NCBI RefSeq assembly: GCF_964194025.1
Contig: NC_134472.1
Coordinates: 496,001-560,000, forward strand
Reading direction: 5' to 3'
Length of the DNA stretch: 64,000 nt
DNA from: Convolutriloba macropyga
Taxonomy: Eukaryota
Shown here: positions 1 through 64,000 of the stretch, piece by piece
How positions within the stretch are numbered: the stretch's first letter is position 1
Layout: each line of letters begins with the position of its first letter
The notes under the pieces: generated by a model
What the model was told of the DNA's origin: nothing
Database searches by the model: none
The model's input: only the letters and a program-made list of their open reading frames with translations
Made by a program: the position numbers and the translations under genes

Positions 1-3000
1 AGCGACGATTGGAGACTCGAGACCAATCAGTAAGCCTGCTAGCAGTCCCCAATTTTTGAAAGAGTTTTATATGGATTTGTTTATGATCACGTCGAATCAG
101 TTCATCGGAAATCCTTCATCCGAAATAGATCATCCGAATTAATTTGGTGTTGTGCTGAGTCTAACAAGTTCATCCAAAATAGTTTGGTGTTCAGTCTAAC
201 AAAAGCGCTATTATCTAACTTATTGACATCATGAAATCAATGCATCAAAATCGAAGCTCTCTTTTATATGCCATGTGTATAGTTTATAAACTAGTGTTCA
301 ATAAAGTTCCTTTTAACATTTTTTGATTCAGCTCACGCGTTTTGATTTATATTAACGTTTAAGTAATTTTTTGCTAAAACAATCTGTATGGTAGATGTCA
401 AGTAACTGGGATGAATACAAGATAAAACAGTTGTAACTCTTTTCAATGGGAATTTATGGCAGCAGGTTGATGCTTGTTTCCCTCGAAAAATAAAAAATCT
501 GTTGAAGAATAAAGACTCCTTTTTTAACACCTCACATAAAATGTGTTGCCGTAATATAAAGAACAGGGCTGCAAGCTGTTTTGCGAAAAAAACCGTTATA
601 TTAAAACAAGACGATGCTAAATGAAGAAAAATCGTATGTTAGCGATTCTGCTGAGTTGTACCAAGTTCGTTTTATAGATGGAGCTTGCACTTCATTAATC
701 GACTACTGTTTTTTTGCAGGAGCGCAAAGAGAAAATTTATCATTCTATGTACAACCAATGCCCCCTATTACCTATGGCCAGTGGTTTCTTGAATTGCTAA
801 ATAGTTTTTTCTGCTACAAGTTTCAATCGAAGTTATTGAAATGTCAATTGCTACGACTCAAAAAATCATGCAATACAATCCAATAACTTATATTTTCTTT
901 TACCTCGGATAACATTATGAGTGAATCTGGGAAGACTAAAACACTACTTACTAAGCCAATGACAATTTTCACGCAAAACATCTCAAATTGTTACCCGGGT
1001 CTATTGCAGGCACTTTATGCACAGTTTTTAGTTCAACAGTTTTAACGAAAATTGTCCTTAGTATTTGAAAAATTGCTTTGATCAAGCCTCTCCAAAATAA
1101 GGGTTTGAATGCAAAGATTGAAACTACAGACCAACCAGATTGCGTGCTAGGCTGTCCCTAATTTTTGGAATACTTTTATATGGAATTTTCTTAATTTAAT
1201 GTTTAATTATTAAATTCTTTTTTAATGATTTCATTATTTTATCAATCTGTTTGTCAGATGTCAACTAACAAAGTGAATAATATCTCCGTGTCTTTAAAAA
1301 ACGTGTTGAGAGGTGTTACTGCTGGGCCCGATTCACTGTTTGATTTTTTTAATTGAACTGTAATCCTTTTTATTGACTCTATACGTCGGATGTTTGCTGA
1401 TGACCTAAATCTTTTATTTAGTGCTCTCATCTTTTGTGATGACATGACGCGGTTTACAATTGGAACATAGCAAATGAAAACTGAAATAAAATGAACATTC
1501 AGTATAGAAAATTGTTCTCCAGCTCCGATACAGTCTCGTTCAAAAAGGCTCTGTTAAAAAATATTTTTGAATGCGAGACCTAAAACCTTATTATAATGAT
1601 AATGAAATTGATCAACAAGAAGATATGCAAGAAATCTTTTGGACACGGAGCTAAACTGCTTTGCAATGACTAAACCATCTGGCCCAACAAATTTTGTTCC
1701 TAATAATCCGAGAACTTCTCTTTTTCTTGGAACATGCTGCTCGACTTGGTTATGCAAGCATCCGCGGTTCTGACATTGTTTTAACTGAAAGCTGGTCATC
1801 TGCAGACAGAAAATACAGCAAGTAACATGCAGGCTTTCACTTTAAGATGCATAGAAGGAAATGCATAGTGACGTTCTTGCTATAAAGGAAAAACTGCCTT
1901 GTTATCAGTAGATCATCCGGATGTTTGCTCTGACTCTGATTTTGCTTGTTGTTTTTATCCTATAGACATCTTACAGCGCCGCAATAGTTATTGCTGTATT
2001 TTTATCTTCGTTTTATGGCTCTTACAATATTCCCGTGGATTTCCTATACAAAATTATTGAACATGCCGTCAAGCGGGAAAAAGTCAACTATCAATCTTCG
2101 TCAAGCGACATCTCATTGTGTGTAATGGGCCACATTAATCTATCAAATACGGAATTACAGAAAATGATTAGTCCAAACATAAGAAAAGAATCGTATTCTG
2201 ACTTTTTAGTACTTTGTTCTGAGCCGTCTTATCACGACGTCTAGCACATGAAAAGCAGGAATCATATAGAAAATGTTCTTGTTATCAACAATTTCAACGT
2301 GTTTTCAGCAGTAGTCCTAAAACTCTTTCTGTTAGTGAACAAAATACAAATCAAATTAATTTTTGATCAATGGAAGCAGTTTGCTAGATTAGTTTTACAA
2401 ATTCATGGATTTCATTGGCAGTGGTAATTGTAATTGTTTTCAATAGTAACTTAAAGAAGCAGGTTGATGCTTGTTTGTCCCGGAAAAAAGAAAACGGTTA
2501 AAGGGTAAGGAATCTTTTTTACTTTTACTACAGCTCTCATACAATCTATTATCTTAATATAAAGAGCAGAGTTGCATGTCAATTTGCGAAAAAAAATGGT
2601 CAAATTAAAACAAGATTCTGGTTAATGAAACAAAATCCGATTTTAGCGTCTCTGTTCAGCTGGACAAATAATGTTTTATAAACAGAACTTGCACTTGAAC
2701 AATCGACGACTGTTCATGTCTGGAACGTAAACAAAAACGTTTATCCTTGTCTTATGTACAACCATGACTCCCCTGTTACCTATGGCAAGCAGAGTTCTGA
2801 AACATTTGACGATTTTTTGCTACATGTTTTAGCCATGACTCCCCTGTTACCTATGGCCAGCAGAGTGTTCTGAAACATTTAACGATTTTTTGTTACATGT
2901 TTTAGCCGATTTTTTAAAATTTCATGTGTAACGATTCAAAAAATGCCCTTATACTAACCAATACATTACATATTTTCTCTCGGATTACATTATGAGTAAA

Positions 3001-4986
3001 AATGTGAAGGATGAAAGCTCAGTTTATTAAACAAATGAGTTTTTCCCGCAAAACTCCTCAAAACGTTACCTGGGTCAATTGCTGACATTTCATTCACAGT
3101 TTTTAGTTCGATTGTTTTCCTTCGTTGTTCCTTAGTTCTTTAAAATTTGTTTTTTATCAATCTTGTCCATAAAGAGGTCTCTAAAGCGACAATTTGAGAC
3201 TAGAGGCCAATCTGCATGCTTGCTAAGCTGTCCCCGGTTTTTAAAAGAGGTTTATATGGATTTGTTTATGATCAAGTCAAATCAGTTCATCGGAAATCCT
3301 TCATCCAAAATAGTTCATCCGAAATAGTTCTGTTTTGAGTCTAAAAAGTTCATTCGAAATAGTTCGATGTTCAGTCTAACAAAAGCGATATTATGAAATA
3401 GTGTTCAATGGGGTTCCTATTAACATTTTGTTGAGTAAGCTCACGCGTTTCGATTTGGATTAACGTTTATGTAATTTTTTGCCAAAACAATCTTTTTGAT
3501 AGATGTCAAGTAACTACAAGATGAAACAGTTGTAACTCTTTTCAATGGGAATTTATGGCAGCAGGTTGATGCTTGTTTCCCTCGAAAAATAAAAAATCTG
3601 TGAGAGAATAAAGACTCCTTTTTATAACACCTCACATACAATGTGTTAACTGAATATAAAGAACAGGGCTGCAAGCTGTTTTGCGAAAAAAACTGTCAAA
3701 TTAAAACAGGATGATGCTGAACGAAGAAAAATCTGATACTAGAGTTTCTGCTAAGCTGGACAAAGTTTGTTTTATAGATGGAGCTTGTACTTCAAAAATA
3801 GACACTTTTTATTTGTGAGGAGCGTGAACAAAAAAGTTTGCCCTTCTCTTATGTACAACCATGACTGAAGACTAAAAACTTTACTTGTAAAACCAATATC
3901 ACAAGTGCTCAAAAGTGCTCCCACATAGGTGCTCAAATTGTTACCTGGGTCTATTGCAGACATTCTGTGCACGGGTTTTTTTCAAAAAATTTACAAAAAA
4001 TTGTCCTTAGCATTCTGCAAGTTGCTTTTATCAAACCTCTCCATGATAATTTTTCTACAGCAAAGGTTGGAAGCTACGGACCAACCAGCTTGATTATTGA
4101 TCACGTCAAATGTGCCGTTCATCCGGAACAGTTCGCTGTTCAGTCAAACAAATGCTCTATTATACAATTGATTGACTTCTATATAATCAGTGCACCAAAA
4201 TCGAAACAATCACATATACGCCATATGTCTAGACTAGGAAAAAGTGTTATACTTTTTAACATGTTGCTGGGTAAGCTCACTGATTTGAATGTTGATGAAT
4301 GTTTATATATTTTTTTAGTTTTGTAGATTTGTTTTGAAGATGTCAAGTAACAAGGATGAATAATTTTTCCGTGTATTTGCAAAACTCGTTGATTAGTGTT
4401 TCACAATGGATACTGCTGGACCCGCCACACTATTTGATTTTTGTGAATAGATTGTCATTCGTTTTTCTGGACTCTATACAATGGATGTTTGCCGATGACC
4501 TAGAGCAACTATTCAGAGCTCTGGTTGTTTTAAATGATATTTCATGCGTTTTTTTAACTCTATAGCAAGGAGAATTACTATTTAGTGCTGTAATTTTTCA
4601 TAATGACTAGAATTGACGCTTTGTTTCAAGGACTTGAGGCTGTTTTGGAATATAGCAAATTGGGTGGTTGGAAACTGTAGTAAAACGGTATGTATGAACT
4701 TTTGTGGAAATTTTACAGCTGAATTTTCAAATCGCTTGAAAATCGATAATTTGCGAAATCGTTTTTTCTTTGGAGTAGTATTGTGCTCTGATTTGAAACC
4801 AACTAATCATGTCGAAGAAAAGTTCAAGAAAACATGTAAATGCTTTATTAGCCTGAAGAATGTCATTCCTTGTATTTCGGGCACTCCTTCCACTGTAAAG
4901 ATTGGCCTTTAAAAATCAATGATTATGTCCATCTGAAATTATGTTTTTCAAGTTTGCACACCTGACATTAGCAATTTAGAAAATTT
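1..4986 (+). mobile_element. Cluster of highly decayed non-LTR (CR1/L2-like) retrotransposon fragments in direct copies
   Basis: RT remnants MFADDL occur at ~1390 and ~4486, the latter preceded by a degenerate GVPQG-type motif (SVSQWILLDP, ~4395). An APE-like VMGHINL remnant lies at ~2121. 1-~720 is repeated at ~3185-3860 (offset ~3.19 kb) and a further partial copy starts at ~2457. Confidence 0.7.
2762..2905. repeat. Tandem duplication of a ~72-bp unit
   Basis: ccatgactcccctgttacctatggc...acatgttttag occurs head-to-tail at 2762-2832 and 2833-2905. Confidence 0.85.
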
Positions 4987-6300
4987 ACAAAACTTCAAAT
5001 GAAAACTCATAGAATCTTTGTACTTGAGATGAGTTACGGCAGGCTTTAAATAATACATAAAGCATTTCCTCTTTGCCATGAAGTTGAGCTACAATTATCA
5101 ACGTTGTTTTTCTAATGTTTGTTTTGTCACCGTCTCTACAATTACTTAATTTATTTGAAGTTTCTAACACACAGAGGAGAATCCAACTAATTTCTTTGAT
5201 TTCACAGGATTATTCAAGTCATGAAAACTCCTTTTTATACGTCCTGCGAAAATAAATAACTTTTTATATCAACACAGGTTAACTTTTCTAAATCGCTAAT
5301 GTCAGGCGTGCATTTTTGAAAAACATAATTTCAGATGTATATAATCATTGATTTGTGAAGGCAAAGTTTCACAGTGCAAGGAGTGCCCGAAATACAAGAA
5401 ATGACATTCTTCAGGCTATGAAAACATCTACTTGTTTTCTCCAACCTTTCTTCGACATGAATAGTTGGTTTCAAATCAGAGCGAATTACTACTCCAAAGA
5501 AATTACGATTGCGTTCATTATCGATTTCCAAGCAATTTGAAAATTCAGCTGTAGTATTTCTACAAATTTTTACACATACCGTTTTACTACAGTTACCAAC
5601 CACCCAACGTGCTAAGTTCCAAAATCGCCTCAATTTCTTGCAACACAGCGTCAATTCTTGTCATTACGAAAGATGAGAGCACTAAATAATAATTCTCTTT
5701 GGTATAGATTTAAAAAAAGCATGAAATGTCATTTACAACAATCAGAGTACTGAATAGTTATTCTAGGTCACCAGCAAACATCCATTGTATAGAGTCCCGA
5801 AAAATGAATGACAAGTCATTCACAAAAATCAAATAGTGAAGCGGACCCAGCAATAACCACTGTGGAAAACCAATCAACGCGTTTTGCAAATACATGGAGA
5901 AATTTGTGATCCTTGTTGCTTGACACTTAACAAATAGATTGTTTGGGGGAGAAAATTATTAAACATTAATCAAAATTGAAAACAGTGAGCTTACTCAGCA
6001 ATATGTTAAATGGAAATTTACTGAATATTTTTTCATAATCTAGACATATGGCGTATATGTGAGAGTTTCGATTTTGATGCAATGAATACAGGAAGTCGAT
6101 CAATTGTATAAAACGCTTTTGTTTGACTGAATGCGAACTGTTCCGGATGAACGTTACATTTGATGTGCTCAATAGAAGTAACACAAAACTCTTTCAAAAA
6201 TCTCTTTCAAATTTAGAACCCCTATAGTGGAGACGTTTGATAAAAGCAACTTTCAAAATTCTAAGTAAGATTTTTGTTGAAATCATCGAACTAAAAACTG
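3975..6300. repeat. Large imperfect inverted repeat of LINE RT sequence (arms ~3975-4986 and ~5281-6300, spacer ~295 bp)
   Basis: ORFs 4613..4912(+) and 5331..5654(-) translate to near-identical peptides. The reverse complement of 5281-5360 matches 4905-4986, and 6090-6175 matches 4097-4180. Confidence 0.85.
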
Positions 6301-6639
6301 TTCAAACTATTTTTTTAGCTAGAACATCACTACGTTTTCCGTTCTTTCTATCTTAACATAAAGCCTGCTTACGGCTTGCTTTAATTTCCGTTGTCGTTGT
6401 CCTGAGATGAGCAGTTTTCATTCAAAACAATATCAGAACCATGAATATTTGCATAATCAAGTAGAGCAGCTTGTTCCAATATACTGAGAAGTTCTCTGAT
6501 TATTAGGAATAAAATTTGTTGGGCCAGATGGTTTAGTCATTGCGAAGCATTTTGGCTCCGTGCCCTGAAGAGTTGTGCCACATGTTTCGATGACCAAATT
6601 CATTACCAATATTATATCGTTTTAGGTCGAATTAACCCC

Positions 6640-7580
6640 GCTGCTTCTTTGCTGTTAAAAAAATTGTGACTCAGAGGCGGTTATCTTTATCAAAGCCAAC
6701 AAGATACCGACGAGGAAGAATTATCTTTCTCGAGAACAATCTTGCATAAGCATGTGAAAAAGACAGAGGGTCATACCAGGACAAACCTTCTGTTACCCGC
6801 AACACCAACGCCATTTTCAAGCACTTGAAGAGTCTGAAGAAAACATCAAGCCTGTCACTAACGATGGAATACGGCAACGGAACCAGTCAAAACGATTTTG
6901 CGAAAAAAGCAGAAATATTAAGCGAATAATTCCATTCCGTTTCTTTGCCTAAAAAACCTTTCAAATTCCACAAAATTCCTGTTGGATACTCTACGCTAAC
7001 ATACTTTGACACATCCAAATCGAAAACTTGGACCGTTTTTTGGAACTTGATATTCGGAAAACAAGAAGATCAAATTGGTACACTCAAGCATTTTTGCCAA
7101 ATCTTGTTCAAGCATGATACATGCACTCCATGTGATGCTCAAGAACAATGAAGGATTACGAAAAACACTCACCTGCTGGAAAACTGCCGCGCTAAAACCA
7201 ATCCATAAGAAAGCAGAAAAGTTTTTCGTCAAAAACTATTGGCCTAGCTCACTATTATGCATTCACAGCAAAATAATTTAAAAATGTCTGTTTATTACCT
7301 TGTACAATCAATTCTCAAAATTTCTCACCACCCCTCAACACTGAATTGTTGGACAAAAATCCACAGTCACGAACATGTTGTCCGAGGATGTAATTTTTAG
7401 TGAAACATATCTCTTTGTGGATAATCACAATGTTCTTTCAATTAACAGCACTCCTGCCCGAATTCAGAGAGACTTGCTTTCCATCGAAAACTGGGTTAGC
7501 TGGAAAAAAACGGGGTTTGCTTTGGACAAATGTGCCGAAGTCACGCTCCGTGGTGATGATCACTCCTTCAATCTCTTCGG
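6640..7580 (+). mobile_element. Decayed LINE A (CR1-like ORF2), 5' part
   Basis: Remnants include AIFKHLKSL, KKAEILSE*FHSV, WKTAALKPIHKK..KNYWPSSLLCIHSKII (NYRPISLL-type) and LFVDN (FADD-type). The element is interrupted at ~7580 after DDHSFNLFG. Confidence 0.75.
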
Positions 7581-8321
7581 TGTTGTAGTGCCCATTATTG
7601 AATACAAAATTAGTGAAAACAAAATCCTATCGTTGGGACCTAGACACCATGTGAGAGACAAGTTTATTGAGGTGCACTTTCTTGCAGACGTAGACAAACT
7701 TGTACGTGAGTTACGCGAGAATAAAACTGAGGGTGAGAATATTTGTAAAATTAAGACGTCCGTAAAATGGTATGCAAAAAATGTACGCAAAACCCCAATG
7801 GATAGCTGTACGCGAAACCCCCATGCATAAAACTGCATGAGTACTTAAAATCCAATGATTTGTCGGCGGTACTGTTCAAAAAAGGCTTCGGTTTCATTGT
7901 GATCAAGAAGTCAACATGATGATGTGTTGAATTGGATCAGTTTCAAAAAATTAATGAAGTAAAAGATGAAATTGTGATTGAAAAGGAAAAACAGATCAAT
8001 AACAGCCTGCAACAATTAATGAAGCAAGGGAAAATTACTTTGAAAATTATTTAAAAACTCAGGTCAACAGGTTCACAACCAGCGAGGCTTTATGGCCTGG
8101 CAAAGGTACATTAAAAAGATACACCTCTCCGACTTGTAGCAGTTACGAAAGCTTAAACAGATTTCTGACACCATTTTTCCAGAAACTACTGGGCGCACAT
8201 ATTGTAACCAACACGCAAGAAACTAGAGAAGCCTTAGAGTCTTTCACTCTTGAAGAAGACGAGCAGGTAGTATCTCTCGACTTAAAAAGATTGCACACCA
8301 ACGTTCCGGTTGTAGAGGCTG

Positions 8322-9249
8322 TAGAAATTGCTCTAAGAGAACTCTATTCAAGCAACCTAGCTCCAGATATCCCAAGGCCCGCAATGAAATGTTTGTTGAA
8401 GCTTGCAATGACAAATGTTCGTTTTAAATGTAATGCGATCTCGTATGTACAATGAGAGGGTCTGTCTATGGGTGCATCACTGGCTGTAACACTAGCAAAC
8501 GTGTGGATGAAATCGTGTGAGGCTTCACTGCAAAACTAGAGCTCAGTGAAAATATCTCCAGATGCGACCAAAATAGGAACTCTAAAAACTGTAACCGAAG
8601 AGTGGTTTTCCGAGGAAGAGGAGTAGAATCTTAGTCATGCAAAAACTGGTTTCAAGCAAAATGCCACAAGACAACGACTGAAGAGTACGCCAAATGCAGG
8701 ATGTCGTTTTGATTTGTACTTATTGCAGTAATCAACAGACAGGGGTTTGGATTTTCTTGACATTAACATAAATGTGAGCAAAAAAATAATATCACATGTC
8801 ATTAGTATCAAAAACCAACTGACACTGGAATAATACTGATTACTGCAATAAGTACAAATCAAAACGACATCCTGCAGTTGGCGTACTCTTCAATCGTTGT
8901 CTTGTGGCATTTTGCTTGAAACCAGTTTTTGCATGACTCACATTCTACTCCTCTTCCTCGGAAAACCACTCTTCGGTTACAGTCTTTAGAGTTCCCGTTT
9001 TGGTCGCATCTGGAGATATTTTGACTGAGCTCTAGTTTTGCCATGAAGCCTCACACGATTTCATTCACACGTTTGCTAGTGTTACAGCCAGTGATGCACT
9101 CATAGACAGACCCTCTGATTGTACATACGAGATCGCTTTACATTTAAAACGAAGATTTGTCCTTGCAAGCTTCAACAAACATTTCATTGCGGACCTTGGA
9201 ATATCTGGAGCTAGGTTGCTTGAATCGAGTTCTCTTAGAGCAATTTCTA
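8322..9249. repeat. 413-bp inverted duplication (arms 8322-8734 and 8837-9249, 102-bp spacer)
   Basis: 8837-9249 is the reverse complement of 8322-8734 with only scattered substitutions. Confidence 0.92.
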
Positions 9250-11916
9250 AATGAATTAGCTTTCAATTTTGACTATGCTACCACTGAAAATAAGCAGATA
9301 ATTGTGACAGGCGATTTCAACATTGATTTTTCAAAAATGGGAGAACGAGAAAAACTGTGTACAGTAATTACACCTTATGGACTACATGTTCAGAATAACA
9401 AAGAACCAACAAAAACCTCCAACGACTCAAAATCTCAAACCTTAATTGATTATCTCATATGTGAACCCAGCTTATTCAAAAAAGTTTTGGCTTGTGATAC
9501 TAACCTAAAAAGTGATCATTTTGGTGTTTTAGGAATTTTTAACTGCTATGCAAAAACAAAACAACCCCGATTGATTAAATACATTCATGACAAGAGCAAC
9601 TATAAAAAATCAAGCTACCAAGAATCTGTGAGGGACTTAAATTGGTCACTTTTATATAACAACAGTTTTAACCCATCTCTAATGGTTGAAGTCTTGGATT
9701 ATATTCTAGCGCAAGTACTAAATCACCATGCACCTCTCAAAAAATGCTATATACGAAACAATAAAAATAGTTTTCAATTGGCGGATAAATGGCTAACTAG
9801 AAAAACTAAGTCTCTTAAAATTTCCAGAGACAAATTTTTAAACGACGAAAACTACGAAACATTTTTTAAACTAAAGCAAGATGTTTTAAAATCAGAAACA
9901 AATGATTTCAACAAATTTTACTCAGATCTGATTGAAGCTGCGGCCACGGACAGGCAAAAGTGGCAACTGATAAATGAAATAAGAAATCAGAGAAAAACGC
10001 AAACGGACATTAAATGTTTGAGAAACGTTTTCGGAGATTACATAACGGAGACTATGAAAATGGCTAACCTTCTTACTTTTCAATTTTCTCAACTTGGCCA
10101 ATTTAAAGGACCAAAATTTTACTGGGGCTTTAGTGAGAAAAACAGCCCTTCAAAACGAACATTCAGTTTCCGTTTTGTCACGGATAAGGAATGCCACGAC
10201 GCCTTACGTCATCTCAAGGTAAGTAAACCACAAGGCCCTTCATTGATACCAGCATGGGCACTTAAAGATGCAGCATCGGAACTTGTTCCACATCTGTCAT
10301 TCATAATAAATCAATCCGTCAAAGAACTCAGTTTTCCAAAATCTTTAAAGAAAGCCATTGTAATACCACTTTTCAAAAAAGGAGACACAGAGGATCCAGA
10401 TAACTATAGACCAATTTCACTCACACCATGTATATCAAAAATTTTTGAAACTCTTCTCAGAGACCAAATTGTAGATTACTTATGGAGTGAAAAGCTGATC
10501 ACCAAAACGCAATATGGATTTAGAAAAAGATTTTCAACCACAGATGCAATCACGTACTGTACTGAGTTTATACAATCAGAAACAGATAAAAATAAATATG
10601 TATCTGCTGCCCTACTCGATTTATCCAAGGCTTTTGACTCTATAAACCACAAAAATCTTGATGAAAAATTAGATATGTTAGGTTTTAATACATCGTCTAG
10701 GCTATTAATCAAAAATTTTCTGTCTGATCGCGAGCAGCAAGTAAAAATACAAAATCGGATCCAGTTGAACTCACAAGAGGAGTTCCTCAAGGAACGGTCC
10801 TTGGTCCACTGCTGTTTAATTTATACATAAATGACATGCGTGAATACCTTGACAACGAAACAGAGCTTATTAAACATGCAGATGACACAATAGTTCTCAC
10901 ATCCAAAACCTCAATCGAAGATGGCAAAAAAAATTAGAAATTGAAACACAAAAATTAGTTAACTTTTTCCAATCAAATGAGTTAAGTCTCAATGCCTCTA
11001 AAACAGAATTCATAGTCTTTAGCAAAACAAAACGAACTACCAATACACAAATGGTTGTTGACAATGTAGTCATTGATGAAAAAGAGGCGATCAAATACTT
11101 AGGCGTCCACATTGATAGATTATTAATTTTCCAAGAAGAAACAAAACACATACTAAATCAAATGGCTGCCGGTATTAAGACTATTTATGCAATAAGAAGA
11201 ACAAGTCCAGACAATATGAAAAAGCTCATTCTCAACGCATTTGTGTTGAGTCACTTACATTATTCAGCAACTATCATTCAGTCTATCAACCAAAATCTTG
11301 TTCTAACACTGGACAGACAACTTAATTGGGCAGTTAAAGCTAGCTTCTTTAGGAAAAAATTTGATTCATCTAGAGATCTGAAGCCAAAGCATAAATTTCT
11401 ACCTATGCATTATTTTTTGAAATTAAAGCAAATTAATTACATCTGGAAGATTAAAACTAACCAACTACCAGCATTTGATAAAAGCAGGGGCACTGAATTT
11501 AAAACCTGGAAAATTAACAAAAAGGAAAAAACTGGACTCGAGTACTGGGGCTATAAATTCAAGAGCTCAAAAATAGAAAATTCATACGTTAGAAAAGTTT
11601 TACAGGACTGGAATTCATTACCTTGTCTCTTAAGAAAAAACGAATATAAAAAAGTATCAAAAAACAAATCTTTAATCCTATTCTTGAGGAATTTAAAGGA
11701 GACCCTTGCATGCAGTTATCCGATTGTTTTTCTTGGAAACATGTAAGGTTTGAAAACTAACTTTTCTTGGGTTCCAATTCGATTAAATAAATTTTTTTTC
11801 AGTGATGACATTGCTATTATTATTATGGATACTTCGCACTGCCATTTTGTTTTGCGCAATCTACTTATTTGTTTTTGCAGAGCAATAATGGATTGAATTC
11901 AGTGTTCTTTTTTTTT
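9250..11916 (+). mobile_element. 5'-truncated LINE B (APE endonuclease + RT ORF2) with few disruptions, inserted in the Penelope element
   Basis: APE motifs are IIVTGDFNID, TLIDY and SDH. RT motifs are NYRPISLT, QYGFR, LLDLSKAFDSI, GVPQGTVLGPLLF (frameshifted, ~10778), HADD in place of YADD (~10875) and KYLGVHID. The element ends in a T-run at 11908-11916. TACTGA is duplicated at 8834-8839 and 11916-11921. Confidence 0.92.
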
Positions 11917-12968
11917 ACTGAACGTTCGCAGCTGTGCATCGCATCAGCATAAGAAAAATGTGATTCAAGGGACGATCCACAGGATGTTTAATGCAATCTC
12001 TAATTGGTTGGCCTTCGATCAGACTCTTGAAAAGAACAAAACTTGCTGAACCCAGAAAACAGTTTCCAGAAGAATGGTTTTCAAAAATAGTGAACCAGAC
12101 TTTAGAAAAGATAATAAGTGGCGGTAAAAACAAATTGAGAGCAACACCAAAAAAGCATGAAAAAGCAAGACTAAATCTCATGATAAACCAACTATATTTC
12201 TACAATACAGAGGCAACCTTACTCAAAACATTGCGGGCAAATTTAAGAACCTATGCGAATTGCAAATGGTTTTTATAACGCGGAAATTGAGATCATGCCT
12301 CCCCACCCCGAAATCACCTTTCGATGCAGACCTAAAACCCCACGTGGTATATAGGATTAAATGTAATGGATGCGGATCCATCTATATTGGGCAAACTAGC
12401 CGGCATGTTACCACAAGGATAAGGGAACATCAAAAGAAAGATTCACAGGTGGGTCAAAATCTGTTTGAATGTTTCGGCGCCACGAATGACATTGAATGGG
12501 AAAATTCTGGACGCCTAACGGAAAGTAGAAAAGCTGATGACTGTCGAAGCTATATACATCAGCAAGCCGAAACCGGCACTTAACACACGCGATGAATATA
12601 GGGGGCGGGAACTCACGCTAAAACAATAGTTCAAATCATAATTTTTACTAGATAAGGATACCTAGGGCAAAAAAATTTTGTGCACGACAAAACGAAATTT
12701 GCAAAACCTCCACAAGAGGGATACTTAGGTTTAGGGCATTTTCGAAATAGTCCTAAAAGTACAAAACATGGCCAAAAGTGAAAAATCCTGAATAGGAATG
12801 TTTTCAAAGAAATTGATAACAGATGTAAGTATGAGTTGTAAATAGGCTAAATATTGTATAGCTGAAAAATTTTCGATTGAATTTCTGAGAACAGTTGGGC
12901 AGAAATTTTATTTGTGTTCGCTGACAAATGTAGATACATATTCATTTTATCCTATAACATTTTGTGAG

Positions 12969-13040
12969 CCAGTTTTAACCTGACGATGAACGTAAAGTTC
13001 CAAAACGTTTGTTTAAAGTAATTGTAATCTGACAAACTGG
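12969..13040 (+). ncRNA. Degenerate minimal hammerhead-ribozyme-like motif in the Penelope 3' region
   Basis: CTGACGA (12980-12986) is followed by the stem gaac-gtaaa-gttc and then cAAAACGTT where canonical is cGAAACG. Flanking pairings are aac/gtt and ccagttt/aaactgg. Confidence 0.5.
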
Positions 13041-13050
13041 TTTCTTTTAC

Positions 13051-13753
13051 ATTTGGAATCCTAGTGGCCTCAGCGCTAAACTGGAAGCTAACATCAACAA
13101 ACATAGCTAAAGCAAACAGCGTCCTTCATTTATCCCGAAGAAACATTGCCTACAATGAGAGCATGAGTGTTAAAACTTGCCTCTACAAATCGCTGATACT
13201 GCCAATTCTATATGGCATTCAACGCATATATTTGTCAAATTCGAAAGTTTCCATCTTGGAAAAGTTTCAAAAGAAGTACTGAATTGGATCTGGAGAACTG
13301 GCTCATACGTTCAACTGATCAGAATGTTGAATATACTCACGTTATCGATGTACATATAGTCGCTAAACTTGTTGCTACTTTCACAGCTCTCAAACGAACC
13401 ACAAAACAGCATCGAGCGACTACAAACCTCATTTGTCATCACGATAGAATGAACTGTTCAAATTACCAAACACTAGGACAGAAAAAATGCGAAAAGAACT
13501 GGCCGCACATCTCGACTGGCCAACAAAGTAAACTACTTGATTGATTGCAGCTCATCGACTGGACTCGAGAAACGAATTATACAGCTCCTCTGGAAATTCG
13601 TAGAGACGAAATTCAACGAAAACTTCATCTGCACCTGGCAGCCCGCAAGCGACGGCCAAAACTGCAGAGAAAACTGGACAATTTACTAAACTGAATGCAT
13701 GGGATAAATGCCCTTCAGCTTTGCTGTAAAGACTTTACAACAACAACAACAAC
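13051..13753 (+). mobile_element. Decayed LINE A, 3' part with (CAA)n tail
   Basis: Reads GILVASALNWK...KTCLYKSLILPILYG...LEKFQK, continuing the RT C-terminal region interrupted at ~7580. Ends in acaacaacaacaacaac at ~13737-13753. Confidence 0.75.
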
Positions 13754-14914
13754 AGATTTCTTCCTGATGTAATGTTCGAGCTGCTTTTCTCCGTTGCTGG
13801 CATTTTCTCCAAATTTGTCAGATGCCTCTTAATTATAAGCAATGTTGCAGAGAAGTAACTTTTTGATATAAGAAATGTTTTAATTCCACGATTCGATTCT
13901 GATTTAGTTCTAGGTAGTGACTTAGAACTCTAGTCAGAGTTTCGTGCAGATATCAGGAGCTGCGTTACGTCTGCAATAGATAATTGCTCTAACCTTACTG
14001 GGGAGTTCGGGAATTGCTTCGGGTGTTTTTGGGATAATGGGCTGGTTCATTTCTGCGGATCTGTCTGCAAAGAATTGGCAATAGCGTCCTACAATAGAAC
14101 AATTTCTCCGGTTTCCTTCTGTTTGCTCGATGAAATATGTGATGACGTCGAAGTGGAGCCCTGTCTTGGGCTTGAGACTTTGCAAGGAGAAACCTCCATA
14201 AATACCACAGCTGATAACGCTCGAGCAAATGGGCTGTTCGGTTGGCGATTCAGCGAAACTTTTTGATGTAAAATTGTTTTAACCGTTCACTAAGAATTGC
14301 CCTAAAGAACACCGGATTCATATATCACAAAAATATCAAAAAAATGAAGTCCCATAGGCAACTGAGGCATAGGCAAATGGGTTTATTCCATGTGTAAGCG
14401 AGTTGAATAGTTGCGCGTCCCACTTATGTTTGCTTACAGCAATTATCTCAAGCAATTGTTTCTGCTACTATGCCAAATTTTTTGGATAATTTTCACGACG
14501 GCTAGTTTGCGGAACACCGGGCTACTACGGCTGCACTTATTTTCTTTTAACCTGAAAATGAACTGTTTAAGTTAATCACGGGCCACTGGCTGCTAAAATT
14601 AGTTATTCGAATGGTATTTCATGCTGAACTTCGGCCATAAATTAAATCATGACAAACAGATAGTGCAAGTGACTATAATCATTTGGGTAATGAGGCTTCT
14701 CAATTCCAACCGCACAATCAATTATTTCTTCTAAACTGTGACAAAATTTTTTCACAAACCGGCTGATTCTTTTGCATTGATTTCCAGATTGCAGCAGCCA
14801 ACAGATATCTATAAAGGGGGTTGATTTTAGCTTTAATATCTAAGCCAAAATGACCTAAAGTAACCGCTATTTCTTGGCTGTTTTAGCAATGCTTTATTGG
14901 TCTCCCTAGATAAA

Positions 14915-15796
14915 ATGGCCGAGGCGGGAACTTTGGCGGATGTTTTTCGACCGCAAGCTACGCTAGAAATAGATGAAAACTTTTTACGGTTTACGTCTGA
15001 AGAAGCTCAGCTCGCACAAGATTCACTTTTAGCGCAGTCCTTGATGGCCGAACAAACTCAAAGAGTACTGCAAAGTCCGAGAAATGAGTATGCACAAATA
15101 TTAACAGTGAAAGTTGACCGCGCAGAGCTTGTGAAGAATTATGGATTTGCTAAAATGGATCCATATTGCAAAATTACGATTGAAAGCAGAGTTTTTGAGA
15201 CTGCTACTTGCTACAGTGCCTCAACAAAGCCCATTTGGAACAAAGCTCTTCGCTGTCCTAGCAACACAAAAGTCAACAACTTTCTTGTGGAAATAATGGA
15301 CGAAAACCAGTTTTATGCTGATAGCCGTATTGCGTACTGCAACGTTAATCTTTCCCAAGAAATGCTGCGAAGTCAAGATACTCATACATTGTCGTTGCCT
15401 CTTAGTGGATCACAGGGCGAAGGGAAAGAGGGGACTTTGTTTCTGCAAGTTAGGGTGCAAGACGTGGAGGCATTACAGAATGATATGGCGGCCCAGTTTC
15501 AATTGGCTGCTCTCACTGACGAACCTGCTTTAAATTCCCAGTCCAGTGAATCACAGGCGCAATCAGGGGGTGACAGCAGCCTAGAACAGAATGTTGAAGC
15601 TGCTGTCTATGAGCCAACTGAGGAGGATATTAAACAGATAGTTGAAATGTTTCCAACGGTTGAGGAACAAGTGGTTAAAAGCGTCCTTGAAGCTAATGAT
15701 GGAAATATGATCAATAGCATCAATTCCATGTTAGCTCTCACAGTTCAAGACCAAGTGTCACAGGACAGCAATGTCAATGGTGTCGTCGATGCATGA
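14915..15796 (+). CDS. TOLLIP: Toll-interacting protein (TBD-C2-CUE), single coding exon, 293 aa
   Basis: The N-terminal DENFLRF resembles the Tom1-binding DFLR motif. C2 domain: LTVKVDRAELVKNYGFAKMDPYC..FETAT..KPIWNK, then LSGSQGEGKEG. CUE domain: EEDIKQIVEMFPTVEEQVVKSVLEANDGNMINSINSML. ATG at 14915. Confidence 0.93.
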   Translation: MAEAGTLADVFRPQATLEIDENFLRFTSEEAQLAQDSLLAQSLMAEQTQRVLQSPRNEYAQILTVKVDRAELVKNYGFAKMDPYCKITIESRVFETATCYSASTKPIWNKALRCPSNTKVNNFLVEIMDENQFYADSRIAYCNVNLSQEMLRSQDTHTLSLPLSGSQGEGKEGTLFLQVRVQDVEALQNDMAAQFQLAALTDEPALNSQSSESQAQSGGDSSLEQNVEAAVYEPTEEDIKQIVEMFPTVEEQVVKSVLEANDGNMINSINSMLALTVQDQVSQDSNVNGVVDA

Positions 15797-17689
15797 AAAT
15801 TGCCTCAATTTTAATTAGATTCTCCCTAATGCAATATTTGATGTTAGTTACTGACAATGCTGAGTCAATCTGAAATTTGTGCATATCATGTGTATATTTA
15901 TACTGTGAGCTAATTACAGCAACTGCTTTTCCTGGTCGCATGCTTTATGTCACAACGGGTCATGACGGCTGCAATTAAATGTTACCTTTCTAGTGAGCAC
16001 TTTCGGCTTTCTTAGAGAAACCAGCATCATGAAATTCTTGTCCAAAATTCTTGTACAGCTGGAACTCGTATGGTAAGCTGTTGAGACCAAAAACAATCTT
16101 TTAGAAATAATAAATTCTTTATGTAGACGTACTGCTGGGAGAACTCTGGAACAGCCAATATTCACTCAGTGTTGGGGAGGGGTGTTTTTTAGGTTACTTT
16201 TAAAATTAATTTAGCTTTTGAAGCATATACTAAGAGTTTTCTAAAAAGCAACAAACGCTAGTACCATTACTATGCAAAACATTTCTCGCACCTATAATCG
16301 ACCAAAAGTATCTTAAAGATAGAATAAAACATACAGTTTAACTGCACACTGCAAAAGCTGGGAATTTAGATTGTAGGGCAGATTTTTGCAAATGTTTCGT
16401 TTCGCAGAAAAGTGATGAAGAAAGAAAAGCTTTGTTAGATTTTTTTGCTGGGACGATATTACTTATTTACTCAAGATAAGTATAATTGTTCCCACATTTT
16501 TTTAAAAAATAGAAGCATTTAATGCCAGCCCCACTTTTTGCCCCTCTTTGCACCTCAGACTTACTTATGTGGTATCAATTAAAAGATCCCTGAGTCTAGA
16601 ATTAACCTACAAAAAGTTCTTATAAACTAAGCTCTTCGAAAAAATTTACTGAAAAAATTTTGGCCTTATTCCGAGTCAACTTGGCATGCATTTCCCTCAA
16701 ATTTATTCAGGAAATGGCATTTCTTTGGTGTCATGTAAGAATTCCCTGATATTTTTCAAACATGATTAATTATTATTATAATCATAGTTTATCTGCTATA
16801 TTTATGTCTTGCCAGTTCTCGTAAAATCTCTCGACTTTAATAAATCGGATTGGCTACTAAATGTGTTAAATTCATGCCTTGCTAATAAGGCAAATCTCTT
16901 TGTAAGTCTGATTGGTTACTTGAAATGTTTGAAAGTTTATAGAGCGTAGCTAAAAACGAGTAGAGACGGTTGTTGAATGGTTTTTTAGAAAGATGGAAAA
17001 AGAAAGTTGAATTGTAGAATTGTTTTGAAAGAGAAAGGGATAGACCACTCAAAGAACTCCAATCGTTCGAAAACCTGCAACAATTATGAAAGATTTTGCA
17101 GAAATAACTAATCTAATTTAACTAATTAAAACGTACTAAGATTGTGACGGACAAGTTTGGTTATTAATACATTAAAATGTCTGCTTTCTCAGTTTTTGAT
17201 GTTCAAAATAACAATATTTGCTTTTATATAGACCTAATCAACGCAAAATACTCTTTTTTACGAAAATAATTTGATTATTTATTCGACTTACCGACCATTA
17301 TTGTTCACTTCCATTGGATTATTCGTAATTGACAACGAAAGTTATCAATTTGGAAAAGTTGAAAGTTTACTATCCTTGTTTAATTGTAAAGTTAATGTTA
17401 TTACAACAAAAACGCTTAACGTTAAATAGACTATGCTACCTAAATAGCAGACTCATTGATCGAAGCGGAGCATACAGAAATTTCTTTGGAGATTGACTAT
17501 TTAAATGGAGGAGCCTTAACCACAGAAGACTAAACTTCTGATGTAATTGTTACTAAAGACTTACAAACAGAAGAAATTATCGTGCTTACATTGGAAAGCC
17601 ATTCATTTCTACCTAAAATTTTTTTTCTTGTTGCTGGAGCGATTGAGTTGGACATTTTTGAATTGCAATATCTACATCTACCATAAATT

Positions 17690-20600
17690 GACTGATGTTG
17701 CAGCCGCGGCTACTGCAATGGCAAATGCGATTACTACGGGTATAGGAACAGCAGCAGCTACATCAACATGACCCACAGTACAATTAAATGCGTTCTCAGG
17801 TGGACTAACGGAAGACTTTCGAGCCGTCAATGAACAAATTGAAAGTTCTATAACACTTGCTCAAGTCCCGTAGCCTGGAAAAGTTTGTTATCTTAAATTG
17901 CACTTAGCCGGTGCTGCCTTGAGCTATTTGGAATTACCCGCGACAAGCAAAAATAAAATTACTAAAGCACTGACTGCATAATCAAACGGACAAGCAAGTC
18001 AAAATCAAATCGAATTTTACAAACTAAATTTTCGAGAGAAAATTTAATCTAAAGAAGCACCGGAAAGTTTTGTAACTGACCTTAAATTATCCAACATTAC
18101 CTTTCCAAATATCACTAGAACAGATAGAACTGGCGAAAGAACAAGGAGACTGCGCAACGCATTTATCGCTGTGATGCCTACACAGATCTGGCTCAAACTT
18201 CTCTTGCGACACGATACAGATACAGTTGATGATCTATGCGCACAAGTCTCGAAACTTCCCGTGATTAAAAGCAGCCTTTCTACCGATGGAACCTTGTCTT
18301 CAGCCTCCAATGCTGTGGGTAACAGCGATAAAACATTAGCATCCGCCATTAATTCAGTGGTTCAAACGCAAAAAGACATAGTTAAAACTCAGCAAGCTAT
18401 GGGAGACCAAATGGCTAAGCTTAACAAATCTTTTCAAGAAATTCTTGAAGTTAACATTTCAGAGGTCGTGAATTCAACAGTAGCTATCATAAACCACGAT
18501 TTCCAAATAGACAGCAAATGCCATGGAACAACCAATCTAAATATTGGAATCAGGCATTTAGCAGAAGCCCAAATTATGGAAACGCTAGGGGAAATGGCTA
18601 TAGATCCAGATTCAACGTGTTCCATGTTGTCGAAATTGCGGTCAAACTGGTCATATTCAGAGCAAATGCTTCTTTCGTCAGCCAGCTGAAAGGGGAGTTA
18701 ATCTACCCTTTGATGTATACAAATGCAGAAACTAACAATACCACAGCCTTAACTTCTATCCAGCCTAATTAACTCCAATAGAATAGCAATTAAACTTGCA
18801 GGTAAAAAATTTTTTCAAGTACAGCGGTACTTCAAAAAATTTTACAAAATAGCCCTTATTCACACCGGTGCCTTCTCTAGTGCAATATCTCTAGCCACTC
18901 TTCAACAAATAAACTCACATTATCCTGCAGCAATCGTCATGGAAAAAAATATCCTACAGAACTAAAATGGCAAATGCAATGAACTCATCAGAAATCAATG
19001 TTGCTGGAACTCTTTTCCAAGAACAGTTTCTGATATTATCAAAGATGAATACAACTTTAATTGGAATGTCATTCTTTAAAAAGAACGACAGACAGACTAC
19101 AACCACAGAAAGCCTTCTGTACCTACCAGATATAATTTAAAGTTCGTCTGAGCTGAATGCAACAAACAACAACAACCGGACATTTGTACTACCAGACGTG
19201 ACGAAAATTCCACTCCATCCAAATGAACAAGGAATTGTAGAGTGTTCATCCATCATAACGGGCGACTTCTTAACAAACGCGATTGGAGTGGTAGCATTCA
19301 TTAATGTTTCAAAACAAAACAGAATTGTGTTTAATATCCTCATTAAGCCAAATTGATCACAATCAAATCACAGAAATTCCAATTCTTAACTCCTCGACAA
19401 GGTGCTTTTATACCAATATATCCATCCTTACTCGATAGCACTAGTTCACTAAACAACGTTGTACAAAACAATGTAAATGTTGAGTCATTTGGCAGAAAAT
19501 CTTTGGTTTACGACACCTGGAAACTGTTTGGATAGCTGAAAACTGACTGGAATCCAGTTTATCATCTATGATACAATAAAGCAGTTCAAAGAATTGGAGA
19601 AATTGGATCCAACGAAGAAATCAGATTTACGTTTCTTAAAATAAATGATTTTACTCAAACTATATTCTCGCAACTGGAAAGAATTCGAACGGAAATTTGA
19701 CAAAATTTTTGCTAGACACCCCCTATACTTAGGAAAAACACAGACTGTCTGATAAAATTGACTCCTGAAAACACAAAACCAATTATTTCATCAAATCGCA
19801 CAAAACCTATTCGTTTATGGAATAAACTTTTAATCGAACTAGCCTTAATGCAATATTTCGACATCATTACAACTTTGCGGTTCTCAAAATACTCATCCCC
19901 AATTTTTTCACAACGAAAATCATCAAGAAAGCTATGATTCCTAATCGATTTGCGATGAATCAGCCATCTTCTTAGACATGATTATAAGAACGGTAACTTT
20001 CCAATCCCGACAATGCGACTGCAAACCAAGCTGGAAAGAATATTTGCCAAACTGGATTGCAGCCAAGCATATTTCTCTATGCAGATGATTTGAGTCCAAT
20101 TACTAGCATTCAATTTTGTACTTTTGCCTTCGAACGCTTAGCTCAAGCTCTCAGTCGCTCCCGAACAGCATTCAACTCCTGTGTTAATAAACATCTAGAA
20201 CCTGGAGTAGCAAATTATCAGGGTATTGTCTACTTTGACTACCTTGGTAGTGATGCTATGGATGGAAACTCTCATAGATAAATTAGATATTTTTTGTGCC
20301 TAGGAAATTGGGTTTCTTCAATTTTTGAGAAGTGTCAGTTTGGAATAAGGGAAACTCTCTATTGGAAACTCTCTTTTGAGAACTGTCATTTGGAGTAAGG
20401 GAAATCAAATCTCGGTTACACAATTACGCAACATGGAATATGCCCAAATTGTGAAGAGTTTCTGATAACTATCAGGATGCCTAGAGCGATTAAACAAGTA
20501 CGACGTCTTATCGGTTTTCTTCAATATTTCCAAAAGTTCATATTGAATCTAGCTGTAAAGCTGTTACCATTCTTCAAACTTCTTAGAAAAGACCAAGAGT

Positions 20601-22800
20601 TTTCAATCACCAAAAGAACACCAAGATCAACTGGCTGTTTTGACAACACACTTCGCTCGCGCATGTGAAATGTCCTTGAAAATTGCAAAATCTGGATGTC
20701 AATTTGTCATCGTCAATCACGCGAGTTTTTTTGCCGCAGGATATATTCTCATTGAAAACTCCCATTGCCACTCTATTAACAAAAATGAAAAATCGGATGC
20801 TCCAATTGCATTTTGCTCACGTCTCTTCTCATCCAATCAATTAAAATTTTCCATATTCATTAAGGAATTTTTAAATGTCTACTTTGCATTCGAACCTTTT
20901 GAACACTACGTGTTGGGAGTAAGTGACAAAGCGATCTAACGGAAAACAAAAGCGTTACGCAGCTATTTCAAGCAAAACATCTGCCTGGTATTTCGTAGAA
21001 TGCATTAGACTATATCCTTGCATTTACGTTTCAGTTGGGACATTCCCCGTAAGGCGAATGCAACTGGCGATTATCTCTCTGGAAGCTATGTTAACCCATC
21101 AACAAAATTTCAAAGGAAATGAACTGAAACGTTTATCAACAACGCCAGATAACAGTCGAACTGAAATATCTCAACCAAACGATATCCACACTCCAACAAT
21201 AACCATCAATAGCCTAGAAAACTTCTCAGCAGATGTTCTTCTCGAAGACGTACTTTGTATTCAATGGAAAAAATTAATCCGATGGATAAACTCGAGTAGA
21301 CCCTTTGGCAATTGACACTGAATAAAAAGACAAATATATTGATGAGACGATGGGATGGGTTGAACAGAAAATGGAACCAAAAACAACATTCATTGTATGA
21401 TTCACAAAGGTATCATAGACAACTGAATAAACTTGTTCTCACAAATGGAGTTTTGTACAGAGTTTTTGGATCACACAAGAACAGTTTTTGCATAAATGCT
21501 AGTAGTACCGAAACACCTAAGAGAGCATTTTTTATACCAAATGCATAACTCTTAGCTTAAAGGCCATTTGGGTATGCAAAAAGTCATCTCCGAGTTCCGA
21601 TGAAAATTTTACTTTCCTGGTTTCATTGAATTTCTGATTGTATATATCAACAACTGTTTATCTTGCCTTGCTTCAAAATCTGCCAAACATGAAACAATAA
21701 CACCACCACTGAACCCGGTAGGCTCGAACACAAGTTTTCGAAGTGACCTACTTCAAGTTGATATGGTTGGCCAATTCCAAAATCAGGTGGTTATTCCTAC
21801 GTGGTAACAGCAATGGAGTCTGTTCCAATATTTGTTTACTTAACCAATCACCTCACCCTCAGCTGAGGTTGTTGCAAAAGTCTTAATGAAAGGGTTCTTA
21901 CAACAATAATATATTACACTGGCTATTTTAACTGATAGAAGATCAGCATTTACCGCCCAACTCATAAAAGAACTAGCCCAGATGCTTGAAAGAAAAATAA
22001 ACCACGCATCTGTCAAAAACGCACAAACAAATGGGCTTTTGTAGGGAAAGCAGGGACCACTGAAACAATACTTAAAAATTTTCGAAAAAGGTATGACTGG
22101 CATAAATACATTGACTTGGCCGTTTTTCAAAACAACACAAGTCAGCATACTACCTTATGATGTCCACGTACACTGTTTTTTCATGGGAGAGACCATTTAT
22201 CAGTGAATCCAGTAATCCAAATAATCATCGGTTCAATAAGAAAACATTTTTTATCAAAATATGATTACATAAACGATATCCAAACCAAAATGTTGGACCT
22301 CTTTTCAGATAGGAAAGAATCATTAATGTCGTCTTTCAACAAATACCGCAAAAATTATGGCAGGACATCAACAGTTGTTCCACTCAAGCAACACAAGCTT
22401 TGCATGCTTCTTCATCCAAAAATTTTAATTGAACATGGCAAAATGGAAGCCTGGAGTGCAGATGGGTAGGCGTATATCGGATAGCAAAAGTCCTAACACG
22501 AAGCAACTATTTCATTTCAAAAATGGATACAAGTCATAATCAGATCGTCCACTGTGTGCGCTTGAGTCCATATTAAACACAATTAAAAAAATCAAAGATT
22601 TGCTGTTAATTATTCATGACATTTTTTGTGATGATCCAATGACTCGAGAAGCTTTAAATGAACCACATATTTGTAATTTTCAAGTTGAGTACTTTAGTTT
22701 CAAATCAATTGATAACAGGAGTAAAACTCAAGTGAAAATTAGAACACAAGAACAACTTAATAAAAAATAAGTAGAGCGAACAGAAACCCTACAAACTCCA
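17690..22800 (+). mobile_element. Decayed Ty3/Gypsy LTR-retrotransposon gag-pol (many stops and frameshifts)
   Basis: Domain order is PR-RT-RH-IN. Protease ALIHTGAFSSAI (~18853); RT SSPIFSQRKSS..LIDLR, FAKLDCSQAYF (~20043) and YFDY (~20231); RNase H HASFFAAGYIL; integrase H..GHLG..FYFPG..CLSC, VDMVG, TDRRSAFT and QTNG. Gag-like region at ~17690-18780. Confidence 0.88.
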
Positions 22801-23529
22801 AAAATTCAAATGAGGTAACAGAAAACAACTAATGTAAACTCAGCACACCAGAAAGGCCTTCATCCTACAAAACGCCGCCTTCGTCTGTAGAATCTGCAAT
22901 CAGGAAGACAATGCTCAAGCCATATCTAGAACCAGCTGTGCACTGAAAACGAAATATACGAGCGGAAAGCCCCAGTATCAAACCTTTGGAATATTCTAAA
23001 AATCAAAAAACAACAGCAGAAGCAACAGGAACAGCAACATATATAACAGCAACAAGTTCAACAGCCTTCAGTAAGCCAATCAGTTCCTGCATCAATTTCA
23101 GGAACACAGGTATCTAATACAACATCTTACGGAAGCCAACCCAGTTTTATCAATCAGAAAACTGGATATTCATTTCATACTTGCTTTACACGCTCAATTG
23201 TAACTACGTATTATACTCATAACCTTCTCACTGTCCTTTACCATAGCTGTTACAGTTTCCATAACTTATTTTCTTTCTAAAACATAGTTTTTTTTATCAT
23301 TTGGGCATCGAAACATTAATACCATTATATATCCTAGACTTAAATTGCATATATCCATAGCAAATTCCTTGCTACAGCTTGTAGATAAGCAGACTACTAA
23401 GCAATGCTTCCCATAGTGCCTTAATCTGCAATTCAAGAAGACAACGCTCAAGCCATATCTAGAATTAGCAGTGCACTGGCAATTCGAAGCTGTAATTTGA
23501 CCATTTGTTCATTGAAACATTAGTACATT

Positions 23530-26500
23530 ATATATCTGGACGTTAGACTAATATTGCATATATCCATAGCAAATTCCATGCTACATCTTATAGTTAAGCA
23601 GACTACTAAGCAATGCTTCCAATAGTGCCTGAGGCCATAAAAGGTGAAATATTATTTTCTAAACTTTCAAAACAAAAGTCAAAAAATTTCATGTTACTAC
23701 AAATCTTAACACATTGTTGGAAAAAGATGTAATAATTGCGCAAAATCTAATATCTGCGCAAATTCTAATTGCCAGTTGTTGATCTATGCAGTACCAGCTT
23801 TCGATTGATAAATACTTCATTTACAAAAAGTCTTACATGACAGTTGTAAATGACTTGAGACCCTTACATTTTATGTTTTGACTGCAGATACATTATGCGC
23901 TCATTTGGCAATTTAAAGCTTTGCTTTCTTGTTTTACGTCCTCCAATATCACCGCTTTTCCGGTCACATTTAGAAGGATTACTTGTTGTATAGTTTAGTC
24001 AAGACTCGTTGAATGCATGTAAATGTTCAGTAAGACCCCTGACTTCAACTCTACGGACTTGTCCAATGACTTGCTTATTTTCAAGGAGCATTCAGCGTCA
24101 GCATAGTGTAACAAGGATTTAAGTCCCTCATGACGGATGTTTCTGCCATAGCTTCGCAATGTACGTTCAATTCGAAGTGAATTATTATTAGATTCCGATT
24201 ATTATTCGAATTGATATTTGGTTTACTTCTTCGAACCACATTTTTGCGCCGTTTACGTCAGCAACTTGTACTGATTGCCATCCCAGTGATTTTGATTTAT
24301 CTGGATTAGGGTATGTTAAACTGAACTTTCCTTTACGATCGTGAATAGCAAGTTGATTATTATTTTGCCTTGTTTTAGCCCTTACATCTGAAGAAAATGT
24401 TTTTCGGTTGCTTATTTTATCTAGGAATAGAACTTTACTGGAAAAGGAAACTATTGTAACAATTAAATACCACAGTAGATTGAAATAACAAAAGCTCTTC
24501 CGCAAGGCCAGAGCCAAACACAGAAGGCCGAGCTTACCAGAAAAATATAAAGAATATCAGACCAATGAGGGCCACTACCAAGTTCAATGTCACCTTTGCA
24601 GGGATACTCCTCTCTTGGCACATTATAGACAATTAAGTCACCCTCGTAAAATAGTGCAATTTTGCTGCACATTATCAGTATAATTGTCGAACTGAATAAT
24701 TTTAAAAGGCGCAACCCAGGCAAAAAGAAACAGAAAGTAAACACTCATGATTCAATCTTAAAAAGTACTTTACTTGAATATCCTGTGATTTTATCATTTT
24801 CATACATTTGCAGAGCTTAAAAAAACTAAAACAAAAACATTCTATCAAGTTGATTAACATTTGTCCTTGTTTTAGCCATTACATCTGAAGAAAATTATTA
24901 TCTATTACGTATCCTATTTACATATAGAAATTTACTAGAAAAGGAAATTATTGTAACAATTTAATGCCACAGTAGATTGAAATAATAAAAGCTCTTCCGC
25001 AAGGCCAGAGCCAAACAGAAGGCCGAGCACACCAGCACAATATAAAAAATAGCAGACCAATGAGGGCCACTACTGAGTTCAATGTCACCATTGCAGGGAT
25101 ACTCCTCTCTTGGCACATTTTAGACAATTAAGTCACCGCCGTATAATAGTGCGAAAGGGATATATTATTTTCCAAGCTTTCAAAACAATAGTCAAAAAAT
25201 TTCATGTCACTACAAATCTTAACACATTGTTGGAAAAAGATGTGATAATTGCGCAAAATCTAATATCTGCGCAAATTATAATTGTCAGATGTTGATCTAC
25301 TCAGTACCAGCTTTCGATTGATACATACTTCAGTTAAAGGACAGAGGTGTAAATTACTTGAGACCCCCTACATTATATGCTTTGACGGAAGATATAGTCT
25401 GCGGTTTTCATTTTGTGGCCATTTTGGAGTTGCGTGCTCCATGAATGACAAATCACTCAAGCTATTACTGTCTTCCGCGGCATACTGAGCCACCACAAAG
25501 TTGAGAGTTGTTTTATTAAGGGAATTACAACTCTTCAACGATTGTCTCTTTATATGTTTTTGCCACTTTGCTAAATTCAAAATTATACATTTATATGCAA
25601 ATTTTGTTTCGCTATGTATTAATTCTTAACTTTGTTCAGCAGCTTGCTTTTTCAGATACATTATGCGTTGATTTGGCTAGTTAAAGCTTCGCTTTCTTCG
25701 TCTGTCAGTCGACCAAGCATTAAATTGCACAATATCGAAATTTTGTTTGTTTTAAAGAATGTGGAATTGTTTTAAAGAATGTGGAATTGATAAGTTTGCA
25801 AGATTTTTGGCAGAAAAACTATTTTTGCCCATGAAAAATTATTGATATCTGTATTTGGACATTTCAATGAGCCATATATTCGCGATTCTCTTCCTTTAAA
25901 TCTACATGAAGAGGGAAGATGAAAATAATTGTCCACTAGATTTCGAAGATCTGAAAAATTGTTAACATCAAAGAATTTACAAAATTTGCTTCAAATATGA
26001 ACAGTTTGATTTCCCACAGCTATTGGAAGTTATACGCAGTCGTTACGAACGTAACTTGCATAGCCTGATAAGTATATTTGGTTAAATGCTTCGGACCACC
26101 TTTTTGCACCGTTTACGTAAACAACTTGTATCGATTGCCATCTAAGTGATTTTGATTTATTTGGATTACGGTATGTTAAACTCAACTTTCCTATACGATC
26201 GTGAATAGCAAATTGATTATTATTTTGCCTTGTTTTGCCATTACATCTGAAGAAAATGTTTTTCGGTTACTTATTCTATCTAGGAATAGAACTTTACTGG
26301 AAAAGGAAACTATTGTAACAATTAAATACCACAGTAGATTGAAATAACAAAAGCTCTTCCGCAAGGCCAGAGCCAAACACAGAAGGCCGAGCTTACCAGA
26401 AAAATATAAAGATTATCAGACCAATGAGGGCCACTACCAAGTTCAATGTCACCTTTGCAGGGATACTCCTCTCTTGGCACATTATAGACAATTAAGTCAC

Positions 26501-27240
26501 CCTCGTAAAATAGTGCGATTTTGCAGCACATTATCAGTATAATTGTCGATTTGAATATTTTAAAAGGCGGAACCCAGGCAAAAAGAAACAGAAATCAAAC
26601 TCTCAGGTTTCAATCCTAAAAAGTACATCACTTGAGTATCCTCTGATTTCATAATTTTCTTACGTTTGCAGAACTGAAAAGAAAAAACAAAAACATTCTA
26701 TCATGTTGATTAACATTTGTTCTTGTTTTAGCCATTACATCTCAAGAAAATTATTATCTATTACGTATCCTATTTACATATGGAAATTTACTAGAAAAAG
26801 AAATTATTGTAACAATTTAATGCCACGGTAGATTGAAATAAAAGCCCCTCCGCAAGGTCAGAGCCAAACGCAGAAGGCTGAGCACATCAGCACAATACGA
26901 AAATAGCAGACCAATGAGGGCCACTACCTACTTCAATTTCACCATTGCAGGGATACTCCACTCTTGGCACATTGTAGATAATTAAGTCATCCTCGTAAAA
27001 TGCAGTGCGATTTTGCAGCACATTACATCAGTATCGTTGTCCAACTGAATAATTTTACAAAGCGCACCCAAGGCGAAAGGAAACAGAAAGTAAACACTCA
27101 TGATTCAATCTTAAAAAGTACAGCACTTGATTATTTGATAAATTATTTCATAAGTTTCATTTGCAAAGCGGAAAAGAACTAAAACAAAAACAATCTATCA
27201 ATTGATTCACATGAAACTCACCACGCCTCTTTAAAATAGC
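23530..27240. repeat. Two tandem copies of a ~1.6-2.1-kb unit (X1 ~23530-25150, X2 ~25155-27240), each with an internal ~500-bp duplication
   Basis: Near-identical ORF translations recur at 24188..24517, 26191..26376 and 30921..31307. The block gctcttccgcaaggccagagccaaac recurs at ~24494, 24991, 26353, 26843 and 31284. Confidence 0.85.
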
Positions 27241-27339
27241 CTATCTTTATCTAGATTACCTTCCTATTTGTTGTGCCTGTATGAAGTACAATTGACAATT
27301 CGAACTACACTATTATTATTTAGTGTAGTTATTAATTTC

Positions 27340-29010
27340 AACAGAAATCCCCGCAATGATTATTTTATGCTTACTCTCAGGATGAACGGAACAATTTTCT
27401 GACGATAGAAATGAATTCGTCTATCAACAAAAACTGCTCCTCGCTAAAAAAAATTACAACATTGAGTTCTTGGTTCCATTTCCAGAACTACTGCAAAGTA
27501 TTGATATACTTTTTGAAAATTTATCTAATATTTGAATTTATCTGCGCACATACAGTGGATAGCATTTTTGGAGGCTGCGGTGGCGCAAGCCAAAATCGAG
27601 AGGATATCGATTTTGCCTAAAGAAGATCAGATGAAAACGATGAGCACGGACAGAATTCAAATCCAATCCAAAAGAAATTCTTTATTGTGGCATCAGAAGT
27701 GAAAGAAGCAAACCGAAAAACAAATCGTTCAAACGCAAGACAAAAAAAAACGAAAGATTTTCAACAAAGCCATTTTTGTGATAGTCAAACTTGCAAATTG
27801 ATGGCGTGTTCACAGTACTTTTGTGCTCGCGATCAAAGACTGAAAAAATTAATTTAGCAGGCTCTCGCAATGCGCTTAACAACGAGATAGAAAGCTATAG
27901 AGTTGCAAAACATGCCTACCGTTTAACTATCTTTAATGCCGTTATGACAATGGTTAAAAAGCTGATCCCGATAATTTTGTTACCTAATTAAGTCTGGGAA
28001 CAAATCTTGAATTCAGTTGCGCAAAAGAAAGTTACGTCAAACGGTAGATTGAAATTGGCGATCCCACCAACAAAGATATTGACCTATTGAAACAAAAATC
28101 TTACTGAATGTTGCTGTGAAGGAATTCGGAATGATCTTCGGACTTGCTCTACCATTCGCCTCAGGCTTTGCTGCTTTAAATTTTTGTAGGGCAATTTCGA
28201 TGCCTATGCCGACTGATGATTCTGATGGCTATGCATCGCAACGCGAGACACAGGCAGAATTCGTTCCGATTGCTGAATCAACGAGAATTGCGTTACGATC
28301 ACAGCATGAAATGGAAAGTTGTATCGGCTTCAGCAGTTTTACGGTCTGTACGAATGGTTTTTCGCTCGATACGGCCGAGGACACTTGTCTTGGTGCTCTT
28401 CTTATAAGAAATAAGACGCTGCTTTACAAAATTGAAAGATTTACACAGCTAAATTGGCTGTCGTGGAAAAAGCAGGAAATATATGGAACATTAGTGGCTC
28501 ATAGCTACTGCATCTGAGTGAAATGAGAAATAATGATCCGCTCAGAAGAAAGAGACTTCCAGGATGTAAGGTTTGTGTGCTGGAACTTAAATGGAGAACG
28601 AAAGTTGAAGCGAGTTCCTTTGAAATAAGAGCAGATATATTTTCCTGTAAAAAGAACTGTGCAATTCCAGTGAATGTAAACTTCACTGACTCTCTGCAAT
28701 ATCTCTTTTCGAAAATACCATCACTTTGCGAAATGCCTCGTATTGCAACAGTAAGGCAAGTGCTGCAACAAATGATTGAGAGAATTCAGAGATGACGAAA
28801 ATGCCCGATTACCACAGTGAATCGTTTGATCAGTTTGGCGAACTAACAAAACTAATAATAAGAGACAGAACCATACATCCAAGTCTGAGAAATAGATTCG
28901 CCGCTACAACAACTTGGCAGTTATCTATTATGATCGGAATCATTCTTTCATTATAACGACCCTTCTCAAATGTGCGGTTGGGTTTTTATGGAATCGGCAT
29001 GGAAAAATGA
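27340..29010 (+). pseudogene. Decayed env-like (class I fusion-type) glycoprotein gene of the Gypsy element
   Basis: A signal-peptide-like start is followed by VYQQKLL..IEFLVPF, a fusion-peptide-like SIFGGCGGASQNREDIDFA and a probable coiled coil. The Cys-rich ectodomain includes CIGFSSFTVCTNGFSLDTAEDTCLGALL and GCKVCVL. A C-terminal hydrophobic WQLSIMIGIILSL follows. It lies downstream of pol. Confidence 0.7.
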
Positions 29011-29584
29011 TCATTCGAAGGAAAGAGATACAGTTCCAACCAGTGATAGTGATCTTTGTGTGAGATATGCAACTCACACGAGTTCAGCCTGAAATGGAGT
29101 TGACGAGACATAGTCCCAGAGCCCCCAGCTATGACTAAGTGACAAGCTCCCCAATGGTTTAACTATGTGAACAATTTATAAAAAATGCACCACGCCTCTT
29201 TAAGTTAACCTAATTCAAACCTACTCACATTTACGTCAATCGACAGACAGCTCCTAAAGAGATGCGACAAGCTTCCGCGTCATTAATATTATACAGCCGC
29301 AGCGTAATTTTATCAAAAAGCAATTAAATTACTTTGAATATAGTTAACACCAAAATTCGTATCTTCTTGGAGCTATTTTGATGTATCAAAACGTCTGTAA
29401 AGTCTTGCCGCTTTACCTTCAAGGAGCTGGTCCTTTTTATGAAGACCAGGCTTTGTATATTTTCCCACCGGAGGTTATTATAATAAATTTTATCTCGCTT
29501 TTTCTACAGGCTGATCCATGTACTTTTGTTTGGCCAAGTCGAGTGCGACGTAAGTCCTGTACCAAGGAAAAGATTTTTTTGATC

Positions 29585-29995
29585 TAGATCACCTTCCTAT
29601 ATGTTGTCTGAATTGAGTAAAAAACACTTGACAATTCCAACTAGACTTTCTACAGCAGATAACGATCTTTATGGTAGTACTTAAAACTCTTGTAATCCTG
29701 ACAATAATTATTTTATGCTTACCCTCAAAATCGACGGAAAATTTTTCTGACGATGGAATTGAAATCGTCTATCAACAAAAACTGCTCCAGGCTGAAAACT
29801 TTGTAAACATTGAGTTCTTGGTTCCATTTCTACAACTACCGCCAAGTATTGATATATTTTTTGAAGTTTTATCTAATATTATTTAATCTTCTCGGTGCGC
29901 ATACAGTGGGTAGTATTTTTGATGGCTGCGTTGACTCAAGCCAAAATAGAGAGGATATTGATTTTGCCTGAAGAAAAATAGATGAAAACGAACAG
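29585..29995 (+). pseudogene. Duplicate of the env 5' region
   Basis: MVVLKTLVILTIIILCLPSKSTENFSDDGIEIVYQQKLLQAENFVNIEFLVPF (29671..29886). The DNA matches ~27250-27645. Confidence 0.75.
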
Positions 29996-29999
29996 TGGA

Positions 30000-31810
30000 C
30001 AATGTATCTAGACGTTTGACTCATATTGCATATATCTATAGCAAATTCCTTGCTGCAGCTTGTAGTTAAGCAGACTACTAAACAACGACTCCAATAGTGT
30101 GTGAGGCCACTGCCATAGAAAGGGAAATGTTATTTTCAAAACAATAGTAAAAAAATTTCATGTTACTGCAAACCTTAACATATTGTTGGTAAAAGATGTG
30201 ATAATTGCGCAAAATCTAATATCTGCGCAAATTCTAATTGCCAGATGTTGATCTACTCAGTACAAGCTTGCGATTGATACATACTTCAGTTAAAGGACAG
30301 AGGTGTAAATTACTTTAGACCCCCTACATCATATGCTTCGACTGAAGATGTAGTCTCCGGTTTTCTTTGTGGCCATTTTGGAATTGCATGCTCCATGCAT
30401 TACGAATGACTCAAGCTATTACTGTCCTCCGCGGCATACTGAGCCACCACAAAGTTGAGGGTTGTTCTTTTAAGGGAATTACAACTCTTCCACGATTGTC
30501 TTTTTATATGTTTTTGCCTCAAAATTATACATTTATATTCAAATTTTATTTCGCTATGTACTTTTTTATTAACCTTGTTCAACAGCTTGCTTTTTTAGAT
30601 ACATTATGCGTTGATTTGGCTAGTTAAAGCTTCGCTTTCTTCGATATGTCTGGCAGTCGAGCAAGCATTAAATTGGACAATATCGCAATTTTGTTTGTTT
30701 TAAAGATTCTGGAATTGATAAGTTTGCAAGATTTTTGGCAGAAAAACTGTATGCCCATGAAAAATTTTTGATATCTGTAATTGGACATTCCAGTGAGCCA
30801 TATATTCGCGATTCTCTTCCTTTACATCTACATGAAGAGGCGAGATGAAAATAATTGTCCACTAGATTTCGAAGATCTGAAGAATTGTTAACATCGTCAA
30901 TAGAATTTATAAAATTTGCGTCAAATAAAAACAGTTTGGTTTCCCACAGCAATTGGAAGTTTTACGCAGTCGTTACGAACGTAGCTTGCATAGCCTGATA
31001 AGGATATTTGGTTAAATGCTTCGGACGACCTTCTCGCACCGTTTACGTAAACAACTTGTATCGATTGCCATCTGAGTGATTTTGATTTATTTGGATTACG
31101 GTATGTTAAACTGAACTTTCCTATACGATCGTGAATAGCAAGTTGATTATTATTTTGCCTTGTTTTGCCATTACATCTGAAGAAAATGTTTTTTGGGTTC
31201 CTTATTCTATCTAGGAATAGATCTTTACTGGAAAAGGAAATTATTGTAACAATTAAATACCACAGTAGATTGAAATAACAAAAGCTCTTCCGCAAGGCCA
31301 GAGCCAAACACAGAAGCCCGAGCTTACCAGAAAATTATAAAGAATATCAGACCAATGAGGGCCACTACCAAGTTTAATGTCACCATTGCAGGGATACTCC
31401 TCTCTTGGCACATTATAGACAATTAAGTCACCCTCGTAAAATAGTGCGATTTTGCAGCACATTATCAGTATAATTGTCGAACTGAATATTTTAAAAGGCG
31501 CAACCCAGGCAAAAAGAAACAGAAATCAAACACTCATGATTCAATCTTAAAAAGTACATCACTTGAGTATCCTGTGATTTTATCATTTCATACATTTGCA
31601 GAGCTGAAAAGAACTAAAACAAAAACATTCTATCAATTGATTAACAACAAACTCACCACGCTTTTTTAATTGAACCTGTCTTGAACGTATTCGCATTGTG
31701 TTCAATCGACAGACGGCGCCTAAAGAGATGCGACAGCAAGCTACAGCTTCCCTAATATTATACAGCATGCAACGAAATTTTATGAAAAATCAATTAAATT
31801 AGTTTTGGTA
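30000..31810. repeat. Third copy (X3) of the Gypsy-associated unit
   Basis: Colinear with 23531-23900 and 25155-26720. Its 3' end (31650-31810) matches the sequence downstream of env (29185-29345). Confidence 0.85.
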
Positions 31811-33656
31811 ATATTTGATAATGATAGTGCCTTGGATAATTAAGTTGAAATAGTTATACAATTTCAACAGTTGAAAAGGTAACAGCATAAGCAAATTATT
31901 CTCAACTGTTGAAATTTTTTAAATCGATCTTAAGAGTGTGAAGCGTTTGTAATTAATGTTCCCAAAAAGGTTGAAAGTCTCACTGATAGAAAATTTTGGT
32001 TGATTACCTGAACTACAAGTGTGGCTAACTGAAGGTTTAAGTTAATTTGTTTCCTGAAATTTGTTTGAAGTTTGAGCTTGTATACTGCGGGGACTGGTGT
32101 TTTTGTATGCGCGGTCAGAGGAAACCGAAGTGACGGGGGGCTTTAACTCCACTTGGCCCAGTTGTTTAATCAAGATAACATTTCAGCTTTAGAGCGCAAT
32201 TTCGAAATTGTCTTCTCCAGATATTCACACAAGTGTTTTTTTGTTTCAATAGCTAAAACGTGAATGATTTGGACCTGATGCATTTCACTTTTGAAACTCG
32301 ATTGCAGCACTTGTGAAAACAAAACTTATACAAATAATTGTTTCTCAGAGAATTTTGCATCAAAAGCAAACTAAAGCAATAAATAATAACAACTATCAGA
32401 GAATTTCGACCATGACAACATAGTTATATCTTAAGAATTCCTATTTCAAGTGTTTTAGCAGTCATTCTCTTGTGGTAGACAAAAACTATCGGCTGTTTTC
32501 GAACAAAACTCGGAATCTTAATTTCCTGCCCCTGAAGAATAGTTTTTAAACAGGAAATATTGTTCATTGATGTTATTTCAATGGATTACTGAATAGAAGT
32601 GAGAGAAGAGGATGAAAGATTGTGTTTGTAGGAGACGTAACATTGAAAAACAGAACACTTGATTACTTGCAGAGAGCATCAGCAGGAACGGAGAGAAAAT
32701 GTCTGGTGAAGAATTGAAGATATCTGGATTAGAAATAAAACTGCAAGGATTTTTACTTGGCTACTGTCGTTACATTGGCTTTAAGCGAATGCCTTCACTA
32801 CATTGTGGAACTTTTCTGAAATAAAATTCAAGATTCCAGAAATTTCAAAACTTTGGCAGATAAATGTTTTTGAAAAAAAAACTTGGGAGACCATTATTAG
32901 CGAAAGTGGGTTTTTAATTCCTCTAAGTTAATAGAGACAGTGTCAACAGCTGAGGAATATATATTATTTCAGAATTGTACAAAACGAAGCCATGTTGTCG
33001 GACTCAAATTTTTATATGATCCTGAAAATGAACATAAAAGAGCTAATTTTTCAGCTTTCAACTGCTTGAGTCTCATTGAGTAAGCTTATGAAGCTGTATC
33101 AGTTTTCGACATAGCTGTGTAGTAACTACTACGGGGGACATTACAAGTTTTAAGATAGGCAATACCATATAAGGAAGGATAGAAGGGGACATGGGGGACA
33201 TTTCCAACAACAACTTTAAACATGTCCAGTTATACTTTTCAAGATGCGACGTCGAGCTTGAACGGATGAGTCATCAACCAAAATTTAGTAAAATCACGTT
33301 TTAGAATAACGTTTCTATTTATAGCTCTAAATTATTTGAGCCATTCATTTTTTTATTAGAGATTGTCTACAGCAGTAACGGTTGCAATGACTAACCGATT
33401 TGTGAAGGATGGAATTGATAGTGGCCCAGCCAATTTAGTTTTCGACGAAGCTAATAAAGAGAGACCACCATGGCGTTGCAGTTCTAATATTGTCGTTCCG
33501 CGACTAGGTAATATTCTTTGTCTAAGTTGGCATTGTTGTGCTTATGATAACCCTCTGCCTTGCCATGGTCTTTTTGATATCACAGAGCTGTGAAGAAAAG
33601 TCGATTTGGATTGCACTGCTTTCAAGTTTATTTGGTTTCATCCTGCCAAATCCTAT

Positions 33657-34297
33657 ATGAATGAAGTTTTCGTTACGCATGAAAGGGTCTTTACGGACCT
33701 TGTGAGTCCCAATAGATATGGAACTAACTTCATGTTCGACTTGTTACGAGGGTTAAAATTCTATCCTCATTTAACAAAAGTACTATTTTTTAAAGAATAC
33801 CATGAACTATTCATGAATGTACAAAGTCAGCTTCAGCATGCCAAGCTCAGTAAGTTTTCTGAAGCTGAAATAACAAAAAAATTTTTCGAACTGTTTATTG
33901 ATTTTTGATGATTCTTGCGAAGAACATTTCAACGATGAAGAATTTGCAACATCTGGCCGACATCGAAAACTTCCTGCCACCAGAGCAAGTGGTGTCGCAC
34001 AATTGACCTAAACACAAGTTAAAGCATTCTCTTCAAGTCACTACATGACATTCAGCAGATAGAATATTTCGGGAAACAGTTGAATTGTCTCCAACTGCTT
34101 ACAGAAGCTTATTAGTTCGCGACACTTGAGTCGTACGGGAGTTTGGCGATTGATCTGGAGCCGAAAACAACTAAAAGCTTACGCCTCTCATTGAACTCGA
34201 AACATCGATTTTCTATATTCCTTCACAGGAAGCAGTAATCACATCAATAGCAAATGAAAAGGAAAAACTTGGGTTTGCTGAAGCTTTGGTGCGTTAG
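33657..34297 (+). pseudogene. A32/FtsK-like packaging ATPase (Polinton), decayed
   Basis: Degenerate Walker A region RVFTDLVSPNRYGT. Walker B and arginine motif CLLIFDDSCEEHFNDEEFATSGRHRKL at 33892-33972. Downstream QSKWCRTIDLNT..LFKSLHDIQQIEYFGKQL and YGSLAIDL. Confidence 0.85.
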
Positions 34298-35394
34298 CAA
34301 TAACTCGAAATCAAAAAGTAAGAAAAATAATCTGACGAGCGATGAACGTGCTCTCGAGCGTGGTGCCTATGAACAAGTCGAAATTTAAAAGATTTGAGAC
34401 TGAGCAACGACCGCTATCTACAAAAAAATACCTTGCAGAGCCGAGAAGTAGGCTTTTTCAAACAGCTAGAGGTCATTGTCTCATTCAGTTTTTAGCTAAT
34501 TCTTTCCTACAATACTTACAAGATCATGTCAACTGAAGAATTCGTGTTGATTATGTATAATATGTTTATACAAGAATACCAACAGTTCTCACAATTTTGA
34601 AGAATCCAGAAATTTAGAAACCGGCCCATCAATTGTCAGTCCTGCAAAGAAATTCAAAACGACAAACAGCACCAGCTATAATACGTTTCATTTCAGAACA
34701 GCAAACTGATAACGTAACAACTGCTGATAAAGAAAACCAATCGATGACCAACGACATCAGCAGCAAGGTACTATATATCAATTTTATACAGGACCAAAAG
34801 TTCCAAAAAGCAAAATCTTTATAGAAACATAGTCTGAAATAATTTCCATTGACAACGAAGGCAACCTAATTTTCTCAAAACTAATACACTGAAATTTCGG
34901 CAGCCAGTTTTCTCTACGCACCTCGTCAGAACTAACAGATGTACATTATCATATACTCTATCATCTAAACATTCCCACACAATTTACCTGTATTACTTAC
35001 GCAAAAAGATTCGAGACTACCTGACGAACGAAAGAGACCTAAGCTAGAAAATGGATCTACGGATAAGAAACATAACACTGCCGCCAAGAGAGCAGAAGAA
35101 ACAGAGACTGCTAAAGCTGAAGATGAAGTCTTTGCAAACGCGGAGGAAGAAGAATTCAAACCACCGTAAGACTGGAAAAGTTTTTTGGGATGAAGTTGAG
35201 AAACTAAACAAAATCTATTCAACTAGCAGAGAATCATTTGAAAGCGTTGTCAATTTGCAAATTGAGTTGATTACAAAAAAAAAGAAGAAAGCAATGAATT
35301 TACAGCGATGAATTTACATTAGTTATCAAAAATATGCATTAGTTATACATTTGTTATAATTATCAAAGTCGTTGAAAATATTTTGAGAAAACAT

Positions 35395-36112
35395 AATGGC
35401 AGCGTTTCGAAATCAACTATCTCTGCCAATACAGCTACAAAGACAGTGGAAAGTGGCTTTAACGTCTATTTCATCCCCAAATATCAACAACATCAACTCA
35501 GCACAAATTTTTCGAATCAGGACCACCTCAACATGATGCTTCACTCAATCGATCCGGTCAACTCAGGAAAATTGGAAAAGGTATAAAAACTGGGAAGATC
35601 TTGTTCAGGGAATTATTTGGGTAGCTCATTTGACACAGTTTGACTACAAATTTGATTTCGGTACAGGAAAGGTCATTTTGAAATTTGGTAAAAACGAGCG
35701 ACTATCGTTTCCAGGCGAAAAAATTCTCAGCTTTCTTGGTTTCCAAGCGAAACCTGATCATACACAGAAAGAAATGTTTTTGGTTATAAATTAGACAGCA
35801 ATCATTACAGACATACGAGCGACTTTCCTGTTGACAGAACTTTGGATCACAATTATTTTTTGTCTAGATTGATGTCATTGAATATCATCATGTAAGTGAC
35901 TCATGTGCACCAGTACTCAAGATCATTGAGTCAGAAAGACGTTTGAAAAACGGCAGAGAGAACACTGTTACTCCTGTTCCTCGTAAATCTCATACAAATT
36001 TAGACAAACGATATTCAAAGCATCAAAATTGAGTTAAAAACACACTGGGAGACCCATTCCTTTTACTGGTTCTAGAAAAGTTGTCGCTTGTCTCAAGTTC
36101 TAGAAAATCAAT
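35395..36112 (+). pseudogene. Minor capsid/penton-like protein (Polinton), decayed
   Basis: DFPVD..FV*IDVIEYHHVSDSCAPVLKII..SIKIELK..PF-type C-terminal signature, frameshifted. Confidence 0.7.
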
Positions 36113-36118
36113 TAGATA

Positions 36119-36350
36119 ATGGAGGCTAACTACAATAGGCAAACAGCCAATTCGATGCCTCATTTCTCAGGACATTACAGGCAAAGACGAAGTGGTTTTG
36201 GAGCACTGGTTTATTCTTGGCCTGTAGCAAAGAGAATTGGCAGATCTTGTGCAAGGAGCTCCAGAGATAGCTGAATGTGCAACAAAAAAGACAGCAAGGC
36301 ACGCATTGATAAGTACATTAGCAAAACAGTTAAAAAAACAATTAGTAGGA
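36119..36350 (+). pseudogene. Small basic virion core-like protein with adenain-type cleavage motif, decayed
   Basis: MEANYNRQTANSMPHFSGHYRQRRSGFGALV resembles the RQRGSG-type motif and sits between the penton and major capsid genes. Confidence 0.55.
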
Positions 36351-36399
36351 TCAGTCCATCGCTCGGCGCATAATCAGACTTACATCTGTTGACCTTGAG

Positions 36400-37458
36400 G
36401 TAAAGTGCCGTTTTGTGCAAAGCAAGGCAGACAATTTATGTTGTACTTCTGAAGATGCCAATGCAAGTGACACACTTTTCCTTTCTTCGTTAAGTATACA
36501 TTACAATCTTTATTCGCTTATTGTAGTGTCAGCGAATGGCATCAAAATTTCATCAGCTAATGGACACTACGCGCGGAAATGCTTCACTGAAACTGAACTT
36601 TCTCATGGGTGGGACGGACACAAAAAGCTTTTGGTTGAAATGTCAAGGATAAGAATGCGAATATGAACACAACGCCATTCCAAATGCTTTTTGTCCAACA
36701 GAAGGTACTTGTTCGAAGATCGGTTCAACTTACAATATATGGTAGGGTTGCTCTGGACCTTTTTCTCATTTGGGAAGCAGTGGTGTCACCTTGCGAATGG
36801 CTTTCCGAAGATCAAAAGTTGACTTTGTTACAATTAGTGAAAACGGTGCAAAACATTATAAGGTTGAAATCTTTGGGGCTAATTTTGTTCACAAAATGAG
36901 AGTATCTGATAATGTGGTGGGAGCAATTGAGAAAACTTCTGAAAACCCCAGCCAAGACAAATCGATGCAACGACGTTATTTCCAAAGCCTTTCTCGCAGC
37001 AGCTGGACAAAAGAGCTGGATACAAGCTCTTTCCACAAAAGAACACATTCGAAGACTGCAAGTGCCGATTTTTTTGGAACGAACACTGAAAATTCGTTCC
37101 ATATAAAAAGTTATGTTTGAATGAAATAACTATTTACCACAATGGATTTGCAACTGTCGACCAGAGACGATAAGAGGCTATACTTGAATTTAATGGGAGC
37201 CTTGGCTTTCATGGAAAATGTTCACGTTATATCATTGGCTGAATTCCCCCACCACTATATGATGGTGTTTGATCTTTCTAGTACCCAGGAAGCCACACAT
37301 GATTTTATTCATCCCCAATTAACAAACCCATCTTTATGAGCTGAACTCATATTCAGTGCAGCTTTACCAAACAACATTGAAACATTATTCTTGGGAGAAA
37401 AACGTTCAACAATGTACATCGATTCTGCGGGAAACGTTTCCAAAAACGCTATGAGCTA
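36400..37458 (+). pseudogene. Major capsid protein (double jelly-roll, hexon-like; Polinton), decayed and partly deleted
   Basis: Remnants SANGHYARKCFTETELSH, IYGRVALDLF, GVTLRMAFRRSKVDF..YKVEI and HYMMVFDLSSTQEA..ELIFSAALPNNIETLFLGEKRSTMYIDS are spread over several frames. Confidence 0.8.
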
Positions 37459-37919
37459 ATGGATGAAGATCGGGTATTCAAGTTGATACAGCAATGCAAA
37501 CACTTGAAACATAAACTCAACGGTGTCTATGCCGCGGACAACTTTCCCCTGAAAATGTCACCGAATTATTTTATTAGTGTCAACGTTTTCAGCTGCTACA
37601 TCAATTGGTACATATTGAGTTGTTTTAGCAAAAAAGACTTGCGTATCCAGTTGTCTAATTTGCAGATCCCTTGGATTTACCAATTTGTTTGCATAAACAT
37701 ATTTCTGACCGCCTAGGAAGCGTCATTGCAGACACTATATATGTGGATATTATTGAAGACAGACGAGAAGCTGAAAAACCTTTGCAATGCGCAAACTCGC
37801 AAATGTGTGTACTCTGCATATGCATTGCTCGCCATATTATGAATGGTTACATTCCTTTCATTCCTGATGTAAATGAGACGACGTTGCTGTCTCTTGTTAA
37901 ACAAGACTTAGCGTTATAG
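37459..37919 (+). pseudogene. Adenain-like cysteine maturation protease (Polinton), frameshifted
   Basis: GVYAADNFP..FISVN, GTH*V (catalytic His, GxHW-type), FADPL and PLQCANSQMC (Q..C catalytic motif) across ORFs 37459..37716 and 37671..37919. Confidence 0.85.
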
Positions 37920-38175
37920 ATACAAGTTAAAACTTGATTAGGTACACTACAGGTACCCTAAGTGTCGATGCACAAGTTATTTCTCATCAAAACTCCTTAT
38001 GGGGATACAAGTTAAAGCGCGGTTAGCTACCCTAGGTACCTTTGATCAAGTTATTTTTCATCAATACGCCTTGTAAATACAGTTTAAAACTCGCTTAGGT
38101 ACCCTGCGGGTACATTAGTTGAACATTCTTAAGTTTTTTTTGCACCATACTCCTTATAGGCACAAGTTAAAACCA
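37920..38175. repeat. Degenerate ~70-85-bp tandem repeat inside the Polinton
   Basis: Units of acaagttaaa...ggtacc...aagttattt..catca..actcctta start at ~37922, 38007, 38079 and 38162. Confidence 0.7.
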
Positions 38176-38292
38176 GTTAATTTTGAATAATAAAAGTTAA
38201 ATCAGCTTCCTTTGCTTCCTATAAAAGATAGAAACTAAAGATCGAAAAAATCTTTTTGCGGCAACCAAGACTAATATGCACAATGGTGTAGT

Positions 38293-38829
38293 TTAAATCA
38301 GTCTTTGTTCCTTCAGTGTTCTGTTTTTTTTTTCAATTGCCATTTCGGCAGTTCTCCGAGAGACAACAGGAAATGATAGTGGCGCCTGTCGGGTAACGGT
38401 TGCAGTGGGTCTTAGTTGATGGGCAATTGGGTCCGGCAATCGCTTAGCTCCACTCAAAGACGAGCAACAGTGTCCCACGCTCTCTTGCGCTCGTGCCTCA
38501 CATAAAAGACTCTCAGAGCGAGTCAAAAAATTGCTCTGATCCCGCTTTGCTACGGCCCTTCTATGCCAACCCGACACCACTTGAAGTTGGCGTTTGGTCT
38601 GGCTCAACTTAGTTTCAATTTCACCACATCGCCAAACCGCCTCCTTCCGTTCGGCATCTGCGATATTTCTCTCCAAGGTCATTTGTTGGAGAAGCTCTTT
38701 ATTAAACGCCACCAGGAACATTGCCCGGTTGAATTGTGAGAGCTTGAGCACGGTGATCTCTCGCCTGGTCACGCTGTTGAATGGTGTTACGTTTTTCGGA
38801 TCTTTTCTGTTTTTGCCCTTATATTCCAT
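38293..38829 (-). CDS. Hypothetical 178-aa protein within the Polinton (predicted coiled-coil middle region)
   Basis: Uninterrupted ATG-to-stop ORF with higher GC than its flanks. A TATATAA on the minus strand at ~38976-38982 and CCAAT at ~39078-39082 lie upstream. No family recognised. Confidence 0.5.
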   Translation of the reverse strand: MEYKGKNRKDPKNVTPFNSVTRREITVLKLSQFNRAMFLVAFNKELLQQMTLERNIADAERKEAVWRCGEIETKLSQTKRQLQVVSGWHRRAVAKRDQSNFLTRSESLLCEARAQESVGHCCSSLSGAKRLPDPIAHQLRPTATVTRQAPLSFPVVSRRTAEMAIEKKNRTLKEQRLI

Positions 38830-40211
38830 AGGATTGGCTTTATGACACTAATTTTTTTGATAACCGGTAACAAAAATCCATCCAATCTTGTGCCGGTGCC
38901 GGAACGTTATTGTGCCTAAATTGAAGGATCTCTAAGGACAAAAAGTACATATTTGGGGTGTGCAAACAGACTGGTTATATAGGACTGGGGGGGGGGGGGC
39001 AAAAACAGAAAAGATCCCGTTTTTCTTGTTCGAGAGTTCGAATCATTTTGAATGGTTTAATTTAGGTTGGTGCTGTGATTGGTAAAAGGTAGAGACGGAA
39101 GAAAGAGGTTAATAGAAGACCAATAGAGTTAAAATGGAAGAATAAAGAAAAAAAACTATTAAGAAATAGAAAAAAATGAACGATGAACTCTAATTTGGAG
39201 AGAAAACTGATTTCTGGAGAGCAAATAGGCAAAAAGCGCTTGAAAAATCAAGTATTTAAACCTACGCGACTCTTTTTCCATATACTTTTTATCTCCTCTA
39301 AACTCAAGTTTATGCTCTGCAAATATAGACCCCCCAAAAATCTAGATTCGTTTTTGTTTTAAGCATTGTTTTTAGCAGAGTTGTGTACATTTGCATGAAA
39401 ATGTTTCTCTAAAACCCGGTCCCATTTTGTGATGTGTAAATATGTGCTCATTTGTGCCCATTCAAGTTGCTTTCACCGCTTCTTGCTGGGCCCTGAATAA
39501 CCGTCACACTATATAAACAACCCACTACAAACCGCCCTCAGCAATAGCCATGCATAAAAGGGGACATTATTTGCTCAAGCGAAGAACAAAATCGGAATGA
39601 TTTTTCAACGGGTCGTTTGGACAAACAGCCGATATTTTTTTCCTCCCCAGAAAAGGTTTTTTCTCGACCCATAACCCTTAGAACAATTCCACATTTTTTC
39701 GGAAGAGTGAATTTTCAAACGAAAAGTCGAAATGCCTCCCCCCCCCCCCCCCCCCCCCCCCCGTAGTAGTTACCACACAGCTATGTCTACTACTTGTATC
39801 AGAGGCTGAAGATATAGTAGCTGTAGATCTGAGGGTCACATTTTGGAACTGGTAAATTTTTGCGCCATACCTGTTCGTATTTTCACATTTGACACTAGCA
39901 GTGCATAAAAATGTGCAGAAAGTTTGAAGGTCAAGATTAAAGGTGAACTGAAGTTTGATTAATTTTGATGTGGACAATAGTGTATTCGTGATGAATGTAA
40001 ACTGATTCGTCTTGCCAACATTTCAGCATGTTTGTTCTCTGGTATTCGCATAAAAGTGTTCGTTCGCAAAGTTGTCATGATCTCCGTTTCCGTCTTTCTA
40101 TTTATTACCAACAATTGAAAAATTTAGTTGAATTTTATTTTCAGTAAAAATAGATACAGGCAAAAATTTTATTCTTGGAGTTTTCTTTTAATCTTATTAC
40201 GTTTCAGAAGT

Positions 40212-40571
40212 ATGACCGTTTGCCGGTTAGTCTTGGCTTCGTTTGTCGTTCTGGCTGTTTCGATTTTGGGTAGCAGCGTGGAAGCTGTACCGCTTCAATT
40301 CGAAATCGTGTCCTCCGCTCGAACTGTCGACATATCAACTCATCTCACCAAAATCACAACCAAATTGGAGTTAGAAAATGTTGGAGGAACATCTGCAAGC
40401 CACGTGTATTTGAGCACTGAACCAAGAATGGTTGAGAAGTTGTCCTTTTTGAGCGTGTCTGACGACGGACTGGACTCGGATGCTCTGGATGTGAGCCAGA
40501 TGAAAGAGGGTGCTAATGTATTCCACAAAGTCGCTCTTCCGAAAGCTTGTGCTAGCTCCGGACGAGTCAAG
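40212..40571 (+). CDS. RPN1: Ribophorin I (OST subunit 1), coding exon 1
   Basis: ATG at 40212, signal peptide MTVCRLVLASFVVLAVSILGSSVEA, then RTVDISTHLTKITTKLELEN. Donor AG|GTATCA after 40571, phase 0. Confidence 0.92.
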
Positions 40572-40923
40572 GTATCATTTTAAATGCTGTATTTGTATTT
40601 TGATCAGTTTTGAATGGTCGGATATTTGTCTTACGGCTACATTCTAGCATATCTTATCAGGAAACCATTCCTACGGTTTTCAAGACTCTGGGAAACTGAG
40701 AAATCATTATAGCTTGAGAAGAAAATAGTTCAACAATAATTATCAGATTTCTGTTACAAATTATTATAATTATAATTATCTCATATTTGGTCTGTAACAA
40801 TGAGTTAATGAAGTAAATTGTTGCTTCCTAATTTGAAGTGTTGAACTATATGGGCATTTTGAAACAGAAGGACCCAGGACCTCGTTATTTGTGGTCGCAT
40901 TAGCGAAATTAATTCTTATTTAG

Positions 40924-41234
40924 GTTGTGGTTTACGAAGTGTACCGTGGTCTGCTTGTGCCCTTCCCTAAGGAGATCAAACAGTCCGAGTCACAGCTCAT
41001 CACCACTACTCAGAACGTGCGATACTTCTCCCCTTACAAGTCCAGGGTCCAATCGACAGTGTTCAAGGTCGCCAGCACTAAAATAGTGTCGTACACTAAA
41101 CTGGAGCCAAGTCAAGTGGCTGACAAGGAGATTGAGTATGGACCGTTTGAGAACGTTCCCGCGAACAGCGTGGTCGATGTCAGTGTCCATGCTGAGAATA
41201 ACTCTCCCTTCCTCACAATTACTCAATTGACAAG
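40924..41234 (+). CDS. RPN1: Ribophorin I, coding exon 2
   Basis: Acceptor tttag at 40923. Encodes LVPFPKEIKQSESQL..YFSPY..IEYGPFENVP..VHAENNSPFLT. Donor AG|GTTATT, phase 2. Confidence 0.94.
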
Positions 41235-41585
41235 GTTATTGGTCGATATTATTGAGAGTAATAAAAAGTAATAATTAACGTATATAATTAATAATGCTGG
41301 AAATGTTGCATCCATCTATCTATATAATAATTCTAACTCGAATGCTATATCACCATGTTTTTGTGCACATGTTTTTGTGCGCATTAAGCATGCCGCATAG
41401 CAAAAAGAAACAAGCCGTAAAAGCCATTGACCGAAAATTTGCTGATGAACAAAAGGCAAGAGACACAAGCAATAAGCGTTAGCGTAAAGGATAAGAGCTG
41501 AGGTTGTTAAGCGAGGTGCATGGGTTCGAGCCCGAGTGGGCTCGGGGCAAGATGCATAAATTCGGGGATAAAAAATTGGGAGAAT

Positions 41586-42150
41586 GTTTTTCTTTTTCAG
41601 TTCTTTATTTCTTAACTTTTGTCCTCTTTTGTTCTCCTTATTCCTTTTTTCCTCTCCTTCTTTCTCTCTCTTCTTTGCTGTCGTTCGTTTCTCTCCGTCT
41701 TTTCTCTTTTTATCTCGTTTTTTAATTGTCTTTCTCTCGTTTTCTCTTCTTTCTTTTCTGTCTTTCTTTTCTCCCTTCCTATATCTCTTTCCATATGTCT
41801 TTCTGCATCTCTTTTTCTCATTCTTTTTCTCTGTCTTTCGTTCTCTTCTGTCTTTCTTTTCTCTCTTTCTTATCTGTTTTTTTTCTGTTGTTGTCTTTCT
41901 TTTTTCGCTTTGTTTTCTCTCCTCTCTCTATCTTTCTTCTATCTATCCTGTCTTCTGTTTCTCTGTCTTATCTCTTTCTTTTCTCTCTTTTTATCTCTTT
42001 TTTGTCTTCCTTTTCCGTTCTTCTTGCCTTCTTTTCTCTTTTCTCTTTTCTTTATTTTTTCTCTCATTGTTTTCTATCCTTCTTCTCTTTACTCTCTTTC
42101 TATTGTTTTTGGGCTTTCCTATCTTTCTTTTCTCTTTGTTTTCTTTTTTA
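41586..42150. repeat. Low-complexity (T/C)-rich tract in RPN1 intron 2
   Basis: The + strand is almost entirely pyrimidines, which produces spurious F/S/L-rich ORFs. Confidence 0.9.
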
Positions 42151-43024
42151 AAAGCCGCCCTCATCTTCTCAGCCGGCTATTATTGCGCTCGTATTTTTTT
42201 TTTACTTCGTCAAACTTTTTTTTGCTTTACCATTTTGCCGCTTTTTCGACATTTTGCGTGAAATCTTTTTGACTTCTCTAGGCTAGTTCCTCTCTTCTCT
42301 CATTCTGCTAAAAGTGAATTTGAACAGCAGTTGCTAAGCAAAGCAATTCAAAATGAACAGAGTCGGTATAAAAAATTGAAGTCAGAAATAGAAACGGGAT
42401 AAACCCATAAAGCCCAATTTTAGATGCCCGCTATTTGAACGTCGTTCCTATAAGTCTTAGTTACCACCTCTAATGCTTATTGGTGTTGATAGTAGCCCCT
42501 GTAGCCTCTCTCTATGAAACAGAAGTATGTTCAACTACGAAATGCCATCAAAATAATTCGGACTTAAAAAATATTTTTGTACAAAAATCTTTTTTTTTCA
42601 ATATATTCTATTCGTTCAATCCCAATCATGCTTATTGGAATCAACGGTGGCTATTTTCCGGCAATCTGCCGGGTATGTTTTTTAATTGCTCTCAAACAAA
42701 ATTTTTAGCAATTATATTATCCTGCTGGTCCTTTTATATGCGATTGTTTGACCAATTTTTCATCTGATCTATTGTAATTTTTGTCCTCAAAAGGGAGATT
42801 CACAGGTACCGCCCACCGGGCATTAAGTTCTCTTAGAACCTTTCAGCTAAGTATTCTCCAAGTACAAGATTCGCAGAAACTGTTTTGGAGTCTTATACTT
42901 ATGTTGTGAAGGGCAGTTCTTAAAAATTGAAGCCAGCGTCACCAAACCGTGGCTCGCTACTAACGAGGCCAACTGCTCGCAGGACATGTGAGAGCAGTTC
43001 GTCCGACGTTATTTGGTTATGTTT

Positions 43025-44305
43025 CTTGCATTTTATCTTTCTCTTCCTTTTCTTTTTCTTCTTATCTGACTTTCTTTTCTCTCCTCTTTCTGCATCTTTT
43101 TCTCATTCTTTTTCTCTGTCTTTCGTTCTCTTCTGTCTTTCTGTTCTGTCTTATCTCTCTTTCTTCTGTGTCTTCTGTTTTGCTTCTCGCTTTCTCTCTC
43201 TCTATCTTTTTCTCTTCTTTCTTTTCTTTTGTTTTCTCTCTCTTCTCTTTAGTTTTTCTTTGTTTTTATTTCCCATCTTTCGTTTTTCTCTTTTCTATCT
43301 TTCATTTCTCTTTCTTTCCTTTTTTCTTTTCTCTCTTTCTTCTCTGTTTCTTTTCCGTCGCTGTCTTTCTTGTTTCGCTTTCTTTTCTCTCCTCTCTCTC
43401 TCTATCTCTCTTTACCTATCTATCTCTCTATTTTTCTCTTCCTTCTTTCTCTGCTTTTTTCTTTTCTTCTTTCTTGTCTGACTTCCTTTTCTCTCCTTCC
43501 TGTCTTTCTTTTTTTCCTCTCCTTTTCTGATTCTCGTTTTTTTCTTTCTCTTTCTTTTCCTGTTTTTTTTCTCGTTTTATATTTTCTCGTTCTCTCTTTC
43601 TTTTCTCTCTTTCCTTTCTGTCTTTCTTTCTTTTGTCACTGTTTCTTTTCTCTTTCCGGCCGTCCCTTTTATTTAACTTTTTGCTCTCTCTTTTTTACCC
43701 CCTCTCTCTTTCTTCGCTTCCTGTTCTTTTTCTTTTGTGTCCTTCTTTCTTTTCTCTTTCCTGTTGTTCGTTTATCTCTTTAATTTTCCCCTTCTTTTCT
43801 CCCTTTTTTCTCGTGTTTTCTCCTTCTTTCATCTCTTTTTTTCACTTTTTTTCTTTCTTTTCTCCATTTCTTTTCGCTTTTTCTGTTTATCTGTTTTTTT
43901 CTTTCGCTCTCTCTCTCTCTCTCTCTCTCTAGGTCTATGTTTTAGGTCCATCTTTTTTGTCTTTGTTCTTTCTCAGCTTTTCCTTCTTTTTTTGTCATTT
44001 TTATCTCAGTCTCGCGTAAGCGTTGTCCTTTTTTCGCATTTCTTACTATTTTTTTCTTCATACTTTCTGATATTCATTGTTCTTCTTTTTTCTTTTTTTT
44101 CTGGTCTTTTTTAGCTCGTTTTTCTTGTTTTATCTCGCTGATTGTTTTTTGTTTGCTTTTTCTCACTTGATCCTTTACTGACTCGTTCTCTCGTTTTTTT
44201 CTCTCTCTTCTCGTTTTCTCTTTTCTTTGTTCTATTTCTTCTCGTTATCTTTCGGTGTTTATTTCTTTTTGCTGTTTCTTTCCTTTTTCTTCCTCTATCT
44301 TTTAT
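43025..44305. repeat. Second low-complexity (T/C)-rich tract in RPN1 intron 2, including a (CT)n microsatellite at ~43907-43930
   Basis: Pyrimidine-dominated + strand. It shares a ~50-nt string with the first tract (~41802 vs ~43089). Confidence 0.9.
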
Positions 44306-44890
44306 TGGTTGACGTTCATCGTTAAATGAAAGCTCTGTTTCCCCACTTATGGTGACTTATATAGCGCTAAATCGATTACTAGATTACCGATTGATGATTT
44401 GATTCCCCTGCGAACCTTTTAAACGGCTTCTCTGAAGCTCTCGCGGGCCTGCTAGTTTTTGTTGAATTACTCAAACGTTTGAAATAAACCAAAAAATTCA
44501 AATGCTCATCGATGTGGTCATTTGAATGGCGACATGTATTCCTGTGCCTCCATTTCATCTGCTCTTCTACGTTTAAATTTCTACTCACTGAATAGTGGAA
44601 CGTTCGCCTATTTCAACTTTGTGACATGCTCTACTTTTCCGTAAACCTATTCTGTAACGGAATGGTTTTGCCACTTCGATTTGCAGAAGTCTGATTCGAA
44701 CGTCAGACAAATATACCCTCGTGAATGTTAGAGGTTTGAAATAATCGTGACTAGCATTGTTTGCGCAGTATAGGATTACTATGTACAGGACGAGTGACTG
44801 ATTTTATGGTTTTTAGTTAGTGTGACGTCAGGAATCGCAATTGTTGTGTTCAAAGTTTTGAGACTGGCTATAAGTTGTAATTGTGTTTAG

Positions 44891-45842
44891 GTGGGTTGAG
44901 GTGTCACACTGGGGTGGAAATATTGCGATCGAAGAGGCAATCAAACTTCAACACTCTGGTGCCAAACTGAAGGGTTCATTCTCACGATTTGACTACATGT
45001 ACCTCAGATCATATGATGGAGTACCCTCTGTCAAATCATACAAGACCGTGTTGCCTGCTGGTGCCAAGAATGTCTACTATAGGGACGAAATTGGAAACAT
45101 TTCAACCAGCAACATGATGGAACTGCTCGACTCTGTTGAACTGGAGATCAGACCTCGCTATCCTCTCTTTGGTGGATGGGAGACCCATTACCTCCTGGGA
45201 TATAACCTTCCTAGCTTCCAATACCTCTTCAGTCGAGGTTCCAAGTATATGCTCAAAATGCGATTCGTTGACCACGTGTTTGATGATATGTCTATTGACA
45301 GAGCCGAGATCAGAATTGTGCTTCCTGAGGGCGCCTCTGATATTAAAGTCAATGTGCCCTACTCCTATGATCGCCTGGAAGACTCTCTCCATTACACCTT
45401 CCTTGACTTTTCTGGGCGACCGGTTGTAAGCTTGGGAAAGAGCAACCTGGTAGAAGATCATATCCAAGACTTCGAGTTGACATATTCGTTCAACCCGGTG
45501 TTTTTGCTACGAGAACCTCTGATGATCATAACTGGTCTCATGATTGTATTCCTGTCCGTCATCCTCTTCGTCCGACTGGACTTCTCAATCTCGATTGACA
45601 ACATGGCAGAAGCCAAGATGAGAGTTGCTGGTGCGGTTGAGCAGATCTTTGCGCTGGAGAACCGCCGCGAGGCACTCTGTCACAAGTTGGAAGAGGCAGT
45701 TGCCACTTTCAGGAAGACGAAGGATCAGGATGCGTTGAACAACACCCGAAAGGCAGTCGAGGCTGAACTGAAAGAGGTGAAGGGCCAAGTGGAGCAGGTT
45801 GGAAAGAGCGTCAAGGAGGATTCACCGGATGTCAGCGAGAAG
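44891..45842 (+). CDS. RPN1: Ribophorin I, coding exon 3
   Basis: Acceptor tttag at 44890. Encodes EVSHWGGNIAIEE, FSRFDY, YYRDEIGNISTS, PRYPLFGGW and the TM helix LREPLMIITGLMIVFLSVILFVRLDFSI. Donor AG|GTATGA, phase 0. Confidence 0.97.
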
Positions 45843-46699
45843 GTATGATATGCTTTACGGTTAGCAGATAGATCGGCGCCTTATTTTTGACAAATTACAC
45901 GCTTTGAGGTGTGGCGATCATCGCTCTACCTCGGTGCACTGTGTTGTTGGTCTACATGTTTTTCTACAATCTGACTCATGTAAACCGTAGCATATTGACA
46001 AGATTGCTTTTGATGTAATTGTATTCTTTTTCTTCACCTACGTGTGGCGTTCGATGTGCTTTTTTTTTACCAAATGAGCTAACATTAAAGTGGTTGGCAT
46101 CACGCTAATTGCTAAAATCTTACGCCAATCGTTGGCTACCAGAAATCTTTTCACGCAATTGTCTGCTTGAATAGTTTTGAGCTCAAACTAAAAAGTAATT
46201 CATGCGTGATTTAATTTGGTTTCACTTTGATTATATAAGTAAATAATCAGCTGATATATTCGTTTCACTTAAAACTTAGATTACGTTTTTTCAACTTGAA
46301 GCTATAATTTTCTTTTTGAAGCCGAGAAGCGACAACTAATTACTCTTCAGAAAGTAGAGAAAGTATTTGCCTAACTTAGATTGATTTTTCTGAAATTGGA
46401 AATATGTTGACTTTTAGGGCATAAAGAAACTATAGATAATTTATACGCGGTATCAGTAGCGATGGGTTGAACTGTTAGCCTCTATTTCTCCATTGTGTTT
46501 TTCATTCGAAACCAAACGGTATTGTCTAGTAACGTTTTGGTTGGGTGCAATGCTGAATTGAGTTTAAGTGCTCTGTGACTTTTGCTGTAGATTTTCAGCT
46601 CGTTTTCAAATTCGATTATCGTTAATCTCAGACAAATAGGCGTCGCCCCAAAACTATCAGAAGGTTTTTGATTAAATTGAGATTTATATTGCTCTGAAA

Positions 46700-49600
46700 C
46701 CAAACTTGTCGAATTTTTATTTTGTAAATCTGGTTTCCCCTTTTTTGTCTATGAATGATTCCAGGTTTTATGAATTACACTTTGAAAAATATAATTTTAG
46801 TGCAGCTTAGCTCATTAATTTGCATAACAGAGCAAACACAAACATTGCATTAAGCTTAGTGCTTGTTGTAACCGAAAAACATTTTTTTAAAATTTGTCTC
46901 AGAGTTCGCGGCAAATTTAATGCTGCGCATAAGTAAATAATTCCTTACGATCCGTGAACGCATAAGACATCGTTCAAACTGTCATACTTATCTTTTGATA
47001 TCCGTTTCAAATTTGAGAGCAGATGGTCCAAGTAAGCTCTCTGGTTTACGAACCTTGTGGAAGATTGACGTGGATCAACCTTATCAACAATTGATTGGGT
47101 CGTTAATACACCAATCTCCATTAATCCACCAGATAATTTTCTCCTTGTTCCTTTATGCCTTCCAAACTAGTGCAATGCTTCCCAACTGGTATTATTTGCA
47201 TTGTTGGGTGAGTTCCTCGGTGTAGCCTCTGAACTATTAGGTTGTAGAGTTTTCTGGCACTAATATCAGCAAAATGGTTTCCGGTAACATTGTTGAACGT
47301 AGAGAGGAAACTAAACGTCCTGCTCTTACTGTTTTTTGAATTGACAGTAGTCAGGTCCGTCGTTAGCTGCATCTTTCAGTTGAGATCAATGAAAACATGC
47401 AAAATTAACCTTTTGATGCCTGCTGTTCAGGTAAATTTTATCGAAGAGACTTCTGCAGATGCATAGTTGTTGATGTTTTACATAATTTTTGGTTGATGAC
47501 TAGAATAATGAGGGTAAAGTTCAGGTGCCGGTAATACCACGGCCCGTTTCAGAGCTTTGATTGACTATAATTTCGTTTTGCAAGAATTCAAACACTACTA
47601 TGAGATCATCACTTTGTAGAAACATTCTTCCGCTGAGTCAACGCTGAGTATTGAATGATACAGAAACTACTGAACTAGGTTACGGCTGGGATAGCAGCTT
47701 GCGCCGCTGATTGATAACTGTTCTAAAGCAGCGTGCATTTTCTTAGCTTGTCAAGGTGCACTGAATGTTTTGACCGATACAAGGCAGGCTTGCAGATCTT
47801 GAAAAAGTCTCGTATTTCACGGCATTTTGTTTTGCTTTTTCACAGCCCATCCTAACATTAATGAGCTTATTGATTTATTCCATTAGCTCATTTGGAGCGG
47901 CTATTTTGTGATAGCCGTTGTATGTTTACGAGGAACTAACCTTATGACTCGAGCTGGCCTTTTTCAGGAAAATATTTTTATTTGTTGACCTCATACATGC
48001 ACCTTTTTTTTCAAGAATCGCGTCCACAATTTTTTTGAGGGCAGATGGCCGAAAGAAGTTCTTCCACTTTCCAAACTTTGCAGAAGATGGCACTGGATGA
48101 ACGATACCATCAGTGGAGAAAATCTCTGTTGAACCTTTTTTAATTGATCCACCTTTTAATTCACTTGTTGGTCTTCCCATTGTTGCTCATGGTCTTGTGT
48201 ATTAGTTCTCTGCTTAGAACTTTCTTCAGATCTCATTGCTGCAATGTAAAAGAGTTCCAATGTTGACTCGGTTGACCAGCTCCTTTGAAATTTTATCAAA
48301 GTTTTTAGAAACCGGTTATTCGTTTTTGGAGACAGTTTTGCAATTTCGCGGAATTGCTATGACTTTCGAAAGGTGACGTAAGATTTTCATTATGCGTCTC
48401 TTTTGTAGACACATTTTCCTGCTCTGCACAATTGAGAGCCTCTACATTTGGTTTGCTGTTCTTTACTTTCCAGGGTCTATGAATTACACTATGGAGAAAA
48501 TAATTTTAGCGCAGCGTAGCTCATTAATCTGGAGAACAGAGCAAACACAAACATTGCATACAGCTTATTGCTTGTTGCAACCGAAAGTTCATGGCAAATT
48601 TAATGTTTTGCGTAACTAAACAATTCCTTACGAGCCGTGAACGCAAAAGACAGATCGTTCAAACTGTCATACTTATCTTTTGATATCCGTTTCGACTTTT
48701 TGAGAGCAGATGGTCCAAGGAAGATCTCATTTTACTACTAACCTTGAGGAAGATGAACGTGGATCAACCTTATCAACGTGCTGAACTAATTGTCCTTTAG
48801 TGTTTTTGAGATTGACGGGGGTGAGGACCGTCGCTGGCTTCATCCTTGAGTCAGACCAAAGAAAACATGCAAAATTAAACTTTTGATGCTTGCTATTCAG
48901 GTAAATTTTATCGAACTTCTGCAGATACATAGCTGATGTTTTACATAATTTTTGTTTGGTGACTACAATAAGGAGAGTTAAATTTGAGGTGCCGGTAATA
49001 CCACGGCACGTTTCAGAGCATTGGGTGACTATTATTTCATTTTGCAAGAATTCAAAGCACTCTGCTGTGAGATCATCACTTTGTAGAAACCAACCTTCTT
49101 CCGCCGGGTCAACCTTCTTCCGCCGAGTATTGAATGATACATAATTTACTGAACTTGGTCACGACTGAAATAGCAGCTTGCGCAGTTGATTGATAACTGT
49201 TCTAAAGCAGCTTGCGTTTTTTTAGCATGTCAAGATCCACTTCATTTTTTGGCTGATACAGTCAGGCTTGCAGATCTTGACAATGTCTCGTAATTCACGG
49301 CATAGTTTCGCTTCTTTTTTATAGCCCATCTTAACATTAATGAGCTCCTCGATTTGTTCCATTAGCTCAGTGGAAGCAGCTGTTTTGTGATAACCGTTGC
49401 TTTCGTTTACGAGGAACTAACCTTGTGACGCGAGCTGACATTTTTTCGTTTGTGGACCTCATACATTCACCTTCTTTCAAGAATCTCGTCAAATTTTTGA
49501 GGGCAGATGGTCGAAGGAAGTTCTTTCACTGTCCAAACCCTGAAGAAAATGGCTCTGGATCAACGATATGAACAGTGGAAAACATATTACACCAATGTTC

Positions 49601-52600
49601 TTTGATCCACCTTTTAATTCACTTTTTGTTCCTCTCATTGTTGCTCATGGTCTTGGGGATTAGTTCTCTGCTTAGAACTTTCTTTAGTTCTCATTGCTTC
49701 CGGTAATGGGGGCTAATATTTGAGAATTCAAGGATAATAGGCGTCACAGTATGGTTTTTGGTCTCACTTACTTTTGGTTGATCATTGTTTTAACGATTAG
49801 TTTATTGCAATGAACTTTCCTTTGTTCTCGCTGCTTCTGTAAGATTTACCTTCATTTCTTTTGTATTATACTGGCCGCTGATTGATAACTGTTCTAAAGC
49901 AGCGTGCATTTTCTTAGCTTGTCAAGTTGCACTGAATGTTTTGACCGATACAAGGCGGGCTTGCAGATCTTGGAAAAGTTTCGTATTTCACGGCATTTTG
50001 TTTTGCTTTTTCACAGCCCATCCTAACATTAATGAGCTTATTGATTTATTCCATTAGCTCATTTGGAGCGGCTATTTTGTGATAGCCGTTGTATGTTTAC
50101 GAGTAATTAACCTTTTTCAGCTGGCCTTTTTCAGGAAAATATTTTTATTTGTTGACCTCATACATGCACCTTTTTTTCAAGAATCGCGTCCACAAATTTT
50201 TTGAGGGCATATGGCCGAAAGAAGTTCTTTCACTTTCCAAACTTTGCAGAAGATGGCGCTGGATGAACGATACCATCAGTGGAGAAAATCTCTATTGAAC
50301 CTTTTTTAATTGATCCACCTTTTAATTCACTTGTTGGTCTTCCCATTGTTGCTCATGGTCTTGTGTATTAGTTCTCTGCTTAGAACTTTCTTCAGATCTC
50401 ATTGCTGCAATGTAAAAGAGTTCCAATGTTGATTCGGTTGACCAGCTCCTTTGAAATTTATCAAAGTTTTTAGAAACCGGTTATTCGTTTTTGGAGACAT
50501 AGTTTTGCAATTTCTTGGGATTGCTATGACTTTCAAAAGTTGATGTAAGATTTTCATTTTGCGTTTCTATTGTAGACACATTGTCTTGCTCTGTACAAGT
50601 GAGCGCCTCTACATTTGGTTTGCTGTTCTTAACTTTCAGGGTTTATGAGGTACAATTTGCGAAATATGATTTTAGCGCAGCTTAGCTCAATTATCTGGAT
50701 AACAGAGCAAACACAAACCTTGCTTAAGGTTTATTGCTTGTAACCGAGAAATATTTGCTTAATGTTTGTCTCAGAGTTCGCGACAAATTTAATGTTGTGC
50801 ATAAGTAATGGTGTTCCTTACGGTCACTGAACGCATAAGACAGATCGTTCAAACTGTCATACTTATCTTTTCATATCCGTTTCGAATTTTTGAGAGCAGA
50901 TGGTCCAAGGAAGTTCTCTCGTTTTAAGAACCTTGTGGAAGACAAAGGTGGATCAACCAATCTTCATTAATTCACAAGATAATTTTCTCCTTGTTCCTTC
51001 ATGCCCTCCAAACTAGTGAAGCAGCTATTTTGTGATAACCGTTGCTTTTGTTTACGAGGAACTAACCTTGTGACGCGAGCTGGCATTTTTTCGTTTGTGG
51101 ACCTCATAAATGCAAAGGAAGTTTTTTCATCGTCCAAACCTTGAGGGTGGCTCTGGACCAACGATATGAGCAGTGGAAAAGATATTGCACCAATCTTCAT
51201 TGATCTATCTTTCATTTCCTTTTTGTTCCTCTCATTTTTGCTCATGGTCTTGGGGATCAGTTCTCTGCTTAGAACTTTCTTCAGTTCTCATAGCTGCCGG
51301 TATTAGTGTGCTATTATTTGAGAATTCAAGGATAATAGACGTCACAGGACGGTTGTTGGTCTCACTTACTTTTGGTTAATCATCATGTTAACGATTAGTT
51401 TGTTGCAAAAAACTTTCCTTAGTTCTCGCTGCTTCCATAAAATTTATCTTCAGCTCTTTTTTGTTTTATACTGGCAAAACTTGTTCTCCAATTTTTTTTT
51501 TCGTTTATTGCAGTATTAACTTCTAGGGCATGGTTTTGGCAGTCCTGTGCTCCAACAGAATCTGAGGAACCGCTGTTTTGTTTTTCAGCAGAATTGCGTT
51601 ATGAAATCAGAAGATTGTAGACGAGTTGTTCCTATGTTGACTCGCTTGACCAGCTCCTTTGAAATTTCATCAAAATTTCCATGTTTTTAGAAACCGGTTA
51701 TTTGTTTTTGGAGACATAGTTTTGCGATTTCTCGGGGTTGCTATGACTTTCAAAAGATGATGTAAGGTTTTCATTTTGCGTTTCTATTGTAGACACATTA
51801 TCTTGCTCTGTGCAAGTTAGCGCCTCTACATTTCGTTTGCTGTTCTTAACTTTCCAGGGATTATGAATTAGTTTGAACAATATACTTTTAGCGCAGCTTA
51901 GCTCACTAATCTGGATAACAGAGCAAGCACAAACATTGCATAAGGCTTATTCCTTGTTGTAACCGAAAAATATTTGCTTAAAGTTTGTGACAAATTTACT
52001 GTTGTGCGATCCCTGAACGCATGACAGATCGTTCAAACTGTCATACTTATCTTTTCGTATGCGTTTCGAATTTTTGAGAGTAGATGGTCCAAGGAAGTTC
52101 TCGTTTTTGGAAACTTGTGGAAGATCAACCTTGTGAAAGACGTGGATCAACCTTATCAACAATTGATTAGCTCTTTATTACACCAATCTCCATTCATCCA
52201 CGAGATAATTTTTCGTTGTTCCTTCTTGCCTTCCAAACTACCGCAATACTTTCGCACTCGTTTTATTCGCATTCTTGAGTGAGGGTCTCGGGGTAGCAAT
52301 GTCCGCGGTAGCCTCTGAACTATTAGATTGTAGATTAATCTTTGTACTAATATCAGCAATAAGGTTTTCGGTAAGTGTTGAATATAGAGAGGAAACTAAA
52401 CGTCCTACTCCTAGAGTTTTCTAAATTGACAGTAGTCAGGACCGTCGTTAGCTGCATCGTTGAGTTGAGTTCATTGAAAACATGCAAAATTAACCTTTTT
52501 TTGCTTGCTATTCAGGTAAATTTTATCGAAGAGTCTGCAGATACATAGTTGTTGATGTTTTACATAATTTTTGGTTGATGACTAGAATAATGAGGGTAAA

Positions 52601-54700
52601 ATTCAGGTGCCGGTAATACCACGGCCCGTTTCAGAGCTTTGGTTGACTATAATTTCGTTTTGCAAGAATTCAAAGCACTACTATGAGATCATCGCTTTGT
52701 TGAAACATTATTCCGCCGAGTCAACGCTGAGTATTGAATGTTACATAAACTACTGAACTGGGTCACGACTGGGATAGCAGCTTGCGCCGTTGATTGTTAA
52801 CTGTTTAAAAGCAGCGTGCAGTTTTTAGCTTGTCAAGATCCACTGCATATTTTGGCTGATACAAAGCACGCTTGCTAGCGGCAATTTTTTCAAAACCGTT
52901 GTAATTGTTTACGAGGAACTAATCTTTTGCGATTGGAGCTGGCATTTTTGAAGAAAGTGAACCTCTTCAAAAAGTGCAGGTTGTTGAAGGAAATTCTTTC
53001 ACTTTCGAAACTCGGACATAGATGTGTCTGGGTCGACAGTGGAAAAGATCTTTATTGCCCCAATCTTCATTAATTAATTTACCAGAATAATTTTTCGTCG
53101 TTCCTTCATGCCTTTCACACTAGAGCAATGGTTTTCAACTGGTTTTATGTGCATTGTTGACTGAGATGCTTGGGGCTGCAATGTCATTATAAGACCGTGA
53201 AGTTTTTCGTTGTATACTTTTCACGCTGTTAGTAGCTGCTATATGATTTTCAGTTACGGTTTTGAACGTAGAAAGGAATATAAACTTCTTACTCTTTTAT
53301 TTCCTTTTCTTTTATTTTCGTTTATTTTCTTTTCAAATTGACAATAGTCAGGATCGTCATTGGCTTCTACCTTGCTCTTTACTATTACACATTTTCCTGT
53401 TCGTTTAAGTTTTGACTTGGTCTTTTCTTTGTCAATCAGCTGTTGAGATCAATTTAGAACTTGCTAAATTTCGGAAAAGATCAATCACGTATTGGCGGCA
53501 CTTGGCAACTGTTCTATTATTCGTCTGAAGATCACAATTTTATCGTGTGCGTCCATCAAATGGTCCCCTATGTTTTTCACTTTACCACCTGGTATGATCA
53601 TTGTTTCACATTTTTAGTTCGATAAGCTTGAAGACGAATGGATTTTAGAAATAAGTCTGTTGGAAAAAAAATCCTAAAAGAATATATGACTCGTAGTGAG
53701 AAATCACCATCCAACAAATCGAAAAAAAGCATTTAAATGGCCTGAACATTCTTCTCCTTGGAATCATTCAAAATCTTTTTTCGCTTCACTGAATTTTAAC
53801 GGTAACTGACAAGCGCGTGGTTGCCTGCTCTTAAAGTTCAGGTAGAAATTTTGGTTGGCTTCAAGTTTTGTGTCTTTTTGATAGTTGTCGCTGGAACTTT
53901 GTTGCTCTCGTTTAACTTTGGTTGCTCGTTCTTTTTGATGATTAGTTTGCTGTGTAGAACAGTCGTCAGGTCTGAGATGCTTGTATTCGTGTGTTTGAAG
54001 TTGAGTCAGAGTTGATCAGTTCTCTGCGTAGAACCTTCTTTGGGTCTCATAGCTGCCGCTATTGGGGTGCTAGTATATGGGGAGTCAGAATTATTACATG
54101 TCACTGAACCATTGATACTCCACCTACTTCTGGTTGCTCATTGGCTTGGTGATGAGTTTGCTGCGTAGAACTTTCTTCAAGTCTCACTGTCTTGTGCTAG
54201 ACATTTGAGGAGTCAAGGTTAATGGATTGTTGGTCTTACAGGACAATTGATTTTAAATGACTAGTTTGTTGTAAAATTTGCTTAGTTCCCGCTGCTTCCA
54301 AAAGTTTTACGGTCAGCTCTTTCTGCCTTATACTGCCTAAACTTGTCCTCCAATTTTTGCCGACGTAACTTTTTGCTCTTAGTTTGTTTTCTTTTCAAAT
54401 TGACAATAGTCAGGATTGTCATTGGCTGCAAGCTTGCTATTCACTAAGAGACCTTTGGCTGCTGGTTTCAGTTTTGACTTTCACTTTCCTATGCCAATCA
54501 GCCGTTCAGGTCCTTTTAGAATTCGCTCAATTTTGAAAGGATCAATTACGTACTGGCGGCATTATGCCAACTATGCTTTTGTTATCTCTGCTCTGAAGCT
54601 CACAATTCGGTTCTGTGCGTTCATCAGATGATCTTCTGGGTTATTTACTTGACCAACTGGTTTGATGTTGTTTTATTATTTTATTCGATAACCTTGAAGA
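46700..54700. repeat. Array of diverged 1.2-2.2-kb tandem/mosaic repeats in RPN1 intron 3
   Basis: The anchor tttag(c/t)gcagc(t/g)tagctca..aacagagcaa recurs at ~46795, 48505, 50670 and 51885. 47705-48420 is nearly identical to 49876-50600. More diverged copies extend to ~54700. Confidence 0.88.
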
Positions 54701-55503
54701 AGAATGGACTTAAAAAATCAATCTTTTGCAAAAACAAAATTCCGCAAACAAATATAGGGTTTGTAGTGAGAAGCCATTGGAAGAAGACCTATTTTAGAAA
54801 AGAAAAACAACCAATTCTAACTATGAATTCGTCAAAATAGGGTCTCCAGTTTTTTATACCCAATTCAGTTGTCTCCAAATACCTCGAAAACATTGGAAAT
54901 ACTAATGCAGCGTCATAAAAGGTATTTTCTTTTCTATCTTCTGAGAAGGATTCAAATAAGGTATTTATTTTCGAGCAATAAAACCCCATAGAAGCCCAAA
55001 TTTTTGACTAGCTTAACTCTTTGGAGTTCTAGTACAAATCACAGTTTATATAGTTGGTACAACTGCGTGGATCACAAAAAAACACTAAAAAAGATTATTC
55101 TCTTGTATCTCTTGTATCAGTATATTGAAAAATAGCTGTCGTTTTCGAGAAGTTTTTTACATGAGGAACTGTTTGTTTTTGAGGAACGTTATGAAGAGCT
55201 TTACCGATGACAACTAACATGTCAATGATTGGGTGTTTTGTTTTGTTGCACGTATATTTAACCGCATGGTTATAATTTTAATTTAATTGTTGCGAAAGTT
55301 AATTTACAAGAAATACTGGCAAATTTCTACTCAACTTCTTGGTCAACACTATAGGCTGTGGGCACTTTTGCCATTTTAGTCTGTTGCAGCGTGGTAAAAC
55401 ATCAGTTCGGTCTCAGTTTTCTCCGCAAAATACGACAGTTTCGTAAAGTTTTCGACTTCAGTATGATGAAATAATGAGGTATCAAAAAGTGTTGTACTTC
55501 CAG

Positions 55504-55686
55504 GTGAATGAGCTGCAGCGTTTGCACAATGTGTATTTCTCACATGTGGGGGAGGTAGTCACTAATGGGGTGAAGGTGGTAAACCAGACTGTGACTCACG
55601 AGGCATTCAAGCGACAGGAGGAGACTCTGGATCAGAAGAAACAGGAGACCAGGAACAAGATCAACAACCTCCTCGCCAAGCTCTGA
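55504..55686 (+). CDS. RPN1: Ribophorin I, last coding exon
   Basis: Acceptor ttccag at 55503. Encodes VNELQRL..LDQKKQETRNKINNLLAKL*. The spliced CDS totals 1806 nt (601 aa) with consistent phases. Confidence 0.88.
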   Translation: MNELQRLHNVYFSHVGEVVTNGVKVVNQTVTHEAFKRQEETLDQKKQETRNKINNLLAKL

Positions 55687-56797
55687 ACAATCAACTTCCC
55701 CGTGAACATTCAACTTTCCCCCTCACTTTTCCGTTGTGTGTGAACTAAATGATCACTTATAGCCATGTCTCCAAAAGCGAACTACATTGAAACAAATTTC
55801 ATTGATCTGCATCCATGTTCGCTGTTCAACTGATATCACTGACCTCAATTTAAAACCTAGATCACTTTTGACTTTGCCCTGGCTGCTGTCTGACCCATCA
55901 ATCCCCCTTCCTTATCCTTAGGCTGCTCCTCATTATCTCCATTTGATTTTCCGTGAGGTTTGTTCATCATAAGTGTATCATCCTTCATAATATGCGCCTT
56001 TGGCTGTCGTGGGGAAAGTATAACACGCTAACTACTCATTCTTGTTCGGATGTGAAAACCTTGATTTTGATTTGACTGCAAGTTGATGGTGGCCTTGATA
56101 TATTATTGAGTTAAATGTGTTATGAATATTTAAAAATGCTCTTCTGTGTACATTTGCATTTACTCCTTTTATTATAATATGGTGTTTGGGAAAAGAAAAG
56201 ACATGATATAAATAAACAACTGTGTTGTTCCTCTCCATTCACTCTGCTTCGTATCATCGTGTGATGTTCGTGTTGACCTAATAGCAATTGTTCTTCTTCA
56301 AAGTACAGTCGCTTCTCAACCAAATTGTTTGTCTCGAAATCATCATCTTTAATTGAACAATCAGCGCATCATTCGTCTGAGAATCGGTTGTTGATGCGCT
56401 GTATTTGAAAAATAATGTTCTCGCTTAACCATTGTTGAGTGATTAAATTGCTGTATAATAAATATATCAAAAATGACCTGTAAAATGTCCTTATGGCTCC
56501 ATGTATAACGTTGTATTGTACTTATCTTGAGTTGAGAAGTTTTTAATGGCACATTGTTTTTATCAATTCGATTGAACAAAAATCCAATTAAGAAATTGTT
56601 GAGCTGAGCTAGTAAATGACTAGCAAATATAAGCTGGTAGCTGCGAGGTTAGGTAGCATAGGTCAGCGTACAAGGTAATTCGGCAACATCGGATTTTGAG
56701 AGACTATGGTAGACGAATAGTAAAATTTGAGGTGGTCTACCGAACAAAAAATGGCTCCCTTCACGGAGTAGTCTCGAACCCAATCATGAGAGCATTT

Positions 56798-57620
56798 ATT
56801 GTTCCGACCCCTCTTGGGGGGGGGGGGAGGGGAGAGGAGGAGGAGGAACTATATACTCAAATGGGTTTTATGTTCAATCAATTTTGACCGATCGATATAT
56901 TCATCGTAGAAAGTTGTGAGTGGTATCATTGAAAAGCCCGTCCAGCGTAGAATATAGAATTAAAAAGATTTTTTTGGTTTTTGCTGTTTACAGGGAGTTA
57001 TCCAGCTTTAAAAATTTTGTGAATAGGAGACGATATTCCGTTGTTTTTATTCACATTTTCCGTATTTTTGACCAAATTTCCGTGAATTTTGCTAAAATAT
57101 GTTAAAATGGTTACCGGTAGCGGGATCAATTTTATCTTTAAAGATGGAGAACGTTTTTTTGAAGGTCGTTTTCTAGAGCGAGTTGTCGTGGTTTAAATTT
57201 TTTTTTTCATATTAGACAGATTTGCGTTATTTTGATTCACATTTTCAGGAATTTTTGCCTAAATTGGAGTAGTAATTTTAGTCACGCCGAAACAGGAAGT
57301 GCAGCGAAAAAGCGAGTGGTTTTGCGGCTTGAAATTCTTGTTCCGATCCCTCTTGAGGGGGGGAGGAACTATATATTCAAATGGGTTTATTGTTCAATCA
57401 ATTTTGAGCGATCGATATATCGTAGAGAGTTCTGAGTGGTATCAATAAAAAACCCATCCAGGTTAGAATATGGAATTGAAAGGATTTTTTAAAATTTCGT
57501 TTTCCAGAGCGAGTTATCGATGTTTAAATTTTTGTGAATAATGAGACTGATTTGCGTTATTGTCCTTCGCATTTTCCGGAAGTTTTTCGTAAATTTCGCT
57601 AAAATATGTTAAAATTGTTA
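56798..57620. repeat. Diverged direct duplication with ~540-bp period
   Basis: ttgttccga.ccctcttg..ggaggaactatata..caaatgggttt occurs at ~56799 and ~57339 and stays colinear to gctaaaatatgttaaaat at ~57091 and ~57598. Confidence 0.8.
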
Positions 57621-60454
57621 ACAATAGTGTTGTTGATTTGATTTTCAAAGACAAAATTTAGTTTTGACTATTTTGATTTATTTTTTGGCTAAAATTTTGG
57701 CTAAATTTTTTATGTTGACAAACAATCATTGTTGATTATTCTGGTTTATTTTTTCGGTCAAAAACTCGGGATAAGTATTTCCAAATTCAGCCTTTTTCAT
57801 CAAAAATTGCACGAAATAAGCTTCTTTGGTCCACTTGATTAAATTTGCCGGAAATACACAGCCAAAAACCACTACCTCAATCTTTGGAAACGCCAAGGGC
57901 GGCTAGTCCTACCTCCACTTCCATTGAGAGTGCGCGGGACTTAAAATTTGCCTTTTTGTAAACTTTTCTTGATGATTATCAAAAACGCAGCATTTATTTT
58001 TGATGTTTTAAACTAACCAATCATCTGACATTAGAAATAATTAGGTGTTCTTAGTGGACGAACAACAATAGCAAGGCTGGTTTTGGTCCAATCTTGGACC
58101 GTTACAATCCAAAAATTCGGATTGAAATCAGTCGGTCTTTTTTTAAAAAAAGTTCGCTCTTTAAAAAAGAGAACAATTCAAATCATAGCCAACTGGTGAT
58201 AGGTCCCATTGACTTCCTAAACAGTTGCAAATTTTTATATCTAATTTTTACTCGAAAGCTTGTGGTCGTTTCGACTTTTAAAATTATTTAATTTTTAAAT
58301 AAACAATTGCTTTTTGAACTTTGCCACCATTGTTCTCTTAATTTGGTCAACTTGTAGCTTAGTGTTAGCAAAGAAAGAAAGCTTATTCTTTTTACGGAAT
58401 TAAAATTTTGATCTTTACTGTGGTTTTTGCGTTAAGTCATGGTTTTCTGGGTTTGATACTGCCAGATATCAAAAAATTTTGACTTTCAGTCTTTTGCCCA
58501 TTTTTCACGCCGTTTTCTTTTTTTTTCACTTTGTTTCCTTATTGACAGTTCATGTAACACATTACTGGCGTTCAAAATAAGGCACTATTAAACAAATCAC
58601 AATCTTTGAAGCTACAGATTATGGTTTTAACGGCTTCGACACCACTTTCTCGAAGAATTTATTTGAGTATTTTTTCTTGTCATTTCTGGAGAGTGACAGG
58701 TCTCACTGGCTTTTGTGGATTAGATGAGCCTATATTCTGATTTGAGTAGATGGCGGATGGCTTTCATAACTTCGAAAACATTTGTTTAAAAAATTTTTAT
58801 TTTCGCATTTTTGTTCTTTTTCGTGTGTTTTTGTTACCTAGTCTCATCAAATACATATCACATGACATTATTGCTGTCTAGAGAAGCAAAAGTGTACAAT
58901 ATCTGATGTTTTTAAAGATTTCGTTATGACTTTACTGGCTTCGAAACGGGTTTTTCGAAAAAAAAGTGTATTAATTTTTGATTTGTTATTTGACATTCTT
59001 TTGTAAACGTAAGACTTATTCTGAATAATTACAGGTCTCAGTGGCTTCCTTTGGAGGAATAAATGAACCTATGTAATTATTTCATTTTGTAGCTAATGAC
59101 TTTCATGACTTCGGAAATAATTGCTTTCCAATTGACTTTTTTTGTCATTTTTCAACTTGTCTCATTAATGAGAGGTCACATACCACATTATTGGCTTTCG
59201 AAGAAGGTGGAACCGAACATATTTCGAGGGGCAGAATATGGCTGTACTGCTTCGACAGCGTTTTCTCACACGTTTCAATTGAATTTTTGTTTTTGTCTAT
59301 TTTTTGTTCTTTTTGTAACCGAAAAAGAAATGAATAAAGACAGGTCCCAATGCCCACCTATATAGGCATCGGTGATAATTAAACATTTGGATAATTTCAG
59401 TTGATATCGAATGGTTTTCATTACTTTGAAATTAATTGTTTTTAAAAATATAACGAATTTATTAACTTTGCTGTTTTTGTTCTTTTTTGTCTAATTGTAA
59501 CCGAGCCTTATTGTGGACTGGTCTCATATCTTTTCTAGTAAATTTAGTAAAGTTATTTTGCTCACTTTCTGTTTTATCTGACACCATTTTGACTTTGTTA
59601 TTAAGTTTTTGTTTAAAAATGGACAAATTTTGGATGTAATTATTGTTTGTTGTTGTTGTTTGGTTTTGTTGTTCGTCTTGCCTCGCTTTGTTAATAGTGA
59701 CAGAACTCATCAATCTAATGCGGCATCTTTTACTCCACTGAAGTATTTGCATTGGAGGCGATATTTTTGTTCATACACCAATTTTTTGAAAATTACTTCA
59801 GTTTTGGGGGGTTTCTATCTGTTACTCATTTGGTAGACAATTATGCCAAAAATGTGGATGAGCGGGGTCGGAACTTTATGTGCAAACGCATCTTACCGAG
59901 CCTCCTTGTATACCTTTAGTTATTTCTAATAGTTATTTAGCCTAAGCCACTGTACTACAGCAGCTTCTTCTTCCCACGTTTTACGCAGTCATATAGGAAA
60001 TCTGATCAAGATTAGTTCATACGAAGTTTGTTTGTTAGCGCATTATTTACTTCTTTATTTGCTTTTTTGACATATCGCAAATTGACCAGTTTGTTTTATG
60101 TCGGCTTTGCTTCTTTGTCGAAGTAGGTTCGAGACTGTGTTGGGAGGGCCGCAAATTGTACTACTTAAAGGCCAAAAATGTTCTGTAAAGGTCAAAGATG
60201 GTATCCACCAAGATGGAAAGTTGATTTTATCGCAACCAGGAGTATTATGGTTGCGTTCGCTTTTCAAATTTGTGTGTCAATTTGATTATCTCCAAGTTGA
60301 AACCCTTTTTTAAATTTCATTTCTATAAAAACCAAGAGAAAAGTGGTTCAAAACAAATTATTTAGTCTTTCTTTATTTCAGATTCGAGTGAACTAGTGGA
60401 GGCTTGATAAAGCTGTATGAAATTGATATTCAATCCTGCGACTAATTGACAATA

Positions 60455-60692
60455 ATGTCTGCTCCTACTGAATTGTCATGTGCAGTTTCTGGAATCATGA
60501 GTGTGGTAGTGTTCGCAGCCATGCAAGTCCTCCAGGATACATTCAAGTCATCTGAATTGGGCACAATTGCTGGTGGACTCATCGGTTCCATTCTCTTCCT
60601 GCTCTTGTTGACCTTCATCAACAATTTTGAGAACCTAGTGTTAGATAAAGGCTTCGCGTCTTCCCTCATCCCAGAAGTGTTGATCGCTCTCG
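60455..60692 (+). CDS. KRTCAP2: Keratinocyte-associated protein 2 (KCP2, OST-A accessory subunit), first coding exon; remaining exon(s) not found in the window
   Basis: MSAPTELSCAVSGIMSVVVFAAMQ..SSELGTIAGGLIGSILFLLLLTFINNFENLVLDKGFASSLIPEV matches the KRTCAP2 pattern (FAGMQ..TIxGG..FNNLENLVFGKGF..PE). Strong donor G|GTAAGT at 60693. Confidence 0.9.
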
Positions 60693-61384
60693 GTAAGTTG
60701 ACTGTATTGTTGCGCTCAAAATCCAAAACATCTCATTTGTCGTTGTATGGAGGGGAAAGTCAAACTTTTGGCGTTCATTTTTATAGTTTTCCACATTTTT
60801 TGGAAAAGTGTTCAGTTTTTCGTCAAAAAAGCTTTAAGCTCTAGTGTAATTAAATCTATGACATCACTACAAACTGTGTACATTGTGCGTGTGTGTTGTA
60901 AGGATTCGAGCTAACTACTTGATCAATAAAAAAATTCGGTAAAGAGTCGTTTTGGAGTGGATTTTTGGATGTTAATGTTGCATCTTAAAAGCACGAGTTG
61001 TTAAAAATTTAACTTGCTGCTCATGTAGAGCGAGAAAGCGGTGTTTTTACAAGCTTTCAATTTTTAGGGAATTGTTTGATGTGCGGCATTTTTTCTTTTT
61101 TCATTGCTTTTTCTTTTGATATTTTTCAAAATGCTGTTTAAAGCCGATAAGTATGCTCAATTGTTTGATAGTTGCTTTTCTTTTGATCTCCGTAATGGTG
61201 AGCTTGAAGTTCATTTGAATTTGACACTGTTCGTTCGTGTCTTCATTTCAGTAGTTCTTTTTATTCATAGCTGCGATAAGTGCTGCCGCTGCTCAAGAAT
61301 CTCAGCTGAACCAGTCTTCGCAGCCTAGTTCTCGACCTTTTCGCCGGTCGTGTTCCTCCGGTTTTACGCCGGTTAATAGCCACA

Positions 61385-64000
61385 GAACTAGGTATTATAC
61401 AAGAGTTCGTTGGGTCCGTGGATAGCTTAGAGGATTTCCTAACCACGTGCTGTAACCTTGGTTGCTCCGAGTTTCACTTCCCGAAATCGGGCGATGGATA
61501 ATTATTGAATCCGGACTTTTAAAATTTTCAGTTTTGGTAATTTTTGATTTTTCACAAAACTCAGTTTCAATGTTTTCTTGCTATCCGATAGTGCTTGCTG
61601 CTTCCTGTTTAGAAGTGGCACCAACAACGCCGGCCCTGTTTTTAACTTGTTTTCTCTGCCAGTCTCGTCAAAGAATAACTTACTGCCGCTACCAGCAACT
61701 GACATGGCATCAGCGTTCGAATCGATGGAATGTTTTTCCGTCATGAAAAAAACAAATTCTCAACTTACTGCATGCTATGCTTTCGTGTAAAGACCTCATG
61801 CCTCAGATACGCCGAGCTCACCATGTTCATTTATATTTGAGGAGCCACCGCATTCATCTGCGATTTTGAACGGCTTTCCTCTGCAAATCCGTTGACGTCT
61901 TTTTTCTTGAAACATCAAACTTTTGGTTCGGCGTGCTTGCTGAAACTTTCGGTTTACTCTTCATTGTTTCTTAACTGTTTTTTATGTTATACATTTTTGA
62001 CTTAGGCAGTCCTGTATGTTGCTGAACACAACGACGATGAACTGTTTCGTCAACCCAAAGAGTCTCATGCTCACGATTTGGTTTTCCAGCAGTTTTGAAG
62101 ATAGGCGTTTGAGATTTCGGCTGCCTAGTTGCGGTTTCTGTTTTATGGATCTTAATCTGTGTAGTTTGAATAAAAACAGTTCATGTTTTCTCAATTTTCA
62201 ATTTTCTTAGTTACTCAGGGTTCTGTCTTGTTTGGTAACAACAGTTTGTTCCAGCTGAAGCTCAACATCCTGTCTCTGACTGCGATTTGATTGCATTTGA
62301 CTGCCGTCGGAAAGTGATTGCTTTTGTAGCTTCTTGCGGTCACTTGTTAGAGACGCAATTTCTGAAAGGAATTATTTGAAGTCATTCTTCTAATAATCAA
62401 TGTCTGACAATTGGAGCTGCTGAATTTGGACATTTTACACGCTCCAGTTTTCTGTACTTGTATTTTGTTTCGTCTTTCCTCCTCACAGCTGTTTCCTTGT
62501 GCACTTGTCTTCAGCTTCTTGAGCCACTTGGAACGGATTTTGTGTCCTTGTTTCCAGTTGTGTTGATTTGAATGCTTCGTACTCCTCCAGTGTCTCACCA
62601 ATGATTTTGGAATGCTCTAGAAAGTTTTCCTTTCTTTTCAAACTATTCAAATGACGTATTCATTGCTCGGCTTATATCACTTTTTGAGTGGGAGAGTTTG
62701 TAATCTTCATTTTGGTTGTCTCGAAAGTTGAGTAATTTTTATTCGTGTACACGACTGAGTTCAATGTGCAGGTTCGATCTCTTCCTCTAGTCAATTGACA
62801 ACTGCATCATTTGCCTGTTGGTCCAATGTAAAGCAAAGTTGACTGAATTGAGGTCTTCAGTGTTTCGATCGATCTCCTCCGATCCTGTGATAACCGCAGT
62901 TTTCGAAGTAAGTTTTTGTTCAGCCAGTGTTTCAGCCGACTTTCGCGTGACTTTTTGTTTCTGGCTGATTTTTGCCATTTCCAGTTATAGACACTTTTGT
63001 TTGGTTCTTCAATTAGACATCGTTATGCTGTTGATAGTTGACTCTATCACTCATAAGATAGTTCTCTAAAGATGCTGCTCTTCAACGTTGTGTGAAACCG
63101 ATGTCCGCGTCGCTTTTGTCAGATTCGTTGTTTTCCGGGTCGTTTTTGCTGTTCGAGTTGTTTTTGTCGTGATAGTTGTTGTTGCTTTAGTCCACGAAAT
63201 TGAATTGATGATTCGCATCGTTGTTGTCCAGGCCAGCGAATCAAATTTATTATTTTAACTGACTAATAATCTCATCAAAGCTATTAGTTGCCCAATCGAT
63301 TTAAGCACTGTGACTTTAGTTTCGATTGAAGTTAAGAGTATCCTTTTTTAAACTATGTTCATTCTCGTACTTAATTTTGTAAGGCTTCAGTCAGATGATA
63401 GTATTGTTGCTAACTTCATGTGAGAGAGCTCAATTGACTTATAAACTGTCGATTTTAAGACCTAGCAAAAACTTGAAGTCAAAAGACCAAAGTTGTTTAA
63501 GAATAAACTATAGTCAAAAGGAGAGCCGACTGCTCTTCGTAAGTGTTAATGGTTCTTAATACAATACGGTTGCATTATCTAAACCAACTGGTTAAATCAA
63601 GAAGTAAGATAAATTTCGTCATTTATATCATTATTACTTTTTCCTGATTGGTTGGTTAATCGAGTAAAAAGATCGATTTTTACACTGTAAACGTCACGTA
63701 ACTGCGCTATATGCTTGTGTTGAGATAAGTAATGATGATTATTACGTAGAACTAGATGGCCTGAGTGTACGGCATTAGGGCATAAAAAACAAGTGAAAAC
63801 AACTAAAGTTTGATATAAGTGACATTAAAAATTTCCTTAATAATTGGAAATTATATGAAACATTTTACTTTTCACCATATAAATGTCAATTGCACTGAAC
63901 TAGGCCTTATGCAATAGAATTCGTTGGTTATAATGGATAGCTTAGAGGTGTTCCAACGTGATGTAACTTTTGGTCGCTCCGATTTTCACTTCTCAAAACT
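61385..64000. repeat. Direct repeat with ~2.5-kb period, second copy truncated by the window end
   Basis: aactagg..ttat.caa..gttgg..tggatagcttagagg..tgtaac..gctccga.tttcacttc occurs at ~61386-61485 and ~63898-64000. Confidence 0.7.

Follow-up and report, generated by a model that had tools for sequence, protein, structure and literature searches.

Ends and gene remnants of a 6.7-kb element

The 64-kb stretch of DNA analysed here (the window) contains a 6.7-kb element whose delimitation is real, since terminal inverted repeats (TIRs) and a target site duplication (TSD) lie at both of its boundaries. As originally predicted, the TIRs are ~37 bp long (33 of 37 bases are complementary), the right end finishes in ...TCTACTACT and the 6-bp TSD is perfect at both flanks, a 6/6 match having a chance probability of 3.7e-4 with the composition of the window. 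The AGT-type TIR ends and the 6-bp TSD, the latter present in other copies of the family too, are those of Polintons/Mavericks (class Polintoviricetes), virus-like transposons which have (AGT)2 // (ACT)2-type ends.

Between the ends lie, on one strand, the predicted remnants of a packaging ATPase, penton, PW, major capsid protein (MCP) and adenain (Table 1), which tblastn aligned with natural frames of a longer copy of the family, except for PW, for which the comparison was limited to inspection by eye and a DNA match. The element is not, as had been thought, a virion module only, since it also retains traces of two more core ORFs, a small membrane ORF and a right-arm ORF, and PW and MCP are themselves truncated. 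Nor does it lack any trace of an integrase: the family's integrase frame is represented by its 5' portion at 35069-35266 (31/66 identical, E 1e-9), so that an rve integrase is present by descent via this stub, which is not functional in the 6.7-kb element. The prediction that there is no protein-primed PolB (pPolB) held, as none matched within the 64-kb window at E<=1, and neither did the family's zinc-finger ORF nor its ORF downstream of pPolB. Because pPolB is absent here but present in family copies, the element is a defective derivative rather than an autonomous Polinton.

Table 1. Features of the 6.7-kb element, with positions in the window
Feature	Position	Strand	Basis or detail
Left TSD TGTATC	33095..33100		repeat comparison
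Left TIR, begins AGT, 4 differences vs right arm	33101..33137	+	inverted-repeat comparison
Small hydrophobic ORF remnant, frameshifted (92 aa in family copy)	33387..33660	+	translations by eye, DNA match
Packaging ATPase remnant; 7 indels (5 frameshifting), 2 stops	33663..34300	+	tblastn to family frame
Remnant of ~105-aa ORF, 3' of ATPase in family copies	34250..34536	+	by eye, DNA match
Remnant of ~243-aa ORF preceding integrase, without Pfam family	34526..35190	+	tblastn to family frame
Retroviral-like integrase 5' stub, rve core gone	35069..35290	+	47% identity, E 1e-9
Junction 1	35285..35345		742-846 bp missing vs 4/5 relatives, 249 bp vs fifth
Penton (minor capsid) remnant; 8 indels (6 frameshifting), 3 stops	about 35296..36105	+	tblastn to family frame
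PW remnant (basic, putative core protein), 3' third gone	36119..36379	+	named by position after the available part of PMC8097293
Junction 2	36373..36393		281-312 bp missing vs 5/5 relatives
MCP remnant; 14 indels (10 frameshifting), 1 stop	about 36370..37460	+	tblastn to family frame
Adenain-type protease remnant; 3 indels (2 frameshifting), 2 stops	37459..37903	+	tblastn to family frame
Junction 3	37903..37911		adenain to repeat array = 7 bp
Last ~3 units of family's ~83-bp tandem array	37911..38173	+	repeat and DNA match
Family right-arm ORF remnant	38296..38742	-	26% identity, E 2.6e-8
Nested 220-bp MITE, high copy number	38798..39017		21-bp inverted ends, 8-bp TSD CGTTTTTC
Right TIR, finishes ACTACT	39758..39794	-	inverted-repeat comparison
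Right TSD TGTATC	39795..39800		repeat comparison

Since the 21 broken frames of the element gave nothing useful in Pfam (one chance-level match), identities were taken from the natural frames of longer copies. In Pfam, these frames matched Peptidase_C5 for the protease (E 5e-7), rve for the integrase (E 1.5e-10), DNA_pol_B_2 for pPolB (E 2.7e-16) and, under Pfam's cut-off, Pox_A32 for the ATPase (E 4e-4), which has a Walker A-like motif; a packaging ATPase and an adenain-type protease are thus both represented by remnants in the window. A PDB sequence search with the family MCP returned no matches and a fold search was needed, in which its predicted model (pLDDT 86.4) matched the Sputnik MCP (E 2e-14, TM 0.65), as a double jelly roll would. 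The predicted penton model (pLDDT 71.4) matched the mavirus penton (Z 11.8, rmsd 13.2, 229 aligned) and Sputnik chain N (Z 10.6), which is consistent with a single jelly roll, and remnants of both predicted capsid proteins are in the window, that of MCP being ~50-57% identical to a family frame. PW is in the family a basic 145-aa ORF between penton and MCP, putatively a core protein by its position. With three diverged units, the 83-bp array escaped TRF, and rests on the repeat comparison and a DNA match.

The virion genes that are kept carry 23 frameshifting indels and eight stops over 932 codons. Changes private to the window are spread evenly, 74/65/57 by codon position (p 0.33), with 20 silent vs 97 replacing and pN/pS 1.35, a count inflated by the greater tendency of third positions to be shared by chance; changes shared with relatives are distributed 103/81/240 (pN/pS 0.21). 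Against old-subfamily copies only, the figures are 97/80/103 (p 0.22) and pN/pS 0.79, at 12% divergence. MCP alone has some silent excess vs old copies (pN/pS 0.56) and branches apart from the old-subfamily copies, which together suggest that part of its divergence is older than the decay.

Longer relatives and three deletion junctions

The genome harbours many relatives of 15-30 kb that end in the same way and whose genes follow one order (ATPase, two ORFs, integrase, penton, PW, capsid, protease, zinc finger, pPolB, ORF, 83-bp array). The nearest relatives are ~76-83% identical to the element. Out of 40 regions fetched, a few of them clipped at their edges, 33 have family genes and seven do not; 18 of these 33 cover at least 82% of the integrase frame and at least 88% of the pPolB frame, in family order.

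Compared with long relatives, the element misses three blocks of ~0.8 kb, ~0.3 kb and ~7.6 kb, whose breakpoints were re-estimated by separate left and right local alignments, as large gaps were scattered in global pairwise alignment. Junction 1 removes the integrase core, terminates at about the penton start and is followed by ~30 bp of extra, locally repeated sequence; the idea that it also removes the penton start was dropped, since that region seems present. Junction 2 takes the end of PW and the first ~58 of 434 MCP codons. At junction 3, the 7 bp between adenain and the array stand against 5.6-20.1 kb (median 7.6 kb) in 17/17 relatives, and the block that is lost contains the zinc-finger ORF, pPolB and one further ORF. 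The idea that the left end had suffered a fourth deletion was dropped, the same simple end being found in two relatives with the same TIR variant.

Among the matches listed, the junctions were spanned by 0/49 (junction 1), 0/90 (junction 2) and 0/54 (junction 3) non-self matches, and no insertions share them with different TSDs, as members of an amplified non-autonomous family would. Since only the best 40 of 2873, 298, 639 and 191 candidates were scored in the genome searches, uniqueness of the structure is a strong indication, not a census; in the right-arm search, for which all 14 candidates were scored, the best non-self match was 86% over 171 bp. The 24 TIR-bounded units comprise 13 of 15-30 kb, seven of 151-176 bp and single units of 1.4, 3.6, 3.9 and 6.7 kb, the element being the only one of 4-15 kb. 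Other copies have lost other parts: integrase in a 15.3-kb copy (C13) that keeps pPolB, capsid and protease in the 3.6-kb copy (C7:74.43 Mb), and all but the ATPase in the 3.9-kb copy (C2797).

A probable full-length insertion eroded in place

That the locus is an assembly artefact, in which a full-length copy was collapsed or mis-joined, has a negligible probability: tandem arrays and poly-C make the region near the right end difficult to assemble, but contigs of three public sequencing runs (X1, X2 and X4) bridge all three junctions without a differing letter (35063-35658, 36158-36570 and 37536-37989), which argues against an error of this assembly, and the TSD is intact. These runs belong to one study and may include the source of this assembly. 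The left end is bridged by contigs of a fourth run (X5), the right end by X1 and X2. Contigs of X1, X2 and X4 also contain a second form of the locus, with 35106 joined to 37960, in which a further 2.85 kb comprising penton, capsid and protease is gone; X5 has no cover over 35170-37482 and no contig that joins across, and is not counted for this form. Neither an empty site nor a full-length allele appears in contigs of the four runs, which cannot show absence.

The original prediction left two readings open, a post-insertion deletion derivative or one of a family of satellites or segments that carries capsid genes; the former is supported and the latter refuted. The element is very probably a single broken Polinton copy, most likely a full-length insertion that then lost ~9 kb and whose remainder is decaying without selection. 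Its integration would have been performed by the family's own integrase, as the 6-bp TSD suggests, and at least three separate deletions would then have followed in the host chromosome, probably by error-prone break repair, to which the short overlaps and locally copied filler at the junctions point. A MITE has also inserted within the element. The element appears old relative to other copies, and is without function as a unit.

What speaks against a deletion relic is that junction 1 ends close to where penton begins and adenain ends where junction 3 begins, so that the two large deletions look roughly gene-aligned. This, together with the lack of either enzyme as a functional gene and the existence of segmented Polinton relatives such as Vesanto virus (PMC8363768, in its available part), is what a satellite or segment with capsid genes only, dependent on a partner with the same TIRs for replication and integration, has in its favour. 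It is nevertheless highly improbable, and fails on the grounds that the prediction itself had named: an integrase stub lies inside the element, the structure was found once (no second copy among the matches listed) and most gene-bearing relatives are full-length. Moreover, instead of intact genes under purifying selection, MCP lacks its first ~58 codons, every virion gene is frameshifted and no purifying selection is seen on them, and the second form of the locus has lost the virion genes altogether. The predicted partner carrying only pPolB and integrase was not found either, since 19/19 pPolB matches at >=88% identity sit 2.5-2.7 kb from an adenain match (93 more distant matches are outside this count).

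The order of events could also be reversed, with one or more of the large deletions (that of the pPolB block, that of the integrase core) arising in a replicating free Polinton genome and the defective genome being inserted once by an integrase acting in trans, then decaying. This is unlikely, although (i) a perfect TSD is expected under both orders, (ii) many pPolB frames in the genome look helper-competent, (iii) TIR-bounded units of 175-217 bp, 3.6 kb and 3.9 kb carry their own 6/6 TSDs and (iv) the 3.9-kb copy rejoins in the repeat array as well. Against it, the 2.85-kb deletion form in three runs reveals kb-scale loss ongoing in place, breakpoints differ in each short copy, none of which was found amplified, and an array that is 0.3-6 kb long in the family is a large target for chance breakpoints. 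The sole near-identical pair of minis has common flanks, which points to host duplication. Even with deletion before insertion, the element would still be a dead one-off copy. It is similarly doubtful that Polintons here shed defective genomes during replication (6.7, 3.6 and 3.9 kb, and 150-220-bp minis), which a helper integrase would insert as defective-interfering-like fossils.

Relation to known systems

The element, most likely an old relic that deletions have left of an ordinary Polinton and that is decaying neutrally, would be of a known kind, 96% of vertebrate Maverick loci being fossils according to the available part of PMC8097293. In the same portion of that source, the second module of vertebrate Mavericks runs from integrase through minor capsid, PW and major capsid to protease, as it does in the family here. 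The element and its family differ in having every core gene on one strand, an arrangement that the source gives for Xenopus tropicalis elements. Family copies resemble Polintons in being 15-30 kb long with pPolB, rve integrase, ATPase, protease and both capsid genes; the window copy differs by its lack of pPolB and of the integrase core, and by its short TIRs (~37 bp plus G/C runs).

Non-autonomous DNA transposons mobilised in trans likewise have intact ends and internally deleted mobility genes, but they amplify, whereas the element's junctions were found once among the matches listed. Kapitonov and Jurka reportedly described non-autonomous Polintons in 2006. Like the element, bidnaviruses and the Drosophila Vesanto virus have a molecule that is bounded by TIRs and carries structural genes but no polymerase; however, theirs occur as free viral segments whose ends are shared (PMC8363768, as far as its accessible text goes), whereas the element's genes are broken and its layout is a subset of a monopartite genome in the same host, in which no polymerase-only partner was found among close pPolB matches. 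PLVs, too, have a morphogenesis module without pPolB or rve integrase, according to the accessible text of PMC11161782, but encode other replication proteins. None is present in the part of the element that was examined, and its genes are colinear with those of a true Polinton.

A true capsid-only Polinton satellite, for which our literature search found no paper, would represent a new life-style for this class of viruses, but this locus is not one. Its value is mainly as a negative, in that clean ends and a tidy 'virion-only' gene set can come from chance deletions, because the family's capsid genes are adjacent and its polymerase lies in one block. The genome is a rich resource for dating Polinton invasions and measuring how the host erodes them, with at least 111 pPolB loci that belong to several families and include young and old copies.

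An ordinary Polinton family and its short member

The 6.7-kb element descends from an ordinary Polinton family of the same genome. A search of that genome with the whole element returned 89 matches (best 40 of 2873 candidates scored), of which no non-self match above 200 bp exceeded 81% identity. Forty regions were fetched around these matches and the TIR hits, 33 of which carry family genes, identified from the natural frames of the longer copies. The family order is TIR, ATPase (Pox_A32, E 4e-4, under the cut-off), two ORFs, integrase (rve, E 1.5e-10), penton, PW, MCP, protease (Peptidase_C5, E 5e-7), C2H2 zinc finger, pPolB (DNA_pol_B_2, E 2.7e-16), an ORF, a ~83-bp array, right arm and TIR. 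The capsid frame is predicted to form a double jelly roll (model pLDDT 86.4; Sputnik MCP E 2e-14) and the frame preceding PW a penton fold (mavirus penton, Z 11.8, rmsd 13.2, 229 aligned). An acoel worm is the source of two named relatives of this capsid protein, the ribophorin I gene beside the insertion marks the host as a eukaryote, and the element was handled as an animal provirus-like sequence. In 18 of the 33 regions the integrase frame is at least 82% complete and the pPolB frame at least 88%.

The integrase-penton-PW-MCP-protease run is shared with vertebrate Mavericks, in which it is a conserved module and degraded copies make up 96% of loci (PMC8097293). The segmented relatives of Polintons that exist (PMC8363768) do not fit the window copy, nor do PLVs, despite their lack of pPolB and rve integrase (PMC11161782). 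No account of capsid-only Polinton satellites was found in the literature searched.

The tandem array ranges from <0.5 kb to >6 kb among copies (fetched region L032, G000:C7:56.406-56.412 Mb in the worm's own genome and others), and an endonuclease VII-like insert lies within the pPolB of the family (Pfam PF02945, E 8e-5 to 5e-4, just under the cut-off; fetched sequence L061:1-2334, L062:9541-10000). The genome holds at least 111 pPolB loci, many with open frames >900 aa, in identity bands of 88-100%, about 64-71% and about 60-65%, which by sequence would represent several Polinton families, some young.

Missing blocks of the window copy

The predicted ends were borne out: the arms are 37 bp each (33/37 complementary), with TGTATC on either flank. 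The MITE in the right arm is high-copy (the best 40 candidates scored include dozens of copies 82-97% identical) and, from its TSD length, presumably hAT-like. Window positions 41001-45000 are very T-rich with strong skew (AT skew -0.87, GC skew -0.6 at 43-44 kb), probably a simple repeat.

Features of the element, its locus and related units
Feature	Position	Description
Element	window 33101-39794	6,694 bp
Integrase frame, 5' part	window 35069-35266	31/66 identical, E 1e-9 (tblastn)
Junction 1	window ~35290	742-846 bp (integrase core) absent vs 4/5 relatives; fifth itself short there
Junction 2	window ~36379	281-312 bp absent vs 5/5 relatives; PW end and ~first 58 of 434 MCP codons
Junction 3	window ~37903-37911	adenain to array; 7 bp here vs 5.6-20.1 kb (median 7.6 kb) in 17/17 relatives
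MITE	window 38798-39017	220 bp; 21-bp perfect inverted ends, 8-bp TSD; inserted in right arm
Host ribophorin I gene	window 40128-40583	starts ~0.4 kb right of insertion; Pfam E 8.5e-9
Deletion form	window 35106-37960	2,853 bp skipped
Extra left-end units	C13:23372393-23372546; C2797:56751-56921; C2:50.564 Mb; C11:21635600-21635750, 21749496-21749647	
Tiny two-TIR units	C10:2831603-2831777; C12:19896751-19896926; C12:20062064-20062239; C15:27724262-27724478; C9:54154350-54154503	154-217 bp

Pfam gave no useful match on 21 broken frames within the element. The original prediction had seen neither pPolB nor integrase. For pPolB it was right, since neither this gene nor the zinc finger or following ORF has a tblastn match in the whole 64-kb window at E<=1, but the 5' part of the integrase is there. 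Three larger blocks are missing, sized against five relatives (junctions 1 and 2) or 17 (junction 3), and ATPase, penton, PW and MCP also have shorter gaps (16-41 bp) that recur against all five. With junction 1 stopping close to where the penton starts and junction 3 opening at the adenain end, the remainder resembles a tidy virion module. Remnants of virion genes are indeed there, but the retained integrase part and junction 2, which cuts inside the module, contradict a virion-module-only element.

No junction recurs among the DNA matches scored in the genome: 0 of 49, 0 of 90 and 0 of 54 non-self matches span junctions 1, 2 and 3 (best 40 of 298, 639 and 191 candidates, respectively). The right arm beyond the MITE is matched at best at 86% over 171 bp and 81% over 311 bp (all 14 candidates scored). 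Full-length relatives, the integrase part and junctions found once favour the deletion derivative, one of two alternatives originally proposed. Very probably, a full-length Polinton was inserted by its own integrase, which would have produced the 6-bp TSD, and was then eroded in the chromosome: it acquired point changes and small indels, took up the MITE and suffered three larger deletions. That an already defective genome inserted once, with help supplied in trans, is possible but unlikely.

Decay and probably continuing loss

Aligned over 932 codons (ATPase, penton, MCP and protease) with the frames of a reference copy, the window copy shows 8 stops and 32 indels, 23 of which shift the frame. 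Its private changes are spread over codon positions (74/65/57, p 0.33), with 20 silent and 97 replacing (pN/pS 1.35, p 0.26 against neutrality), vs 103/81/240 and 0.21 for changes common to it and other copies. Silent changes are underestimated in the private count, so the analysis was repeated with old-subfamily copies as the sole comparison and every difference counted (769 codons, 12% divergence): positions gave 97/80/103 (p 0.22), and pN/pS was 0.79 over all four genes, with three of them at 0.92-1.2 and MCP at 0.56. This last value and the separate MCP branch suggest that some functional evolution preceded insertion. The terminal MCP branch (0.145, second longest among 25 copies; 0.004-0.03 in the young group) marks what appears to be an old insertion.

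Five public runs contain the locus, none recorded as RNA, and four were compared, all as contigs. In X1, X2 and X4, runs of one study, contigs bridge the three junctions without difference, and others join 35106 to 37960, skipping integrase stub, penton, PW, MCP and protease. Depth inside this interval is about half that just outside in X2 (10-18.5 vs 29) and X4 (26-41 vs 71), the drop being less clear in X1. With 30 letters on its supporting side, the deletion form is in all likelihood, though not with certainty, a second allele; loss of DNA from the element is probably still under way. The joint carries an 11-letter filler copied from sequence 3 bp past the junction. Fillers templated in this way are characteristic of polymerase-theta end joining, but since deletions there usually measure 50-200 bp (PMC4032859), we only infer the repair route behind the kb-scale losses, as we do the order of events.

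Short copies and TIR units elsewhere

The TIR pattern has 87 hits in the genome vs 1 in the control. Paired up, these make 24 units, of which 13 span 15-30 kb and seven 151-176 bp, the other four measuring 1.4, 3.6, 3.9 and 6.7 kb. Many hits stay unpaired in this count, and more diverged TIRs escape it. No further ~6.7-kb copy of like structure, as a satellite or segmented family was expected to show, is among the 24 units. Other short copies kept different genes: the one at C13:23.37 Mb pPolB without integrase, that on contig C2797 ATPase as sole gene, that at C7:74.43 Mb lacks MCP and protease, and those at C11:21.6 and 21.7 Mb lack penton. Searching the genome with pPolB, with 111 of 5222 candidates scored, yielded 112 matches. 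The 19 that reach >=88% identity all have an adenain match 2.5-2.7 kb away (93 more distant ones, of other families, lie outside this count), so the proposed pPolB/INT-only partner is not seen in the family. Lacking pPolB, with broken genes and with neither a second copy nor a partner among the matches scored, the window copy does not behave like an autonomous element, a member of an amplified non-autonomous family or a satellite, and its origin as satellite or segment is highly improbable.

The tiny two-TIR units, whose interiors are only 57-64% alike except in the C12 pair, have their own 6/6 TSD in the four checked (all but C9). They may be either extreme deletion relics or trans-inserted minis, while the C12 pair, with flanks in common, looks like a host duplication. 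One old subfamily has an extra 150-170-bp unit (TIR, then inverted TIR) at the left end, before the body and inside the TSD, and the copies at C7:1.19 Mb, C4:0.349 Mb and on C2672 carry two same-direction TIRs 170-211 bp apart.
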